Shown: positions 1-64,000 of the stretch, in pieces
Layout: each line of letters begins with the position of its first letter
Numbering within the stretch: position 1 is the stretch's first letter
Sequence record: DRR723986_6279
DNA length: 64,000 nucleotides
Reading direction: 5' to 3' (one strand)
Notes under the pieces: model-generated
Told to the model about the DNA's origin: nothing
Seen by the model: the letters and a program-made list of their open reading frames with translations, nothing else
Database searches by the model: none
Made by a program: the position numbers and the translations under genes

Positions 1-63
1 TAATCGTTTCGATTCTGATTCTCTACCGTTCTTCGAAGATCCGACTCCTTTCTTATGTGCCAT
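1..63 (-). CDS. rpmA: 50S ribosomal protein L27 (5' part; runs off window start)
   Basis: Manual translation MAHKKGVGSSKNGRESESKRL; directly downstream of rplU; not in ORF track. Confidence 0.95.
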   Translation of the reverse strand, partial: MAHKKGVGSSKNGRESESKRL

Positions 64-99
64 AATTTTATGATTTTAACGCTTATCCGTATTGCAGGA

Positions 100-411
100 T
101 TACGCTTTGATACTATCAATTTTAATTTCAGTCAAATATTGTCTGTGACCGTTTTTCTTTTTATATCCTTTTCTTCTTTTCTTCTTGAAAACGATAACCT
201 TATCACCTTTTAGGTGTCTTACTACTGAAGCAGATACTTTTGCTCCCTTAATAGCTGGGGCGCCAACGTTCACTTTTCCGTCCGAATCAGTTAACAATAC
301 AGTGTCAAAATCTACTTTTGATCCTTCTTCTGCTTGTAATCTGTGAACGAAAACTTGTTGGTCTTTTTCAACTTTAAATTGTTGGCCTGCTATCTCTACA
401 ATTGCGTACAT
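100..411 (-). CDS. rplU: 50S ribosomal protein L21
   Basis: [14 protein letters not shown]...[16 protein letters not shown]; 103 aa. Confidence 0.98.
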
Positions 412-496
412 AACAAATTTTCTTTAATTAATTTTTATCCCATCTTGAGTTTAAATACAAAACGGGAGCGCAAAGATAGAGATTTAATTTTGAATT

Positions 497-1435
497 TTAC
501 CCTTCTTTCACAATATTTTGTGGAGAATTCTTGAGATTTTCCTTTGGTGGACGATTCATTAAGAACACCCCCATGATAATCACAGCAACCCAAATTAAAT
601 TTGCCGGCGGAAAAGTTTCACCGTCCAACACACCGATAAATATAGCTACAATGGGCAACATATAAGAAATTGCTGATGAAAAAATATGGTTTGAAATGGC
701 AATAAGTTTGGTAAAAAGCATAACGGCTACCGCTGTTCCCACCACCGACAGAATTGATAAATACCCAATTGCTTTATAGCCATCTGGATGATCAAATATT
801 GGAGTAAATGCATTGGTTAGTAAAGCCACAATTATTGCTGGACCCAAAATCAACAGAAACGAAAGTGAGGTGATGGCAATTGAAGGCAGGTGATTTAATT
901 TAAATTTAATCGTAGTCAAAGAAATGGCGTAGCCAACTGTCGCCGGGAAAAGAAAAAAGGCATAGCGAATATCCTTGTTTAGCGAAATATCTGATTGGCT
1001 ATTTAAAACGAAAAAGAGTCCAGCAGAACCCAGTCCGAGACCGACCATTTGCAAATAAGTAGGTTTCGATTTATAAAAAACAACTCCAATCAACACCACG
1101 AAAAAAGAGGTAGCCATATTTACCAGCCCAGCTAACGAACTGCTTATACCAGTTTCGGCCAGGGTAAACATCATTGCCGGCATAAAATTCCCAAAAAACC
1201 CTGTCACCAAAAGCAGACCAACCGTTTTCTTAGTAAGATATTTTTTAAACTTTATTGCAATTGGTAAGAGCACCAATCCTGCTATCACGATCCGCAAAGC
1301 TCCCACTTGAAAAGGACCTAAAACTAAGTCCTCTCCCCCTGCGGGATACATGCTTTTTTTTATCAAGATAAATGAACTCCCCCAGGTCAATGACAGGAAG
1401 ATAAAAAGTATCCAAACTAAAGCTTTATTATTCAT
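497..1435 (-). CDS. DMT/EamA family transporter
   Basis: WGSSFILIK motif, about 10 hydrophobic segments, two-repeat layout. Confidence 0.88.
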   Translation of the reverse strand: MNNKALVWILFIFLSLTWGSSFILIKKSMYPAGGEDLVLGPFQVGALRIVIAGLVLLPIAIKFKKYLTKKTVGLLLVTGFFGNFMPAMMFTLAETGISSSLAGLVNMATSFFVVLIGVVFYKSKPTYLQMVGLGLGSAGLFFVLNSQSDISLNKDIRYAFFLFPATVGYAISLTTIKFKLNHLPSIAITSLSFLLILGPAIIVALLTNAFTPIFDHPDGYKAIGYLSILSVVGTAVAVMLFTKLIAISNHIFSSAISYMLPIVAIFIGVLDGETFPPANLIWVAVIIMGVFLMNRPPKENLKNSPQNIVKEG

Positions 1436-1490
1436 TCTTCAATCACAAAGAAACTCTTTTCTAATGATGAGAGAAAGCTTTAATTAAAAA

Positions 1491-1878
1491 TTAAGCAGTT
1501 TTCTTACTGGTGGACATGCCCCCAAAAATGATGAAAATAAGAATTTGGGCTATCGCCACTCCATATAACGCAGCAGCTACCTCATGAATTTGAGACCCAA
1601 CATCATACAGCACTACCGTACCTAAAAAGCCAGCGACAATTGTTGCAAGAATTGAGATGATGCCCAAAAAAAATGGAGCCCTTTTTTCTGACTTTAGCAA
1701 AACTTATAAAACATACTATTAAAGAGGCAGCACTAACTCCCCAACTAATTAGCGTGAACTGAAAAATAAGCTCTACATCCACATAACTTCTGAGAGATAA
1801 TTCGAGCGAGCCATAACTACTCACAAAATAAAGATAGATCGCCCAAACTAAGGCTGTAATAAAAAAGACTATTCTCAT
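1491..1878 (-). pseudogene. Small multi-TM membrane protein split by a frameshift at a T8 run
   Basis: Two overlapping hydrophobic ORFs (1603-1878, 1491-1700) join into one 128-aa ORF if one base is removed from the A8 run at 1666-1673. Confidence 0.6.
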
Positions 1879-2059
1879 AATTATCGACTTTGTCTGGAAT
1901 ATATAAATTATTTCTGATTCACCGGATTAAGATTTAGCTTCATTTTTAGGTATCACTTGAATCAGATTCGGATTCTGAATTTTGTTGATAAAAAGTGATC
2001 GGTCTAACGCTTTTGATTGCATAATATTTATACTTTTAGACCTCTTAAATTTTTGAACT

Positions 2060-2674
2060 ATGCACATAGCAGTCGCTGGAAATATCGGATCTGGAAAAAC
2101 AACGTTAACGAAGCTTTTAGCCAAGCACTATGGCTGGGGAACACACTTTGAAGATGTTGAACAAAATCCGTATTTGAATGACTTCTATGAAGATATGCAA
2201 CGTTGGTCGTTCAACTTACAGGTTTATTATTTGAATAGTAGATTCACTCAAATTCAAGAAATTAAGGGAACAGAGGAAAACGTGATTCAGGACAGAACGA
2301 TTTATGAGGATGCCTACATATTTGCCCCGAATCTACATTCCATGGGTTTAATGACTACTAGAGATTTCGAAAATTATTTTTCGCTTTTTAATTTATTAGA
2401 ATCTTTCATATCTGCTCCGGATGTTTTAATTTATTTAAAGGCTTCTGTTCCAACTTTGGTAAGCCAAATTCAGAAAAGAGGGCGTGAATATGAAGAATCA
2501 ATTCGTTTAGACTATTTGAAAAGGTTGAATGAAAGATATGAAGCATGGATCTCTACCTATGACAAAGGCAAACTAATTGTAATTGATGTTGATGACAACA
2601 ATTTCCATGAAGATGCGGACGACCTAGGTAAGATTATTCACTCAATTGACGCTGAGATTAACGGATTGTTCTAA
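2060..2674 (+). CDS. Deoxynucleoside kinase (dNK family)
   Basis: P-loop GNIGSGKTT, QDRTIYED, RGREYE motifs. Confidence 0.93.
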   Translation: MHIAVAGNIGSGKTTLTKLLAKHYGWGTHFEDVEQNPYLNDFYEDMQRWSFNLQVYYLNSRFTQIQEIKGTEENVIQDRTIYEDAYIFAPNLHSMGLMTTRDFENYFSLFNLLESFISAPDVLIYLKASVPTLVSQIQKRGREYEESIRLDYLKRLNERYEAWISTYDKGKLIVIDVDDNNFHEDADDLGKIIHSIDAEINGLF

Positions 2675-3189
2675 TGAGATTTTCATTCAGGATAATTTTT
2701 CTGGTCTATTTTATTTCAACCTGTTCAATACAGGCCATTGGACAAACAGAAAAAGAAAGAAAATTAGCTGAAAGTGCTTCATCTTATACAGCACAAACAA
2801 TTACAATATTAGATTCCCTTTCCCAATTTTGTGAAAATTTCCGAACCTTAAATGCGAATACAGAGCAACCAGATTTTGGGCCAATGTATGCCGAAATGAA
2901 AATTGTGGATAAACATATTAAAAAAGGAGTTAAGATTTGTAAAAAATTAATGAACCAAATGTCCAAAAGAGACGGCACCTTTACTAAAAAAGAGTTCAAT
3001 GCCTTCGAAGAAATTTACCTGTACGAGCGAGGTCAGGAAGATTTTTATGAATGCTATGAAAACATAATGAATGCTGAGGAAGGTGAGTTTGACAAAGGTA
3101 TGTCTTCTCTTCTCAGCCGTCTTTCTAAAACAAAAGAATACATGAAAGATTATCAAAGAGTTTTAACTAAACTTTTGGCAAGCGATTAA
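2674..3189 (+). CDS. Hypothetical exported helical protein
   Basis: 171-aa ORF with signal-like N-terminus, tightly coupled to both neighbours. Confidence 0.6.
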   Translation: MRFSFRIIFLVYFISTCSIQAIGQTEKERKLAESASSYTAQTITILDSLSQFCENFRTLNANTEQPDFGPMYAEMKIVDKHIKKGVKICKKLMNQMSKRDGTFTKKEFNAFEEIYLYERGQEDFYECYENIMNAEEGEFDKGMSSLLSRLSKTKEYMKDYQRVLTKLLASD

Positions 3190-3191
3190 GC

Positions 3192-3794
3192 ATGAAAATC
3201 AATACTGCAAAATTCGTAATTAGCAATACTGACATCACTAAATGTCCTGAGCCTAACATGCCCGAATATGCTTTTATAGGTCGTTCAAACGTGGGTAAAT
3301 CATCTTTGATCAACATGTTAACCAATCATAAAAGTTTGGCAAAGACATCAGGAAAACCAGGAAAGACACAACTCATTAATCACTTTCTTATTAATGACGA
3401 TTGGTATTTGGTTGATCTTCCAGGTTATGGATATGCAAAAACGGGGAAAACCCAAAGAATGAAATGGGAAAAGTTCATTCAAGAATATCTTGAAAAAAGA
3501 GAAAACCTGTTGAACGTTTTTGTTTTGATTGATAGCCGATTAGAGCCGCAACAAATTGACTTAAATTTCATGGGCTATCTCGGCGAAAAAGGAATCCCGT
3601 TTTCAATGGTGTTCACGAAGCTCGACAAATTAAGACCAGGGCAAAAAGGAGCCTTCTATCCAAGATACAAAAGAGAAATGCTAAAAATCTGGGAAGAAAT
3701 GCCGCCGCATTTTATCACCTCAGCAGTCGATACTTCTGGCAAAGAAGAATTACTTGATTATATCGAAGAGGTGAATGGGATATTTGAGGGATAA
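3192..3794 (+). CDS. engB: Ribosome biogenesis GTPase EngB (YihA/YsxC)
   Basis: GRSNVGKSS, DLPGYG, TKLDK motifs. Confidence 0.95.
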   Translation: MKINTAKFVISNTDITKCPEPNMPEYAFIGRSNVGKSSLINMLTNHKSLAKTSGKPGKTQLINHFLINDDWYLVDLPGYGYAKTGKTQRMKWEKFIQEYLEKRENLLNVFVLIDSRLEPQQIDLNFMGYLGEKGIPFSMVFTKLDKLRPGQKGAFYPRYKREMLKIWEEMPPHFITSAVDTSGKEELLDYIEEVNGIFEG

Positions 3795-3897
3795 CTTGAT
3801 TCTATTACATTCTAATAAATAAGACTTACCGAACAATCATCATCCCGGCTTGTTTCGAGCAATTTCATATCTTTAAGAAACTCCAAAACTTTATTTC

Positions 3898-5280
3898 ATG
3901 AAAAATCTACTCATTCTTTATGTTACTCTTGGTTTAAACTTGGCCTTTGGGCAGGGAGAATTTAATAATTGGCATTTTGGTAATCAAGCAGGAATCAATT
4001 TTAACACTAATCCGGCAACACCTTTGACAAGCAGTGCAATGTCTACTTTTGAAAGTTGTTCGAGTTTATCAGATGCAAATGGAAACTTATTATTCTATAC
4101 AAACGGTGGTCCTTTTAATTTCTTAGGCCCCAATACAGGAGGAGTATGGAATAGCAACCATCAATTGATGCCTAATGGAGATTTATCTGCATCAACCACG
4201 AGTTGTAATAGCGCTCAACAGGGAGCTCTGGTTATACCTGACCCTGCTATGAATGACCAATATTATATTTTTACAGTTGATCCAGCAGACAACCCTGTGA
4301 CATCTGGAACTGGTGGCCTCAGATATCACAAAGTGGATATGACCTTAGATGGAGGTTCTGGTGATGTTACGTTAAAAGATGTGCCAGTCATACCGAATAC
4401 TGTGCTCACGGAAGGACTATTAGCAGTTCGCCATTCTAATCAAACAGATTTTTGGGTAATCGTTAGTGAAAGCGGGACTAATTATTATCACTCGGTTTTG
4501 GTGAATAGCGCAGGCGTCCAGCCACCGATCACAAGCACTATTGGAAACAGTTTAAATCAACAAGCAGCGACATTCTGCTCAAATTCATGTGGTACAACTC
4601 TAGCCATCACTTACTTCACAAATGAATCATTTTTGGTAGACTTCAATAACACCTCTGGATTCTTATCGAATCCCTTTTATTTGGGAGTATTAGAGAGCTC
4701 TGGTTGCGCATTCTCACCTAATGACCAGTTTCTTTATATAAGCGATTTCAATGGAGACATATTTCAATTTGATCTTTATTCAGCAAACATAGTGGCAAGC
4801 AGTATAATTATTGGAAACGACTTAGCGTTGACTGGAAGTCTACGATTAGCACCAGATGGCAAAATATATTATCCTAGATTTACAAGGCCTCACTTAGGAG
4901 CTATTGAAAACCCTAATAGCCTCGGCATTTCTTGTAATTTGGATTCAAATAGCATAGCGCTTCCTGGGTCCAACGCGTTAGCCTTACCAAACTTTTACTT
5001 TAAAACTAATTGCGAACCTTCTTCAATATCTAATGGCAACACAGAAAGACTCCGTATATCGCCTAACCCTTTTATAAACCAAATAATTTTGGAATCCGGT
5101 GCAAATGACCCTATCAATAAGGTTAATATTTATACTCTTTCAGGTTCTGTAATTTGGTCAAACACCTACTTAAACACAACTGAAATAGGTCTTGACTTGA
5201 ATCTTGAAAGTGGAACCTATATTCTAGAAACAATCAATTCAAAAGGTTATAGCGAAAAATCGAAAATCGTTAAACTATAA
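3898..5280 (+). CDS. Secreted beta-propeller-like protein with T9SS type A C-terminal domain
   Basis: Signal peptide, NWHFG start, LAPDGKIY, C-terminal ISPNP...SGTYIL...KIVKL. Confidence 0.75.
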   Translation: MKNLLILYVTLGLNLAFGQGEFNNWHFGNQAGINFNTNPATPLTSSAMSTFESCSSLSDANGNLLFYTNGGPFNFLGPNTGGVWNSNHQLMPNGDLSASTTSCNSAQQGALVIPDPAMNDQYYIFTVDPADNPVTSGTGGLRYHKVDMTLDGGSGDVTLKDVPVIPNTVLTEGLLAVRHSNQTDFWVIVSESGTNYYHSVLVNSAGVQPPITSTIGNSLNQQAATFCSNSCGTTLAITYFTNESFLVDFNNTSGFLSNPFYLGVLESSGCAFSPNDQFLYISDFNGDIFQFDLYSANIVASSIIIGNDLALTGSLRLAPDGKIYYPRFTRPHLGAIENPNSLGISCNLDSNSIALPGSNALALPNFYFKTNCEPSSISNGNTERLRISPNPFINQIILESGANDPINKVNIYTLSGSVIWSNTYLNTTEIGLDLNLESGTYILETINSKGYSEKSKIVKL

Positions 5281-5458
5281 CATTGGCCATTAATTAAGGA
5301 AATGGAGCATTGATAAGCAACCTTTCAATCGAGGTTAACTCGGTTTTATTATTTCTATATACTTGGCTTCTTAGACAGAAATTTAAGGACAATCAATTTA
5401 GATTCTCTTAAACATTTAGTGACCAAAGTTGTTTTAGTTATAAATAAGTCCAAAATCT

Positions 5459-5629
5459 ATGTTTAAATTATTCAAGAAAAAATCAGCTGTTGATCAGCTC
5501 TATGATGAACATGAAAAATTGCTAAAAGAAGCTTTCGAACTCTCAAAAACAGATAGAAAAGCCAGTGATCAAAAACATTCAGAAGCTGAAGCTGTTTTGA
5601 AAAGAATCGAAATAGCAGAACTCAAATAG
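5459..5629 (+). CDS. Small helical protein, Lacal_2735-like family (56 aa)
   Basis: Manual translation MFKLFKKKSAVDQLYDEHEKLLKEAFELSKTDRKASDQKHSEAEAVLKRIEIAELK; below ORF-track cutoff; family recognised from memory. Confidence 0.75.
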   Translation: MFKLFKKKSAVDQLYDEHEKLLKEAFELSKTDRKASDQKHSEAEAVLKRIEIAELK

Positions 5630-5764
5630 CAAATCGAGGAATGCAATTCCCTCATAATTGTGAAATATCCATTTTCAATTGAAAGCTTTGGTTAATTATT
5701 TCGTCTGAATTTCAGATGGCGGATTTTTATCCGTATCTTGAAACCCTCTCAAAAAACAGAGCCC

Positions 5765-8700
5765 ATGAACCTCTTAAAAATTACACTTACAACTACTATT
5801 ATTGCTTTATCATTCTTTGTTCAATCTCAAGAACGAGATGTACTACTATTTAAGTCTGGTGAGGTAGAACCTATTTTTAATAATTCTATATCGGTAGATC
5901 ACAATTATTTAGACACTGAACTGGTAGGGGATAATTATTATCGAATCATTTTATTTAACGAAATACCAAATCAAACTTTTTTGAATGACTTGGCCGTTAA
6001 CGGTATAGACCTATTGATGTATTTACCGCGCAATGCTTATTACGCGTCTATCAATAAAAACTCAGATTTAAGTATCCTAAATAATAAGATCAAATCTATA
6101 TTCAAGTTAGACAACAAACAGAAACAATCTAAAAAATTAGCAAATCAAGACTATCCTGATTGGGCATTACAAGGGAACAATTCTTTATTAGTAAATGCGG
6201 TTTATTATGATAATGTAAGTCCAGAATATGTTGAGGCTAATGTTCAAAAAATAAACGGCGTTACATTTATTGGTGATAAAACGGGAAACAGAGTGGAGTT
6301 AAAAGTTGAATTAGATCAACTGAACAACTTATTTGAAATTCCGTACTTCTATTATTTTGAAGAGATAGATGCACCGTCTGAACCTGAAAATTTGGTGGGT
6401 GTTACTAATCACAGATCTAACAATTTAGCAACCTCGTATGCTAATGGGTTGCAATATGATGGAACTGGAGTTACAGTTATGCTCCAAGACAACAGTCTAT
6501 TAGACGATCACATTGATTACACAGGTAGATTTTTTGATCAACCTTCAGCATCCCAATCAGGAGATCATGGAGAACATTGTGGCGGTATTTTAGCGGGTGC
6601 TGGAAATCTAGACCCAACTGCCAGAGGAATGGCTTATGGGGCTGATGTATTAGTTTTTGGTTCAAGCAATGCGAATTATGATGATGTTCCAGCCCTTTAT
6701 GCTTCAAATAATTTGACCATTACTTCTAAAAGTTATGGAGATGGATTAAATGGTGGTTATACTTCTTTAGCAAGTGAGCTGGATGAACAAATACATGACA
6801 TGCCGTCTTTAGTGCACGTTTTCTCTTGCGGAAATTCAGGAACGAGCAGCACAGGAGCTGCAGGAGCAGGTTGGTACAACATTACTGGAGGACATAAAAC
6901 TGGTAAGAACGTTATTGCTTGTGGGAACCTTACGCAATCAGATGTTATTTCAAATTCAAGTAGTAGAGGTCCTAGTGAAGACGGTAGAATTAAACCCGAC
7001 ATTTGTGCTGTTGGTTCATCTGTTTATTCAACTACTGACCCTAATAATTACGAACTAAAATCTGGAACTTCTATGGCTTGTCCTGGAGTTGCTGGAACAC
7101 TAGCTCAACTTTACCATGCTTACAAAGATTTGAATGGTGGATCCAATCCAAACTCAGGTTTGATGAAAGCAACAATATTGAATACTGCTGATGACTTAGG
7201 AAATGTTGGACCTGATTATATATACGGTTGGGGACGTATAAATGCGAGAAGAGCCTATAACTTAATTTCTAACAATTACTATATCGCTGGATCATCTACC
7301 CAAGGGGCAACAAACAATCACACCATTAATGTTCCGGCAGGAACTGATCAGGTAAAAATAATGCTGTATTGGTTAGATGTTGAGGGATCAGCGGGAGCTT
7401 CACCAGCCTTAGTAAATGATTTAGATTTAGTTGTAACTGACCCTTCAGTCACTACTCATAACCCATATATTTTAGATCAATCTTTTTCGGCAGCGGCCCT
7501 AGATGCTCCTGCAACAACAGGTGTTGATCACACAAACAATATGGAGCAAGTTGTGATTGATAATCCAGCAGCAGGAACCTACGACATTGATGTAACTGGT
7601 TTTGCTATTCCATTTGGAGCACAAGAGTATTACGTGGTTTATGAATTCGTCACTGACGAGGTGGTGCTTACTTATCCTATAGGTGGAGAAGGGTTTGACC
7701 ATACTGAGGACGAAAGAATCAGATGGGATGCTTTTGGGAATTCTGGAACATTTAATTTAGAGTATTCTATTGACAACGGATCAAATTGGTTAACCATTGA
7801 CAACTCTGTAAGTGCCAGTACAAGATTCTATGACTGGAATGTTCCGAACGTTGTTACAGGAGAGGCCTTAGTTAGAATCACAAGAGGGGCTAGCACCAGT
7901 CAAAGTCATGCACCATTTTCAATAATTGGAGTACCGACCGGACTTTCTGTAAATTATGCCTGTCCAGATTCAATGGAGGTGTCGTGGAATGCCGTTTCTG
8001 GAGCCACTGGATATGAAGTAAGCTTATTAGGGACGAAATACATGGATTCTGTAGGAACTGGAACTGGAACAAGCTTGGTGATTGCCGCGAACGCGTCAGT
8101 TGACCATTGGTGGAGCGTTAAGGCACTTGGACCAAACGATTGCGAAGGAAGAAGGGCCTTAGCAGTATATCAAGGTGCTGGAGTATTTAATTGTGTTATC
8201 CCAATTGATGCCGGAATTTCAGATAATATGGACTTAAACGGAACAAGTTTAACCGCATGCACTCAAAATGGTGATATTACTATTGAAGCTGTAATCACAA
8301 ACAATGGTAATTCAAGTATTTCAAATGTTCCGGTTCATTTCCAACACAATGGTGGGACAATAGTTAACGAAACCGTGACAAGTACGATTCCACCAAGTGG
8401 TACTTTTGTATACACTTTTACTTCAACTGTTACACCGACTTCTGGCAGTAACGACTTGGCTGTTTGGGTTGATTTAATGAGTGATGGCAACTCATTAAAC
8501 GACACTACATACTCTAACTTCAACTACTCTACTTCTGCTCCGGTAACTCTTCCTTGGTCAGAAGATTTTGAATCTTTTTCTGGATGCGGAACCGCAAATG
8601 ATTGTGAAGCTGAAGTCTGCACGCTCAATAACAACTTCATTAATGAGACGAATGGCTCGGTAGATGATGTTGATTGGAGAACCAACTCAGGAGACACTCC

Positions 8701-9358
8701 ATCTAATACCACAGGCCCTACTACAGATTATTTACCTGGAACTACGCTTGGAAACTACCTATATATAGAAGCTTCCGGTTCTTGTGACAACAAGACGGCA
8801 ATGTTAACATCTCCATGTATTGATTTGACTAACGAAATAACTTGTCTATTAGAATTTGCTTACCACATGATGGGTGATGATATGGGTGATTTACATCTTG
8901 ATTTATACATGAATGGATCTTGGATTCAAGATATCATTCCTCCATTTATTGACGAGCAAGGAGCCAATTGGAATCAAGTTGTTGTTGATTTAGGTGCGTA
9001 TGTTGGAAACACAGTAACATTGCGTTGGAGAGGAACTACTGCAAACGGGTATTCAGGTGATATTGCCATTGACGCCATCAACATGTTTAACACAGCAGAC
9101 ATAACGGATTTAAATGGCAGTGAAGACTTCAAAATATTCCCAAATCCGTCTGAAGGAATTTTTAATTTTAATTATACAGGAAAGGAAGACTTGAGTATTT
9201 CTATAGTTGACGCTAGCGGAGCACAAGTTTACATGACAAATTTGAATGCTGACATGAAATCAGGAACAATCGATCTGACAGAATATGCCAACGGTGTTTA
9301 CATCATGACTATGACCTCAGAGGCTACTACCTACAGTAGAAAAATTGTGAAAAGGTAA
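5765..9358 (+). CDS. S8 (subtilisin-like) serine peptidase with MAM-like domain and T9SS type A CTD
   Basis: HGEHCGG, SSRGP..DGRIKPD, GTSMACP; GDIAIDAI MAM-like end; IFPNP...KIVKR. ATG 5765 preferred over TTG 5738. Confidence 0.9.
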   Translation: MNLLKITLTTTIIALSFFVQSQERDVLLFKSGEVEPIFNNSISVDHNYLDTELVGDNYYRIILFNEIPNQTFLNDLAVNGIDLLMYLPRNAYYASINKNSDLSILNNKIKSIFKLDNKQKQSKKLANQDYPDWALQGNNSLLVNAVYYDNVSPEYVEANVQKINGVTFIGDKTGNRVELKVELDQLNNLFEIPYFYYFEEIDAPSEPENLVGVTNHRSNNLATSYANGLQYDGTGVTVMLQDNSLLDDHIDYTGRFFDQPSASQSGDHGEHCGGILAGAGNLDPTARGMAYGADVLVFGSSNANYDDVPALYASNNLTITSKSYGDGLNGGYTSLASELDEQIHDMPSLVHVFSCGNSGTSSTGAAGAGWYNITGGHKTGKNVIACGNLTQSDVISNSSSRGPSEDGRIKPDICAVGSSVYSTTDPNNYELKSGTSMACPGVAGTLAQLYHAYKDLNGGSNPNSGLMKATILNTADDLGNVGPDYIYGWGRINARRAYNLISNNYYIAGSSTQGATNNHTINVPAGTDQVKIMLYWLDVEGSAGASPALVNDLDLVVTDPSVTTHNPYILDQSFSAAALDAPATTGVDHTNNMEQVVIDNPAAGTYDIDVTGFAIPFGAQEYYVVYEFVTDEVVLTYPIGGEGFDHTEDERIRWDAFGNSGTFNLEYSIDNGSNWLTIDNSVSASTRFYDWNVPNVVTGEALVRITRGASTSQSHAPFSIIGVPTGLSVNYACPDSMEVSWNAVSGATGYEVSLLGTKYMDSVGTGTGTSLVIAANASVDHWWSVKALGPNDCEGRRALAVYQGAGVFNCVIPIDAGISDNMDLNGTSLTACTQNGDITIEAVITNNGNSSISNVPVHFQHNGGTIVNETVTSTIPPSGTFVYTFTSTVTPTSGSNDLAVWVDLMSDGNSLNDTTYSNFNYSTSAPVTLPWSEDFESFSGCGTANDCEAEVCTLNNNFINETNGSVDDVDWRTNSGDTPSNTTGPTTDYLPGTTLGNYLYIEASGSCDNKTAMLTSPCIDLTNEITCLLEFAYHMMGDDMGDLHLDLYMNGSWIQDIIPPFIDEQGANWNQVVVDLGAYVGNTVTLRWRGTTANGYSGDIAIDAINMFNTADITDLNGSEDFKIFPNPSEGIFNFNYTGKEDLSISIVDASGAQVYMTNLNADMKSGTIDLTEYANGVYIMTMTSEATTYSRKIVKR

Positions 9359-9703
9359 CTAGCTTAAAGGAGGAAGAATATTCATCTTTTCTGCGAAATG
9401 AGCACAGTAATCTTTTAAATCTTCGGTAATGTTTTTTTCACCGGTGGCTCTTTCAAAAGTATCTGCCATGGTAAGCAATGTTTGATGAAAAAATTTTTTC
9501 ATTTCGTCTACGGTCATTTCTTTGTTCCAAAGATCTATCCGCATGGCATTCATTTCTTTTTCATCCCAGAACGAGAGAATCATTGCTTTTGCTGAAGCGT
9601 TATCCACACCACCATCTTCTGCTGTCCACGTAATTTTTTCTGGAATATTATTTTCGTTGGTCAGTACTTCAACTCGGATTTCGGATTTTTTTAAGTTACT
9701 CAT
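9359..9703 (-). CDS. gldC: Gliding motility protein GldC
   Basis: PEKITWTAEDGG, RIDLWNKEMTVDEMKKFFHQ; overlaps gldB end. Confidence 0.92.
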   Translation of the reverse strand: MSNLKKSEIRVEVLTNENNIPEKITWTAEDGGVDNASAKAMILSFWDEKEMNAMRIDLWNKEMTVDEMKKFFHQTLLTMADTFERATGEKNITEDLKDYCAHFAEKMNILPPLS

Positions 9704-10706
9704 CTTCTGGTTTATATGTTTTTAAAAATTTAGACTCATTTGATTCATTGATTAGGTCAAGCACTGTGACCTCCTCATTCTTCTCCATATATTGTCGGAT
9801 CATTTGCCAGCCCATAAATCTACCAATTCTTCCTGGAGAACCTTCAATACCAACCGTAGTGGGGGCTTCTTCAAAAAAACGTAGTTTGACCTTCATTTCT
9901 GTGGTGTAAACCCAATTCATATCTTTTAAATATTGCCAAATATTAGCTTCACTGGCAATTGCCCAATCATACTCTTCTTCAGTATATCTCACTTTTAAAT
10001 GATCAGGTAAATCTGGCATCATGGCATCTATCACGTAACAAAGTTTACCATAATAAATCATACTTTTCAGAAAGGTATCATCTGGATTTTCTCCCAAAAT
10101 GTTTGTTGCCAACCATGAATGAGCAACATCTATTGGTAAATATTCTTTTTCCATTTTTTCTTTCATATAAACTGGAAAACCAAGTTGTTTAATTATGCGA
10201 TTAAATTGACCCAGATACATATCTAGTCCAATTCCAATTTTTGAATCTGTAGAAATAACCCCATAATTGAAAGCGGAATTATAAGTAATTACCCTCTCCG
10301 GTAACGGTGCATTTGGTAAGTGATACTTGAGATGTTTGAACATATCTATTATTTGTTCTTCTTCAGTTTCAAAAGACCTAAACTCAGCTGAAATATCTTC
10401 ATAAGCCATTTTCATAGAGCTATCAGTAACAAAGTAATAAAGATATGTCCCAATAGAATCATCATAGACTGATCCAGATCTTAACATTTCAAACACATAA
10501 AACTCATAAAGCTCTCCACCAAAGTCAATCAACTCTTTATTTAATGCGCTCATTTCATCTGCAGAGGCCACCTTGAACATTTTTTGTTCAAATCTTTCAA
10601 ATTCTAAGTCTAATTCAACATCTGACACATCAACATCCAATGGATCGGACGAACAGCCTGTAATCAGCAGTAGAACAAAGATTATTGAATACAAAGGACA
10701 CCTCAT
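9696..10706 (-). CDS. gldB: Gliding motility lipoprotein GldB
   Basis: Lipobox ITGC, IGLDMYLG, SPGRIGRFMGWQM; upstream of gldC. Confidence 0.88.
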   Translation of the reverse strand: MRCPLYSIIFVLLLITGCSSDPLDVDVSDVELDLEFERFEQKMFKVASADEMSALNKELIDFGGELYEFYVFEMLRSGSVYDDSIGTYLYYFVTDSSMKMAYEDISAEFRSFETEEEQIIDMFKHLKYHLPNAPLPERVITYNSAFNYGVISTDSKIGIGLDMYLGQFNRIIKQLGFPVYMKEKMEKEYLPIDVAHSWLATNILGENPDDTFLKSMIYYGKLCYVIDAMMPDLPDHLKVRYTEEEYDWAIASEANIWQYLKDMNWVYTTEMKVKLRFFEEAPTTVGIEGSPGRIGRFMGWQMIRQYMEKNEEVTVLDLINESNESKFLKTYKPEDE

Positions 10707-10753
10707 TGACGATAATTTCTTATTATTGCGTGTACAAAATAAACAAGAATATT

Positions 10754-11674
10754 ATGAAAAAGTTACTTTCTCTAGTCTTAATTAGTGGTATAGCCCTTGG
10801 AGCCCAAGCGCAGGATAAGAAGTTTCAGATGGGGTTGACCTTAGGACCAACATTTACTTGGACCAAAGTTCAAACAACTGAAATCGAGCGAAATGGTATT
10901 GGAAGTGGATTCACAATTGGCGTTGGAGGAAACTATCTTTTTAACGATAATATTGGACTTGCATTGGGTGTACAATTTGATTTGGAATCATTTAAGATAA
11001 ATTACGGTACTGCAATTTCAAGTACTACCCCTTCAGGACGTGTGTTTTATGGATATAATGACACGGACATTAAAGAATATGATTATAAAGAAAAAGACGG
11101 TGTTATTGAAAACAATGATGTGATTGGTACCACTGATGGCGGTGGAGATACTTCAAAAGTAATGGAGTTAACCACGAGAAAGTTTAAAGGAAAATATGTT
11201 GCCGTTCCAATTTTCTTAAAGTTTCAAACGAACATGATTGGTCAATTCAAGTACTATGGTAAATTCGGTATTAGACCTTCGTTTTTAGTAGGAAGCAGAT
11301 TTGATGATACTGGATATGATGCAGCTTATGATCCAACAACTGATGCTTTTGTAAGAACTGGAGCATCTACGCATGAGTTAAGAACTGATATGAAACCGGT
11401 TACTATCCTAAAAGGCTTAACTCCTGTAAGAGTTGGTGTTGGTATTTATGGTGGTGCTGAATGGAATTTTACTGGAAATACTTTCTTATATCTTGAAGGT
11501 GGATTCAATTATGGAGTAACTCCTTCAATGCAAATTGAATCTGGACACTTAGTAAATCAAGTGGATGATGGATCAGGAACTGCTTACGGAGATGGTGTTT
11601 TAACTCGCTCTGCTCTTAACATCAAAAACAATCCACAACACATGATTGAAGTTAAATTAGGATTATTATTCTAA
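10754..11674 (+). CDS. Outer-membrane beta-barrel protein (porin/PorT-like)
   Basis: Signal peptide from MKKLLSL (start moved from 10685), amphipathic strands, C-terminal Phe. Confidence 0.7.
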   Translation: MKKLLSLVLISGIALGAQAQDKKFQMGLTLGPTFTWTKVQTTEIERNGIGSGFTIGVGGNYLFNDNIGLALGVQFDLESFKINYGTAISSTTPSGRVFYGYNDTDIKEYDYKEKDGVIENNDVIGTTDGGGDTSKVMELTTRKFKGKYVAVPIFLKFQTNMIGQFKYYGKFGIRPSFLVGSRFDDTGYDAAYDPTTDAFVRTGASTHELRTDMKPVTILKGLTPVRVGVGIYGGAEWNFTGNTFLYLEGGFNYGVTPSMQIESGHLVNQVDDGSGTAYGDGVLTRSALNIKNNPQHMIEVKLGLLF

Positions 11675-11678
11675 TTTA

Positions 11679-12452
11679 ATGGATTACCCAAAGGTCATTG
11701 ATTATATCAGCGACTGGCTAAAAAGCTACGCTGAAAAAGCAAATTGTAAAGGATTTATCATTGGAATAAGTGGCGGAATTGATTCTGCCGTAACTTCTAC
11801 TTTATGCGCAAAAACTGGACTTCAGTTGATGTGTTTAGAAATGGGAATTCATCAAAATCCGGATGAAGTGAATCGTGGAATGGAGCATATCGGTTGGCTT
11901 GAGGAAAATTTTGAAAATGTTTCACACCTCAGAATTAATCTAACAGATACTTTTGAAACCATGCGGTCAGCATTGCCAAACAATGCGCAATCACATGGTT
12001 TGTCTATGGCCAATACACGAGCAAGATTAAGAATGTCAACACTTTATGCTGTTGGTCAAGCAAATGGTTTTTTAGTAGCGGGAACAGGGAATAAAGTAGA
12101 AGATTTTGGCGTAGGATTCTATACGAAATACGGGGATGGCGGAGTGGATTTAAGTCCAATCGCCGACTTGTACAAATCTGATGTTTTTGCAATAGCCAAA
12201 GAGATGGATATTGTTCAATCCATTCAAACTGCTCAACCAACTGACGGGTTGTGGAAAGATGAGCGAACTGATGAAGGACAGCTGGGCGCAACTTATCCTG
12301 AATTAGAGTGGGCCATGGAATACAAGGGAGACGGAAAAGGTTTAACTACGCGTCAATTAGAGGTTATACAAATCTATCAATCTTTTAATCGCGCCAACAA
12401 GCACAAAATGGTGCCAATCCCTGTTTGTTTAATTCCGTCTGAACTTAAATAA
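11679..12452 (+). CDS. nadE: NH3-dependent NAD+ synthetase
   Basis: GISGGIDS, NTRARLRM, FYTKYGDGG. Confidence 0.96.
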   Translation: MDYPKVIDYISDWLKSYAEKANCKGFIIGISGGIDSAVTSTLCAKTGLQLMCLEMGIHQNPDEVNRGMEHIGWLEENFENVSHLRINLTDTFETMRSALPNNAQSHGLSMANTRARLRMSTLYAVGQANGFLVAGTGNKVEDFGVGFYTKYGDGGVDLSPIADLYKSDVFAIAKEMDIVQSIQTAQPTDGLWKDERTDEGQLGATYPELEWAMEYKGDGKGLTTRQLEVIQIYQSFNRANKHKMVPIPVCLIPSELK

Positions 12453-12453
12453 A

Positions 12454-14988
12454 ATGATGAAAAGCTTATTGCTGGTTCTCATATTATTTGCTGGGATTAC
12501 GTTTTCACAAGATCTTAAGAAGATTCAGAAAAAATTTCAAATTGAAAACTGTGGAGACAGTGATTATCTTATTGTAAAACGAAAAGGTAAATCTGGGATT
12601 TACAATAAGCAAAATCAGACTTTTGACATTCCTTTATCTGAAAGTCAGTTTTATTTTTTTGAAGACTATGGTTTACTTTTTCAATTTAGTGAGGAAGATG
12701 AGCTATTGGTTAGAAATTTACATTCAGAAAACTTCCCAAATGAGGTACTTAATTCCAAAGCAAAGGACTATTTTTCTTTAAATCAAGAAACGTATTATCA
12801 AAACCGACCAGGAGATTATTACCTTAAATCTGGCAAAATTCACATTGAAAGCCGAAATACAGGGAGACTAGAAATAAGTAAGGATAGTACAAGCATCCTC
12901 AATGAAAAAATTTTAGAGACTCCATCTTTTATACAACAAACTTTTGGGGTTGAAAAAACGGGAAACCTTCTGGTTGTGACTAATTTAAGAAACGACTCAT
13001 ATGACCCGAATCCTAAACCTATCATGAGTATTCAATATCCAGGATACGATTCAATAAATGACATGGGGGAAGTTTTATATTATCCAAATCCAAAAGGCTT
13101 TCAGAAATCTGGAGTATTTGATTTGCTAAAACGAAAATGGATTATTGAACCAGAATATTTCAGAATTCTTAGGTTAAATGATTTGATTTTCTGCAATCAG
13201 CAGGATGCTCACAATAATGAATTGTACTTCCCTGGTTACGGGCACTGGGATATTTATAGAATTGAAAATAATAATCTTCAATTAATCAAATCGAATGTAA
13301 AGTGGGCTGCTGAAATTCCATTTAAAGAATTATTCGAAAATGGGAACCACGAATTCATCCAAAAAGATAGTAGCTATGTTCAATTTACTCAAAATGGTCG
13401 AAAAGGTTTGATGCGGTTATCGCTGTTTTATAATTCGGATTATCTGTTAGATGGAGAACCCGCGTACGCATCACTAACATTGCGTCATGACACTTTAGTT
13501 GAAGCGAATTATGATTTTATTGGCAATATAGGGGATGGTGGTATTGATCCTGAATATTTCCTTTACAATGAAAATGGACTGAAATATGTCAATTTAGAAG
13601 ACGATAGAGTACTAACGAACGTTCAAGGAAAAAATAAGATGTCTATCCGTAAATATGGAAATGATGAACAAAGTTGGAACGATTTCACCTACTGGATAAT
13701 TGATGACAAGACGTACACAGTATCTTCTGATAGTCTCATTTATTACTCTTCAACCATTCAAAGACCTAGCGACAGGCTTTTAGAACGAAAGTCCATAGAA
13801 ATCATCAATGATTCATTAATTTATTTAGAGTACTGGATAAAACAGGGCACTTATTGGGAGCCCGTTTATGATATTGATTACAACTATAAGGTAAACGAAG
13901 ATGGTGAACAATTATATTATCCACCTGATCCTGGAGAGTTTGAGACAGGCGTATTTAACCTGAACAGCAACGAATGGTTTTATGATCGTGAATATGCATG
14001 GATAAGTGCATGCCCGGATAAATTTCGTTTGTGCTATCCTGATTTAGATAGCACGGGATATTACACTACTTATCTTTTTAGAATTGATGATTTAAACAGA
14101 AATGTAATTGAAGAGGAAATTAAACCAAATGACTTGAAGATGCCATTTAAAGATGCTTTCCCAAAGTATAAGGTGGATAGCGTTTACTCTATAAGTGGTA
14201 TAGTTCCTCATTTTTATGGATATTTCGAATATCAAGGAGGCATGGGCGTTTACTACAAAGGTTATCCTGAAATATTAATGGAGCCGCGTGATTACGCCTA
14301 TTATAATAATGATTTTAATTTTTATTTTTCGATTAAGGATGATTCGTGTTTTGTCAACTTCTATGCATTTGAACACAATACTCACTTAAAAGACATAGCT
14401 AAATTGAGCATTTTACCTGCTACAAATATGGATCCATACAAGGGAGATTTATTCTTAGAATTGGATAAAGGAAAAAACTGTCAAATTATTCATTTGAAAA
14501 GTCCAGAATCATATGTGCAAATGGGCTTTGATCGTGATGAATATCGCAATTTTTATTTTCAAGAAATTGCTCACCAAAATTGGGCGTTTTCGGTGAATAG
14601 ATTAAATGATAGCTTAATTTACATTGAAGATTGGTCAGCAGATGAAAATATAGAAAACGTGCCGCCCTTAATGAGTGAATTATATCCCGGTGAAGATTCG
14701 TTAGACGCCAATGGAGAATGGGTTTACCCACCATTAGAACCTGGATATAATCGATCAGGAATTTATAACTTTAAATCAAAATCATGGTGGCTAGAAAGGT
14801 CTTATTACAAAATCGAATTCGCTGAAGATCAGTTATTATTGCGAAAGCCAGTACTCAAAAAAGATGGATTGATTGACTATTATCAATTCAAAATTATCAA
14901 CCTTAATAATGAAGTTATATGGTCTGGTGACGATTACAACGAACTACCAGATGAATCACCCTTTTTTGAGATTTTGGTGGATGATTAA
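12454..14988 (+). CDS. Large exported hypothetical protein with three internal repeats
   Basis: 844 aa, signal peptide, repeated module ending (S/T)G(V/I)(F/Y)-x6-W. Confidence 0.65.
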   Translation: MMKSLLLVLILFAGITFSQDLKKIQKKFQIENCGDSDYLIVKRKGKSGIYNKQNQTFDIPLSESQFYFFEDYGLLFQFSEEDELLVRNLHSENFPNEVLNSKAKDYFSLNQETYYQNRPGDYYLKSGKIHIESRNTGRLEISKDSTSILNEKILETPSFIQQTFGVEKTGNLLVVTNLRNDSYDPNPKPIMSIQYPGYDSINDMGEVLYYPNPKGFQKSGVFDLLKRKWIIEPEYFRILRLNDLIFCNQQDAHNNELYFPGYGHWDIYRIENNNLQLIKSNVKWAAEIPFKELFENGNHEFIQKDSSYVQFTQNGRKGLMRLSLFYNSDYLLDGEPAYASLTLRHDTLVEANYDFIGNIGDGGIDPEYFLYNENGLKYVNLEDDRVLTNVQGKNKMSIRKYGNDEQSWNDFTYWIIDDKTYTVSSDSLIYYSSTIQRPSDRLLERKSIEIINDSLIYLEYWIKQGTYWEPVYDIDYNYKVNEDGEQLYYPPDPGEFETGVFNLNSNEWFYDREYAWISACPDKFRLCYPDLDSTGYYTTYLFRIDDLNRNVIEEEIKPNDLKMPFKDAFPKYKVDSVYSISGIVPHFYGYFEYQGGMGVYYKGYPEILMEPRDYAYYNNDFNFYFSIKDDSCFVNFYAFEHNTHLKDIAKLSILPATNMDPYKGDLFLELDKGKNCQIIHLKSPESYVQMGFDRDEYRNFYFQEIAHQNWAFSVNRLNDSLIYIEDWSADENIENVPPLMSELYPGEDSLDANGEWVYPPLEPGYNRSGIYNFKSKSWWLERSYYKIEFAEDQLLLRKPVLKKDGLIDYYQFKIINLNNEVIWSGDDYNELPDESPFFEILVDD

Positions 14989-15314
14989 TTCCCCTCTGGC
15001 GCAAGCTTCAAAACAATACCATCAATCTCATCCGAAATTTGAATTTGACAACCCAATCTAGAATTGTCTTCAACGAAAAAGGCCTCATCAAGCATATCCA
15101 ATTCGCCATCTGATTGCTCAGGCAATTCATGATCTGATTCTAAATAGCATTGACAAGTGGCACACATAGCCATACCGCCGCATCTGCCTTCAACAGGAAG
15201 TTCATAGGAGCGGCACACTTCCATAACATTCATATTCATGTCTGTTGGTGCTTCTAAATCGTGAGTTACTCCTTCGCGATCAATTATGTGAATGGTAATC
15301 ATGTTTTCTGCCAT
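14985..15314 (-). CDS. 2Fe-2S ferredoxin (adrenodoxin-like)
   Basis: CGGMAMCATCQC and SRLGCQ. Confidence 0.93.
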   Translation of the reverse strand: MAENMITIHIIDREGVTHDLEAPTDMNMNVMEVCRSYELPVEGRCGGMAMCATCQCYLESDHELPEQSDGELDMLDEAFFVEDNSRLGCQIQISDEIDGIVLKLAPEGN

Positions 15315-15348
15315 ACTACAAATTTAAGAAGAAAAGTAAAGATAATCG

Positions 15349-15409
15349 CCCTTCGAGAGCCTCAGGGCTCGAGCTTAACAAAGTAAGGGACACTGAGGTT
15401 CTCGAAGTG
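15349..15409. repeat. Inverted pair of REP-like elements
   Basis: CCCTTCGAGAGCCTCAGGG (15349-15367) ... CACTGAGGTTCTCGAAGTG (15391-15409). Confidence 0.7.
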
Positions 15410-15417
15410 TACCGATT

Positions 15418-16431
15418 CTATTCAAATCCGTTCACCCCATTCACAGTTGTATACTTCAATACATTTTTCTTGTCTGGATAAATTCTCGCAAAAGCAGATT
15501 GAACCGCTATTGTACCTTCATGGAATCCGCAAAGAATTAGCTTCAACTTACCTTCGTAAGTATTTACATCACCGATAGCATAGATGCCTGGTCGGTTAGT
15601 TGAATAATCTCTTGTATCTACTTTAATTGCATTCTTTTCAATCTCTAATCCCCAAGTGGCGATAGGTCCTAAAGTTGGTTTTAAACCGAACAACGGCACG
15701 AAGTGGTCAGCATCTTTTGTGATTTCGCTACCATCTTTGTGCTTGATATTCACAGAGTTCAACTTTCCGTTTCCGTTTAATCCAACAACCTCAGCTTCTG
15801 TAATCAAGTTGATTTTTCCAGCATCAGCTAAATCCATTACTTTTTGAACAGAATCTAAGTGTCCTCTGAAAGAAGATCTTCTGTGCACTAATGATAATTC
15901 TGATGCTATATTTTGCTCAACCAAGTAAATCGACCAATCTAAAGCAGAGTCTCCTCCACCGGCAACCACCACTTTTTTGTCTTGATAAAATTTAGGTTCC
16001 TTGATGATGTATTCTACCCCATTCTCTTCAAAATCCTCCAGCTTTTCAACTGGTGGTTTTCTTGGTTCAAAAACACCTAATCCACCAGCGATCATAACAA
16101 TTGGCGCCTTATGTTTTGTACCTTTATTCGTAGTAACGATAAATTGATCATCTTCTACCTCCTCAATGGTCACAGCCGACTCACCCAAAGTGAACCCTGG
16201 TTTAAATGGTGCAGATTGCTCCATTAATTTATCTACCAATTCACCTGCATCTACTGTGGGATAACCTGGAATATCAAAGATGGGTTTCTTTGGATAAATC
16301 TCTGTTAACTGCCCACCAGGTTGGGGTAAAGAATCTATTAAGTGGCATTTTAGTTTTAATAATCCCGCTTCGAATACCGTGAAGATCCCAACAGGGCCTG
16401 CACCAATTATAATTATATCTGTTTCAATCAT
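15418..16431 (-). CDS. Ferredoxin--NADP+ reductase, thioredoxin-reductase-like
   Basis: GAGPVG, GGQLTEIYP, GGGDSALDW, HRR, GD; no CxxC; adjacent to ferredoxin. Confidence 0.88.
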   Translation of the reverse strand: MIETDIIIIGAGPVGIFTVFEAGLLKLKCHLIDSLPQPGGQLTEIYPKKPIFDIPGYPTVDAGELVDKLMEQSAPFKPGFTLGESAVTIEEVEDDQFIVTTNKGTKHKAPIVMIAGGLGVFEPRKPPVEKLEDFEENGVEYIIKEPKFYQDKKVVVAGGGDSALDWSIYLVEQNIASELSLVHRRSSFRGHLDSVQKVMDLADAGKINLITEAEVVGLNGNGKLNSVNIKHKDGSEITKDADHFVPLFGLKPTLGPIATWGLEIEKNAIKVDTRDYSTNRPGIYAIGDVNTYEGKLKLILCGFHEGTIAVQSAFARIYPDKKNVLKYTTVNGVNGFE

Positions 16432-16483
16432 TTTTATTTTTGTTTAAGAATGTGATAAAACATTCTCATTCTGTCTTCGTTTG

Positions 16484-16596
16484 CCCTTCGGCAAGCTCAG
16501 GGTGACACTCAGACTGACATTCGTCAGACGATTAGAAGACAAATTTAAAGTTCACGAATTTACAAAGAAAAGGTGTCATCCTGAGCTTGTCGAAGG
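16484..16596. repeat. Inverted pair of REP-like elements
   Basis: CCCTTCGGCAAGCTCAGGGTGACAC (16484-16508) ... GTGTCATCCTGAGCTTGTCGAAGG (16573-16596). Confidence 0.75.
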
Positions 16597-16618
16597 ACCT
16601 TTTCTTAACTTCAATTTG

Positions 16619-17785
16619 CTAATATTTTGGTAGTGATGTATCAATTTTATCCGCCCAATCAAGTATACCGCCCTCTAAATTATAAAGATTCGTAAACCCA
16701 TATTTGTCCTGCAACAACTCTATGACGTCTGCGCTTCGTTTTCCTGACCGGCAATGCACCACAACTTTATAATCAGACGATATTTCATCAATGTGTTCAA
16801 GCACATCATTTTGAGGGATCAACTGTCCGTTAATGTTGACGATTTCATATTCAAACGGTTCTCTGACATCAATTAATTGAATGTCTTCTGCCCCATCTAA
16901 CCATGATTTTAGAGTCGTCACATCTATGCCTTTTACGTTTTCGCGCTTTTCCTTTTTATCAATACCTAAGCCGCAGAATTGCTCATAATCTATCAACTCT
17001 GTTAAGGTTGGATTCTTGCCATTGAGAGGATTATCTGGATCTTTCTCAATTTTTAAGGTTCGAGTTTCAAAATTGAGGGCATCAAACAAAAACAATCTGC
17101 CAGACAAATTATCTCCAACTCCTGTAATGACCTTAATTACTTCATTTGCTTGAAGACTTCCTAAGATTCCAGGTAACACTCCAATTACTCCTCCTTCTGC
17201 ACAAGAAGGCACTAAACCTGGAGGTGGCGGTTCTGGAAAAAGGTCTCGATAATTTGGTCCGGTATTGCCATGTGCATCCCCGTAATTAAAGACCGTTACT
17301 TGCCCCTCAAATCTGAATATAGATGCGTATACGTTCGGCACTTTCAGTAAAACAGAGACATCATTCACCAAATATCTGGTTGGAAAATTATCCGTTCCAT
17401 CAGCAATTACATCATAATTTGAAGCAATTTCAATCGCGTTTTCAGATGTAAAAGTGGTGTTGTATGTATTGATCTTAATATGTGGGTTCTGTGCTTGAAT
17501 TCGCTCTTTGGCTGCTTCAACTTTTGGTCTACCAATATCTGCTTGCGTAAACAATACTTGCCTTTGAAGGTTTGAATCCTCAACTACATCAAAATCTACA
17601 ATACCAATTGTACCAACACCTGCAGCCGATAAATATTGTAGCAAAGGCGCTCCTAAGCCACCTGTTCCTATGACTAAAACTCTCGCCGCCTTTAACTTTC
17701 TCTGACCTTCAATATTGAATTCAGGAATAATTAAATGACGACTGTATCGTTCAAGTTCTTCTTTTGAAAATTTAATATCACTCAT
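16619..17785 (-). CDS. moeB: MoeB/ThiF adenylyltransferase with C-terminal rhodanese domain (MoeZ-like)
   Basis: RYSRHL, GTGGLG, SNLQRQ, DNFPTR, PSCAEGGV; rhodanese DVRE...HCRSGKRS...LEGG. Confidence 0.93.
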   Translation of the reverse strand: MSDIKFSKEELERYSRHLIIPEFNIEGQRKLKAARVLVIGTGGLGAPLLQYLSAAGVGTIGIVDFDVVEDSNLQRQVLFTQADIGRPKVEAAKERIQAQNPHIKINTYNTTFTSENAIEIASNYDVIADGTDNFPTRYLVNDVSVLLKVPNVYASIFRFEGQVTVFNYGDAHGNTGPNYRDLFPEPPPPGLVPSCAEGGVIGVLPGILGSLQANEVIKVITGVGDNLSGRLFLFDALNFETRTLKIEKDPDNPLNGKNPTLTELIDYEQFCGLGIDKKEKRENVKGIDVTTLKSWLDGAEDIQLIDVREPFEYEIVNINGQLIPQNDVLEHIDEISSDYKVVVHCRSGKRSADVIELLQDKYGFTNLYNLEGGILDWADKIDTSLPKY

Positions 17786-17789
17786 TTTA

Positions 17790-17926
17790 TTTTAGATTTT
17801 AGACCATTCCGACAAGTCGGAACTGCTAGATCAAAGACCGCTCTCTCGGTTGAACCGAGATCGCTTTTAGATTTGGTCTTGCAAGACTTCATCTGAAAGT
17901 CCCGAAACTTCGGGGCGATCTATACT
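17790..17926. repeat. Composite palindromic intergenic repeat (TAGATTTTAGA family)
   Basis: Aligns with 18978-19070; hairpins TCCGACAAGTCGGA, CTCGGTTGAACCGAG, CCCGAAACTTCGGG. Confidence 0.75.
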
Positions 17927-18205
17927 CTAATTTTTTCCTCCCGCAATTGCCGGAATTATACTTATTACATCTTCATCTTTCACGGGAGTCTCTTCGTTTT
18001 TTAGGGATTTGATATCTCTATCACCCACATAAATTTTCAAAAACGATTGAAGTGTTCCGCACTGCTTAAAAAGATGTTTACTTAAATCGGGATGCAATTC
18101 TCCTAACTGAGTAATTGATTCGCCTACCGATTTACCTGAAGTAATAATCTTCGCCTTGTTATCTGTAAATTTACGTAAAGGCGTTGGAATAATTATAGTT
18201 GCCAT
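17927..18205 (-). CDS. ThiS/MoaD-family sulfur carrier protein (CysO-like) with C-terminal GG-KN
   Basis: IIIPTPLR start, D..SIIPAIAGGKN end, 92 aa. Confidence 0.9.
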   Translation of the reverse strand: MATIIIPTPLRKFTDNKAKIITSGKSVGESITQLGELHPDLSKHLFKQCGTLQSFLKIYVGDRDIKSLKNEETPVKDEDVISIIPAIAGGKN

Positions 18206-18210
18206 TTTTT

Positions 18211-18497
18211 TTTAGATTTTAGATCGCTTCGCTTCTAGACACAAGACCGTTCACTTTGTTCACTGTTAGACTTGGCTTCCCAAACCTCAATAGAAAACTT
18301 TCATAAAGCCTTATTTTATCTACAAGTTTTAGCATTGTTATTTTTTTATCTAGATTCTAGACCGCTTCGCTCATAGACTCTAGACCGTTCATTCCATTCA
18401 CTCTTAGATTTTGTCTTGCAAAATTTAATCTAAGAGTGACCCATGGGAACGATCTATAATCTATCAGCGATCTCGGCTCTGCCGAGAAAGCGGTCTA
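18211..18497. repeat. Two direct copies plus one inverted copy of the TAGATTTTAGA-family repeat
   Basis: TAGATCGCTTCGCT..AGACCGTTCA near 18220 and 18358; 18428-18497 is an imperfect reverse complement of 18358-18408. Confidence 0.75.
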
Positions 18498-18974
18498 TGA
18501 TCTAATTATTATTGATTGTTGAATAAACTTTTTATTTGATTTCTTCCAAGAGTTAATGAGGGTATCTCCATTCCCATCTACAGAAACGATTGCGTACGCA
18601 AAAACACTTTGCGCAAATTCTAAATCGTGTTTAGACGGAATAGCCGGATAATCAGGATGCGAATGATAAATACCAATTACATCTAGCTTATTTTCCAAGG
18701 CATATGCTTCTACCTTGAGATAATCAAGACCATGAATTTCAAACTTTCGTTCTTGTTCTTTTGCTACATTTTCAACTGGATAAACTTCAGATACCAAATC
18801 TGAGTCTTCTGATTTCTTGCCGAGTAAAAAGCCGGCGATCTCATATGGATATCCGTTTCTCGCTACTTGCACTAATTCTGCTTCAATGGCTGCGTTATAC
18901 CTTAACCCAACTTGCTCTTTTTTCGTAATATCAACTACATTTAAGTCTAAATATTCTTCTACTGTTGCTTTCAT
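18495..18974 (-). CDS. JAB/MPN+ (Mov34, M67) metallopeptidase, Mec-like
   Basis: YPYEIAGFLLG and YHSHPDYPAIPSKHD (E-x-HSH-x7-S-x2-D JAMM motif). Confidence 0.92.
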   Translation of the reverse strand: MKATVEEYLDLNVVDITKKEQVGLRYNAAIEAELVQVARNGYPYEIAGFLLGKKSEDSDLVSEVYPVENVAKEQERKFEIHGLDYLKVEAYALENKLDVIGIYHSHPDYPAIPSKHDLEFAQSVFAYAIVSVDGNGDTLINSWKKSNKKFIQQSIIIRS

Positions 18975-18977
18975 ATT

Positions 18978-19070
18978 TTTTAGAGTTTAGATCGTCTCGG
19001 CTAAGCCGAGACTGCTAGATTAAAGACCGCTCACTCGGTTGCACCGAGTTCCCTGAAAGATTCAAGATTT
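18978..19070. repeat. Composite palindromic intergenic repeat (TAGATTTTAGA family)
   Basis: Shares ACTGCTAGAT.AAAGACCGCTC.CTCGGTTG.ACCGAG with the 17790 copy. Confidence 0.75.
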
Positions 19071-19178
19071 GAAATTGTACACTCGTATGTGTATTAACCC
19101 ATTCAGCTCTTTGCTCTATACTCTTTAATCTATGTTCTTATTTAATGTTTTATTTTTCACATTTCAGTTTAATCTTCA

Positions 19179-20123
19179 CTAGAATAATTCAATCCCTAGC
19201 TCAGCATAAACCTCTTCGTATTTTGATCCGTCATCTGCTAAAATGGTAACCACCATTCCCTCGTTTAATGCCTCAGCTATTTGTTTTGCGCCAACTAAAC
19301 TTGCTGCCGAAGACGGACTTATTTTTAAATCATATTTTTGGTAAACTGTCTGAATCATTTTTAAAGCCGCTTCAGAACTTACCTCTACATTTTTATCGGC
19401 TAAATCTTGGTCAAAAATTCCAGGAACTTTTGCCGTTTCCAGATGCTTCCAACCTTCTAATCCATGCATAGGTGATTCGGGCTGCATCTGGACAAGACAG
19501 ACTTCATCTGATTGCATTTTCAAATATTTACCTACTCCTACGAATGAACCTGTCGTCCCAAGAGAAGCGGCAAAATGAGTCACCTTACCTTTTGTTTGTC
19601 CCCAGATTTCTGGTGCAGTAGATTCAAAATGTTTTTTCCAGTTTGCCTCATTGTTGTACTGATCTGCATAGAAATAGAGCGCTGGTTCTGCTTGAAAAAT
19701 TTCTTTCGCAACAATCTGCGCTCCATCCGTTCCTTCAAATGGTGAAGAGTAAATGATTTTCGCTCCCAATTCTTTAAGAATATCCTTACGTTTTTGACTT
19801 GCATTTTCAGGCAAAACAAGCGTGAATGGAATACCCAATTCTTTGGCAATTGTAGCATAAGCTATTCCAGTATTACCACTGGACGCATCTAACAAAATTT
19901 TGTGCTCGTTCAGCTTACCTGCTTCAATAGCAGATTTAATAATACCATAAGCCGCTCTTGCTTTTACCGATCCGCTTAACTGTTGCCATTCAAGCTTTGC
20001 AAATAGTTTAACATTCGCATTTGAAAGCAATTCTGAAAAGTCGAAAAGAGGTGTGTTTCCAATCTGCTTTTCTAACGCAGCCAACTTCAATTCTAGTTCA
20101 GTATTTAAATCAACTGTTTCCAT
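19179..20123 (-). CDS. PLP-dependent cysteine synthase family protein (CysM-like)
   Basis: IGNTPL, SGSVKAR (PLP Lys), SSGNTG, GTTGS, DDGSKY. Confidence 0.9.
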   Translation of the reverse strand: METVDLNTELELKLAALEKQIGNTPLFDFSELLSNANVKLFAKLEWQQLSGSVKARAAYGIIKSAIEAGKLNEHKILLDASSGNTGIAYATIAKELGIPFTLVLPENASQKRKDILKELGAKIIYSSPFEGTDGAQIVAKEIFQAEPALYFYADQYNNEANWKKHFESTAPEIWGQTKGKVTHFAASLGTTGSFVGVGKYLKMQSDEVCLVQMQPESPMHGLEGWKHLETAKVPGIFDQDLADKNVEVSSEAALKMIQTVYQKYDLKISPSSAASLVGAKQIAEALNEGMVVTILADDGSKYEEVYAELGIELF

Positions 20124-20688
20124 TTACTAACTCTTTTGTAAGCTCATTCAACGTTTCTAATTTTCTCTCAAACCCTCCATTTAATTTTAATCTTAAAGAT
20201 TGAAGTTCACCGATCACCTCATCTAACGAATCGGGCAACTCGGCTTCAAAAAACTGTCTTAATCTTTTCGCTAGAACAGGCGACTTTCCGTTTGTGGATA
20301 TAGCCAATTTCAAATCTCCTTTCGTAACAATTCCGCCTAAATAAAAATCACATAAAGCTGATTTATCAGCCACATTGAGCGGAATACTTTTTGAATTTGC
20401 CAGATACTTAATGTGATCGTTTAATTCGGGATTATTAGTTGCGGCAATCACCAAGTGTTTCTCATTCAAATCAGTATCCCTGAAAGACCGAACTGACAAT
20501 TTAACATTAGCAGCAGCATCAGCGATTTTTCTAACTTCAACACTCACCTTCTCAGCAATCAAATGTAACTGTGCTTTAGGGGAAGATTTCAGTAAAAAGT
20601 GTAATTTCTCTTCAGCAATCTCACCTCCTCCGATTAGTAAAATCTTTACTTGATCAGCTTTTATGAATATGGGAAATAGTTCGTTCAT
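20110..20688 (-). CDS. Precorrin-2 dehydrogenase / sirohydrochlorin ferrochelatase (CysG N-terminal type)
   Basis: LFPIF, IGGGEIA, NVAD...CDFY, AISTNGKSP; start moved to MNELFPIF because the upstream part lies in a repeat. Confidence 0.88.
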   Translation of the reverse strand: MNELFPIFIKADQVKILLIGGGEIAEEKLHFLLKSSPKAQLHLIAEKVSVEVRKIADAAANVKLSVRSFRDTDLNEKHLVIAATNNPELNDHIKYLANSKSIPLNVADKSALCDFYLGGIVTKGDLKLAISTNGKSPVLAKRLRQFFEAELPDSLDEVIGELQSLRLKLNGGFERKLETLNELTKELVNGNS

Positions 20689-20693
20689 TTCAT

Positions 20694-20762
20694 TAGATTT
20701 TAGATGGTCTATGTTCTCGATACATTCTTTCATTTCATTCCAGAACACTCGAACAAACCATC
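20694..20762. repeat. Intergenic imperfect hairpin / REP-like element
   Basis: TAGATTTTAGATGGT...TGTTCTCGA...TCGAACAAACCATC. Confidence 0.55.
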
Positions 20763-20773
20763 TTGTGTCTACT

Positions 20774-21529
20774 TTAATTCAAATAGGATGCGGTTTGATT
20801 CACAATTTCTTGTTCTGATGTTTGGTTCAGCACTTCGCCTACAACAATAATTGCTGGAGCTGCGACCTCAGACTGTTCTGCCAAATAAGTGATCGTACTT
20901 ATGTTTCCACGCACCAGTTTTTGATCTGGTCGAGAACCATTTTGAATAATGAGTACGGGTAATTCATACCTCCCATACCCTTTGAATACATCAACAATCT
21001 GCGGCAGTTTTCGAACGCCCATTAATATGACTACAGTTGAATTAGATTGAGCCGCCAAGACGATATCGTTGTTGAATCCGTCTCCAACTTTTGAAGCAGT
21101 TAAGACCCAGAACCCATCTGAAATTCCTCTTTGAGTAAGTGAAATATTATTGATAGCAGTTAATCCTGTAGATGAAGAAATTCCAGGAACAACTTCTGTT
21201 TCTAAACCATTTTTTTCGGCAAAAGCGATTTCTTCATAACCTCTTCCGAAAATAAATGGATCTCCTCCTTTTAATCGAACCACCTCACCATAAATCAATG
21301 CATAAGAAACGATAAGTTGATTGATTTTTTCTTGAGAAAATGAAGGCTTACCCCCTCTTTTGCCCACAAAAATTTTGATGGCATTTGGTTTAATGAAGTC
21401 CAAAATATCTGAGCTCACCAAGGCATCATACAGCACTACATTTGCTCTTTGTAAAACCTTTATTCCTTTAAATGTGATGAGGTCTTTATCACCCGGACCC
21501 GCACCTACTAATGTTAATTTACTTTTCAT
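20774..21529 (-). CDS. cobA: Uroporphyrinogen-III C-methyltransferase
   Basis: LVGAGPGD, VVRLKGGDPFIFGRG, VVPGISS. Confidence 0.93.
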   Translation of the reverse strand: MKSKLTLVGAGPGDKDLITFKGIKVLQRANVVLYDALVSSDILDFIKPNAIKIFVGKRGGKPSFSQEKINQLIVSYALIYGEVVRLKGGDPFIFGRGYEEIAFAEKNGLETEVVPGISSSTGLTAINNISLTQRGISDGFWVLTASKVGDGFNNDIVLAAQSNSTVVILMGVRKLPQIVDVFKGYGRYELPVLIIQNGSRPDQKLVRGNISTITYLAEQSEVAAPAIIVVGEVLNQTSEQEIVNQTASYLN

Positions 21530-23597
21530 CTTTAATATTTTTAATCAGTTCATCAATAGCCAGGTGAAACTGCTCAGCTTGCTGCACAAATTCTCTAGCG
21601 AACTTTTTGTTTATATCTGTTTCTTTTTCGTTCAATAATTCTTTAAAACTTGAAGCCAAAAACTTGCTTTTAATCAATGGATAATACGCTTCAAAGGCCT
21701 CTGAAATCTGATGTTTAGAATTGGTTTTTTGACCGTTCTTCACCAAGAAAGATTTAGCAGATTGGATAAGTGAGGAGTAAGCAGTATAAACAGCATCTCG
21801 ATACTTCCCTTGCTCAATGAAATATTGTGCTTCTTCTACTTTCTCATAAGCTTCGTATAAGAGTGTGGTAACCAAATCTATTTTAACTCCCGCACATTCT
21901 CCAATTCCGATTTCTGGTTTGAATTTTTCTGATGCCCCCCAATCCAACAATTCATCTTCATTCGATAATTCTACATCTGCGACATCCTTCAATAAGTCAT
22001 AGAAATAGATCTTTTCTCTTCTCAAATAATACGTATTGAACTTATCATCATTAGTTCTATTTTTTAGATAATCATCTAAAACAATAGTGATTACACTCAA
22101 CACCCTTTTTGAGGGAACTTTAATTACTTTATCTCCAAATCTCGATTCACCATTTCCGTAATTTGCACCTCCCAATAATACTTGAAGTGCCGGATAGGTT
22201 AAACCATCTTTTTTAATGGTTGATCCATGAAATCCGATATCTGAAACTGAATGCTGTCCACATGAATTCATGCAGCCACTCATTTTTATATTGATGTCTC
22301 CTTCAAGAATAAGCGATTCATATTTTGAGTACAACAGTTGCTCAATTTCAGATGCCGCTATATAAGTACCTGTTATCCCTAAATTACACGTGTCGGTTCC
22401 TGGGCATGCTGTGATATCTGTAATGGCGTTTGCTCCGAAATCTGCATATCCCAAGTTTGATAATCTGTTATAAAGATTGGCCAAGTATTGTTCAGGGATA
22501 AATCGAATCAAAATGTTTTGCTCAATGGTGATTCGAGCAGCATCACTAGAATAAGTAGAAACAATTTCTGCTAAAATTCTAGCTTCATCTGAGGAGATAT
22601 TCCCATTTCTGATCTTCACAATTACTGCAACAAATCCTTTTTGCTTTTGGCTCAAAACATTCGTTTGCTTCCATTTATCAAAAGCTTCAAAATCTGTAAC
22701 TCCTTCAATCGCCTCATCAGTAATATTGTTCAAGTAAGTTGGAGTAGACACCAGCTCAAAATCATTTCGAACAATGCTAAACTCATCTTCAATTTTTGAG
22801 ATAATAGCTTCTGCCCCTTCTGATTGAATTAAAAATTTAAACCTTGCTTTGTTCCGCTTATTACGCTCTCCGAATTTGTCAAACACGCGAACAATTGCTT
22901 CTGCATAGGCGATCAAATGGTTCTCTAATAAAAACTCTTTTAAGACAATTGCTTGATGTGGCTGAGCACCCAATCCGCCTCCAAGCAACAACTTGAATCC
23001 TTTTTGTCCATCCTTTATTTTTGGAATCACGCCCAAATCATGCATGTATCCTCTTCCTAAATCTTTATCAGATGCTGATAAGGAAATTTTGAACTTTCTT
23101 CCCATCTCTCCACCAACTGGGTTTCTCAAGAAAAATTCAAACAATGACCAACCATAAGGCGTGACATCAAAAGGTTCGTCTTTATCAATTCCGGCATAAG
23201 GACTCGCAGTGATGTTACGAACCGTATTTCCACATGCTTCACGTAAGGTGATTTCGTCTTCTTCTAGTTCTGCCCATAATTGCGGGGTATCATCTAAGCT
23301 CACATAATGAACTTGAATATCTTGACGAGTTGTTAAGTGCAGATTACCATTTGAATAAGTATCCGAAACCTTTGCGATACGTTTCAATTGCTGAGGCGTT
23401 ATAATTCCTAACGGCAATTTGATTCTAACCATTTGCACGCCTTGTTGCCTTTGGCCGTATACGCCTCTAGCCAACCTGAGTGAGCGAAATGAATCTTCAT
23501 CTATTCTACCTTCTTTGAATAATCTTATTTTTTTCTCCAGGTCGATTATGTCTTTTTCAACTACTGGATTTTCTAATTCTGTTCTAAAACTTTGCAT
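21519..23597 (-). CDS. Siroheme/4Fe-4S nitrite/sulfite reductase (probably ferredoxin-dependent sulfite reductase) with C-terminal HEPN-like domain
   Basis: TTRQDIQ, RKFK, ACPGTDTC, SGCMNSCGQH; start moved to MQSFRTE because the TTG start lies in a terminator. Confidence 0.9.
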   Translation of the reverse strand: MQSFRTELENPVVEKDIIDLEKKIRLFKEGRIDEDSFRSLRLARGVYGQRQQGVQMVRIKLPLGIITPQQLKRIAKVSDTYSNGNLHLTTRQDIQVHYVSLDDTPQLWAELEEDEITLREACGNTVRNITASPYAGIDKDEPFDVTPYGWSLFEFFLRNPVGGEMGRKFKISLSASDKDLGRGYMHDLGVIPKIKDGQKGFKLLLGGGLGAQPHQAIVLKEFLLENHLIAYAEAIVRVFDKFGERNKRNKARFKFLIQSEGAEAIISKIEDEFSIVRNDFELVSTPTYLNNITDEAIEGVTDFEAFDKWKQTNVLSQKQKGFVAVIVKIRNGNISSDEARILAEIVSTYSSDAARITIEQNILIRFIPEQYLANLYNRLSNLGYADFGANAITDITACPGTDTCNLGITGTYIAASEIEQLLYSKYESLILEGDINIKMSGCMNSCGQHSVSDIGFHGSTIKKDGLTYPALQVLLGGANYGNGESRFGDKVIKVPSKRVLSVITIVLDDYLKNRTNDDKFNTYYLRREKIYFYDLLKDVADVELSNEDELLDWGASEKFKPEIGIGECAGVKIDLVTTLLYEAYEKVEEAQYFIEQGKYRDAVYTAYSSLIQSAKSFLVKNGQKTNSKHQISEAFEAYYPLIKSKFLASSFKELLNEKETDINKKFAREFVQQAEQFHLAIDELIKNIKDEK

Positions 23598-23609
23598 AAT
23601 AATTTCAAT

Positions 23610-23644
23610 AAAAAAAGCCCTGACAAGCAATGCTCATCAGGGCT
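23610..23644 (-). terminator. Intrinsic terminator of attenuator unit 2
   Basis: AGCCCUGAUGAGC-AUU-GCUUGUCAGGGCU plus U-tract, ending about 12 nt before the reductase ATG. Confidence 0.85.
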
Positions 23645-23670
23645 GATATATAAGTAAACCAATAAATAGG

Positions 23671-23748
23671 TCAATATCTTTTCCGTCCAAGCTTTTTTAA
23701 GCGGATACACATCATGCAACAGCACATATTTTTAGTTCTCATCTTCAT
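23671..23748 (-). CDS. Putative Cys/Met-rich leader peptide 2 (25 aa)
   Basis: MKMRTKNMCCCMMCIRLKKLGRKRY; seven consecutive Cys/Met codons; A-rich sequence before ATG. Confidence 0.8.
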   Translation of the reverse strand: MKMRTKNMCCCMMCIRLKKLGRKRY

Positions 23749-23803
23749 TTTTTTCTTCTTTGGCGATTTGGTGTCATCCAGACTATCGCGATACTTTTTT
23801 ATC

Positions 23804-23835
23804 CTCCCCCCTTTATTCCCTCTCCAAAGGGGGAG
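23804..23835. repeat. GC-rich REP-like hairpin between the two attenuator units
   Basis: CTCCCCCCTTT-ATTCCCTCTCC-AAAGGGGGAG. Confidence 0.5.
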
Positions 23836-23839
23836 AAAT

Positions 23840-23873
23840 AAAAAAAGCCCTTCGTTAACGAAAGGCTTTTTTT
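23840..23873 (-). terminator. Intrinsic terminator of attenuator unit 1
   Basis: AGCCUUUCG-UUAA-CGAAGGGCU plus U-tract, preceded by an A-tract. Confidence 0.85.
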
Positions 23874-23900
23874 AGAGTATTATATATGGATATAGTTCTA

Positions 23901-23960
23901 TCAGCCCTTCCTTTCGGAACAGTTCATACAACACATCATATTTTTAGCAGTAATTTTCAT
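23901..23960 (-). CDS. Putative Cys/Met-rich leader peptide 1 (19 aa)
   Basis: MKITAKNMMCCMNCSERKG; six of codons 8-14 are Cys/Met; 3' end complementary to the terminator 5' arm. Confidence 0.8.
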   Translation of the reverse strand: MKITAKNMMCCMNCSERKG

Positions 23961-23969
23961 TTCTGAGGC

Positions 23970-24000
23970 CAAAGGTAAATTAAAATTTTTAATCTCCAAA
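23970..24000 (-). promoter_or_regulatory. Bacteroidota housekeeping promoter of the sulfur cluster
   Basis: TTTG (24000-23997), 19 nt, TACCTTTG (23977-23970); fits the TTTG-N19..21-TAnnTTTG consensus. Confidence 0.8.
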
Positions 24001-24007
24001 TTTTTAT

Positions 24008-24024
24008 TCTACTTATTTGGTAGA
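24008..24024. promoter_or_regulatory. Candidate palindromic operator
   Basis: TCTAC-TTATTTG-GTAGA just upstream of the -33 box. Confidence 0.4.
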
Positions 24025-24176
24025 TTTTATATTTTAATCAATTTTTGTGAGCAACATGACTAAATAAAATTGCACCATAATGTAGATGATCGATACGCTT
24101 TTGGGCTTAGTTTTTTTTGAAATTTCGAGTTTATTAATTTCCAGAAGTTTATCTTTGTCCTCAATAGCCCAAGACT

Positions 24177-24842
24177 ATGAGATTTCTAATTACATGTCTA
24201 TTAATGACTAATTCCATTCTAGGATTTAGCCAAACTGACCCCAAAGACAACGACAATTTTTATAGACGCAGAATAATTGTAGGAGGTGGAATTAATTTCT
24301 CCATGGTCGAAAGTTATGCTGGGGCTGGCATAGATGCTTTCATTGGAATTCGGTTAAATCATGGAAAACAAATAGTAGGAGTTGGTGTAGAATCCATATT
24401 CGCTCTTAACAAGAAATCTATTCCAGTTAATACTCAAGAATTCTTCACAAATGATACTATCCCGTCATTTATTAATTATTCACTCTACAGTTTCCCATAT
24501 CGTTTAGAAATTTATCATTACTTAACCGACCCTCTCAATCGAAAAACAACTCTTTCTGTCGGTTTTAGAATTGGCCCTGCAATACATCTGACAAATTTCA
24601 ATATACCCCAAAGAACAATCGGTCCTAAACCATCAGACAGCGGGTTCCCGCTATATGGTTTGAACTCTGCAATAGCAATACGTGGTGAATATGCATTCAA
24701 AAATAAATATCTATACCTTGAACTAAATAGTGGATATCACTATATTAATAAGGGCGTATACGCTGTGAATAAAAATCATGCTTTCAGCTCAAGCATTAAA
24801 ATTGGCTTAGCTGGAAACTTTGGACCAAAACTTAAAAATTAA
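24177..24842 (+). CDS. Hypothetical outer-membrane beta-barrel-like protein
   Basis: Signal peptide, Gly/aromatic amphipathic strands; TATCTTTG promoter box upstream. Confidence 0.55.
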   Translation: MRFLITCLLMTNSILGFSQTDPKDNDNFYRRRIIVGGGINFSMVESYAGAGIDAFIGIRLNHGKQIVGVGVESIFALNKKSIPVNTQEFFTNDTIPSFINYSLYSFPYRLEIYHYLTDPLNRKTTLSVGFRIGPAIHLTNFNIPQRTIGPKPSDSGFPLYGLNSAIAIRGEYAFKNKYLYLELNSGYHYINKGVYAVNKNHAFSSSIKIGLAGNFGPKLKN

Positions 24843-24844
24843 CT

Positions 24845-25237
24845 ATGAGAAATTCAAAAATTTATTTATTCGGTATAATTCTGGGTTTAACATTTTCATG
24901 TACCAAGAAACCAGAAGCATGTATCGTTGAAAAAGATATAACTGCAGCAAAAGGTGACACTATAAGATTCACTAGTTGTAGTGTTAATGCAAGCACTTAT
25001 TTATGGAAAGTGAATGATAATTTTTTAAATCGTTTTGACGATCCGTTTTTTGGAGATCATTTTGTTGTGGATGGGGGTTACGGCTGTGAGGATTGGATTG
25101 AACTGTCCTTTTTTAATGCCGGAACATATGAGATTAATTTAAATAATCCCGTCTTGAAAGAAGGAACCTGTTCTTCATCTCAAAAATCTTGGAGCAGAGA
25201 AGACAAGACGAGTGTCACTGTTAATATTACCGAATAG
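24845..25237 (+). CDS. Hypothetical lipoprotein (PKD-like)
   Basis: Lipobox TFSC; IRFTSCSVNASTYLW. Confidence 0.6.
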   Translation: MRNSKIYLFGIILGLTFSCTKKPEACIVEKDITAAKGDTIRFTSCSVNASTYLWKVNDNFLNRFDDPFFGDHFVVDGGYGCEDWIELSFFNAGTYEINLNNPVLKEGTCSSSQKSWSREDKTSVTVNITE

Positions 25238-25302
25238 TCTTCCAGTATCCAAAATCTAGCAAACTTAAAGTCTTAATTTAGTTTTGACTTCTTGAAAATG
25301 TT

Positions 25303-25338
25303 ATGCCCTGTCTGATATCGACAGGGCATTTATTTTTT
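25303..25338 (+). terminator. Intrinsic terminator
   Basis: ATGCCCTGTC-TGATATC-GACAGGGCAT plus T-rich tail. Confidence 0.7.
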
Positions 25339-25412
25339 ATGGATTTAACTAGAATAAATATAATGCAACCTTTTCAATGCCCTTCACATCAGAATAAAAA
25401 CATATATAAACA

Positions 25413-25799
25413 ATGAAGAATAAAATTATTATTATCGGCATTTCACTCATCACATTAGTGTCGTGTAACAAAGAAGAAGTCAGACCAGATCAACAAGATT
25501 TACAAATTAGATTTGAGAACATTGGAGATTCTAAAATTAAAAATTTCAAGTTTGAAGGGAAAAGGATTGGAAATATCCAGCGGAACTCAGTAACCAGATA
25601 TTATTCATTTGATCAAATTCAACATTATGACAATTATATTCAAGCTGAAGCAAGTGTGAACTCGGACTATGGGACAGTGGAACATTGGAATAATAATACG
25701 ACTGAAGGATTAAAAACAATTTCATCCGGAAAACATACTATACAACTCTCTTTAATGTATGGTTGTGGAGTTGGATTTATGCTTCAATTGAAAAAATAG
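25413..25799 (+). CDS. Hypothetical lipoprotein
   Basis: Lipobox LVSC followed by NKEE. Confidence 0.65.
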   Translation: MKNKIIIIGISLITLVSCNKEEVRPDQQDLQIRFENIGDSKIKNFKFEGKRIGNIQRNSVTRYYSFDQIQHYDNYIQAEASVNSDYGTVEHWNNNTTEGLKTISSGKHTIQLSLMYGCGVGFMLQLKK

Positions 25800-25823
25800 G
25801 CCCAAAAATTTTTATTTTCAGCT

Positions 25824-25854
25824 AAAGTCTTCTCAATTCGAGAGGACTTTTTTT
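25824..25854 (+). terminator. Intrinsic terminator
   Basis: AAAGTCTTCTC-AATTC-GAGAGGACTTT plus T-tract. Confidence 0.75.
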
Positions 25855-25890
25855 GTTTTCGGGAATCAATTTTTCTTAATTTTAAACCCC

Positions 25891-25924
25891 TGACACATTC
25901 TGTCACAGCCCTGAGTTACTTTTG
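25891..25924 (+). promoter_or_regulatory. TGACA-N5-TGTCA palindrome with downstream -7 box
   Basis: TGACAcattcTGTCA at 25891-25905; TACTTTTG at 25917-25924. Confidence 0.6.
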
Positions 25925-25949
25925 GCTCATAACTTAAAAATTTAAAACA

Positions 25950-26321
25950 ATGAGAAATGCAATTAGTTGGTTTGAAATAGCCGTAACAGACATGGACAGA
26001 GCTGTAAAATTTTATAGCGAAATGTTGGACTGTGAAATTCAAAGAATGGATATGGACAACATGAAGTATGCAATGTTTCCTTATGATGAAAAAGGCGGAG
26101 GAGTTGGTGGAGGTCTTGTAGAGATGGAAGGATTTAAACCATCTTTAGAAGGACCAACTCTTTACTTAAATGGTGGCGACAATTTGAGTGTCCCTTTAGC
26201 TAGAGTTGAAGCTGCAGGTGGAGAAATCATGATGCCAAAAACAGATATTGGTGAAAACGGCTTTATGGCAGTTTTCAAAGATACAGAAGGCAATAGAATA
26301 GCGCTACATTCATTTGAATAA
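25950..26321 (+). CDS. VOC (glyoxalase/bleomycin resistance) family protein
   Basis: WFEIAVTDMDRAVKFY ... FKDTEGNRIALHS. Confidence 0.9.
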   Translation: MRNAISWFEIAVTDMDRAVKFYSEMLDCEIQRMDMDNMKYAMFPYDEKGGGVGGGLVEMEGFKPSLEGPTLYLNGGDNLSVPLARVEAAGGEIMMPKTDIGENGFMAVFKDTEGNRIALHSFE

Positions 26322-26356
26322 ATTATTGGGGGATGGTTTTGGCCATCCCCATTTTT

Positions 26357-27079
26357 ATGAACCAACTTCCAAGACTTATATCAATTCTGACGCTTTTAAA
26401 ATCTAAAAGAGTCATCACCTCAACTGAATTATCCGAAAAGTTTGATGTGAGTGTCAGGACCATATACAGGGACATTCGAAAACTAGAAGAGGCCGGAGTT
26501 CCTGTTATTACCATTGAGGGTGTTGGTTATAGTTTAATGGATGGATACACCGTTGCGCCTGTTCAGTTTTCAGAAAAAGAAGCGAACGCCTTAATTACGG
26601 CTCATCAAATTGTTAAGGGCAGCAAAGACGAGTCTCTGCTATCTGATTTAGAAGAGGCAATGGTAAAAATTAAATCGGTATTCAGATCGTCCATTCTTGA
26701 AAAAAGTGAAGCCCTCAGTAAACAAATTCACATTTTTGATACGACCAGAGAGAATATCAATAGCAATGCGCTTTCTGAAATTCAATTGGCCATAACTAAT
26801 TTGAGTTATATAGAAATTAATTACCGTAAAGCAGACGATCCCAACATATCTTTCAGAAAAATTGAGCCCTACGCAATTTTATCGACTAATCAGAAATGGA
26901 TTTTAATGGCTTGGTGTCATTTACGTAATGAGTATAGGGCTTTTAGAGTGGATAGAATTCAACACTTTAAAATTTTACAAGATAAATTCGAAGATCGAAA
27001 ATTTAATCTACAAGCCTATTTTGAAGAGGAACGAAAACGTTATCGCGAAAAGTTTGGGGATGACCCTAATTGCTACTAG
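26357..27079 (+). CDS. YafY-family HTH-WYL transcriptional regulator
   Basis: VSVRTIYRDI HTH; WILMAWCHLRNEYRAFRVDRI; start moved to MNQLPRL. Confidence 0.92.
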   Translation: MNQLPRLISILTLLKSKRVITSTELSEKFDVSVRTIYRDIRKLEEAGVPVITIEGVGYSLMDGYTVAPVQFSEKEANALITAHQIVKGSKDESLLSDLEEAMVKIKSVFRSSILEKSEALSKQIHIFDTTRENINSNALSEIQLAITNLSYIEINYRKADDPNISFRKIEPYAILSTNQKWILMAWCHLRNEYRAFRVDRIQHFKILQDKFEDRKFNLQAYFEEERKRYREKFGDDPNCY

Positions 27080-27148
27080 ACTTTTTTACCGACCAGTTTC
27101 AATTTTAGTAACTTAAAATGGTATCTGAAATAATTAACGAAGCACATC

Positions 27149-27373
27149 TTAAACTGAAACTACCCCTTTCACTTCAGGAATCGCATTCATAATAGACTCT
27201 TCAATTCCTGCTTTTAGTGTTGACGCTTGCATAGAACAAGTTTCACATGCTCCAACCAATCTCACACTTACGATATCGTTTTCAACTGAAACGAATTCAA
27301 CATCTCCTCCGTCTCTCTGTAAAAACGGTCGAATTGAGTTTAAAGCAATCTCTATCTTTTCTTGTTGAATCAT
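27149..27373 (-). CDS. NifU/Nfu-domain Fe-S scaffold protein
   Basis: IRPFLQRDGGDV, GACETC. Confidence 0.92.
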   Translation of the reverse strand: MIQQEKIEIALNSIRPFLQRDGGDVEFVSVENDIVSVRLVGACETCSMQASTLKAGIEESIMNAIPEVKGVVSV

Positions 27374-28434
27374 CCTTTAAGCTTAAGTGCTGTTACGAAT
27401 TTACGAACAAATTCATCAAAAACTTTAGATGAAGGCGTATCATCTTGTAAAACAGCAGGTCTACCAACGTCTCCAGACTCTCTCACCGATTGAATTAATG
27501 GAATTTGGGCTAATAAAGGAACATCCATTGCTTCTGCTAGGTTCTTGGCACCATCCTGACCAAAAATGTAGTATTTATTATCTGGCAATTCAGCCGGTGT
27601 AAAATATGCCATGTTCTCTACAATCCCTAAAACAGGAACTTTGAGCGAATCCATTCTAAACATATTGATTCCTTTTCTTGCATCAGCCAATGCAACTTCT
27701 TGAGGTGTACTTACAATGATGGCTCCCGTTAATGGAACGTTTTGCACCAATGTTAAATGGACATCTCCGGTTCCTGGAGGTAAATCCACAATCATGAAAT
27801 CCAACTCACCCCAATCGGCATCTTTAAACATTTGATTTAAAGCCTTGGTTGCCATTGGTCCTCTCCAAACAACCGCTTGGTCAGGATCTGCAAAGAAACC
27901 AATGGATAAGATCTTCACACCATAAGATTCAACTGGTTTAATCAAAGTCTTACCGTCTACCTCAACACCTTGTGGTCTATGTCCTACAACATCAAACATG
28001 GTCGGCGCAGATGGTCCGTAAATATCAGCATCAACAAGACCTACTTTGTATCCCATTTTTGCTAAACCTGCAGCCAAATTTGAAGTAACGGTAGATTTCC
28101 CTACCCCGCCTTTTCCAGATGCCACGGCAATAATGTTCTTCACATTTGAAAGTACCGATCTCACTTCTGGCTCTTTATCTTTTGGTAAAGGTTGTAATGA
28201 AATTTCTGCGTCAACATCTTTTCCAAATGCTCGCTCTAATTGAAATTCAAGCGCCTCTTGCATACGTTTTTTAGCATGCATTGCCGGATTGTATACCTTA
28301 ACGACAAAAGAAATTTTATTGCCATCTATTTTGATATCTTCCACCAAATCAAGGGTAATGATATCCTTTTTTAAGTCTGGCTCAATTACCTTCTTAAGCG
28401 CTTCTTTTACTGCCTCTACTGTTATATTCGTCAT
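27370..28434 (-). CDS. Mrp/NBP35 (ApbC) Fe-S carrier ATPase
   Basis: SGKGGVGKST, DADIYGPS, DLPPGTGD, VENM; start moved to MTNIT. Confidence 0.93.
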   Translation of the reverse strand: MTNITVEAVKEALKKVIEPDLKKDIITLDLVEDIKIDGNKISFVVKVYNPAMHAKKRMQEALEFQLERAFGKDVDAEISLQPLPKDKEPEVRSVLSNVKNIIAVASGKGGVGKSTVTSNLAAGLAKMGYKVGLVDADIYGPSAPTMFDVVGHRPQGVEVDGKTLIKPVESYGVKILSIGFFADPDQAVVWRGPMATKALNQMFKDADWGELDFMIVDLPPGTGDVHLTLVQNVPLTGAIIVSTPQEVALADARKGINMFRMDSLKVPVLGIVENMAYFTPAELPDNKYYIFGQDGAKNLAEAMDVPLLAQIPLIQSVRESGDVGRPAVLQDDTPSSKVFDEFVRKFVTALKLKG

Positions 28435-28526
28435 ATCAACTACAAAGCTAATAACATTCTTTAACAAAATTGCTTTTAAGAGCTGTTCTAGACTGAGTAA
28501 ATTCAAATTGAAATTTTTTTAAACAA

Positions 28527-29519
28527 ATGAAATACTTACAACTTTTAATCCTATTGTTCAGTCCCCTTCTTAATGTCGTTGGACAAGAAAAAATCGAAAA
28601 GACCACCAACCTTTCCTATTCAATAATAAAATCAAATGACACGATTAATTACATCAAAATAGGTGAGGATTCCTCCCCAAAGCCTACCCTCCTTTTTCTA
28701 CAAGGCTCGCTTCCATCTCCCCTTATAATTGATTTTGGCGATATCCGACATACGAACCTTCCATTCAAACCGGGCGAAATAAGCAAATCTTTTAACATTG
28801 TTATTATTTCTATGCCTTACACCCCACTGATTGCAAACCAAAACCAATTAAATAAATCGTTTAGCTTCATCACAGATACCTCTAACGAACAATCTTTTCA
28901 TCCGGAGTTCATTGCAGCAAACCATCTTGATAATTATATAAAAAGAGCAGAAAAAGTCATCAAAGACATGGCGTCCAAAGAATGGTTTCTAAAAGATCAA
29001 ATTCATCTCATTGGTCATTCTCAAGGAGCTAAGGTTGCCACAGTTTTGGCCTCAAGAAACAAGAAAATCGCAACTGTCTCTTTATTAGGTTTTAATCCAT
29101 TTGGAAGGTTTGATGAATTAATTAGGAAAGAACGTACTAAACTGTCAAATGGTGAAATTGATGGAGATGAATATTTTAATAATCTTACCGAACTCTACGT
29201 TACATGGGAAAACATTACGGCAAATAAAGAGAATAATTTAGATTGGAACTCCTTCTCAATTGACTACACTCCATTTTTGCTTAAAATTAAATCACCAATT
29301 TTCGTAGGATTTGGAACAGAAGACATCATTGCTGAAAATTGTGATTTACTTCCGCTTAAATTTATTGAGAATAAAAAATCCAATTTACATTTATCACCCT
29401 ACCCTGGTCTTGATCATAATTTTTTCAGCCAAAAAGATGGGCGGCCAGATTATGCAAACGGCGGGCATTGGGACAAAGTAGTTAAAGATATCTTGAATTG
29501 GGTAGCGTCAAAAGAATAA
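28527..29519 (+). CDS. Exported alpha/beta hydrolase
   Basis: GHSQG, GTED, DH; signal peptide. Confidence 0.8.
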   Translation: MKYLQLLILLFSPLLNVVGQEKIEKTTNLSYSIIKSNDTINYIKIGEDSSPKPTLLFLQGSLPSPLIIDFGDIRHTNLPFKPGEISKSFNIVIISMPYTPLIANQNQLNKSFSFITDTSNEQSFHPEFIAANHLDNYIKRAEKVIKDMASKEWFLKDQIHLIGHSQGAKVATVLASRNKKIATVSLLGFNPFGRFDELIRKERTKLSNGEIDGDEYFNNLTELYVTWENITANKENNLDWNSFSIDYTPFLLKIKSPIFVGFGTEDIIAENCDLLPLKFIENKKSNLHLSPYPGLDHNFFSQKDGRPDYANGGHWDKVVKDILNWVASKE

Positions 29520-29524
29520 AAAGC

Positions 29525-30295
29525 TTATTTCTTTTTAAATGCGTTAATTGCGTTTTTGGTGAAATCGGATAATACTAATTCACCTGAAATTGCTGCTCTC
29601 ACTTTTAACAAGTTGTCCCAAGTCTCTGTTCCTTCCCAGAATACTTTTTTCAATTTTGCCATTGACTCTGGATTTGATCCGGCTAGTTTGGCTGCCAATG
29701 CTTGAATTCCAGCATCCATTTCTTCTGCAGAATCAAAAACATCCATATATAAGCCTTTTTCTCTTGCCCATTCTGCTGTTTGGAATTCAGTAGCATTAAT
29801 CGTCATTTGAGAAAAAGCAGATAATCCAACTTTTCTTTGAACGGCAGGACCAACCACATATGGCCCGATTCCAACTGCCAACTCAGAAAGCTTAACTGAA
29901 GCAAATTTTGTTGCAAAACAATAATCCACAGCTGATGCGATTCCTACTCCGCCACCTACTGCTTTACCTTGAACTCTTCCGATAACCAACTTCGGACATT
30001 TTCTAATGGCATTAATCACATTAGCGAATCCTGAAAAGAATTCTAGTCCCGTTTTTTCATCATTAATCGCGATTAATTCATCAAACGAAGCACCGCCACA
30101 AAAAGCTCTTTCTCCCGCCGATTTTAGGATGATCACTTTTACGTCATTTTGCGCACCAATATCTGTAATGGTTTTTCGCAATTTCTCTAAAATTTTACCT
30201 GGTAGTGAATTGCTTAACGGATGCCCAAACTCAATTGTTGCGATTCCGTGTTCTGAAATTTCTACATTTACGTGTCCTTGATTTATTGCGCTCAT
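29525..30295 (-). CDS. Enoyl-CoA hydratase/isomerase family protein
   Basis: AFCGGA, GKAVGGG, LSELAVG crotonase motifs. Confidence 0.9.
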   Translation of the reverse strand: MSAINQGHVNVEISEHGIATIEFGHPLSNSLPGKILEKLRKTITDIGAQNDVKVIILKSAGERAFCGGASFDELIAINDEKTGLEFFSGFANVINAIRKCPKLVIGRVQGKAVGGGVGIASAVDYCFATKFASVKLSELAVGIGPYVVGPAVQRKVGLSAFSQMTINATEFQTAEWAREKGLYMDVFDSAEEMDAGIQALAAKLAGSNPESMAKLKKVFWEGTETWDNLLKVRAAISGELVLSDFTKNAINAFKKK

Positions 30296-30299
30296 CTAT

Positions 30300-30674
30300 C
30301 TAGCTTTTACTTTTTTGTTCATTAATTGCTTCTTGCCAGGCTGGCTGATCTTTTCTATTATGTAGTTGCATCTTATAGACCTTTCCATCTCCATCTTTCA
30401 AAATTAGTCTCTTCGTAAAACCGAATCGCTTTAATTCATGGTCTACTTGATCTATTGGAATTTCGATCAAGTGCTCTACTCCTTTATTATATCCAAGAGA
30501 ATCTTCCATTTTTTTTGCTATTTTATTCCCAATAAGGCCATGATCAGTTTGAAGACGCTCATGTTCGCCAGAAAACAATAACCTTTTATTCGTCAACACA
30601 ATTTCTCCATTGTAAAGCTTTGTTGCTGATTCAAAATAACCTGCCTTGGCCTTTAGTATTATTTCTTCTTCCAT
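30300..30674 (-). CDS. Hypothetical protein, PH/GRAM-like
   Basis: GEIVLTNKRLLF and C-terminal W-containing helix. Confidence 0.55.
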   Translation of the reverse strand: MEEEIILKAKAGYFESATKLYNGEIVLTNKRLLFSGEHERLQTDHGLIGNKIAKKMEDSLGYNKGVEHLIEIPIDQVDHELKRFGFTKRLILKDGDGKVYKMQLHNRKDQPAWQEAINEQKSKS

Positions 30675-30675
30675 C

Positions 30676-32727
30676 TTATTTGCTTTGATCTATTTTCTTA
30701 ACCATTGTCAAAATCGTAGCAACACCAATTGTGTCACCTGTTTCATCATACATATCCACCAAGAATTTTACAATTCCTTTGGCTACATCTGCATCATTCT
30801 TTTTCTCTTGGTCGATTTTTTCTTTCACTGTGAAACGCACTCCCATTGTCGTTCCGATATAAACCGGTTTTGTGAATCGACATTCATCAATTCCGTAGTT
30901 TAATAAAACCGGCCCTTTTTTAGGATCAACGAACAAACCAGCTGCTTTAGCTAGTACGAAATAGCCATGGGCCACTCTTTGCTCAAACATGGTTCCATCT
31001 AAGGAGGTTGCATCAACATGTGCGTAGAAATTATCACCCGAAACGTTCGCAAAATTCACGATATCAGCTTCTGTGACGGTATGCTTGTGGGTAAAAACAG
31101 TATCCCCGACTTTCAATTCTTCAAAATGTTGTCTAAACACATGAGGATTTGCCTCTGGTTGATCTGCTCCGTATTGGAATTGTTTTGTAATCGCAGTAAT
31201 GGTTTGCGGATGACCTTGAATGGCAGTTCTTTGCAAGTAATGTTTTACTCCCCTGATTCCACCCATTTCTTCACCTCCACCAGCTCTACCTGGTCCACCA
31301 TGAATCAACATTGGCATTGGAGAACCGTGACCTGTAGATTCTGCCGCACATCTTTCGTTCAGGATATGGATTCTTCCGTGCATTGAAGCCGCTTCAACCG
31401 TGTATTCAGTAGCGATATCCATATCTGAAGTGATAATAGAAGATACTAATGATCCTTTCCCAAGTCTGGCAATCGCAACTGCATCTGCCAAGTCTTTATA
31501 AGGCATTAAGGTTGTTACAGGACCAAAGCACTCAATGTTATGAGCACCAGTTTTGTTGTGTGGGTCATCATTTCTAAAAACAATTGGTGCCATGAAGGCA
31601 CCTTTATTTTTATCTGCTCCAATCACTTCAAAATCATCTAAATCACCAATAACAATATTTTGTTCTTTCTGTAATAATTCAATATTTGCTCGGACACGTT
31701 CAACTTGTAAACGCGTTGCCAAAGAACCCATTCTCACTGATTTGTCAGCAGGGTCTCCAACTGTATTTTTTGCCAATCGCGCCGCTAAAGCAGATTGCAC
31801 GTCATCCATCAATTCTTCAGGAACAATAACTCTTCTTACTGAAGTACATTTTTGACCTGCTTTGATGGTAATTTCTTTTTGAACTTCTTTAATGAAGATG
31901 TCAAAATCCTTAGTTCCAGGAACTGCATCTTTACCTAATACTGCCGCATTCAAAGAATCACACTCTAGGTTAAAAGAAACGTTGTCGTTTTGGATATTAT
32001 CTAGATTTCCGATTATCGCACCAGTTGCAGCTGATCCTGTAAAAGTCACGGTATCTTCTGCACCAGCAAAATCAACTACTCCTCTTCCCAATCCAACAAC
32101 TAATTGAAGTGCACCTTCAGGTAAAATCTTAGAATCAATGATATCTCTTACCATTACCTCAGTCAAGTAACAGGTATATTCAGATGGCTTCACAACAGCT
32201 GGAACTCCAGCCAGAAGGTTCACCGCAATTTTTTCAAGCATCCCCCAAATTGGGAAGTTGAATGCGTTGATATGAATGGCAACGCCTTGTTTAGGCACCA
32301 TGATATGATGACCAATAAAAGACCCACCTTTAGAAAGTGGTACAGCATTTCCTTCAACATGATAAGGTAAATCCGGCAATTGTCTTCTCAATGATGCGTT
32401 GGCAAATAAGTTTCCAATTCCACCTTCAATATCAATCCAAGAATCTACTCTTGTTGCACCTGTCCATGCTGAAACTTCGTAATATTTTCTTTTGTTGGAC
32501 TGTAAAAAGAGGGCCAATTCTTTCAACATTAACCCTCTTTGAGTAAAGGTCATTTTTCTCAAAGCGCGTCCGCCTTTCTCTTTGGCGTAATCCATCATCC
32601 CAGAATAATCTAGGCCAACTGATGAACATGTTCCGAATTGTTCTCCTGTAATTGCGTTAAAAAGTTCTGTCTCTACCCCTTCTCCACTAATCCATTCTCC
32701 TTTGACATAATTCTGATAATTTGTCAT
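30676..32727 (-). CDS. paaZ: Bifunctional aldehyde dehydrogenase / MaoC hydratase PaaZ
   Basis: INAFNFP, FTGS, GQKCT, ECFGP plus C-terminal MaoC domain (SGDNFYAH, VAHG). Confidence 0.92.
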   Translation of the reverse strand: MTNYQNYVKGEWISGEGVETELFNAITGEQFGTCSSVGLDYSGMMDYAKEKGGRALRKMTFTQRGLMLKELALFLQSNKRKYYEVSAWTGATRVDSWIDIEGGIGNLFANASLRRQLPDLPYHVEGNAVPLSKGGSFIGHHIMVPKQGVAIHINAFNFPIWGMLEKIAVNLLAGVPAVVKPSEYTCYLTEVMVRDIIDSKILPEGALQLVVGLGRGVVDFAGAEDTVTFTGSAATGAIIGNLDNIQNDNVSFNLECDSLNAAVLGKDAVPGTKDFDIFIKEVQKEITIKAGQKCTSVRRVIVPEELMDDVQSALAARLAKNTVGDPADKSVRMGSLATRLQVERVRANIELLQKEQNIVIGDLDDFEVIGADKNKGAFMAPIVFRNDDPHNKTGAHNIECFGPVTTLMPYKDLADAVAIARLGKGSLVSSIITSDMDIATEYTVEAASMHGRIHILNERCAAESTGHGSPMPMLIHGGPGRAGGGEEMGGIRGVKHYLQRTAIQGHPQTITAITKQFQYGADQPEANPHVFRQHFEELKVGDTVFTHKHTVTEADIVNFANVSGDNFYAHVDATSLDGTMFEQRVAHGYFVLAKAAGLFVDPKKGPVLLNYGIDECRFTKPVYIGTTMGVRFTVKEKIDQEKKNDADVAKGIVKFLVDMYDETGDTIGVATILTMVKKIDQSK

Positions 32728-32806
32728 GATTGCTCTGAATTTTGAAGTATAAAATTAGCAATTTTATTAAGCAATCTTGGGAATTAGCAAGAAGAAATTA
32801 CGTTTG

Positions 32807-34321
32807 TTATTCTTTAGAAAATTTCAAAGTTTGAGACCCTGATTCGGTGTTCACAAAAAGAAAATAAAATCCAGACTCAAGGGCAACCACATCAATTTGA
32901 TGAAGTTTTGACCCAACAGTTACTGAATTCAGCACTTTACCCGACATGTCAATTAGCTGAAAATCCGTTATCAATTCGGACGACTTAAGATTCAATAAAT
33001 TTTCGACTGGATTTGGGTAAAGCTCCAGTTTAAACTCAACCATTTTCTCTATTCCTACATCATCTTGAACAACAGCAACAAATCTTTGATTTTCTCCGGA
33101 TGCTAAAATATCATTGAATTCTCTGACATCTATTTCCCATGTTCCTGGCGTGACAAACTCTAATTCTGTAGTAGAACTATTGCTATTCATCACTTCAACA
33201 ATATTTACAGCATCAAATTCCCATAAATACTCAGAACCAGATTGATTAGTCACTTCAAAAACATAATTATCGTTGAGTCCCAAATAAACCGTGTCTGGAC
33301 TGATTTTGGAAGTGTTTGGTTTAATTAAATTATGAATAAAACTGGTTGTAAAAGGCAACAGTGTATCTCCCCAAAAACTATTTGGTACTGGATCCCAGGT
33401 TCCATTATTTGAGCCATCCATCATGTGGATATCCATATCATTGACGTAGATTTCATAAGGCACCCCTACCGCATCACATTGATTTTTAATAGGGAGCGAA
33501 CCATAGGTAGTTGGTAATGTTGGCAGACCAAAGGGAAAGCCTACGTTGTAAGGCACGGTGCCATCCTGAGTACCGTGCATCATCATGATGGGCTCATCTC
33601 CGGCTTGCATAAAAGTCGTGTCAATAGTTGCTCCCCAAAAATCGAGCACCGCTCTTACCTCTGAGGTAGGAGAAAAATTGTTCCCTGAACAATCAAGACA
33701 TCCTAAATCATTAACTGTTCCTCCACCGTAAGTGCTTGCAGGACGCTCAGATTCCAAATCCAAATAAGCAACGTGATAAGCAATAAATCCACCGGCAGAC
33801 ATCCCTCCGATAAACACATTGTTGGTATCGATATTATAGGCCGCGTAATTTTCCTTAAAAAATCGAACAGCAGCTTTTCCATCTTGTACTGCTCGATAAA
33901 CTGCTCGTTCAGCACTTTCAGTATCTAAAGGATCAAAGCCTTTTCTATAATCTATTGTTGCTGTAACGAAACCCTTTCGAGCAAACGTATCACAAATGGC
34001 TTGCATGTTATCTACATCTTTAGAACCATTAATAAAACCTCCGGCATGTGCGAATATGATCACAGGTCTGTTGGTATTTAGATCTCCTACTGGTTCAAAA
34101 ATATCCATATCTAAATCTACCGTCCAATAAGGCCATACCCATTGAGGTGCCGTGGCGTACTGAACATCTTGAATTGATGCGGATCCGAAGATTGATTGTT
34201 GATAACGATTCGTATCTAATACTTGTGCTTTCGAAGAAAACGACAGAAAAATTATGGGCAGCAAATTGAAAATATGGTAGTAGCGTTTTTGCATAGCAAC
34301 AAAATACTCATCTCTAATCAA
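32807..34321 (-). CDS. Secreted carboxylesterase/lipase-like hydrolase with T9SS type A CTD
   Basis: HAGGF, GMSAG, HGTQD; LYPNP...SGFYF...KFSKE; exact start uncertain. Confidence 0.85.
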   Translation of the reverse strand: MIRDEYFVAMQKRYYHIFNLLPIIFLSFSSKAQVLDTNRYQQSIFGSASIQDVQYATAPQWVWPYWTVDLDMDIFEPVGDLNTNRPVIIFAHAGGFINGSKDVDNMQAICDTFARKGFVTATIDYRKGFDPLDTESAERAVYRAVQDGKAAVRFFKENYAAYNIDTNNVFIGGMSAGGFIAYHVAYLDLESERPASTYGGGTVNDLGCLDCSGNNFSPTSEVRAVLDFWGATIDTTFMQAGDEPIMMMHGTQDGTVPYNVGFPFGLPTLPTTYGSLPIKNQCDAVGVPYEIYVNDMDIHMMDGSNNGTWDPVPNSFWGDTLLPFTTSFIHNLIKPNTSKISPDTVYLGLNDNYVFEVTNQSGSEYLWEFDAVNIVEVMNSNSSTTELEFVTPGTWEIDVREFNDILASGENQRFVAVVQDDVGIEKMVEFKLELYPNPVENLLNLKSSELITDFQLIDMSGKVLNSVTVGSKLHQIDVVALESGFYFLFVNTESGSQTLKFSKE

Positions 34322-34340
34322 ACTTCAAAAAAGAATTAGC

Positions 34341-35309
34341 TTAAATAGCCGAAATTATCGCTGAAATTACCTCTTTCACCGATTGGTTATTTGCACGAAT
34401 CATCTGCGGAACTATACTTTCTTTCGACATTCCTGGGTTGGTATTTACTTCTATTAAGAATGCTTCCCCTTCTTTATCCACCATATAATCTATACGCGCC
34501 AAGCCTTTCAAGCCTAATCTTCTGTATACATTTTTGGAGGTATCCTGAATGGATTTAGTCCACTCGGCAGATATATCGGCAGGCGTAATTTCTGATGATT
34601 TACCTTCATACTTCGCTGTATAGTCGAAATATTCGTTATGCGAAATAATTTCAGTTAAAGGAAGCGCATAGACTCCGTTTTTATCTGAATAAAGTCCACA
34701 AGTAATTTCTTTTCCTGCTAAAAAAGACTCAATGACAACTTCATCCCCTTCAGAAAAAGCCTTGGCAATCGCATCAGGCATTTCCATTAAAGTTTTGACC
34801 TTAGAAATTCCGAAGCTAGAACCACCGTCATTTGGTTTAACAAAACATGGGAAACCTAATTCATCCGCAATTTCTATTGGATTAGGAGTTTCTCCTCTTC
34901 TAATCAAAATTGCTTTAGCAGTTGGAATTCCAAATGCTCTTAAAAAACTATTACATGCCCACTTATTAAAGGTCAATGATGCCGCAAACGCGTTCGAGTT
35001 TACGTAGGGCAAACCGATCATATCAAAGTAGGCTTGTAATTTCCCATCTTCACCTGGTGTACCGTGAATGGTTATAAAAGCCAAATCGAATGATTGAACC
35101 TGCTCTTCAACTAAAAAAGTAAATTTGTTTTTATCAATCGGGTAGACACCTCCTTTATCGTGGACATGCCAGCTATTTTCAGTAATTTCTACTAAGAAAG
35201 GATGATATAAATCTCGATCCATTTCTTCAAAAATGGTTCCGGCGCTTTTTTGTGAAATTTTACTTTCTGAAGAGTAGCCACCATATATTACTGCAACTTT
35301 TTTTTTCAT
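34341..35309 (-). CDS. ddl: D-alanine--D-alanine ligase
   Basis: GGYSSE, HGTPGEDG, GSSFG, EVNTNPGM. Confidence 0.95.
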   Translation of the reverse strand: MKKKVAVIYGGYSSESKISQKSAGTIFEEMDRDLYHPFLVEITENSWHVHDKGGVYPIDKNKFTFLVEEQVQSFDLAFITIHGTPGEDGKLQAYFDMIGLPYVNSNAFAASLTFNKWACNSFLRAFGIPTAKAILIRRGETPNPIEIADELGFPCFVKPNDGGSSFGISKVKTLMEMPDAIAKAFSEGDEVVIESFLAGKEITCGLYSDKNGVYALPLTEIISHNEYFDYTAKYEGKSSEITPADISAEWTKSIQDTSKNVYRRLGLKGLARIDYMVDKEGEAFLIEVNTNPGMSKESIVPQMIRANNQSVKEVISAIISAI

Positions 35310-35317
35310 AAACCCTA

Positions 35318-35782
35318 TTAAAAGAAGGACATAAATTCTTCGTTGGTCATCTTATAAGTGTAATCCATTTTCCATTTCTTGGTTAAAAAGAGAACACCAG
35401 CTTTTAAATCACCTTTCAAATTAAAATCAATTCCATTTCCAATGATCAGATTCCAAATTGACGAGAAAGCACTTTTCACAAAGCTACCAGCATCACCTAC
35501 TAGCATGAACGGATACGCACCTTCAGATTTTCTTTTAATTTTTATTTTTTCCGCAATTCTCACCCATCCACAATCTTGATCTGCAATTTTCAAAAACATA
35601 GATGATGGTTTAATTACAACTCCAATTTTATTCGGATTTTCAATGATGTAATCAAAACCAATATACATTTTACCGTCAGTTCTCTCAACGCTAAAATTTT
35701 CCATTCCTTTAAAAATTAAATCTTCAAAAGCATTTGCTTGAAGACTCAACGATAGAATGAAAATGACCAATAATCGCTTCAT
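35318..35782 (-). CDS. Hypothetical exported protein, LEA type 2/WHy-like
   Basis: Signal peptide, IENPN motif, beta-rich. Confidence 0.5.
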   Translation of the reverse strand: MKRLLVIFILSLSLQANAFEDLIFKGMENFSVERTDGKMYIGFDYIIENPNKIGVVIKPSSMFLKIADQDCGWVRIAEKIKIKRKSEGAYPFMLVGDAGSFVKSAFSSIWNLIIGNGIDFNLKGDLKAGVLFLTKKWKMDYTYKMTNEEFMSFF

Positions 35783-35783
35783 T

Positions 35784-37169
35784 TTAGTTGGATTTTAATT
35801 TGGCATAATTTGCATAAAACAAAGGAATGGTTTCTATTCCTTTATAATAGTTGAATAAACCATAGTGCTCATTTGGAGAATGAATTGCATCCGAGTCTAA
35901 ACCGAACCCAAACAAAACAGTTTTTATTCCAAGTACTCTTTCAAACATAGCAACGATAGGAATTGAACCTCCTGATCTCAACGGAATCGGTTTTTTACCA
36001 AAAGTAGTTTCCATAGCCATAGATGCCGCTCTGTACTCATCAGAATCTACTGGTGTTACAGCTGGTTCTCCACCGTGATGAGGCGTTACTTTTACAGTAA
36101 TCCCCTGTGGTGCCAGCGTTTTGAAGTAATCTTCAAATAATTTAGTGATCACATTATAATCTTGGTTGGGAACCAGTCTCATAGAGATTTTTGCATAAGC
36201 TTTAGATGCAATTACGGTTTTAGCCCCTTCACCGATATATCCACCCCAAATTCCGTTAACATCTAAGGTTGGTCTTACAGTTGCTCTTTCTAAAGTTGAA
36301 TAACCATTTTCACCACTTACGTCATTTATTCCTAAAGCATCACAATATGCTTGGACAGAAAATGGTGCATTAGCCATTAGCGTTTTTTCTTCTTCACTTA
36401 TCGTTTCTACTTGATCATAAAAGCCTGGTATGGTGATGTGATTATTTTCATCCTTCAAAGCCGCAATCATTTTTGATAGTGCATTAATTGGATTCGCTAC
36501 GGCTCCACCGTATAGTCCTGAATGTAAATCTCTATTTGGACCCGTCACTTCAACTTCAACGTAACTCAACCCTCTCAACCCAGTTGTGATTGTAGGAATG
36601 TCATTGGCCATAATTCCGGTATCTGAAACAAGAATAACATCTGCTTTAAATTTCTCTGCATTTGCTTTAATTACATCCTCCAGATTTTCAGAACCTACCT
36701 CTTCTTCACCTTCTATTAAGAACTTAACATTACAGGGCAAGGAATTGGTTTTCACCATGGCCTCAAATGCCTTTACTTGCATGTACATTTGTCCTTTATC
36801 GTCACAGGCACCTCTTGCAAAAATGGCCCCTTCTGGGTGAATCTTCGTTTTTTTAATCACTGGCTCAAACGGTCCAGACTCCCACAAATCAATGGGATCT
36901 GGTGGCTGAACGTCATAATGTCCGTAAACCAGCACAGTGGGTAGGTTCGGGTCTATAATTTTATCTCCATAAACGATTGGATGTCCTGCAGTTTCTATCA
37001 ATTCAATATGCTCTGCTCCAGAATCGCTCAATCTCACACTCAAGTCTTCAGCCATTTTTCTTACATCTCCCGCATAAGCTGAATCTGCACTGATAGATGG
37101 GATTTTTAGAATCTCAATAAGTTCATCTAGAAATCGTTGCTTGTTGTCTTGAATGTAATCGTTTATCAT
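35784..37169 (-). CDS. M20 family dipeptidase
   Basis: YGHYDVQP, RGACDDKG, EGEEE, HSPNE. Confidence 0.93.
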   Translation of the reverse strand: MINDYIQDNKQRFLDELIEILKIPSISADSAYAGDVRKMAEDLSVRLSDSGAEHIELIETAGHPIVYGDKIIDPNLPTVLVYGHYDVQPPDPIDLWESGPFEPVIKKTKIHPEGAIFARGACDDKGQMYMQVKAFEAMVKTNSLPCNVKFLIEGEEEVGSENLEDVIKANAEKFKADVILVSDTGIMANDIPTITTGLRGLSYVEVEVTGPNRDLHSGLYGGAVANPINALSKMIAALKDENNHITIPGFYDQVETISEEEKTLMANAPFSVQAYCDALGINDVSGENGYSTLERATVRPTLDVNGIWGGYIGEGAKTVIASKAYAKISMRLVPNQDYNVITKLFEDYFKTLAPQGITVKVTPHHGGEPAVTPVDSDEYRAASMAMETTFGKKPIPLRSGGSIPIVAMFERVLGIKTVLFGFGLDSDAIHSPNEHYGLFNYYKGIETIPLFYANYAKLKSN

Positions 37170-37232
37170 GGAAATTGTGTTTCGGGTAAAATTAGCAATT
37201 GTTTAGTTCAATTTAATTATTGGTTAAAATAA

Positions 37233-37415
37233 AATCTATTAAAGCAATTAGAATTCTTAATTCAAATCCTTGACTTAAATGGTAGAACCATAATGACTTT
37301 TAATTCATTAGATCAATCGAGTTTTGATTTAACAAATTATTCTTCAGGGATTTATCAAGTCATTTTCCGATCAGAATCTGAAATAGAAACTATTAAAATA
37401 ATCAAGATGGATTAG
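37233..37415 (+). pseudogene. Orphan fragment of a T9SS type A C-terminal domain
   Basis: Open frame with no suitable start: ...IQILDLNGRTIMTFNSLDQSSFDLTNYSSGIYQVIFRSESEIETIKIIKMD*. Confidence 0.7.
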
Positions 37416-37440
37416 GTTTATTTTTAAGTACTTATATTTA

Positions 37441-37473
37441 GGAGCCGTAAATTATAACGGCTCCTTTTTTTTT
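37441..37473 (+). terminator. Intrinsic terminator
   Basis: GGAGCCGT-AAATTATA-ACGGCTCC plus T9. Confidence 0.85.
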
Positions 37474-37541
37474 GGTGCAACCTTTTAAAATTATGAGCCG
37501 TCTTTACTGTACTTGAAAACACAAATAAATCAAAAAGTCAA

Positions 37542-40500
37542 ATGAAAAAGATATTTCTACTAGGTGTTACCGCTCTCAGCTCAATATTTGCAACTGGGCA
37601 AATTACAGTGGATAACACAACACAATCACCACAGCAATTAGTTCAAAATGTTCTTGTTGGAGGTGGCGTAGTTGCTTCAAATGTTACATTTAATGGATCT
37701 GCGGTTGCGGCCCAATCACCAAATGTACATGTTGGATTTTTTGATGCAAACGGAACAACCTTTCCAATTTTGGAAGGATTAATTTTGGCAACTGGTAATG
37801 CGCAAGTCGCAGTTGGACCAAATAATTTAGGTTCTGCTGGTAACTGGGAAACTCCTGGATACACAGTAAATCCTGATCCTGACTTGGTTGCAATTAACAC
37901 AGTGCAAATTGCTGATCAAGCGATTCTAGAATTTGATTTCATCCCACAGGGAGACTCTTTGGTGTTTAATTATATTTTTGGCTCAGAAGAATATCCAGAA
38001 TTCGTTAATGGTGGATTTAATGATGCCTTTGGATTTTTTATTAGTGGGCCTGGTTTTGCCGGACCTTTTCAAAACGGCGCTGAAAATATAGCATTGGTTC
38101 CAGGAACCTCTACTCCGGTGACAATTGATAATGTAAACCCTGGCTTGAATAGCCAATATTATTTTGACAACACTGGTGGACAGGACGTTCAGTTTGACGG
38201 TCACACTGTTACACTTCAGGCAGCATGCCAAGTTCAATGTGGTCAAACATATCATATAAAAATTGCAATTAATGATGCTGGTGATGGGTCTTATGATTCT
38301 GCTGTATTTTTAGAGGCAAGTTCATTTAGCTCAAATGGTTCAGATATCGATATCGAATTGGTAGATGAAAATGGTGATCCAATTCAAGGGAACGAATTAA
38401 TTGAAGGATGTACAAGTGCACAAATTAGTTTTGTAGGGCCAGTTGGATACACAGACTCTTCTTACGTTGTTAATGTAAACGTTTCTGGAACAGCAACTAA
38501 CGGTACGGATTACACGCAAATTAACCCTTCATATACCATCCCTCCAGGTCAAGATACCTTAACTATCAGTATCGCGGCTTTACAAGATGCACTTGCAGAA
38601 CCTACTGAAACTTTAATTATTTCAACTTATTACATCAATGCTTGTGGTGATACTGTTGCGATTACTGACACAATTAATATTATTGACGCAGCACCTAGCT
38701 TCAACGTTCTAACCACTGACGTGGTAATAGATTGTCCTACTGGACAAGTACCTGTAACTGCAGCAACTGATGGGGGTATACCAAACCTCATTTACGATTG
38801 GGGTGCTTTTGGAACAGGAACGACTGTGAATGTACCAGGTAATATCAGTGGAACTACAACCTATAATGTTACTGTGACAGATGCATGTGGAGTAGTATCA
38901 AACGGAAGTGTTGATGTCACTCTCAACGCTGGACCAACACCTACTATAACCTTTAATCAAAATACTTTTGTAATTTGTCCTGGTGACAATGCGTTTATTG
39001 ATGCAACATTAAATAATGCTTACGATCCAACTCAGGTAACTTATAGTTGGTCTCCAACCGGGGATATTACAGAAGATATTACAGTTAGCCCTGTTGTCAC
39101 AACTTGGTATATTCTAACAACTTTTGACGGATGCTACACAACAATGGATTCAGTTAAAGTGGATATGGGTACAGTTAACCTGAATAGTATAAATGTGACT
39201 GGTGCCACAGATTGTCCAAATCAAGGTACTTTCGTTCCGGGAACAATTACTGTTGACCCGAACAACCCTCCAGGATGGGTATACACGTTAACGGGTGGTG
39301 GTAATACAGTCGGTCCTCAAGCTAACGGGAACTTTGGCGGTTTAACCGGCGGTATTACGTATTTCTTAAACGTTGTAAATGATCAAGGATGTACCATAGA
39401 CACTGCAGTATTTGTTCCAACGACTGGTGCTCCAATGACTGCGGTCCTGGATTCAATAAGTCACGTTGATTGTTCGGGTGATAATAATGGTACTGCTTAT
39501 GTTAGTGGAATAACTGGTGGACCTGGTGGACCTGGTTATGATGTTACTTGGACACATATTGGAAATGGTATACATGATCAAGATTTAGGTGTTGGTAATA
39601 ATGGAACCTCAAACCAAACAAATTTATATGGTGGAATCTGGTCTGTAGTGATTTTGGATCAAGCTGGCTGTGCTTGGGAAGAGGTGTTCACTATTAATGA
39701 ACCTGCTCCATTAATTATTGATTGGGTTGCAAATGATGTCGTTTGTTTTAATGATGCAAACGGTTCAGTTATCGTGAATCCACAAGGAGGAAATGGTGGT
39801 AACACAGTTTCAATTTTTGACGACTTTATTGGAGGAAACCAAATTAATACTTTGGGAACTTCAAATGCGAATCAGCTAATCACTTCATGGTATTATGCGA
39901 CAGTGGTTGATTCAAAAGGATGTACGGTTAGTGACTCAGTGTTTATTGATGAGCCTGGCCAATTTACAGCAAATCTTAGCGTAACTGACCCTCCTTGTCA
40001 CGGAATCCCAGCTGGTATTGCTCAAGTAACGAGTGGATTAAATGGCCAAGGGGCAATGAACACATGGACTTATATTTGGACTCCAAATCCATCTCAAATA
40101 TCAAATGGTGTAGGAGCAAGTTTCATAAATCAATTGAGTGAAGGTCAATATACATTGACAATTAATGACTCTGTTGGCTGTACTTATAATGAGACATTTA
40201 CGGTTACTTATCCGCCAGAGCTAGTATTTAACGATTTAGGATTTGTTCCTTCACAATGCCGATTATACTCTTATCAAAATGGAAATGGTGTTGTTTATGC
40301 ATCAGCAACGGGTGGAACAGGAGCTCCAACTTATTTATGGACCAATCTAGCAACTGGTCAAACGACAACGAATTCAACATGGGGAGGACTAAACCCTGGT
40401 GATTATTCAATCTTTATTCAAGATGGAAACGGATGTATTTTAACAGATACTGTAGAATTAGACTCTGTTAACCCGATCGCCTCTTTTGATGTAACTTCTG

Positions 40501-41072
40501 CTGAGTTTTTAACTGCTGGGGTATGCGAAGGAACTGCAGTTGTGAATGTAAATTTCACCAACACCTCTCAAAATTACATTGATACGAATGATGTGAATTC
40601 AGTTGCAACATTCTTCTGGACCTTAGATAGTACCAACAATTTACCGTGGTATTTAACACATGATTTCTTGGAGCAAATGGATACAACTTATGGGAATGCA
40701 GGCGTGTACCCAGTATGTTTACAAGTCATCAATGATAATGGATGTGAGGATGTAACTTGTAAGGACATGATTATTCATGACCCGTTAACTTTCACGCCGG
40801 TGAATGTATTTACGCCAAATGGAGATGGAGATAATGACTTCTTTACTTTTGCAAATTGGGCACAAGCAGTTGCTACCTTCCAATGCACAATTGTAAACCG
40901 TTGGGGACAAACCGTTCATATCATGAATGATATTAACGACCAATGGGACGGTTCGAATTTAGCTGGAAACCCTTGCCCGGATGGATTATATTTCTACACG
41001 TATACGGGTGTTGCAACGGATGGAACAACATTCAGTGGTCAAGGAAACATTCACATATTCACAGGAATATAG
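37542..41072 (+). CDS. Large surface protein: choice-of-anchor L-like N-terminus, SprB-like repeats, T9SS type B CTD
   Basis: FGSEEYPE..NDAF, D..YDSAVFL; NVFTPNGDGDND...NRWG...WDG...GLYFY. Confidence 0.85.
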   Translation: MKKIFLLGVTALSSIFATGQITVDNTTQSPQQLVQNVLVGGGVVASNVTFNGSAVAAQSPNVHVGFFDANGTTFPILEGLILATGNAQVAVGPNNLGSAGNWETPGYTVNPDPDLVAINTVQIADQAILEFDFIPQGDSLVFNYIFGSEEYPEFVNGGFNDAFGFFISGPGFAGPFQNGAENIALVPGTSTPVTIDNVNPGLNSQYYFDNTGGQDVQFDGHTVTLQAACQVQCGQTYHIKIAINDAGDGSYDSAVFLEASSFSSNGSDIDIELVDENGDPIQGNELIEGCTSAQISFVGPVGYTDSSYVVNVNVSGTATNGTDYTQINPSYTIPPGQDTLTISIAALQDALAEPTETLIISTYYINACGDTVAITDTINIIDAAPSFNVLTTDVVIDCPTGQVPVTAATDGGIPNLIYDWGAFGTGTTVNVPGNISGTTTYNVTVTDACGVVSNGSVDVTLNAGPTPTITFNQNTFVICPGDNAFIDATLNNAYDPTQVTYSWSPTGDITEDITVSPVVTTWYILTTFDGCYTTMDSVKVDMGTVNLNSINVTGATDCPNQGTFVPGTITVDPNNPPGWVYTLTGGGNTVGPQANGNFGGLTGGITYFLNVVNDQGCTIDTAVFVPTTGAPMTAVLDSISHVDCSGDNNGTAYVSGITGGPGGPGYDVTWTHIGNGIHDQDLGVGNNGTSNQTNLYGGIWSVVILDQAGCAWEEVFTINEPAPLIIDWVANDVVCFNDANGSVIVNPQGGNGGNTVSIFDDFIGGNQINTLGTSNANQLITSWYYATVVDSKGCTVSDSVFIDEPGQFTANLSVTDPPCHGIPAGIAQVTSGLNGQGAMNTWTYIWTPNPSQISNGVGASFINQLSEGQYTLTINDSVGCTYNETFTVTYPPELVFNDLGFVPSQCRLYSYQNGNGVVYASATGGTGAPTYLWTNLATGQTTTNSTWGGLNPGDYSIFIQDGNGCILTDTVELDSVNPIASFDVTSAEFLTAGVCEGTAVVNVNFTNTSQNYIDTNDVNSVATFFWTLDSTNNLPWYLTHDFLEQMDTTYGNAGVYPVCLQVINDNGCEDVTCKDMIIHDPLTFTPVNVFTPNGDGDNDFFTFANWAQAVATFQCTIVNRWGQTVHIMNDINDQWDGSNLAGNPCPDGLYFYTYTGVATDGTTFSGQGNIHIFTGI

Positions 41073-41085
41073 ATTATAAAAAACG

Positions 41086-41124
41086 AAAAAAAGCCCGTCT
41101 CGAATTAACGAGACGGGCTTTTTT
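41086..41124. terminator. Bidirectional intrinsic terminator
   Basis: A7-GCCCGTCTCG-AATTAA-CGAGACGGGC-T6 between convergent genes. Confidence 0.9.
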
Positions 41125-41680
41125 ATTTTATTTCATCTGTGAAGTGACCGCCGTGCTTTCCTTTATCAAACTTCTCTTGATTAAAAGCTGCGGAACCATT
41201 CTTAGGTATTGACAATGATTCCCATGAGGAACCTTTAATATGTTTCCCTAAAAAAACTATTTGACCAACATGATATGAATAATGATTCATTTGTCTGTTA
41301 AATGCCTCTATAATCGTATGTTTTTGATTTCGGATATAAATCGGATGCTCAAAATTAGATGGGGTGATGGAATAGAGTGCTTGAAATAAACACATCCATC
41401 CTTGCTCCCATTTTTCAACTAACTGTTCCTTGTTTTTGATTTGCTCTTCAAATTCAAGATCTCGATTTCGCCATTCTTTTTCTCCATCTTCGGTTAAAAA
41501 ATTGGTCCATCTAGACATCATGTTTCCCCAAAGATGGTTAACGATAATGGCAACAGAATTTGAGTCTTCATCAACTTTAAAATGAATGTCCACTTCTGAA
41601 AGTTGAGCAATAGTTTTATCACCCAGTGATTTATAATACTCAAATTGTTTGATGACGCTATTTAAATAATTTGGAATCAT
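41123..41680 (-). CDS. DUF1572 / DinB-like protein
   Basis: NSVAIIVNHLWGNMMSRWTNFLTEDGEK, HYSYHVGQIV. Confidence 0.8.
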   Translation of the reverse strand: MIPNYLNSVIKQFEYYKSLGDKTIAQLSEVDIHFKVDEDSNSVAIIVNHLWGNMMSRWTNFLTEDGEKEWRNRDLEFEEQIKNKEQLVEKWEQGWMCLFQALYSITPSNFEHPIYIRNQKHTIIEAFNRQMNHYSYHVGQIVFLGKHIKGSSWESLSIPKNGSAAFNQEKFDKGKHGGHFTDEIK

Positions 41681-42714
41681 TCTTCACCGTCAAAATGATT
41701 CCAACCTTGTGCAGTCAGTGGAATGCTTGTTCCACCACGATCAACAATATTACAACCACTTCCCTTATCGGTAAAATGTCCAACAATCTTCATGTGCTCA
41801 TTATCCTTAATCTTATCAAAATCAGATTGACTAATTGAAAATAACAATTCGTAATCCTCTCCTCCATTCAAGGCAGCAGTTGAAGCATCTAGATTAAACT
41901 CTCTGGCCGTATTATAGGTTTCTTGATCAATTGGAATTTTTTCATCATAAATTACACATCCTAAATCGCTGTTTTTAGCCAAATGGAGTGCTTCAGATGC
42001 CAATCCATCAGAAACATCAATCATTGATGTTGGCTTTACACCAAGTTCTTTTAAGTAATGAATAATGTCTTTTCTAGCCTCTGGTTTAAGCTGTCTTTCT
42101 AAAATATAATCAACACCTTCTAAAACAGGTTGCATTTCCGGGTTATCTTGATAAACCTGTCGCTCGCGTTCAAGAATTTGCAAGCCCATATATGCACCAC
42201 CCAAATCTCCTGAAACAACTAATAAGTCATTTTCTTTACCTCCGCTTCTGTAAACAATCTCTTCTTTTGCAACTTCCCCTATTGCGGTAATGGATATAAT
42301 TAATCCAGAAGTGGTAGAAGTGGTATCTCCACCAACCAAATCAACCTTGTACAATTCACAAGCCTTGTGAATTCCTTTATAAATCTCTTCAATAGCTTCA
42401 ATTGAAAACCTACTTGAAACGGCAATGGAAACAGTGATTTGCGTTACATCACCATTCATGGCGTATATGTCAGAGAAATTAACCACTGCTGCTTTGTAGC
42501 CCAAATGCATTAAAGGCGCATACATCAAATTGAAGTGCACTCCCTCTACTAGCATGTCGGTAGATACTAACATGAATTTATCACCTACATCTAGCACGGC
42601 AGCATCATCTCCTACACCTTTAATTGTGGATTCGTGAGTATGCTTAATATCTTTAGTCAACCTTTCGATCAAACCAAATTCACCTAAATTCTTGAGTTCT
42701 GTTCTATTTTCCAT
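41677..42714 (-). CDS. thiL: Thiamine-monophosphate kinase
   Basis: GEFGLI, GDDAA, NFSDIYAM, GGDT, DVSDGL, GGEDYEL. Confidence 0.96.
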   Translation of the reverse strand: MENRTELKNLGEFGLIERLTKDIKHTHESTIKGVGDDAAVLDVGDKFMLVSTDMLVEGVHFNLMYAPLMHLGYKAAVVNFSDIYAMNGDVTQITVSIAVSSRFSIEAIEEIYKGIHKACELYKVDLVGGDTTSTTSGLIISITAIGEVAKEEIVYRSGGKENDLLVVSGDLGGAYMGLQILERERQVYQDNPEMQPVLEGVDYILERQLKPEARKDIIHYLKELGVKPTSMIDVSDGLASEALHLAKNSDLGCVIYDEKIPIDQETYNTAREFNLDASTAALNGGEDYELLFSISQSDFDKIKDNEHMKIVGHFTDKGSGCNIVDRGGTSIPLTAQGWNHFDGEE

Positions 42715-42722
42715 TATAATCT

Positions 42723-42755
42723 AAAATACCGTCTAAGCTGAGCTGAGACGGTATT
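42723..42755 (-). terminator. Hairpin after fumC (probable terminator)
   Basis: AATACCGTCT...AGACGGTATT inverted repeat; short U-tract. Confidence 0.55.
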
Positions 42756-42775
42756 CATGTTTAAATTCATATTTA

Positions 42776-44173
42776 TTAATCTAAAGATCCTATCATTTTT
42801 GATGGATCCACCCACTCCTCATATTTATCTGCAGGAACATAACCAAGGCGAATCGCCTCTTCTTTTAAGGTTGTTCCGTTTTTGTGTGCAGTATTGGCAA
42901 TTTCTGCGGCTTTATAATAACCAATTTTAGTATTTAAGGCCGTTACCAACATCAAAGAATTATTTAATAATTCTTGAATTCTTGCATTATTCGGTTCTAT
43001 TCCTTTTGCGCAATGCTCATTGAATGAATTACAAGCGTCTCCAATTAATCTAGCAGATTGCAACAAATTAGCTGCCATCATTGGCTTGAAAACATTCAAT
43101 TCATAATGACCTTGCGTTCCACCTACTGTAATCGCAACATCATTACCCATTACTTGAGCACATACCATGGTAATTGCCTCGGCTTGTGTTGGGTTCACTT
43201 TGCCTGGCATGATAGAAGATCCTGGTTCATTTGCTGGAATGACTATTTCTCCAATTCCTGATCTAGGTCCTGATGCCATCATTCTAATATCATTCGCAAT
43301 TTTATTTAAAGACACCGCAATTTGTTTCAAAGCACCGTGTGTTTCAACAATTGCATCATGTGCAGCCAAAGCTTCAAATTTATTTTCGGCAGTAATGAAC
43401 GGCAATCCGGTGAACTCGGCAATATACTTCGCAACCAATACGTCATATCCTTTTGGAGTATTTAATCCCGTTCCGACAGCAGTTCCACCTAAAGCCAATT
43501 CAGAAAGATGCGCTAAGGTGTTTTTTAAAGCTTTTAAACCATGCTCTAATTGAGATGCATAACCAGAGAACTCTTGCCCCAAAGTTAATGGAGTTGCATC
43601 CATCAAATGCGTTCTTCCTATTTTAACAACATCTTTAAATGCAGCAGACTTTTCTTTTAACGTTTTAAGCAAGTTTTCTATACCGGGAATGGTTGTTTCA
43701 ATAATCATTTGATAAGACGCAATATGCATTCCAGTGGGAAAAGTATCATTTGAAGATTGTGATTTATTCACGTCATCATTAGGAGTAAGCGTTTTTTCAC
43801 CTTCTCCAATTTTATTCCCAGCTAACTCATGTGCTCTATGCGCGATCACCTCATTCACATTCATATTCGACTGAGTTCCCGATCCTGTTTGCCATATCAC
43901 TAAAGGAAATTGATCATCAAGTTTACCTGCTAAAATTTCGTCACAAACCTGTGCAATTAAATCTCGTTTGGAAGCATCCAAAACACCTAACTCGCAATTT
44001 GTATAAGCCGCAGCTTTTTTTAGATAAGCAAATCCTCTTACCACTTCAATAGGCATAGATCCAGCTGGCCCTATTTTAAAATTATTTCTTGATCTTTCTG
44101 TTTGCGCACCCCAGTATTTATCTGCTGGCACCTTAACTTCACCGATTGTATCTTTTTCAATTCTATATTCCAT
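42776..44173 (-). CDS. fumC: Class II fumarate hydratase
   Basis: [22 protein letters not shown]. Confidence 0.97.
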
Positions 44174-44239
44174 TTATTCTTTATTTCAGAATTAATATTA
44201 ACTTTATCCCACAATTAAATGACAAAAATAATATAAATC

Positions 44240-44401
44240 ATGGTTGCATTAGGTCTAGCTTTATTTCTTTGTATCGGATTACTAGCATTTTGGGTATTAG
44301 CGTTCTTATTAGGATTTGCCGTTCCGTATTGGTTAACTTTAGGAGCAGTTGAAATGCTAAGACCAAAAAGATTGAAAGAAGACTTAGATACTGAGGCATA
44401 A
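44240..44401 (+). CDS. Small membrane protein (53 aa)
   Basis: Manual translation MVALGLALFLCIGLLAFWVLAFLLGFAVPYWLTLGAVEMLRPKRLKEDLDTEA; fills the fumC-arsC gap; own terminator. Confidence 0.65.
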   Translation: MVALGLALFLCIGLLAFWVLAFLLGFAVPYWLTLGAVEMLRPKRLKEDLDTEA

Positions 44402-44423
44402 AATAAGTGCCTATTTTTTACGC

Positions 44424-44452
44424 AACCACGCTTTATAGCGTGGTTTTTTTTT
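44424..44452 (+). terminator. Intrinsic terminator
   Basis: AACCACGCT-TTAT-AGCGTGGTT plus T-tract. Confidence 0.8.
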
Positions 44453-44454
44453 GC

Positions 44455-44793
44455 CTAAATAATCTCTAAAATGTTTTCAGGTGGCCTTCCAATAACTGCT
44501 TTTCCATTATTCACAAGTATCGGTCGTTCAATCAACTTAGGATATTCAACCATTGCTTTAACCCATTCCTTATCTGAAAGATTTTTGCCTTTGAACTTTT
44601 CTTTAAAAATAGGTTCACCCTTACGAACTAATTTCTCGGCTGGAATATCCAACATGGTTAATAAATCAGTCAATTCTTTCACTGTTGGTGGAGTTTCTAG
44701 ATATTTGTACTCTTCAAATTTCAGATGTTTCTCTTCAAGTAGTTGAACCGCGCATCTACTTTTAGAACAACGGTTATTGTGCCAAATTTTCAT
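44455..44793 (-). CDS. arsC: ArsC-family (glutaredoxin-type) reductase
   Basis: HNNRCSKSR, PKLIERPI, IGRPPE. Confidence 0.85.
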   Translation of the reverse strand: MKIWHNNRCSKSRCAVQLLEEKHLKFEEYKYLETPPTVKELTDLLTMLDIPAEKLVRKGEPIFKEKFKGKNLSDKEWVKAMVEYPKLIERPILVNNGKAVIGRPPENILEII

Positions 44794-44897
44794 TTTTTCG
44801 TTTTATCGATATATTTAAAGTCTACAATTAGACAACTTTTTTAGCAAAAATAACGTAATACTAACGTTCAGAGCCGTATTTTTGTATTAAATAGTGC

Positions 44898-47800
44898 ATG
44901 AGGAAACATCTATTACTCATATTAATTTATTTTGGCATTTTATCGAATGCCGTATCTCAGTTTACCACAACTGGCAGTGCTTCTGCAATGGCGGGCTGTA
45001 ATCAATTCGAAATTACTCCAAACAGTAATACCCAAACGGGGAGTATGCATAGTCTTGTTCCGGTAGATTTAACAACAAATTTTTCGTTACTGTTTAAAGT
45101 GAAATTCGGTTGTGATGAATTTGGAGGTGAAGGGATGGCCTTTATGTTCCAACCGGGTGTGTGGACACTTGGTACCGGTGATTACAATCTAGGATATGGA
45201 GGTTTGACCAATACATTAGCTGTAGAGTTTGACACGAGAGACAATCAATCATCTGGGCAAACTACGAATTTTGATATTGCAGGTGATCATATTTCCTTAA
45301 TGTCAAACGGGAATATAAATCACAATGCGCCAACTTGTTTAACAGGACTACCGCTAGACCCTATTTCTACTTTAACAGGAGATGTTGAAGATTGCGTAGC
45401 GCATTTAGTTGAAATTATTTGGACCCCTGGAGCCACCCAGAACATTACCGTGAACGTAGATGGAGCAACTTCTCTAACACATACGTCTGACATGATTAAC
45501 AATGATTTAGGAGGAGCAACACTGGTAACATGGGGATGGACAGGAGCAACCGGATTATTCTCCAATCAACAAACCGTGGAAATTGCTTTATGTCCCTTCT
45601 TTGATTGGTCACCAACCAATTGCCCTGGACAGGTAATTACATTTAATGATTTGTCAATCGGTCAGAATCCAATTATCCAATATGACTGGGATTTTGACGG
45701 AACAATCGTCAATAATGGTGGCCCAAATCCAACGCACACTTTTGCCACTGCTGGAAATCATCCTGTGACCCTAACCGTAACTGATAATCAAGGTTGTACG
45801 GCCGACACGACTATAAACGTTGGAGTCGGGTTTCAAGCAAATATTTCTGCAGACGACTTAACGGTATGTGCTGGTGGATCAACTATTTTACATGCAGAAG
45901 GTATCCCGTTTTCTGGAAACACCTGTTGTTTTGAGTTACATTGTCATGATATTTGGAGTGATGGATGGGGAGGAACAGACGTAGAAGTTTTTGTTGATGG
46001 AGTCTCACAAGGCACTTATTTCCCTCCAAATTTAGGTGGTGGTGGTGCTCATACTGAAGTTTTTCCTATGTGTTTTACACATGGTGCCGTTGTTGATTTG
46101 GTTATCAACGGAACACCAGGAATTCAACCTCAAGAGAGTTCGGTTTACTTAATCAATGCCATGAACGACACTGTTGCAAGAATTGAAAGTAATTTTATTT
46201 CAGGTGGATTAACTTGGGTGGATGGTGGATCTGACAGCTATTTAGTGGACTGTGGAATCACTCCTCCAGCATACACGTATCAATGGGATAATCCAGGATT
46301 TTTAAATAATTCTACACTTGCAGACCCGACCTGTACAATACCATCTTCAACAACTTTTACTGTTGATATTACTGATCCGAATACTGGTTGTGTTATTAGT
46401 AATTCTATTACGATTAATACCTTTGCAGTTCCTGATGCTGTTATCAGTGGAAATGAAACGGTATGTCAAGGTACAAATGCAGATCTCACCATCAATTTTA
46501 CTGGAACCGGACCGTATGACCTCACCATTAACGGACCAACAGGCCCCATAAATCTAACCGGAATATCGGCTAATCCATACACTTTAAGTGTACCAGATGA
46601 TGGTAATTACACCATCACCAGTTTTACTGGAAATGGTTGTACTGGAACTTTTTCTGGGAACGGTACGGTTACTGTAATTATCCCACCTGTCGTAGATATA
46701 GAAATGAATGCAACCTATTGTGATGGAGATGCAATTGCTGCGCTTAATGTAATCTCTGCAAATGGCGGAACAGTAAACTGGTACGATAATCCAGGACTAA
46801 CTCCTCCAATTTTGGCTACAGGAAATACATATACCCCAAATCCCCCGATTGGAACCACAACTTATTATGCTGCAGAAACAGAAGCAGTTCTCGGATGTGT
46901 TGGTCCTACTGACCAGGTCACCATAACTGTCAATCCTGTTCCAACCGCCCCAGTGGTTACTGGAAATACAACGTATTGTGAAGGTGATTTAGCAAGTCCA
47001 TTGGTTGCTACGGCAACTCAGGGAGGAAACATGACCTGGTATGATGCCGCACCTCCCGCAACGGTTTTATCTACAAATATCTCATATGCACCACCACTTC
47101 CTGTAGGCACATTTGATATTTATGTGACAGAAACGGCCGCCGGTTGTGAATCACCTGCCACACAAATAACGATAACTGTAAACCCTACTCCTCTTCCACC
47201 TGCGGTGAATGGACAATTAAATTATTGTGAAGGAGAGACACCAACAGATTTAACTGCAACGCCTACTATGGCAGGTACAATCACCTGGGAAAATACTTCT
47301 AATACCATCCTAGGCACGGGCGCTACATTTACACCTACTTTGGTTGTTGGATCGAGTACTATTTGGGTGTATGAAGAATTAAATGGCTGTAAATCTGATT
47401 CTACTGAAGTCATCATGAACGTTGACGCAGCACCAACAGTGGATGTTCCTACACAACATGTTATTTGTAAAGGAGATTCAGTCTCAATATCTGCTTCAAA
47501 CAACGGTTACGCAATTACTTGGAGTAATGGAGATAGTGGAACACCTATATATTTAGGACCTGATACAACCACCATGTATTTTGTGACGGCTACCAACCCA
47601 AGCTGTGGAACCGCAACCGACAGTATTACTATAATCGTCAACGATAAACCGAATCTAGACGCCGGAACTGATACTTTAATTGGCCTTGGAGGAGAAATTA
47701 CATTATGGGCAAGTTCTACTCAAAATGTTACTTATCAATGGATTCCTGAACCAGATGAATGTATAGAGTCTGATTGTAGTTTAATTTATGATGTTCCAGA

Positions 47801-48158
47801 TCAGGCGACAGTTTATGTCGTTATAGCAACGGATGAATATGGATGTGTTAATTCGGACACCATTTTAGTTGATATTAATGGTTATATGGACGTTTTTGTT
47901 CCAAACATCTTCTCTCCAAATGGTGATGGATTCAATGATTTCCTAGTGATTAACGGTCCAAGACTCTACAATTACACTATAGAGATTTACGATCGTTGGG
48001 GAAAGAAAATTTTTGTGTCTAATGAACAAAAAGATTATTGGGATGGTAGCTTCAATGGGTCTCTTTTAGCGCCGCAAACCTTTGTATATATGCTTTCAGG
48101 AGAAACTGTCTTAGGTGAGCGAATCACTAAAGAAGGTAACGTTTCTATAATTAAATAA
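44898..48158 (+). CDS. Surface protein: L-type lectin-like, PKD and Ig-like domains, T9SS type B CTD
   Basis: LAVEFDT, WGWTGATG; WDFDG; NIFSPNGDGFND...DRWG...WDG. Confidence 0.85.
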   Translation: MRKHLLLILIYFGILSNAVSQFTTTGSASAMAGCNQFEITPNSNTQTGSMHSLVPVDLTTNFSLLFKVKFGCDEFGGEGMAFMFQPGVWTLGTGDYNLGYGGLTNTLAVEFDTRDNQSSGQTTNFDIAGDHISLMSNGNINHNAPTCLTGLPLDPISTLTGDVEDCVAHLVEIIWTPGATQNITVNVDGATSLTHTSDMINNDLGGATLVTWGWTGATGLFSNQQTVEIALCPFFDWSPTNCPGQVITFNDLSIGQNPIIQYDWDFDGTIVNNGGPNPTHTFATAGNHPVTLTVTDNQGCTADTTINVGVGFQANISADDLTVCAGGSTILHAEGIPFSGNTCCFELHCHDIWSDGWGGTDVEVFVDGVSQGTYFPPNLGGGGAHTEVFPMCFTHGAVVDLVINGTPGIQPQESSVYLINAMNDTVARIESNFISGGLTWVDGGSDSYLVDCGITPPAYTYQWDNPGFLNNSTLADPTCTIPSSTTFTVDITDPNTGCVISNSITINTFAVPDAVISGNETVCQGTNADLTINFTGTGPYDLTINGPTGPINLTGISANPYTLSVPDDGNYTITSFTGNGCTGTFSGNGTVTVIIPPVVDIEMNATYCDGDAIAALNVISANGGTVNWYDNPGLTPPILATGNTYTPNPPIGTTTYYAAETEAVLGCVGPTDQVTITVNPVPTAPVVTGNTTYCEGDLASPLVATATQGGNMTWYDAAPPATVLSTNISYAPPLPVGTFDIYVTETAAGCESPATQITITVNPTPLPPAVNGQLNYCEGETPTDLTATPTMAGTITWENTSNTILGTGATFTPTLVVGSSTIWVYEELNGCKSDSTEVIMNVDAAPTVDVPTQHVICKGDSVSISASNNGYAITWSNGDSGTPIYLGPDTTTMYFVTATNPSCGTATDSITIIVNDKPNLDAGTDTLIGLGGEITLWASSTQNVTYQWIPEPDECIESDCSLIYDVPDQATVYVVIATDEYGCVNSDTILVDINGYMDVFVPNIFSPNGDGFNDFLVINGPRLYNYTIEIYDRWGKKIFVSNEQKDYWDGSFNGSLLAPQTFVYMLSGETVLGERITKEGNVSIIK

Positions 48159-48212
48159 ATTCCAACCTTTGAAATTATTATCCGTTTATATTTGTAACAC
48201 ACACTTAATGCT

Positions 48213-49697
48213 ATGAAAAAAACTTTACTCTTTATTTTAAGCTTAATGCTTATTAACCAGGGCTTTTCCCAACTTCAAAAACCGATCTCTTATGGAGATG
48301 GAGTTAGCCCTAATTGGACTCAAACTAAAGCACCTGGTGACTCATGCGGTGTTTACTATAACAACTATATTGGATTGACTAAAACATCAACCGTATTCTT
48401 CGAAGAGATGAGAACTGGTGATGGCTCTGATTTTAATCCTTATCCCGGAAGAGGTCAACGATTTCATGCTCCTCAACCAATAGAAGTACATGGAATACAG
48501 TTTTACTCTTATGAAACTAATCCAACAGTAGATTCATTAATGGCAATTACGGTACTTTATGACTACGATTCATCAAATGATTCTGTTGGAGTAGAATTCG
48601 CTAGAGACACTGTTTATGTAAAGCATCAAGCTTTTAGTATCAATCTGATGGATATTTCTGTTCAAAGTGTTTTTGACAATCCGGTAACTGTGACTCAAGA
48701 TTATATTATAGCGGTTTACACCCCAACAAACGACTCATTGAAGATCATCACAAGCAGTGCCCCGGCTAATGACGGTGCAGGTGAGGGAGTTTCGTTTGCC
48801 TATTATGACAATCCGGCAGCACCGAGCTTTACAGGTTGGTATTCTACACTTCCAACTTTTGGAGCTTCTTATGATTTGGATTACTTAATTGATCCTTTTG
48901 TGAAATATGATTTAACTGATGGATTTACTGTACTAGATGATACTATTTGTCCAGAATTAGTAAGTGCAGGCTGTGTAAATTATTCGCAATTCCCTATATA
49001 TGCTGACCCGCATTATAATGCAAGCTCTGCCGCACCATCTTCAAATCTTCAATGGTTATGGGGAGATGGATTCCAAAACACGAATATTGTAACAGCTTGT
49101 CATACCTATAATAATCCTGGTGACTACACAATTACCTTGAACGATACGCTATATCGTCATGATGTAAATAACAATGTTTGCGTTGGTATATCAACAGAAA
49201 TGATTCATGTAAAAGATACAGTAGTGGCAGATTTTACATTTGTAACTGGCGGCATAATTGTTGACTTTACTAGTACTGCTTCAAATGCTGATTCATTAGC
49301 ATGGGATTTTGGTGATGGCAATACAGGTGGAGATTCACTCACCATCCAACATAATTACGATAGTCTTGGAACGTTTGATGTGTGGCTATATGCTTACAAC
49401 GAATGTGGAGTAGATTCAGTGATGATTCAAGTTACTACTGATGACGTAGGTGTTGAAAATTACAACTTCGCATTTAAAATGTATCCGAATCCTGCTAATG
49501 AGCAAGTTTTTGTGACTGGTTTGGTTGAAGGAGCTCAAATTGATTTAATCAATATTCTAGGAGAATCTATTAAAACAACTGTTGCTACTCAAAATAACCT
49601 AACTATTGCATTAGATGAATTAAGTAATGGAACCTATTTTGTTCATGTAAGCACAGAATATGGATACGTCACTAAAAAACTGGTCGTAAGAAAATAA
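48213..49697 (+). CDS. PKD-domain protein with T9SS type A CTD
   Basis: WLWGDG, WDFGDG; MYPNP...GTYFV...KKLVVRK. Confidence 0.82.
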   Translation: MKKTLLFILSLMLINQGFSQLQKPISYGDGVSPNWTQTKAPGDSCGVYYNNYIGLTKTSTVFFEEMRTGDGSDFNPYPGRGQRFHAPQPIEVHGIQFYSYETNPTVDSLMAITVLYDYDSSNDSVGVEFARDTVYVKHQAFSINLMDISVQSVFDNPVTVTQDYIIAVYTPTNDSLKIITSSAPANDGAGEGVSFAYYDNPAAPSFTGWYSTLPTFGASYDLDYLIDPFVKYDLTDGFTVLDDTICPELVSAGCVNYSQFPIYADPHYNASSAAPSSNLQWLWGDGFQNTNIVTACHTYNNPGDYTITLNDTLYRHDVNNNVCVGISTEMIHVKDTVVADFTFVTGGIIVDFTSTASNADSLAWDFGDGNTGGDSLTIQHNYDSLGTFDVWLYAYNECGVDSVMIQVTTDDVGVENYNFAFKMYPNPANEQVFVTGLVEGAQIDLINILGESIKTTVATQNNLTIALDELSNGTYFVHVSTEYGYVTKKLVVRK

Positions 49698-49716
49698 GAT
49701 TTGAAGACTAACAAGT

Positions 49717-49757
49717 AAGCCTCTCTTAGATTTATTCTTCGAGAGGCTTTTTATTTT
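49717..49757 (+). terminator. Intrinsic terminator
   Basis: AAGCCTCTC...GAGAGGCTT plus T-tract. Confidence 0.7.
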
Positions 49758-49784
49758 CTTCTTTTTTTTAACGTACTTTGTAGT

Positions 49785-50702
49785 ATGGTCAAAAAGCGGT
49801 TGAAAAACCCAATATTTCTATTTTATCTACTCGTTGGATACGTGATCATTCAATTCTCATGGTGGTTATTTTTAATTTTTTCATTGTACGAAAAAACCTA
49901 TGACAACCCTGATGAGCTTAGGCAAAAAACCTGGATGCTAATCGGTGAAGGCTCAGTGTTTTTCATCCTATTAATTCTGGGAGTCGTGATGATTAGGAAA
50001 GCGTTCAAAAAAGAAAAAAAGCTGAATGAAATCCAAGAAAACTTCTTACAATCCGTCAGTCACGAATTGAAAACACCAATTTCTTCAGTAGGACTTTATT
50101 TGCAAACTCTTCAAAAGCATCAATTAGATCAATCAAAAAGAGAGGACATCTACCAAAGGTCTTTAGACGAAATAGAACGACTTAATCATTTAATTTCAGA
50201 CATCCTTACTGCCAGAAACATTGAAAGCGACAACTATTATTTTAACAAAGAATCTTTCGATATCGGTGAACACCTACAGTCCACATTAAACAGGTTTAAA
50301 GACACCATTCTTAAAAATAGAACCGTAGAATTCAATATAGAACATGTTAGCCACCCTTTGGATAAGTCAGCTTTTGACGGAATTATTTATAATCTAGTTG
50401 AAAATGCAATTAAATACTCTCCTGAAAACAGTAAAATAGGCTTTGATTTGATTGCGAACATCTCTGGTTTTAAATTTAGGATAACTGATGAGGGGCAAGG
50501 AATTCCCAATGAATTAAAGAAAAGAGTTTTTGACAAGTTTTACCGAGCTGAAAATGAATCAACACGAAAAACGAAAGGCACTGGACTTGGAATGTATATT
50601 GTTCGATTTTTAGTTGAGGGGCAAGGTGGAAAAATCAGTTTAAAGGATAACGAACCTACAGGGTTAATTGTAGAAATAGAATTTTCAAATAAGCATGAAT
50701 AA
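49785..50702 (+). CDS. Membrane sensor histidine kinase
   Basis: Two TM helices, SHELKTP, NLVENAIKYS, DEGQG, GTGLG. Confidence 0.93.
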   Translation: MVKKRLKNPIFLFYLLVGYVIIQFSWWLFLIFSLYEKTYDNPDELRQKTWMLIGEGSVFFILLILGVVMIRKAFKKEKKLNEIQENFLQSVSHELKTPISSVGLYLQTLQKHQLDQSKREDIYQRSLDEIERLNHLISDILTARNIESDNYYFNKESFDIGEHLQSTLNRFKDTILKNRTVEFNIEHVSHPLDKSAFDGIIYNLVENAIKYSPENSKIGFDLIANISGFKFRITDEGQGIPNELKKRVFDKFYRAENESTRKTKGTGLGMYIVRFLVEGQGGKISLKDNEPTGLIVEIEFSNKHE

Positions 50703-52209
50703 AGTAGCATTAATGATTCTTGATGGCTGGGGCCATGGTGATAAGAGCAAATCGGATGGGATTTATAACGCTGACACACCGTTTATGGACTGGCTAGAAA
50801 GCACTAAACCCACTGCTGAACTATTAACGCATGGCGAGCATGTAGGCTTGCCACAAGGTCAAATGGGAAATTCAGAGGTCGGGCACCTGAATATTGGTGC
50901 GGGAAGAATTGTTTATCAAGAATTGACAAGAATAAATAAATCAATTGAAGACGGAGAATTTTTTGAAAACCCTGTTTTAAAGAATGCACTTTCGAACGCT
51001 AAGAATGAAAACAGGGACGTTCATTTCATTGGCCTTGTTTCAACCGGTGGCGTTCATTCTTCATTAGACCATTTAACTGCTTTAATAGACTTTGCCGAAG
51101 AACTTAACATAGAAAACTCTTTTGTACATGCATTTACTGATGGTAGAGATTGTAATCCCACCACAGGTTTAGGTCATATTGAATATCTTGAAAACTATAT
51201 TGAAAATAAACCTACTCAAATTGCTTCTGTGATTGGAAGATACTACGCCATGGATAGGGACAATCGTTGGGAACGGATCAAGACGGCTTATGATTTATTA
51301 GTGAACGGGATTGGAGAAGCGTTCGAAAACCCGATAGATGCTATAAAAGATTCTTACCGAGAAAACATCACTGATGAATTTATCACCCCAAAATCTATTA
51401 GAAAAAATGGACAGCAAATTGCCCATTTAAAACCTAATGATTTGGTGATTTGCTTCAATTTCAGAACTGATCGTTGTCGTGAAATTACAGCAGTTCTGAC
51501 TCAGTACGATATGCCTGATTATAAAATGTCAAGACTCAATTTGGATTATCTCACTATGACAAACTATGATAAGACATTTAAAGGTGTCAAAGTCATTTTT
51601 GAAAAGGACAATCTCAAAAACACGTTAGGTGAAGTTATTTCAGACCACAATCTATCACAATTGAGAATTGCCGAAACAGAGAAATATCCTCATGTCAGCT
51701 TCTTCTTTTCTGGGGGAAGAGAAACGGCTTTTTTAAAAGAGGAAAGAATTATGATCCCATCACCGGATGTTGCCACCTACGATTTAAAACCTTCAATGAG
51801 TGCAGTCGAAATAAAAGATGCCGTACTAAAATTCATGAACGAAGAATCACCAGAATTTATCTGCTTGAATTTCGCCAACACTGACATGGTTGGACATACA
51901 GGATCTTACCCTGCTATACTTGAAGCGGCAAACTGTGTAGATCAATGTTTGCAAGAAGTGGTTGAAAAGGGTCAAAAAATGGGATACGATTTTGTTATCA
52001 TTGCTGATCACGGGAATTCTGATTACGCCATTAACCCTGACGGTTCGCCAAATACTGCTCATTCACTAAACCCTGTACCAATTATTGTTTTATCAGATAA
52101 AGTGAATTCTATCAAATCGGGCACTTTGAGAGATGTAGCTCCCACAGTGTTAGATTTATTAGGCATTGCGCAACCGATCGAAATGACAGGGGAATCTGTA
52201 AAAGTTTAA
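50695..52209 (+). CDS. gpmI: 2,3-bisphosphoglycerate-independent phosphoglycerate mutase
   Basis: ILDGWG, MGNSEVGH, GRYYAMDRD, DMVGHTG, ADHGN. Confidence 0.97.
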   Translation: MNKVALMILDGWGHGDKSKSDGIYNADTPFMDWLESTKPTAELLTHGEHVGLPQGQMGNSEVGHLNIGAGRIVYQELTRINKSIEDGEFFENPVLKNALSNAKNENRDVHFIGLVSTGGVHSSLDHLTALIDFAEELNIENSFVHAFTDGRDCNPTTGLGHIEYLENYIENKPTQIASVIGRYYAMDRDNRWERIKTAYDLLVNGIGEAFENPIDAIKDSYRENITDEFITPKSIRKNGQQIAHLKPNDLVICFNFRTDRCREITAVLTQYDMPDYKMSRLNLDYLTMTNYDKTFKGVKVIFEKDNLKNTLGEVISDHNLSQLRIAETEKYPHVSFFFSGGRETAFLKEERIMIPSPDVATYDLKPSMSAVEIKDAVLKFMNEESPEFICLNFANTDMVGHTGSYPAILEAANCVDQCLQEVVEKGQKMGYDFVIIADHGNSDYAINPDGSPNTAHSLNPVPIIVLSDKVNSIKSGTLRDVAPTVLDLLGIAQPIEMTGESVKV

Positions 52210-52880
52210 AGTAACTTCTTTGGCTTTCCTGCAATGAAATCTTTTAGATAACTTGGTTCAAAATAAGCCACATCTTCAAATTCACCATTTTGATACTTTT
52301 TAAAACTTAGTTTAGCCATTCCAGCTGCACTAACCGGCGTATCCAAATCAAATTCAAAGTTAGAGGATGTCAAAACGTCCATGCATTTCGCTGCGCCCGG
52401 TCCAATAAAGAGCAGTTTACGATCATTCCATTTTTCAAAAACAGTATCCTCTACCACCAAAGCATTGGTATCCTCAATTACATTTAAATTTTCATCAAAG
52501 ATGGCTGTGTAAACCTCCATCCGTCTTGCATCAAACATAGGGCAAATGTATGAGGAAGGTGTCTCAACTTGTGCTGCCAAACATTTCAAAGAATTCACTG
52601 CAATCAAAGGAATATCCAGTCCATAACAAATACCTTTAGCCGTTGAAACCCCAATTCTCAATCCGGTGTAAGAACCCGGACCTTCACTTACAGCAACAGC
52701 ATCTACATCCTTTATGGTTTTATTCGCTGATTTTAAAACAGATTCAATGAATCCGTTCAACTTTTCAGCATGTGAAAATTTTTCTGAGGTAAGTTCTTCT
52801 TTCGAAAGTACGATTCCGCTTTCAGCCAAAGCGACACTACATGTTTTTGTAGCAGTTTCTAAATTCAGTATTAGGGCCAT
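52206..52880 (-). CDS. tsaB: t6A biosynthesis protein TsaB
   Basis: GPGSYTGLRIG, DARRMEVY. Confidence 0.95.
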   Translation of the reverse strand: MALILNLETATKTCSVALAESGIVLSKEELTSEKFSHAEKLNGFIESVLKSANKTIKDVDAVAVSEGPGSYTGLRIGVSTAKGICYGLDIPLIAVNSLKCLAAQVETPSSYICPMFDARRMEVYTAIFDENLNVIEDTNALVVEDTVFEKWNDRKLLFIGPGAAKCMDVLTSSNFEFDLDTPVSAAGMAKLSFKKYQNGEFEDVAYFEPSYLKDFIAGKPKKLL

Positions 52881-54064
52881 TAATCAACTATCAATATTTC
52901 AACTCTTCTGTTCGCCTCTTCTTCTTCCAAGCTTTTGGGCTTTTCGTAGGTCATTTGGGTATTCCCAAATCCTATCGCTTCTAATCTCTCAACAGAAATA
53001 CCGTTGTTTTTAAGGAACTTTTTGACTGCCTTGGCGCGATCATCAGATAGTTTTTGAATCTTATTTGTATTTTCTAATCCAGGCGCATTCACATGTCCTT
53101 GAATCTGTATTTTAACTTCATCATTTACAGCCAGAAAATCTAGCAAACGTTTTAGTGCCGGAAGTGCGATAGGCAGAAACTCATCTGAATCCTGATAAAA
53201 CTTAATATCTTCTAGTAGCAATTTCTTTCCGGCAGATAGCTTTTCCAGCTCAATTAGTACATCCGCATTTTCGTCAGCTTTTTTAGTAACCTCAACATCT
53301 TTAACAAATAAAAAGTATCCTGGAGTATTTGATTCTATATGTAAATCTTTAGCTCTAGATCCAGAAAAAATAAAATCAGTCCCCATAAAAAGTGCATTAT
53401 CCATACCTACGCCATTCACGATCATATTGGCCTCAACAGGTTCCATTGTCTCTTTATCTCGGATTCTAATTCTAATCATGGATTCTTTTTCGTTGGTTCT
53501 GAAATCCTGAATTTTTGAAACGGTAGTTTTTATTTTACCGATTCGCTTGTAGCGTATCCTTACTTTTCCTTCATAAGTAGAGTTGGTGTGGATCATTAAA
53601 TAATACACATCTTGCATTTCTGTCTCTATAGATGGTTTGAAATTCTCATCCCTTGGATCACCCTCAATGCCCTTATCATAATATGATGACATTTCATAAA
53701 GAATGGGTTTTACTTCATCATTTTCTAATTTTTCACAAAACGAATTATCATCTGCCTTGAACAACAAATAACTAAAGTCAACATTATTTTCAGTGAAAAT
53801 TTCGAATTCAAATCGACCTTTTAATTGAGGTTCTAAACGCAACCAAACTGAATTCGCTTCATGAAAATCAGGGAACATGTTCATGAAATCATCTCGGTGA
53901 CCATAATTACCAGGAAATTGAACTCTAGACTCGTTGGTATAGTCAAGCACTTCAACCGCTCCGAAGCAATCTGCAAACGAATTTGAATAGTGCATTTTAA
54001 AACCTTGACTAAAAGAATTTAAAGTGCCAAAAATTAACAATATGGATAAAACACGTCCTAACAT
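52880..54064 (-). CDS. OmpA-family C-terminal domain protein
   Basis: IQGHVN, LSDDRAKAV, NRRVEI; signal peptide from MLGRVLS (start moved). Confidence 0.85.
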   Translation of the reverse strand: MLGRVLSILLIFGTLNSFSQGFKMHYSNSFADCFGAVEVLDYTNESRVQFPGNYGHRDDFMNMFPDFHEANSVWLRLEPQLKGRFEFEIFTENNVDFSYLLFKADDNSFCEKLENDEVKPILYEMSSYYDKGIEGDPRDENFKPSIETEMQDVYYLMIHTNSTYEGKVRIRYKRIGKIKTTVSKIQDFRTNEKESMIRIRIRDKETMEPVEANMIVNGVGMDNALFMGTDFIFSGSRAKDLHIESNTPGYFLFVKDVEVTKKADENADVLIELEKLSAGKKLLLEDIKFYQDSDEFLPIALPALKRLLDFLAVNDEVKIQIQGHVNAPGLENTNKIQKLSDDRAKAVKKFLKNNGISVERLEAIGFGNTQMTYEKPKSLEEEEANRRVEILIVD

Positions 54065-54131
54065 CACTGGATCATTACAAATATACGGTATTTTTGCCCT
54101 AAGGTTCACATACCATGCCAAAGCATACACC

Positions 54132-54497
54132 ATGAAAACAATGTACGAGAAAGTAGGAGACGAACGATTGCAATTAATTGTTGAGCGATTTTATGACCAA
54201 GTTTTCGAAAATGAAATTATTGGACCACTGTTTGCAAACAGTGAAAAAGCCTTAGTAATGGACAAACAATATTGTTTTTTAACCCAATTTCTAGGCGGTC
54301 CGTTACGCTATTTTGAAAAGTACGGTAATCCTAAAATGCGCATGCGTCATTTACCTCATAAAATTGATGAACGCGCCAAAGACGAGTGGCTAAGATTGAT
54401 GAAAAATGCCATCTTTAGTTTAGATTGGGATGAAGAAAACAAGACCACTTTGTATAATTGTTTTCCAACCTTGGCAGCCCACATGATGAATTCGTAA
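54132..54497 (+). CDS. Group II truncated hemoglobin
   Basis: FLTQFLGGP, PKMRMRH, EWLRLM; start moved to MKTMYEKVG. Confidence 0.88.
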   Translation: MKTMYEKVGDERLQLIVERFYDQVFENEIIGPLFANSEKALVMDKQYCFLTQFLGGPLRYFEKYGNPKMRMRHLPHKIDERAKDEWLRLMKNAIFSLDWDEENKTTLYNCFPTLAAHMMNS

Positions 54498-54566
54498 GAA
54501 TTTATTCAGATTTTTATTTATTGCGAGATTTTCTGGTTAAATTAGGTATGATAATTGCCCTTGAAC

Positions 54567-55145
54567 ATGAAAAAACACTTGCAGCAGCTCATATTAATAC
54601 TGTTATTTTGTCTAACAGGTTGGACATCTTATACTCAAGATGACCGATACGTATTATGGGGTACACGTTCATTAACTTGGGACGATTTTCAAGGACCTAT
54701 TCCTTCAAATTCTCAGTTTGACGCTTTAACCAACTCTGCCATCAACCTTATTTATGATGGCGAAAACGCTTCGCTGAGATTTACTATTGAAACAATTTTT
54801 GATTTGAAAGGATCTTGGAAAAAAGCAAATGTAAACCCTTATGTGCTACAGCACGAACAGCTGCATTTTGATATCACCGAATATCATTCGCGTCTCCTGC
54901 GTAAAAAGCTTAAAGGATACCGTTTCAAATCTTTTGCAACAATTGAGTCGGACGTAAAAAAGATGTTTAATCAGGCTTTTGATAATGCCAATAAAATGCA
55001 GGTGAAATACGATAAAGACACCAATCATTCAATTAATAAAAAGAAACAGGCGAAATGGAACAGAAAAGTAAAAAAGCTATTGAAATCTGTAAGCGCCTAT
55101 AAAAACCCTAAGTTTCAAATTAACATCAGTTATTTAACCAAATAA
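54567..55145 (+). CDS. DUF922-like putative zincin
   Basis: LTWDDFQG, LQHEQLHFDI, YDKDTNH. Confidence 0.75.
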   Translation: MKKHLQQLILILLFCLTGWTSYTQDDRYVLWGTRSLTWDDFQGPIPSNSQFDALTNSAINLIYDGENASLRFTIETIFDLKGSWKKANVNPYVLQHEQLHFDITEYHSRLLRKKLKGYRFKSFATIESDVKKMFNQAFDNANKMQVKYDKDTNHSINKKKQAKWNRKVKKLLKSVSAYKNPKFQINISYLTK

Positions 55146-55152
55146 ACACATC

Positions 55153-56349
55153 ATGAATAAACAACTACTTCTACTCTGCTTCTTTTTGATGAATTTGGGA
55201 TGGGTCAATGCCGGCCCTAAAATTTGGAAATGCATTAACGAAAAAGGAGAGGTTCAATTCACCGTTGAGGCTAAAAGAGTTTCAAGTTTTCAGAACGGCA
55301 TGGCGGTAATAACAAAAGCCGAAGTAATTGACAATAAATGGGTGTATAACAAAGGGTTTATTGACGCCACCGGAAAAATTGTTATTCAGCCGCAATACGA
55401 TAAGGTGAAAGGAAATGGTTTCGTGAATGGGCGTGCTTGGGTCAAAATGAAGAACTCAGATTATTGGTCATTGATAGATGAAACAGGTAAGGTAATTCCC
55501 ACCAATAAATACGAAAAAGTAGGTTACCTGTTTGACTTTAACCCCAATGTGACAGCAGTTTATCGTCTGGGGAAATTGGGATTTATAGACATGGATGGTA
55601 AAGAGATTATTCCCTGTAAATATTTAGGTGATTCGTTCTTCAAGCAGGGATTAGCTTGCGTCTCATTATACAATGATGAAAGCGGTTATGGATTTATTAA
55701 TCCACAAGGTGAGGTTGTCATTCCGTTTCAATTCAAGCAAGCCGGCACTGCAGCTTTTATGGATAATGGGATGTGTAGAGCTACGGTTTCTGGATCAACT
55801 GTTCTGATTGATAAAACGGGGAAAGTAGTGTTTAAAACAAGTAAAGGAAATATCCAAGGAGTCAGTAATGATTGGGTACGTATTTTTACTAAAGCCAATC
55901 GAAAAGGTTGGGGCTATATTGATATGAACGGGGCTACAAAAATTGACTTTATCTATGATGACTTATCCTCATTCAATGATTTAGGATATGCAATTGCCGA
56001 AAAAGACGGGCTAAAAGGAATTATCGGCACAGACGGAAAAACTGCCATTGAGTTTAAGTATGCGACCATTTATAACGATCCGACAGAAGATGGCTATATC
56101 ATGGCAGTTTATCCAACAGATGAACCCATGTCATTAGCCAATACACCAAAAGATTATTTCAATGCTCAATTTGAAAAAATAGATTTAGGCGACATTGCCT
56201 ATGTTTACTCTGCTAATGGCAGTAAGTTGTTGCCTTTTAGAACGAAAGATCACAAGTTGGGCTATTTAGACCGTGACTTTAATGTTGTGATTGAGGCCAC
56301 TTATGATGTGGCTGAGGAGTTTTCTGAAGGTTTGGCTTGGGTGAGGTAG
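55153..56349 (+). CDS. WG-repeat protein
   Basis: Repeated (W/Y)G(F/Y)ID..G..VI...(Y/F) and F..GLA.V units. Confidence 0.88.
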   Translation: MNKQLLLLCFFLMNLGWVNAGPKIWKCINEKGEVQFTVEAKRVSSFQNGMAVITKAEVIDNKWVYNKGFIDATGKIVIQPQYDKVKGNGFVNGRAWVKMKNSDYWSLIDETGKVIPTNKYEKVGYLFDFNPNVTAVYRLGKLGFIDMDGKEIIPCKYLGDSFFKQGLACVSLYNDESGYGFINPQGEVVIPFQFKQAGTAAFMDNGMCRATVSGSTVLIDKTGKVVFKTSKGNIQGVSNDWVRIFTKANRKGWGYIDMNGATKIDFIYDDLSSFNDLGYAIAEKDGLKGIIGTDGKTAIEFKYATIYNDPTEDGYIMAVYPTDEPMSLANTPKDYFNAQFEKIDLGDIAYVYSANGSKLLPFRTKDHKLGYLDRDFNVVIEATYDVAEEFSEGLAWVR

Positions 56350-56358
56350 ATGTTTTCT

Positions 56359-57417
56359 TTACAGGTTTATCACTTTTGGTTTTTCAATGTATCTATTATC
56401 CTCATAATCGATTAACAAGTCAGGCATCTGTGTATGGATGAATTCCAATTTACTAAAATGTCTTAAACCATAAAGTTCGATATAAGAAGGAGTAAGACAT
56501 ATTTCTGATCGAGCTTCTAAAAGGCCTTTATTGACCTCAGAAAAGATTGAGAATAATTGAGAAACACTAAGTGTATTTTTCCCATAAATTTCTAAACTAA
56601 TCTTTGCTTGTTTTGATGGTATCGTTAAATCTCCATGGCGCTTAATTAGAACTAATTGTTTTTCTAATAATAAAATCTCATTCTCAAGAAACAGGTTAGT
56701 TTCATGACTTAACATTTTTTTATAGTCTTCAAGCTTTTCTTGAACCCAAAAAGCTGTCAATTTTTTATATTCCCACTGGCGTGGATCAGTTTCATGATCA
56801 AAATTTGCCGAATACCCATGGCTCACGCTATTTTTTACTGAATCAAATAGAGTAAGTCTTCCTTCAACTAAAAATTTAAATTCAGAATTAACTGCGATAC
56901 TTAAATTATCATAGATCCAACCATCACCACAAACCCATTGCATTTCTTCTCTAGGCTGCAAATGCAAATACGTTTGAAGGGCGTAATTACCGTTTTTACC
57001 CCAATATAAAAATTTGGCATTTTCAATTTTCCCGATTAGGCTGAAATAAAAATATTCGATCTGACCAATTGTAAGATTCGAATCTGGAACAATTATATAC
57101 TTAACCGGATGTGATTTCAATTCACTAAATGCAGCTATCTCTTTGGCATTCTTTTCAGTAGGTTCTACCACCCACGCCGTATCATTCAGTTTTTCAATAG
57201 GATTATCTAGATTCTCCCTTAGAAAAATGATTCCCGTAACAGGTAGTGTATCCGCATCATACCACCAGGGATAGCCACAAGTCAACTCAGGCGGATGAAC
57301 CTCAAAATCGTGTGCTACTTGGACATAATAATGAAAATCTTTGGTAGAAATAGACTGACTTAGGGCACTACTTAGCCCAGTGATCAAGATTAAACTTGAA
57401 ATGAATTTTGCGATCAT
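56359..57417 (-). CDS. Hypothetical exported protein, possible ExbD-like C-terminal half
   Basis: Signal peptide; IAVNSEFKFLVEG ... AKISLE. Confidence 0.45.
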   Translation of the reverse strand: MIAKFISSLILITGLSSALSQSISTKDFHYYVQVAHDFEVHPPELTCGYPWWYDADTLPVTGIIFLRENLDNPIEKLNDTAWVVEPTEKNAKEIAAFSELKSHPVKYIIVPDSNLTIGQIEYFYFSLIGKIENAKFLYWGKNGNYALQTYLHLQPREEMQWVCGDGWIYDNLSIAVNSEFKFLVEGRLTLFDSVKNSVSHGYSANFDHETDPRQWEYKKLTAFWVQEKLEDYKKMLSHETNLFLENEILLLEKQLVLIKRHGDLTIPSKQAKISLEIYGKNTLSVSQLFSIFSEVNKGLLEARSEICLTPSYIELYGLRHFSKLEFIHTQMPDLLIDYEDNRYIEKPKVINL

Positions 57418-57439
57418 AATAAATGATTAACAGCAAAAA

Positions 57440-58240
57440 TTATTCCATCAATTGTTGAACCTTTAGCAAATATTCAGCTCGATACAAGGTCAAGCCGGCA
57501 AGGTGCTTTCCGTCTATCGTCCACAATTCTTTATGATGGCTTGGTGAGCGTTCATAAATCTCCTTCCCCATTTTATATTCACAAACTACATCCTCTTTGC
57601 TATGAACAACCAGCAACGGTTTGTTCCAAGTTTTCATCAAGCGTTTACCTCTAACCGCATTTCTAACCAATAAATAAGCAGAAAAACGCATAGGTCTTGG
57701 GGTACGTGAAGCCGCTACTGTATTGTGATCAATAAAAGGTCCCTCTAACAGCATAGCATCAATTTGATCTTGATTGTCATGACCAACTTGCTGCGCTAAA
57801 TTACCTCCAAGCGAAAAACCCATCAATAAAACTTTCGTGTTTTTGACTTCTGGTAGCTTTATGAAATAATCAAAAGCCAATTGAGCAGCCAATTTCACGT
57901 ATTTATGTTTGGCCTTTCCTTCAGATTCTCCAAACTCAGGATAATCCAATATGAAGAAATTATAGCCGGCCTCATAAAAAATATCTGCCACCCCACTCCA
58001 TGATTTCAATGTTCCTGCATTGCCGTGTAAAAAGAAAATGGAAGTCTTAGCTGAATCGTTTTTGTAAAAATTACTGGTAAATGAACCGTGCTTTTTATGG
58101 TATTGTATTTTAATTTCTTCGGCATGGCTTGGCGGATCAAAAGATTCTTTTTCAGGATAATAGAATAGGCCGTTAAAACCGCAAGAAGTCAAAAACAGAG
58201 AGATGAATATTAAGCTTAAATGGTTTTTGACTTTTTTCAT
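57440..58240 (-). CDS. Alpha/beta hydrolase lipoprotein
   Basis: Lipobox LTSC, HGNAG, GFSLG, HSKED, GKH. Confidence 0.85.
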   Translation of the reverse strand: MKKVKNHLSLIFISLFLTSCGFNGLFYYPEKESFDPPSHAEEIKIQYHKKHGSFTSNFYKNDSAKTSIFFLHGNAGTLKSWSGVADIFYEAGYNFFILDYPEFGESEGKAKHKYVKLAAQLAFDYFIKLPEVKNTKVLLMGFSLGGNLAQQVGHDNQDQIDAMLLEGPFIDHNTVAASRTPRPMRFSAYLLVRNAVRGKRLMKTWNKPLLVVHSKEDVVCEYKMGKEIYERSPSHHKELWTIDGKHLAGLTLYRAEYLLKVQQLME

Positions 58241-58278
58241 ATATAGCTAAATATAGGGATTTAGCACAGAATCCTTTA

Positions 58279-58307
58279 AAAGAAAAAAGGCCGATATAAT
58301 CGACCTT
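58279..58307 (-). terminator. Intrinsic terminator
   Basis: AAGGUCGAU-UAU-AUCGGCCUU plus U-tract on minus strand. Confidence 0.65.
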
Positions 58308-58333
58308 CCTTCTTAAATCATTATTTAAGAATA

Positions 58334-58579
58334 CTAATAAATCACAGCTTCTGGGCAATCTTGACCAATAAGAGTGGTTGCCTTATCATGCATCTCATAA
58401 TCTTCATCAGCATAATAATTCTTAAGTTCATTCATCTTGTCTTCAACCTCCTTTGATCCTATTCCTTTTTCATGAAGACAATTACATACTTCAGAACTCC
58501 AATCTTCAGGAGTTTTATCGTAGCTATTTCCACAACCGTTCAATACAAACGCCGCGGCTAACACTATCAAATTTCTCAT
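58334..58579 (-). CDS. Small lipoprotein
   Basis: Lipobox LNGC; CxC and distal Cys. Confidence 0.65.
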   Translation of the reverse strand: MRNLIVLAAAFVLNGCGNSYDKTPEDWSSEVCNCLHEKGIGSKEVEDKMNELKNYYADEDYEMHDKATTLIGQDCPEAVIY

Positions 58580-58584
58580 CTTTT

Positions 58585-60591
58585 TTAGTTTATTTTGATT
58601 CCTGGAAGTTTCTTTTTATTTTTTGTTTTCCCGTTAGGATCGGGCTTTAAGTTCTTTATTGGTTGAATAAATTGATCACCTGAACTATTAATCGAAACCC
58701 TGTATTTTCCACCTCCTTTATCTTCTTCTACTTTTCCTGGAACCCAGTCCGTTTGAGAAACTCTCACTAAAACTGCGTCTCCAACTTTGTAACTGGTCGG
58801 TTTTGCATCATTTGAAGTAGTGGCATCAACATTTGTTTTTTTACCAGAGGGATCCTCTCGCATTGCTTCAATAGGAGCCGTAAAAGTTTTACCCATGTTG
58901 GGAACTTTAACGTCATATGTGCCATCTGAATTTACCGCGGTGACATTTCCTTTTTCATATCTGCCTGCCCCTACGTGGATTTCAACTGGGTCCCCTACAT
59001 TAAAAGATAAATCTGCTCTCGATCCTCCACCTTCATTATCAGATTTAAATGAATTAAAGAATACTTCATCTGTTTCAGTAAAGTTCAAACCTAAGATCCA
59101 AAACTCATAGTTGTAATCACCAAGATAAATGGTTTTATAACGCTCATATTTTGAGTTTTCAGCTAAAAAGAATACTTCTCCACCGGTTACACCGTTCATC
59201 TCCCACTCTGATTCTTTCTCGTGAAGTGAATGGATATCCATCAAGTGTCCATGAACATTATCCTCAGCTTGTTTTTTTCTTGCATCATTTGATTGCCCAT
59301 CTCCGAAGTTACTTGCGACAAAAACGTATTTAGAACCATTAATTTTTTTCTCTAGAATAATCGCCTTATCGGTTTTGGTTGTTTTATAACCTTTAGGCAT
59401 ATCGATACTGAATCCAAATTCACTATTCGTGACAGTTTCATACTCAATCATTGCTGGACAATCTTTATCAGATATACCGTCAGCTAACCAAATTTTAAAT
59501 TCTTTTACTTTGAATTTTCCATTCTCTTCAGTTGTTCTTATTTCTAATGTACTTTCTTCTGCCTTGTCATGAAAAACATAAGAGCTTTTGGTGTTTTTAT
59601 AGCGATTGATAACCGGACAATAATTGGACTGAACATTCACTCCTTTATTTCCAACGATTTTATCAATAGTTTCTGATACATATTCCTGTGCTGACCAATC
59701 GAGAAGATATTCGCTACTTTCCATAAATTTATATGAAGGCAAGGTTCGATAAACTATTGAACGAACTTCTTCTTCAGTTCCTGAAGTAAGCACTTGATAG
59801 ACATATGCCGAAAATTCGTTGGGATTTTCAAATTCTGGCATCTCCAGAGCAACTAGATTATCCCATTCCTCTTTAGCTTTCTTTTCTGCAGCCGCTCGAC
59901 CAATCGATTTTTTTTGAAGTTCAATTCCTTCTGAATTAGATACAGATTTTTCTTCTATGAGTTCTTTGTTGTACATAGTAGGTTTTTGATACCCATCTAC
60001 AAATGAAAATGATTTGCCACAGTCCTCAGACCTGAATTTAAACACTCCTAAAAATTTATACTTTTTAACATCACAGCATCCTTGAATTATTGTTGCTGAT
60101 ACACTTCCAAATACCGTAACTTCCTGCTCAGACGACCAAATTGGTTCATTTAATCCACTCATGTCAGCAGAGATTTCAAAGTCATGGATCTCAAGTAAAT
60201 TCCAAAGCCAAGCGGCATCAAAAAAGGCAACAGGATCGAATGATTTATCCATTGCTGTTTTCAATTTTTGCGTGTCGGGATTGGGAACATTCGTATATCT
60301 CGAACCGATCCAGGTGCCCTTATCCTTCAATTGCCCATTACTCCAGTATTCTACCCATAAACTCTTGTTTTCCTTTGCATTGGGATAACATTTAAAACCT
60401 GCACTTTTATAGGCCTCAACTGTGCAGCGATAATAATACCTGAGACCTACGATTTTTTGTTTTTTGTGGCTGTATTCATAAGTACTATATCCTGGAAAGT
60501 ACTTTTTAGCATCCGCAACGGCTTTGCTTTCGAACTGCGCATAGCCGCATACCGAACTAATTACAAAGGCTAATAATAATATATTTCTCAT
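58585..60591 (-). CDS. Exported hypothetical protein with two C-terminal Tudor/SH3-like repeats
   Basis: Signal peptide; FNVGDPVEI...GTYDV and YKVGDAVLV...GKYRV. Confidence 0.65.
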   Translation of the reverse strand: MRNILLLAFVISSVCGYAQFESKAVADAKKYFPGYSTYEYSHKKQKIVGLRYYYRCTVEAYKSAGFKCYPNAKENKSLWVEYWSNGQLKDKGTWIGSRYTNVPNPDTQKLKTAMDKSFDPVAFFDAAWLWNLLEIHDFEISADMSGLNEPIWSSEQEVTVFGSVSATIIQGCCDVKKYKFLGVFKFRSEDCGKSFSFVDGYQKPTMYNKELIEEKSVSNSEGIELQKKSIGRAAAEKKAKEEWDNLVALEMPEFENPNEFSAYVYQVLTSGTEEEVRSIVYRTLPSYKFMESSEYLLDWSAQEYVSETIDKIVGNKGVNVQSNYCPVINRYKNTKSSYVFHDKAEESTLEIRTTEENGKFKVKEFKIWLADGISDKDCPAMIEYETVTNSEFGFSIDMPKGYKTTKTDKAIILEKKINGSKYVFVASNFGDGQSNDARKKQAEDNVHGHLMDIHSLHEKESEWEMNGVTGGEVFFLAENSKYERYKTIYLGDYNYEFWILGLNFTETDEVFFNSFKSDNEGGGSRADLSFNVGDPVEIHVGAGRYEKGNVTAVNSDGTYDVKVPNMGKTFTAPIEAMREDPSGKKTNVDATTSNDAKPTSYKVGDAVLVRVSQTDWVPGKVEEDKGGGKYRVSINSSGDQFIQPIKNLKPDPNGKTKNKKKLPGIKIN

Positions 60592-60839
60592 GTCGATTTA
60601 ATTTGAATTTAGATCCAATTTAACTGAGAAAAACTATCATAAAATCAGAATGCAGTGAACGACCTAAAAAATAAGGTGAACTGCAAAAAGCTGATGGGCA
60701 CTATGATTCTGAACAACAAATTTTCGCCGATTGGGCTATAATTCAATGAATTATTACATCCACCTCAAAAAATAGGGCGTTCACCTTTTTCTAACCGCTT
60801 GTTCGTAACGAACAAACGATATTCGTTAAAACTGAAAAT

Positions 60840-61880
60840 ATGAGAACGACTTTAATTCTAACACTAACCGCTTTCTTAAGCTCATCTTTTGCACAAACCT
60901 TGAGTAATGAAAGAGAATATTATCACTACAAAAAATCATCAAATGAATTGTTGTTCACTTCAGATACCAACACGATCATTTCGACTTCAGCATATGAAGA
61001 TGATTTTATTTGGAATTTAGACAATGTTGATACCAAATCAACCATTAACACCTACCGTTATGGTGAATCAATGATGAATGCTGATGGTACAGGAATATGC
61101 ACGGTTGGAGGACAATATTATAATCCTGAAACGAAAGAAGTCACCTCTGCCTCGCTCAGTTTCTATTCTGTAAAAACTAAGAAAACAACTGTTAAAAAAT
61201 TTGAAAAACTAAACCTACAACGCATGTGCTTTCATCCTACAGACAGTAACATGATCGGTGTGATTGGAATGGATGAAGACTTTAATTACAGAGCCGCACT
61301 AATGGACAGAACAAATTATGAAATCCAAGAGGTTCTTTTTCAAGGAAAAGGTTCCGTTATTCCTTTATGGATGCAATTTGACCAAACGGGCGAAAGGCTA
61401 TTTATTGGTTACGGTAACAGCTCTTATAATGGAGGATTCAGTGTTTTTGATATGAAGACAAAAAAAGAAATTAAACGAATCTCACTGAAAGACCAGCCGA
61501 AAGAATTTCTTTTTCTGGATGACGGAAAAACTGTCGTAAGAGGTAATAAATTGGTTTTTCTATATGATACTCATTGGATTGAGTATGGAAAGCACCCAAT
61601 CAGATTGGCAGCCATTCATCCTTCTGGTAAATACGGCATACATTTCAACTCAAAAAAAGAAGCCTTCTTTTATTTTTTCGAATCCAAGACAAAAATTAAA
61701 TTGGATTTACCGATATTGTTGAAGCAAGATTTCAGCAATGTGAATGAATTTCACGGTTATGCAAAATTTAGCCCCAACGGAAAACAACTGGCAATTAAAT
61801 ACTACAAATGGCATTCAGGCAAAACTCAAACAACTTCAGAATTCCCGTCATTCATGGTGTACGATATTCTTGCCGAGTAA
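60840..61880 (+). CDS. Exported WD40-like beta-propeller protein
   Basis: Signal peptide; FHPTD, FDQTGE, IHPSGK, FSPNGKQLA blades. Confidence 0.65.
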   Translation: MRTTLILTLTAFLSSSFAQTLSNEREYYHYKKSSNELLFTSDTNTIISTSAYEDDFIWNLDNVDTKSTINTYRYGESMMNADGTGICTVGGQYYNPETKEVTSASLSFYSVKTKKTTVKKFEKLNLQRMCFHPTDSNMIGVIGMDEDFNYRAALMDRTNYEIQEVLFQGKGSVIPLWMQFDQTGERLFIGYGNSSYNGGFSVFDMKTKKEIKRISLKDQPKEFLFLDDGKTVVRGNKLVFLYDTHWIEYGKHPIRLAAIHPSGKYGIHFNSKKEAFFYFFESKTKIKLDLPILLKQDFSNVNEFHGYAKFSPNGKQLAIKYYKWHSGKTQTTSEFPSFMVYDILAE

Positions 61881-63658
61881 AAGTCCTATTGGTTTTGGTT
61901 TTCACTTTTTTCCTCAACTTGTGTTGGGGAAACGAAGAGATTAAACTCCTTAAAGAAAAACTTAGTCAAGCAGCCAAAACAGATATAGAACTTAGAATAA
62001 ACTTGCTAAATGATTTAGCATGGGAATACACCTATCAAGATCTAGATACTGCATTTTTCTTTGCTTCAGAAGGATTACGTTTAGCGCAAAAACATGAAAA
62101 CGAATTTCCAGGTCCACTCGCAAATAGCTACGGAACGGTTGGGATAGTTTATGATATTCAAGGGAACAACCATAAGGCCCTTTCATATTATTTGGAGTCA
62201 TTAGAACTAAAGATTTTTTTAAAGGACTCTTCAGGAATTGCTAATATGAAAACCAATATTGGTGCACTTTTCTTCACTCAAGAAGAATATTCAAAAGCAC
62301 TCCCCTATTTCAACGAAGCCCTTGAAATTGAAATGGCACTATCAGATTCCTCGAGCCAGGTAGGAAGTCTAATCAACATTGGTGTGATCCAAAAAAACCA
62401 GGGTCAGTTAGAAATTTCAAGAAAATACCTTAGAAAAGCCTTATCCATTGCCATTGCCATTGAAGACCAATTTTATTATGGCATCATCTACAACAATATT
62501 GGAGCAAACTACCTTCATGCAAACGACCTGGACTCGGCCTTATTTTACTTCGAACTAGGTGCTAAAGAGAATCTTGAAAACGATAACTTATACAACTATG
62601 GAATTTCATTAGAAAATCAAGGTAAAATCCATCTCAAAAAGAAAAACTTCAAACTTGCACAAAAGAAGGCAGAAAAGGCTCTCTCAGTGGGCGAAGCAAA
62701 TGGTTTTTATTTCTTACTCACCAATTCATATGAGACTTTGTATGAAATAAACCTAGCGAGTGGTAACATTGATTCTGCCTTCTATTACAAGGGACTGTTC
62801 AGTTTATATAAAGATAGTCTGTTAAAGAAAGAAAATAAGCAAATCGTTGATGAAATTGAAGCGAAATACGAGCTAGAAAAAAAACAAAAAGAACTCTACA
62901 AAAAAGATTCTAAAATTGCCGATAAGGAGAGGGAATCAACAATCTTCAAATTTATAATTGGAGCTACAGTATTGGCTTCTATCTTATTAATTTGGATGAT
63001 TATCGCAAAAATCCGCAATAACCGAATTCTTTCATATAAAAATAAGATCATTGAAGATTCATTGGAAGAGAAAGAGGTATTAATGCGAGAAATTCATCAC
63101 AGAGTCAAGAATAATATTCAAGCGATTAAAAGCATCATTAATATCCAAAAAAGAAAGACAATTTCTGAGGAAACGAAAGAAAGTTTAAATCAAACTTTGA
63201 ATCGTGTGAATGCCATGGCTTTAATCCATAACAAGCTTTATCAACAAAATAGTTTGTTTGAAATTGGTTCAGATGAATATTTCAAAGAATTGATAAAAGA
63301 TGTGTTTCAATCGTTTGGCATCAGTGAAGAGAATAGCCGTGTAGACATTCACCTGTGCCCTCATATTTTTGAAACCGATCAATTACTTACTTTGGGCCTT
63401 GTTATTAACGAATTGGTGACTAACAGCTGCAAATATGGCAAAGGTGAATCAGGAATATTAAGCTTATCCGTAAAATCTGAAATAAGAGACAAATCATTCA
63501 TAATGAGAATAAAAGATGGGGGTATCACTTCTAAAAATACTGAGAAAGGGTTTGGAACGGATTTAATAGATGCAATGATCTTCAAATTGAAGGGGAAAAT
63601 AACTTATATTAGGGATAATGGTTATCTGACCGAAATGATAATCCCAATAGAAGAATAA
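61808..63658 (+). CDS. TPR-containing sensor histidine kinase (HisKA_2/HWE type)
   Basis: TPR helices, TM segment, REIHHRVKNN, NELVTNSCKY, GFG; start uncertain. Confidence 0.9.
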   Translation: MAFRQNSNNFRIPVIHGVRYSCRVKVLLVLVFTFFLNLCWGNEEIKLLKEKLSQAAKTDIELRINLLNDLAWEYTYQDLDTAFFFASEGLRLAQKHENEFPGPLANSYGTVGIVYDIQGNNHKALSYYLESLELKIFLKDSSGIANMKTNIGALFFTQEEYSKALPYFNEALEIEMALSDSSSQVGSLINIGVIQKNQGQLEISRKYLRKALSIAIAIEDQFYYGIIYNNIGANYLHANDLDSALFYFELGAKENLENDNLYNYGISLENQGKIHLKKKNFKLAQKKAEKALSVGEANGFYFLLTNSYETLYEINLASGNIDSAFYYKGLFSLYKDSLLKKENKQIVDEIEAKYELEKKQKELYKKDSKIADKERESTIFKFIIGATVLASILLIWMIIAKIRNNRILSYKNKIIEDSLEEKEVLMREIHHRVKNNIQAIKSIINIQKRKTISEETKESLNQTLNRVNAMALIHNKLYQQNSLFEIGSDEYFKELIKDVFQSFGISEENSRVDIHLCPHIFETDQLLTLGLVINELVTNSCKYGKGESGILSLSVKSEIRDKSFIMRIKDGGITSKNTEKGFGTDLIDAMIFKLKGKITYIRDNGYLTEMIIPIEE

Positions 63659-64000
63659 ATGCTCAAAATCCTTATTGTAGAAGACGATCCATTAATTGCT
63701 TTTGATATTAAAGGCGTTGTTGAGTCCGCAGGGCACGAAGTGGTGGCCGTTTTTCACACCGCTGAAGAGACACAGGTTCATTTTGATCAAAACGCAGATA
63801 TCGCATTATTAGATGTGAATTTAGGTGCAGGTTATGATGGTATTTCACTTGGGGCTTTGCTGAAAGAAAAGTATCAGACCCCTTGTATTTTCATAACTTC
63901 ATATTATGATGACAAAACAGTGGAACGCGCAAAACGTGTTGAGCCACTTGCTTATATTTTGAAACCATATGAAGAGCATGATATTTTGACCAACCTGAAA
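63659..64000 (+). CDS. Response regulator receiver domain (runs off window end)
   Basis: Manual translation MLKILIVEDDPLIA...IALLDVNLG...IFITS...YILKPY; not in ORF track. Confidence 0.92.
   Translation, partial: MLKILIVEDDPLIAFDIKGVVESAGHEVVAVFHTAEETQVHFDQNADIALLDVNLGAGYDGISLGALLKEKYQTPCIFITSYYDDKTVERAKRVEPLAYILKPYEEHDILTNLK

Follow-up and report, generated by a model that had tools for sequence, protein, structure and literature searches.

Upstream of a predicted sulfur-assimilation operon, the stretch of DNA analysed here (64 kb, referred to below as the window) carries two small ORFs, each followed by its own intrinsic terminator. With a probability of roughly four in five, these two units act as paired classical ribosome-mediated transcription attenuators, arranged in series on one transcript and reading Cys and Met codons. 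On the minus strand, the leader runs from a Bacteroidota-type promoter through sORF1, terminator T1, sORF2 and terminator T2 to the ATG of a gene for a NirA-type sulfite reductase, which lies 12 nt from the end of T2. Attenuation by Cys and Met codons, as put forward in the original prediction, was supported by the conservation of the leader, by co-variation of antiterminator and terminator and by a predicted fold switch in unit 1, with unit 2 being weak in this respect. The proposed placing of the units in series was supported by short spacers between T1 and sORF2 in relatives and by a single promoter box. The anatomy, the conservation, the co-variation and the predicted switch of unit 1 derive from the sequence and from comparisons with related genomes.

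Anatomy of the leader and its operon

When the sequence was re-read, both units of small ORF plus intrinsic terminator were present as originally described, and all coordinates given here refer to the minus strand. sORF1 (23901..23960) consists of 19 codons and a stop codon and encodes MKITAKNMMCCMNCSERKG, with a control block of M8 M9 C10 C11 M12 N13 C14 that holds 3 Cys and 3 internal Met codons. sORF2 (23671..23748) consists of 25 codons and a stop codon and encodes MKMRTKNMCCCMMCIRLKKLGRKRY; its control block is M8 C9 C10 C11 M12 M13 C14 and it has in all 4 Cys and 4 internal Met codons. The gap-free identities that had been claimed between the two peptides, at positions 1, 2, 6, 7, 8, 10, 11, 12 and 14, are correct, and a repeat comparison confirmed the 15-mer common to both terminators. 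The spacing of 230 nt, claimed between both stop codons and between both U tracts, holds in the window and is particular to the window genome, the stop-to-stop distance being 223 nt in the relative G006. Across the whole window just four sORFs reach a Cys/Met score of at least 4; the leader sORFs score 6 and 7, and the other two, which score 4, lie on the minus strand amid longer plus-strand reading frames.

T1 (23840..23866) has an 8-bp stem (23866-23859/23854-23847), a TTAA loop and seven U (23846-23840), and is preceded by an A tract. T2 (23610..23643) has a 12-bp stem (23643-23632/23628-23617), an ATT loop and seven U (23616-23610). Compared with shuffled sequences, the T1 and T2 hairpins gave z values of −6.6 and −5.6 respectively, and 0 of 200 shuffles equalled them. 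A standard terminator scan reported T2 and not T1, which was detected by a separate custom scan; in the standard scan the A tract of T1 probably pairs with the U tract and so uses up the tail. At the base of the T1 stem, a compensatory change from A-U to G-C was found in the relatives G006 and G002. The interval between T1 and sORF2 contains an insertion of approximately 66 nt, shared by the window and G006 and lacking in G002, and within it lies a palindromic element (23802..23836) with a single copy in the window. Look-alikes of 33–50 nt are scattered across related genomes, and in G015 there were 11 matches to the whole query, mostly to this stretch. The element probably plays no role in the switch.

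In the Bacteroidota, promoters and the signals for translation initiation are unlike those of model bacteria. The promoter claimed at 24000-23970 is present and is of the Bacteroidota sigma-A type and not of the sigma-70 type, with TTTG (24000-23997) followed after 19 nt by TACCTTTG (23977-23970). The accessible text of PMC9723704 places the Bacteroidota TAnnTTTG consensus at −12 to −5. Transcription is predicted to start near 23965, leaving a 5' UTR of approximately 5 nt before sORF1. Only one TAnnTTTG box, that before sORF1, was found within 800 nt 5' of the reductase ATG. The objection that the operon might be read from a promoter downstream of the terminators was also checked, and no −7 box was found between T1 and the reductase gene. 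The promoter layout is alike at the relatives' loci L021–L023, L025, L026 and L029, with L024 having the −7 box alone.

Just 5' of the −33 element lies a 17-bp palindrome (24008..24024) of the form TCTAC-7 nt-GTAGA, which is unchanged in G006, altered at 1 position in G002 and matched by similar palindromes at the equivalent position in other genera. It is probably the operator of a sulfur regulator, to which binding is presumed, and its conservation suggests that a protein regulator may also act at this promoter, in which case the main control might lie elsewhere than in the leader. In G045, a second copy was found approximately 80 nt 5' of a TauE/SafE-family gene. The palindrome was rejected as a regulon marker: its pattern gave 18 matches in five genomes against 10 for a reversed control, and the sole extra site of meaningful appearance was that before the TauE/SafE gene.

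Downstream of the leader, Pfam and NCBIfam scans identified nine genes (14985..23597) which, from strand and spacing, would form one operon. The first encodes the NirA-type sulfite reductase (23597-21519), which scored under every equivalog cut-off and was identified as such because of its genomic context. The other products are a uroporphyrinogen-III methyltransferase, a sirohaem synthase N-terminal-type protein, a CysM-like synthase, a JAB (Mec-like) protease, a MoaD/CysO-like carrier (18205-17927), a MoeZ-like adenylyltransferase with a rhodanese domain, a TrxR/FNR-like reductase and a 2Fe-2S ferredoxin. A CysO/CysM-type pathway is also that of the mycobacterial cys operon. The operon is predicted to yield sulfide and cysteine, which match the Cys codons of the leader, and the sulfide may also feed methionine.

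Predicted folding and proposed mechanism

Unit 1 is predicted to fold as a full four-segment attenuator. The minimum-free-energy fold contains a 1:2 hairpin (23884..23941; z −6.5), which would serve as anti-antiterminator by pairing the Cys/Met codons with the stretch following the stop codon, thereby sequestering the antiterminator strand. This strand, GGAAGGGCT (23903..23911), spans the last codons of sORF1 up to and including the first stop-codon base, and is a direct repeat of the 3' arm of T1 and complementary to the 5' arm. The antiterminator duplex reached −11.4 kcal/mol (z −3.6), whereas shuffles averaged −4.8 and 0.3% of 300 did as well. In the predicted folds, the 1:2 hairpin forms without a ribosome or with the ribosome at codons 2–4 and is gone at codons 6–13, while the antiterminator needs the A site at codons 6–13 in order to form, is blocked from codon 15 to the stop codon and is locked away when no ribosome is present. 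For unit 1, an antiterminator exclusive to a control-codon stall is predicted, free when the ribosome stalls there and covered when it is at the stop codon.

In the window genome, the antiterminator of unit 2 is weak. The candidate 5' strand, AGCTTGGACGGA (23682..23693, codons 19–22), pairs in the predicted folds with the T2 5' arm when the ribosome is at codon 9 and at codons 12–15; its duplex of −5.7 kcal/mol (z +0.8) did not outperform shuffled sequences. Both without a ribosome and with the ribosome at the stop codon, the Cys codons themselves are the predicted partner of the T2 5' arm. In a ribosome-mask test for on/off behaviour, unit 2 of the window failed and its orthologues in G006 and G002 passed.

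In the proposed mechanism, transcription would start at the sigma-A promoter approximately 5 nt before sORF1. With both Cys-tRNA and Met-tRNA charged, the ribosome would reach the stop codon of sORF1 and hide the antiterminator strand, upon which T1 would fold and transcription would end. Should either charged tRNA be scarce, the ribosome would stall on the M-M-C-C-M block, the 1:2 hairpin would open and the freed antiterminator strand would pair with the 5' arm of T1, giving read-through. A second, equal decision would be taken at sORF2 and T2, directly before the sulfite reductase gene. Total read-through would be the product of the two steps, from which a lower basal leak and a sharper response might be expected. 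Translation of the sORFs, stalling, the termination efficiency, the sulfur response and the gain from two units are in each case what the sequence leads us to expect.

Read evidence was available as contigs of four metatranscriptomes. Two of these, taken from the RNA libraries of two different studies, span T2 (X16, 23413-23658, with no differences; X17, 23471-23701) and give a weak hint of transcripts crossing the terminator, such contigs lacking end, strand and level information and possibly reflecting DNA carry-over. Contigs X18 and X19 correspond to relatives (90–99% alike) and to look-alikes of the repeat.

Conservation and alternative explanations

The reductase is present in 35 of 121 family genomes, and the leader comparison covered the best 30 of these reductase loci together with the window, giving 31 loci. 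An sORF was counted if it held at least 2 Cys and at least 4 Cys plus Met within 7 codons. A scan upstream of Bacteroidota reductase genes, as suggested originally, found similar sORFs on the sense strand at 20 of the 31 family loci and on the antisense strand at none (0/31), where it should be noted that the relatives are kin and locus counts overstate independence. No such leader was found in 11 of the 30 relatives with the reductase. Because 200 mononucleotide shuffles gave a mean of only 0.185 loci and a maximum of 2, against the 20 sense and 0 antisense loci observed, these sequence comparisons rule out a chance origin of the Cys/Met leader.

Across genera the peptides drift, while the sORFs, terminators and promoter are kept. 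Peptide length varies from 15 to 32 residues, with conservation confined to the Cys/Met block, and the seven relatives with an sORF1 orthologue at the equivalent position have diverged peptides. In 22 sORFs selected by a CC pair alone (482 residues, initiator excluded), Cys made up 14.9% and Met 14.3% of residues, compared with 1.5% and 1.4% in six long ORFs of the window; Met played no part in this selection. Every unit has its own terminator, and the distance from stop codon to U tract is 43–57 nt in 26 of 27 units, with the stem sequences of the terminators varying between genera. The antiterminator strand changes together with the terminator arm, a co-variation judged by duplex tests on each sequence because a MAFFT alignment of eight unit-1 sequences lost the stem register. 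A strand beating 95% of mononucleotide shuffles was found in 15 of the 27 units, in each case within roughly the final ten codons or spanning the stop codon, and was lacking in the other 12. A coarser ribosome-mask test gave the expected on/off behaviour in 18 units, the remaining nine of the 27 failing. In most units the antiterminator is predicted without a ribosome too, and these would then be three-segment and not four-segment designs.

These data also bear on whether the ribosome is involved at all. The hairpins could instead be regulated terminators or determinants of RNA stability that answer not to the ribosome but to, for example, a protein, a small RNA or a small-molecule-binding RNA, with the sORFs as by-products of GU-rich structure. 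Consistent with such control, the Cys/Met codon stretch lies in predicted hairpins of both units, the antiterminator of unit 2 is weak, and the ribosome model accounts neither for a conserved TTTACTTA motif before T2 nor for the palindrome at 24024-24008. However, this explanation is distinctly unlikely given that frame, ATG and stop codon are kept at the 20 sense loci, that sORF2 differs between close relatives by an in-frame 6-nt indel (G006) and a synonymous TGC/TGT change in a Cys codon (G002), that the distance from stop codon to terminator is constrained and that Met codons are enriched tenfold. Moreover, a search of 22500-25000 with 4227 Rfam models (E up to 10), among them the Thr, Phe, His, Trp and Leu leaders and SAM riboswitches, returned nothing at gathering score. 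The best match, BTnc231, reached 37.3 bits against a gathering score of 80.4 and lay on the opposite strand, and leader families reached 26–29 bits against 55 (Thr_leader, 28.5; Phe_leader, 29.4).

It is very improbable that the sORFs encode functional Cys-rich micro-proteins, whether metal- or redox-binding or precursors of modified peptides, with unit 1 as a small independent gene. sORF1 does have its own promoter and terminator, and an E/I/L-R-K-G C-terminus of sORF1 recurs in several genera, but this C-terminus corresponds to nucleotides of the antiterminator strand and the peptides are unconserved outside the Cys/Met block. In addition, no modification or export genes lie nearby, where the neighbours are those of sulfur assimilation, and in relatives sORF2 begins as little as 3 nt after T1.

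Tandem units were found at eight of the 31 loci (the window, L021–L026 and L029), and a single proximal unit is the commoner state, at 12 of the 20 loci with a leader. In L022–L026 and L029, T1 and sORF2 are separated by only 3–31 nt, so that sORF2 would be reachable only through read-through of T1, which places the units in series. Regulation might nevertheless be exerted by sORF2 and T2 only, unit 1 being a decaying or redundant duplicate of little effect. The prevalence of single proximal units would agree with this, as would the 75% identity of the two sORFs over their first 44 nt, which fits an old duplication; in genus g37, L027 and L028 keep the promoter and have lost unit 1, L028 retaining just a 6-codon remnant ORF without Cys. 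Against this, the best-defined four-segment switch of the window genome is that of unit 1, which is kept in five genera (g1, g43, g6, g37 and g5), where it has a terminator type of its own and antiterminators that are significant, and a unit 1 of little effect is thus improbable.

Related systems and specificity

Control by two attenuators in series, the reading preferred here, can be compared with several known systems. Classical leader-peptide transcription attenuators are those of the trp, his, thr, leu, ilv and pheA operons of Proteobacteria. With these the leader shares a run of product codons in a short leader ORF, an intrinsic terminator before the first gene and a predicted alternative antiterminator (weak in unit 2), and in unit 1 also the 1:2 hairpin; its two kinds of control codon recall thr (Thr, Ile) and ilv (Ile, Leu, Val). 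It differs in using Cys and Met codons, in having two complete units in series and in its Bacteroidota host, with a TAnnTTTG promoter, no Shine-Dalgarno sequence and a 5' UTR of only approximately 5 nt. To our knowledge, gene control in the Bacteroidota is poorly charted, and the cis-acting RNA switches known from them are few.

The two ORFs of the Salmonella mgtCBR leader reportedly sense different signals, whereas the control codons here are of one kind in both units. In the accessible text on mgtCBR, tandem attenuators are described in which there are two short ORFs per leader, as here, and translation determines, as proposed here, which of the alternative stem-loops form and whether the coding region is transcribed, although that operon serves Mg2+ transport and virulence and not amino-acid synthesis (Lee and Groisman, 2012; PMC3641672). 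In mycobacteria, polycysteine leaderless sORFs precede cysteine-metabolism operons (Canestrari et al., bioRxiv 10.1101/834739), and cys leader peptides without terminator hairpins were found in Actinobacteria (Seliverstov et al., 2005; PMC1262725). As far as the accessible parts of these two sources extend, they share with the present leader a Cys-rich sORF near the 5' end of the transcript and, as proposed here, the reading of cysteine supply through ribosome stalling; a strong intrinsic terminator for each sORF, the mixing in of Met codons and the presence of two units are particular to the leader here. Assignment to the mycobacterial-type class of translational attenuators, as the accessible text defines it (10.1101/834739), was rejected, each sORF here having a strong hairpin and seven U. 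In Rhodobacterales, cysS is preceded by the uORFC-8-2 motif, a predicted ribosome-mediated attenuator in the accessible text of Brewer et al. (2021; PMC8632094). The motif likewise joins a uORF containing a pair of neighbouring Cys codons to a terminator stem with a U run, and is itself a prediction only. It differs in being a single unit without Met codons, before a Cys-tRNA synthetase gene of alpha-proteobacteria.

In the open-access literature, no paper on Cys/Met leaders in Bacteroidota, tandem or single, was found. A broader proposal, to which we would give about even odds, is that such leaders represent a widespread and undescribed class of sulfur-amino-acid attenuators in the Bacteroidota, in which one leader peptide would read the charging of both Cys-tRNA and elongator Met-tRNA, making these the first leader peptides to sense Met codons. 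One flavobacterial family would have two in series, the first nearly leaderless, behind a regulator-bound promoter, giving a three-layer ultrasensitive control of sulfite reduction and of the CysO-type cysteine pathway. If so, cysteine and methionine would join the amino acids sensed by leader peptides through intrinsic terminators, and a conserved switch recognisable from sequence would explain how costly sulfate reduction is tuned in abundant aquatic and soil bacteria. The locus would also offer a natural test case for the gain of two identical serial attenuators over one. For annotation it should be noted that gene finders miss these sORFs and that the terminators could pass for operon ends.

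The feature appears specific to the reductase leader. Three Cys-codon patterns matched 57 loci in five family genomes, some places being matched by more than one pattern, and the combination of sORF and terminator was found among them only at the reductase leader. A wider Cys/Met regulon was rejected for these five genomes, the other loci being out-of-frame stretches inside genes or lacking a terminator. No Cys/Met sORF was found within 1500 nt upstream of 12 PF01053 (metY/metB-type) genes in the same five genomes. One exception stood out in G045, where an ATG and eight Cys codons come after a SAM riboswitch that precedes metX.

Anatomy of the leader

The leader of the NirA-type sulfite reductase gene (692 codons, ATG at 23597, minus strand) was found to contain two units in series, each made up of a Cys/Met-rich leader sORF and its intrinsic terminator. 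The promoter consists of TTTG (24000–23997), 19 nt and then TACCTTTG (23977–23970). Downstream on the same strand lie sORF1 (23960–23901), encoding MKITAKNMMCCMNCSERKG, and terminator T1, with an 8-bp stem (23866–23859 pairing with 23854–23847) and seven U (23846–23840). These are followed by sORF2 (23748–23671), encoding MKMRTKNMCCCMMCIRLKKLGRKRY, and terminator T2, with a 12-bp stem (23643–23632 pairing with 23628–23617) and seven U (23616–23610), the end of which is 12 nt from the reductase ATG. This anatomy, read in the original prediction as tandem Cys/Met leader-peptide attenuators before a sulfur operon, was confirmed: the gap-free identities between the two peptides were all correct when the sequence was re-read, a repeat search returned the 15-mer common to both terminators, and the two distances of 230 nt (between stop codons and between U tracts) hold for the window.

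Both hairpins were more stable than dinucleotide shuffles (z −6.6 for T1, −5.6 for T2), as were the whole units 1 and 2 (z −6.5 and −3.8); none of 200 shuffles equalled the native sequence in any of these four tests. A first terminator scan listed T2 and missed T1, the likely cause being pairing of the T1 U tract with the A tract upstream of the stem; T1 was recovered by a separate second scan. Across the whole window, four sORFs of 8–50 codons had at least two Cys and at least four Cys plus Met within seven codons. Of these, sORF1 and sORF2 scored 6 and 7, and the remaining two, which scored 4, are minus-strand sORFs located where longer plus-strand reading frames run.

The only TAnnTTTG box within the 800 nt scanned before the reductase gene is that preceding sORF1, so that none lies between T1 and the reductase, in agreement with the predicted series arrangement without a later promoter. 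The distance from the T1 U tract to the sORF2 ATG is 19, 31, 5, 3, 14 and 16 nt at the related loci L022, L023, L024, L025, L026 and L029, respectively. The single box and these short gaps therefore suggest that sORF2 is transcribed only by read-through of T1. In the window this gap is 91 nt owing to an insertion of approximately 66 nt (about 23770–23836), common to G006 and absent from G002, two genomes of the window's genus. It contains a GC-rich palindromic element (23836–23802, minus strand) which resembles a small, REP-like mobile repeat inserted into the transcribed leader; look-alikes of 33–50 nt are scattered across related genomes. Contigs of four metatranscriptome runs were also compared with the window. 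Those of X16 (23413–23658, no differences) and X17 (23471–23701, four differences), from two studies, span T2 with more than 31 letters on either side, which fits transcription across T2 from upstream, though such contigs show neither ends nor strand and RNA libraries may contain DNA.

In all eight tandem loci, 8–9 nt separate the end of the −7 box from the sORF1 ATG. With the Bacteroidota box placed at −12 to −5, according to PMC9723704, a 5′ UTR of only 4–5 nt is predicted. A 17-bp palindrome (TCTAC, 7 nt, GTAGA; 24024–24008, minus strand) precedes the −33 element by a few bases. Similar palindromes occupy the equivalent place in many genera, including at single-unit loci, and the relative G045 carries a second copy some 80 nt ahead of a divergently oriented TauE/SafE-family gene. 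A sulfur regulator probably uses the palindrome as its operator and would put initiation control on top of the attenuators.

Conservation among relatives

The leader DNA was whole in two of 41 relatives, both of the same genus (G006, 94% identity; G002, 87–90%). Using the first 250 residues of the reductase as query, the gene was found in 35 of 121 family genomes, and the best 30 of these 35 loci were examined together with the window. The search for similar sORFs called for by the original prediction identified a Cys/Met sORF within 400 nt upstream of the reductase on the sense strand at 20 of the 31 loci, window counted, and on the antisense strand at none; 200 mononucleotide shuffles gave a mean of 0.185 such loci and a maximum of two. 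Tandem units were present in the window, L021–L026 and L029, representing five genera, and a single unit at 12 loci. No unit was detected at the remaining 11 (L035, L036, L039–L042, L044, L046–L049), six of which have a −7 box near the reductase gene instead. Stems of the T1 and T2 types are each kept as a distinct type across genera, and the tandem state is therefore considered to be old; L027 and L028 appear to have lost unit 1.

The leader peptides vary in sequence and length (15–32 residues), with the Cys/Met block kept. Excluding the initiator, Cys and Met make up 14.9% and 14.3% of 482 residues in 22 sORFs, compared with 1.5% and 1.4% in six long ORFs of the window. These 22 were picked by a CC pair alone, leaving the Met enrichment outside the selection criterion; the set omits the near-identical L021, L022, L034, L038 and L050 and keeps the probable false positive L049. 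Between close relatives, sORF2 has gained or lost 6 nt in frame and has one Cys codon replaced by its synonym, and the base of T1 shows a compensatory change from A-U to G-C.

Predicted switching of the two units

The minimum-free-energy fold of unit 1 comprises T1 and a hairpin (23941–23884) in which the Cys/Met codons pair with the stretch 3′ of the sORF1 stop. The transcript up to the T1 loop was then folded with a 28-nt ribosome mask at each codon. Without a ribosome, or with one at codons 2–4, this hairpin remained intact and the T1 5′ arm was unpaired or paired weakly with the transcript 5′ end; codon 5 gave an intermediate fold. With the A site at codons 6–13, which include M8, M9, C10, C11 and M12, the strand GGAAGGGCU (23911–23903) paired with seven of the eight bases of the T1 5′ arm, and from codon 15 to the stop this pairing was blocked. 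The predicted folding of unit 1 thus resembles the four-segment logic of the trp attenuator.

The 31 loci provided 27 sORF–terminator units, for which the terminator 5′ arm was paired with the sequence between the first Cys pair and the terminator. The best duplex exceeded 95% of 300 shuffles in 15 units, and in all 15 it fell within about the final ten codons or spanned the stop. Terminator arm sequences differ widely between genera, yet the place of the antiterminator strand is constant in these 15. The stop-to-U-tract distance was 43–57 nt in 26 units and 72 nt in one. In a coarser mask test, 18 of the 27 formed the antiterminator on stalling and not with the ribosome at the stop codon. In most units it was predicted even without a ribosome, which points to three-segment-like designs.

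In unit 2 of the window, a candidate strand (23693–23682) pairs with the T2 arm when the ribosome is at codons 9 and 12–15; the duplex alone did not outperform shuffles (z +0.8). When the ribosome is absent or at the stop, the T2 arm was predicted to pair with the Cys codons. This unit failed the coarser test, which its G006 and G002 orthologues passed, and by these predictions it is the weak point of the attenuator model. Ribosome-mediated attenuation is accordingly supported by the conservation and by the unit 1 switch, with a weak antiterminator in unit 2. We consider classical ribosome-mediated attenuation with Cys and Met control codons, in a member of the Bacteroidota and with two units in series, to be likely (probability roughly 80%). 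We are less confident about the details of unit 2 and about any gain from having two units, a purely inferential point.

It should also be noted that an 8-nt motif, TTTACTTA (23651–23658), has near or exact copies at the same place in L021–L023 and L025–L028. In several genera such a motif precedes the proximal terminator by 5–20 nt, with differing flanks, and the attenuator model offers no explanation for it. Separately, the end of sORF1 including its stop (23899–23908) is a perfect 10-nt complement of the T2 5′ flank and arm (23639–23648), 250 nt downstream. This match is kept in G002 and broken by one base in G006; it may act as a long-range antiterminator or simply follow from the 3′ arms that the terminators have in common.

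Downstream genes and occurrence elsewhere

Nine minus-strand genes, presumably one operon, were assigned by Pfam and NCBIfam. In order, these encode the NirA-family sirohaem reductase (21519–23597), uroporphyrinogen-III methyltransferase, a sirohaem synthase N-terminal-type protein, a CysM-like cysteine synthase, a JAB protease, a MoaD/SAMP-like (MoaD/CysO-like) small carrier and a MoeZ-like adenylyltransferase with a rhodanese domain (the last four within 14985–20123), a thioredoxin-reductase-like flavoprotein and a 2Fe-2S ferredoxin. The CysO/CysM/Mec/MoeZ set corresponds to the sulfur-carrier route to cysteine of Mycobacterium tuberculosis. Judged by these assignments, the presumed operon, here in a bacterium of the phylum Bacteroidota, combines this route with sirohaem synthesis and sulfite reduction. 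The reductase scored under every equivalog cut-off and is called a sulfite reductase because of its gene context, including, in some relatives, preceding genes whose product ends appear CysN- or CysH-like by eye. Residues 579–654 of its C-terminal stretch match HEPN (PF05168, E 1e-6), which is unusual in a sulfite reductase; open frames of about 690–760 residues in most relatives suggest that the extension is conserved. The three divergent ORFs adjoining the leader (221, 130 and 128 residues; 24177–25799, plus strand) matched no Pfam family, and the 221-residue ORF no NCBIfam family.

No Rfam family reached its gathering score in the leader region (22500–25000), and open-access papers and preprints yielded no Cys or Met leader-peptide attenuator described for Bacteroidota. 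Related systems include cys leader peptides without terminators in Actinobacteria (PMC1262725), polycysteine leaderless sORFs acting on translation in mycobacteria (10.1101/834739), a predicted two-Cys-codon uORF with a terminator upstream of cysS in Rhodobacterales (PMC8632094), tandem attenuators in Salmonella mgtCBR (PMC3641672), strong clues of leader-peptide attenuation before amino-acid operons in Flavobacterium psychrophilum (PMC9723704) and sORFs resembling leader peptides in Bacteroides (PMC7366714). The departures from classical attenuators are the Cys plus Met control codons, the Bacteroidota host and the serial duplication.

To trace the distribution beyond the family, 80 named loci with the reductase were examined. 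A strict unit (at least two Cys and at least four Cys plus Met in seven codons, stop 35–80 nt before the terminator U tract) was present in 15 and a looser one in seven more. Twelve of the 15 are Mucilaginibacter records. The others are a two-unit Cyclobacteriaceae MAG (L081), a locus identical to L022 and a Crocinitomicaceae MAG whose locus is that of L028; because L028 is grouped with the window, Crocinitomicaceae is the probable family of the window. Units were found in none of the Emticicia, Spirosomataceae and Chitinophagaceae records among the 80, and most of the Flavobacteriaceae records were without one. Record L051, whose title names a MAG from a gammaproteobacterial genus, has the same sequence as the G002 locus; its contig is probably mis-binned, and MAG record names therefore need care.

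In five family genomes, three Cys-codon patterns gave 57 loci, with an sORF plus terminator at reductase leaders only, and none of their 12 PF01053 genes had a Cys/Met sORF within 1500 nt upstream; within these genomes the device seems confined to the reductase operon. In the region upstream of metX in G045 (L141 1455–1765, minus strand), a SAM riboswitch aptamer scored 70 bits. Some 150 nt past it lies an ATG with eight Cys codons and a stop; the last Cys codons make up the 5′ arm of a hairpin, after which comes a short run of U. One possible reading of this leader is a riboswitch placed in series with a Cys-codon attenuator; the other is that a GU-rich stem gave rise to the arrangement by chance.
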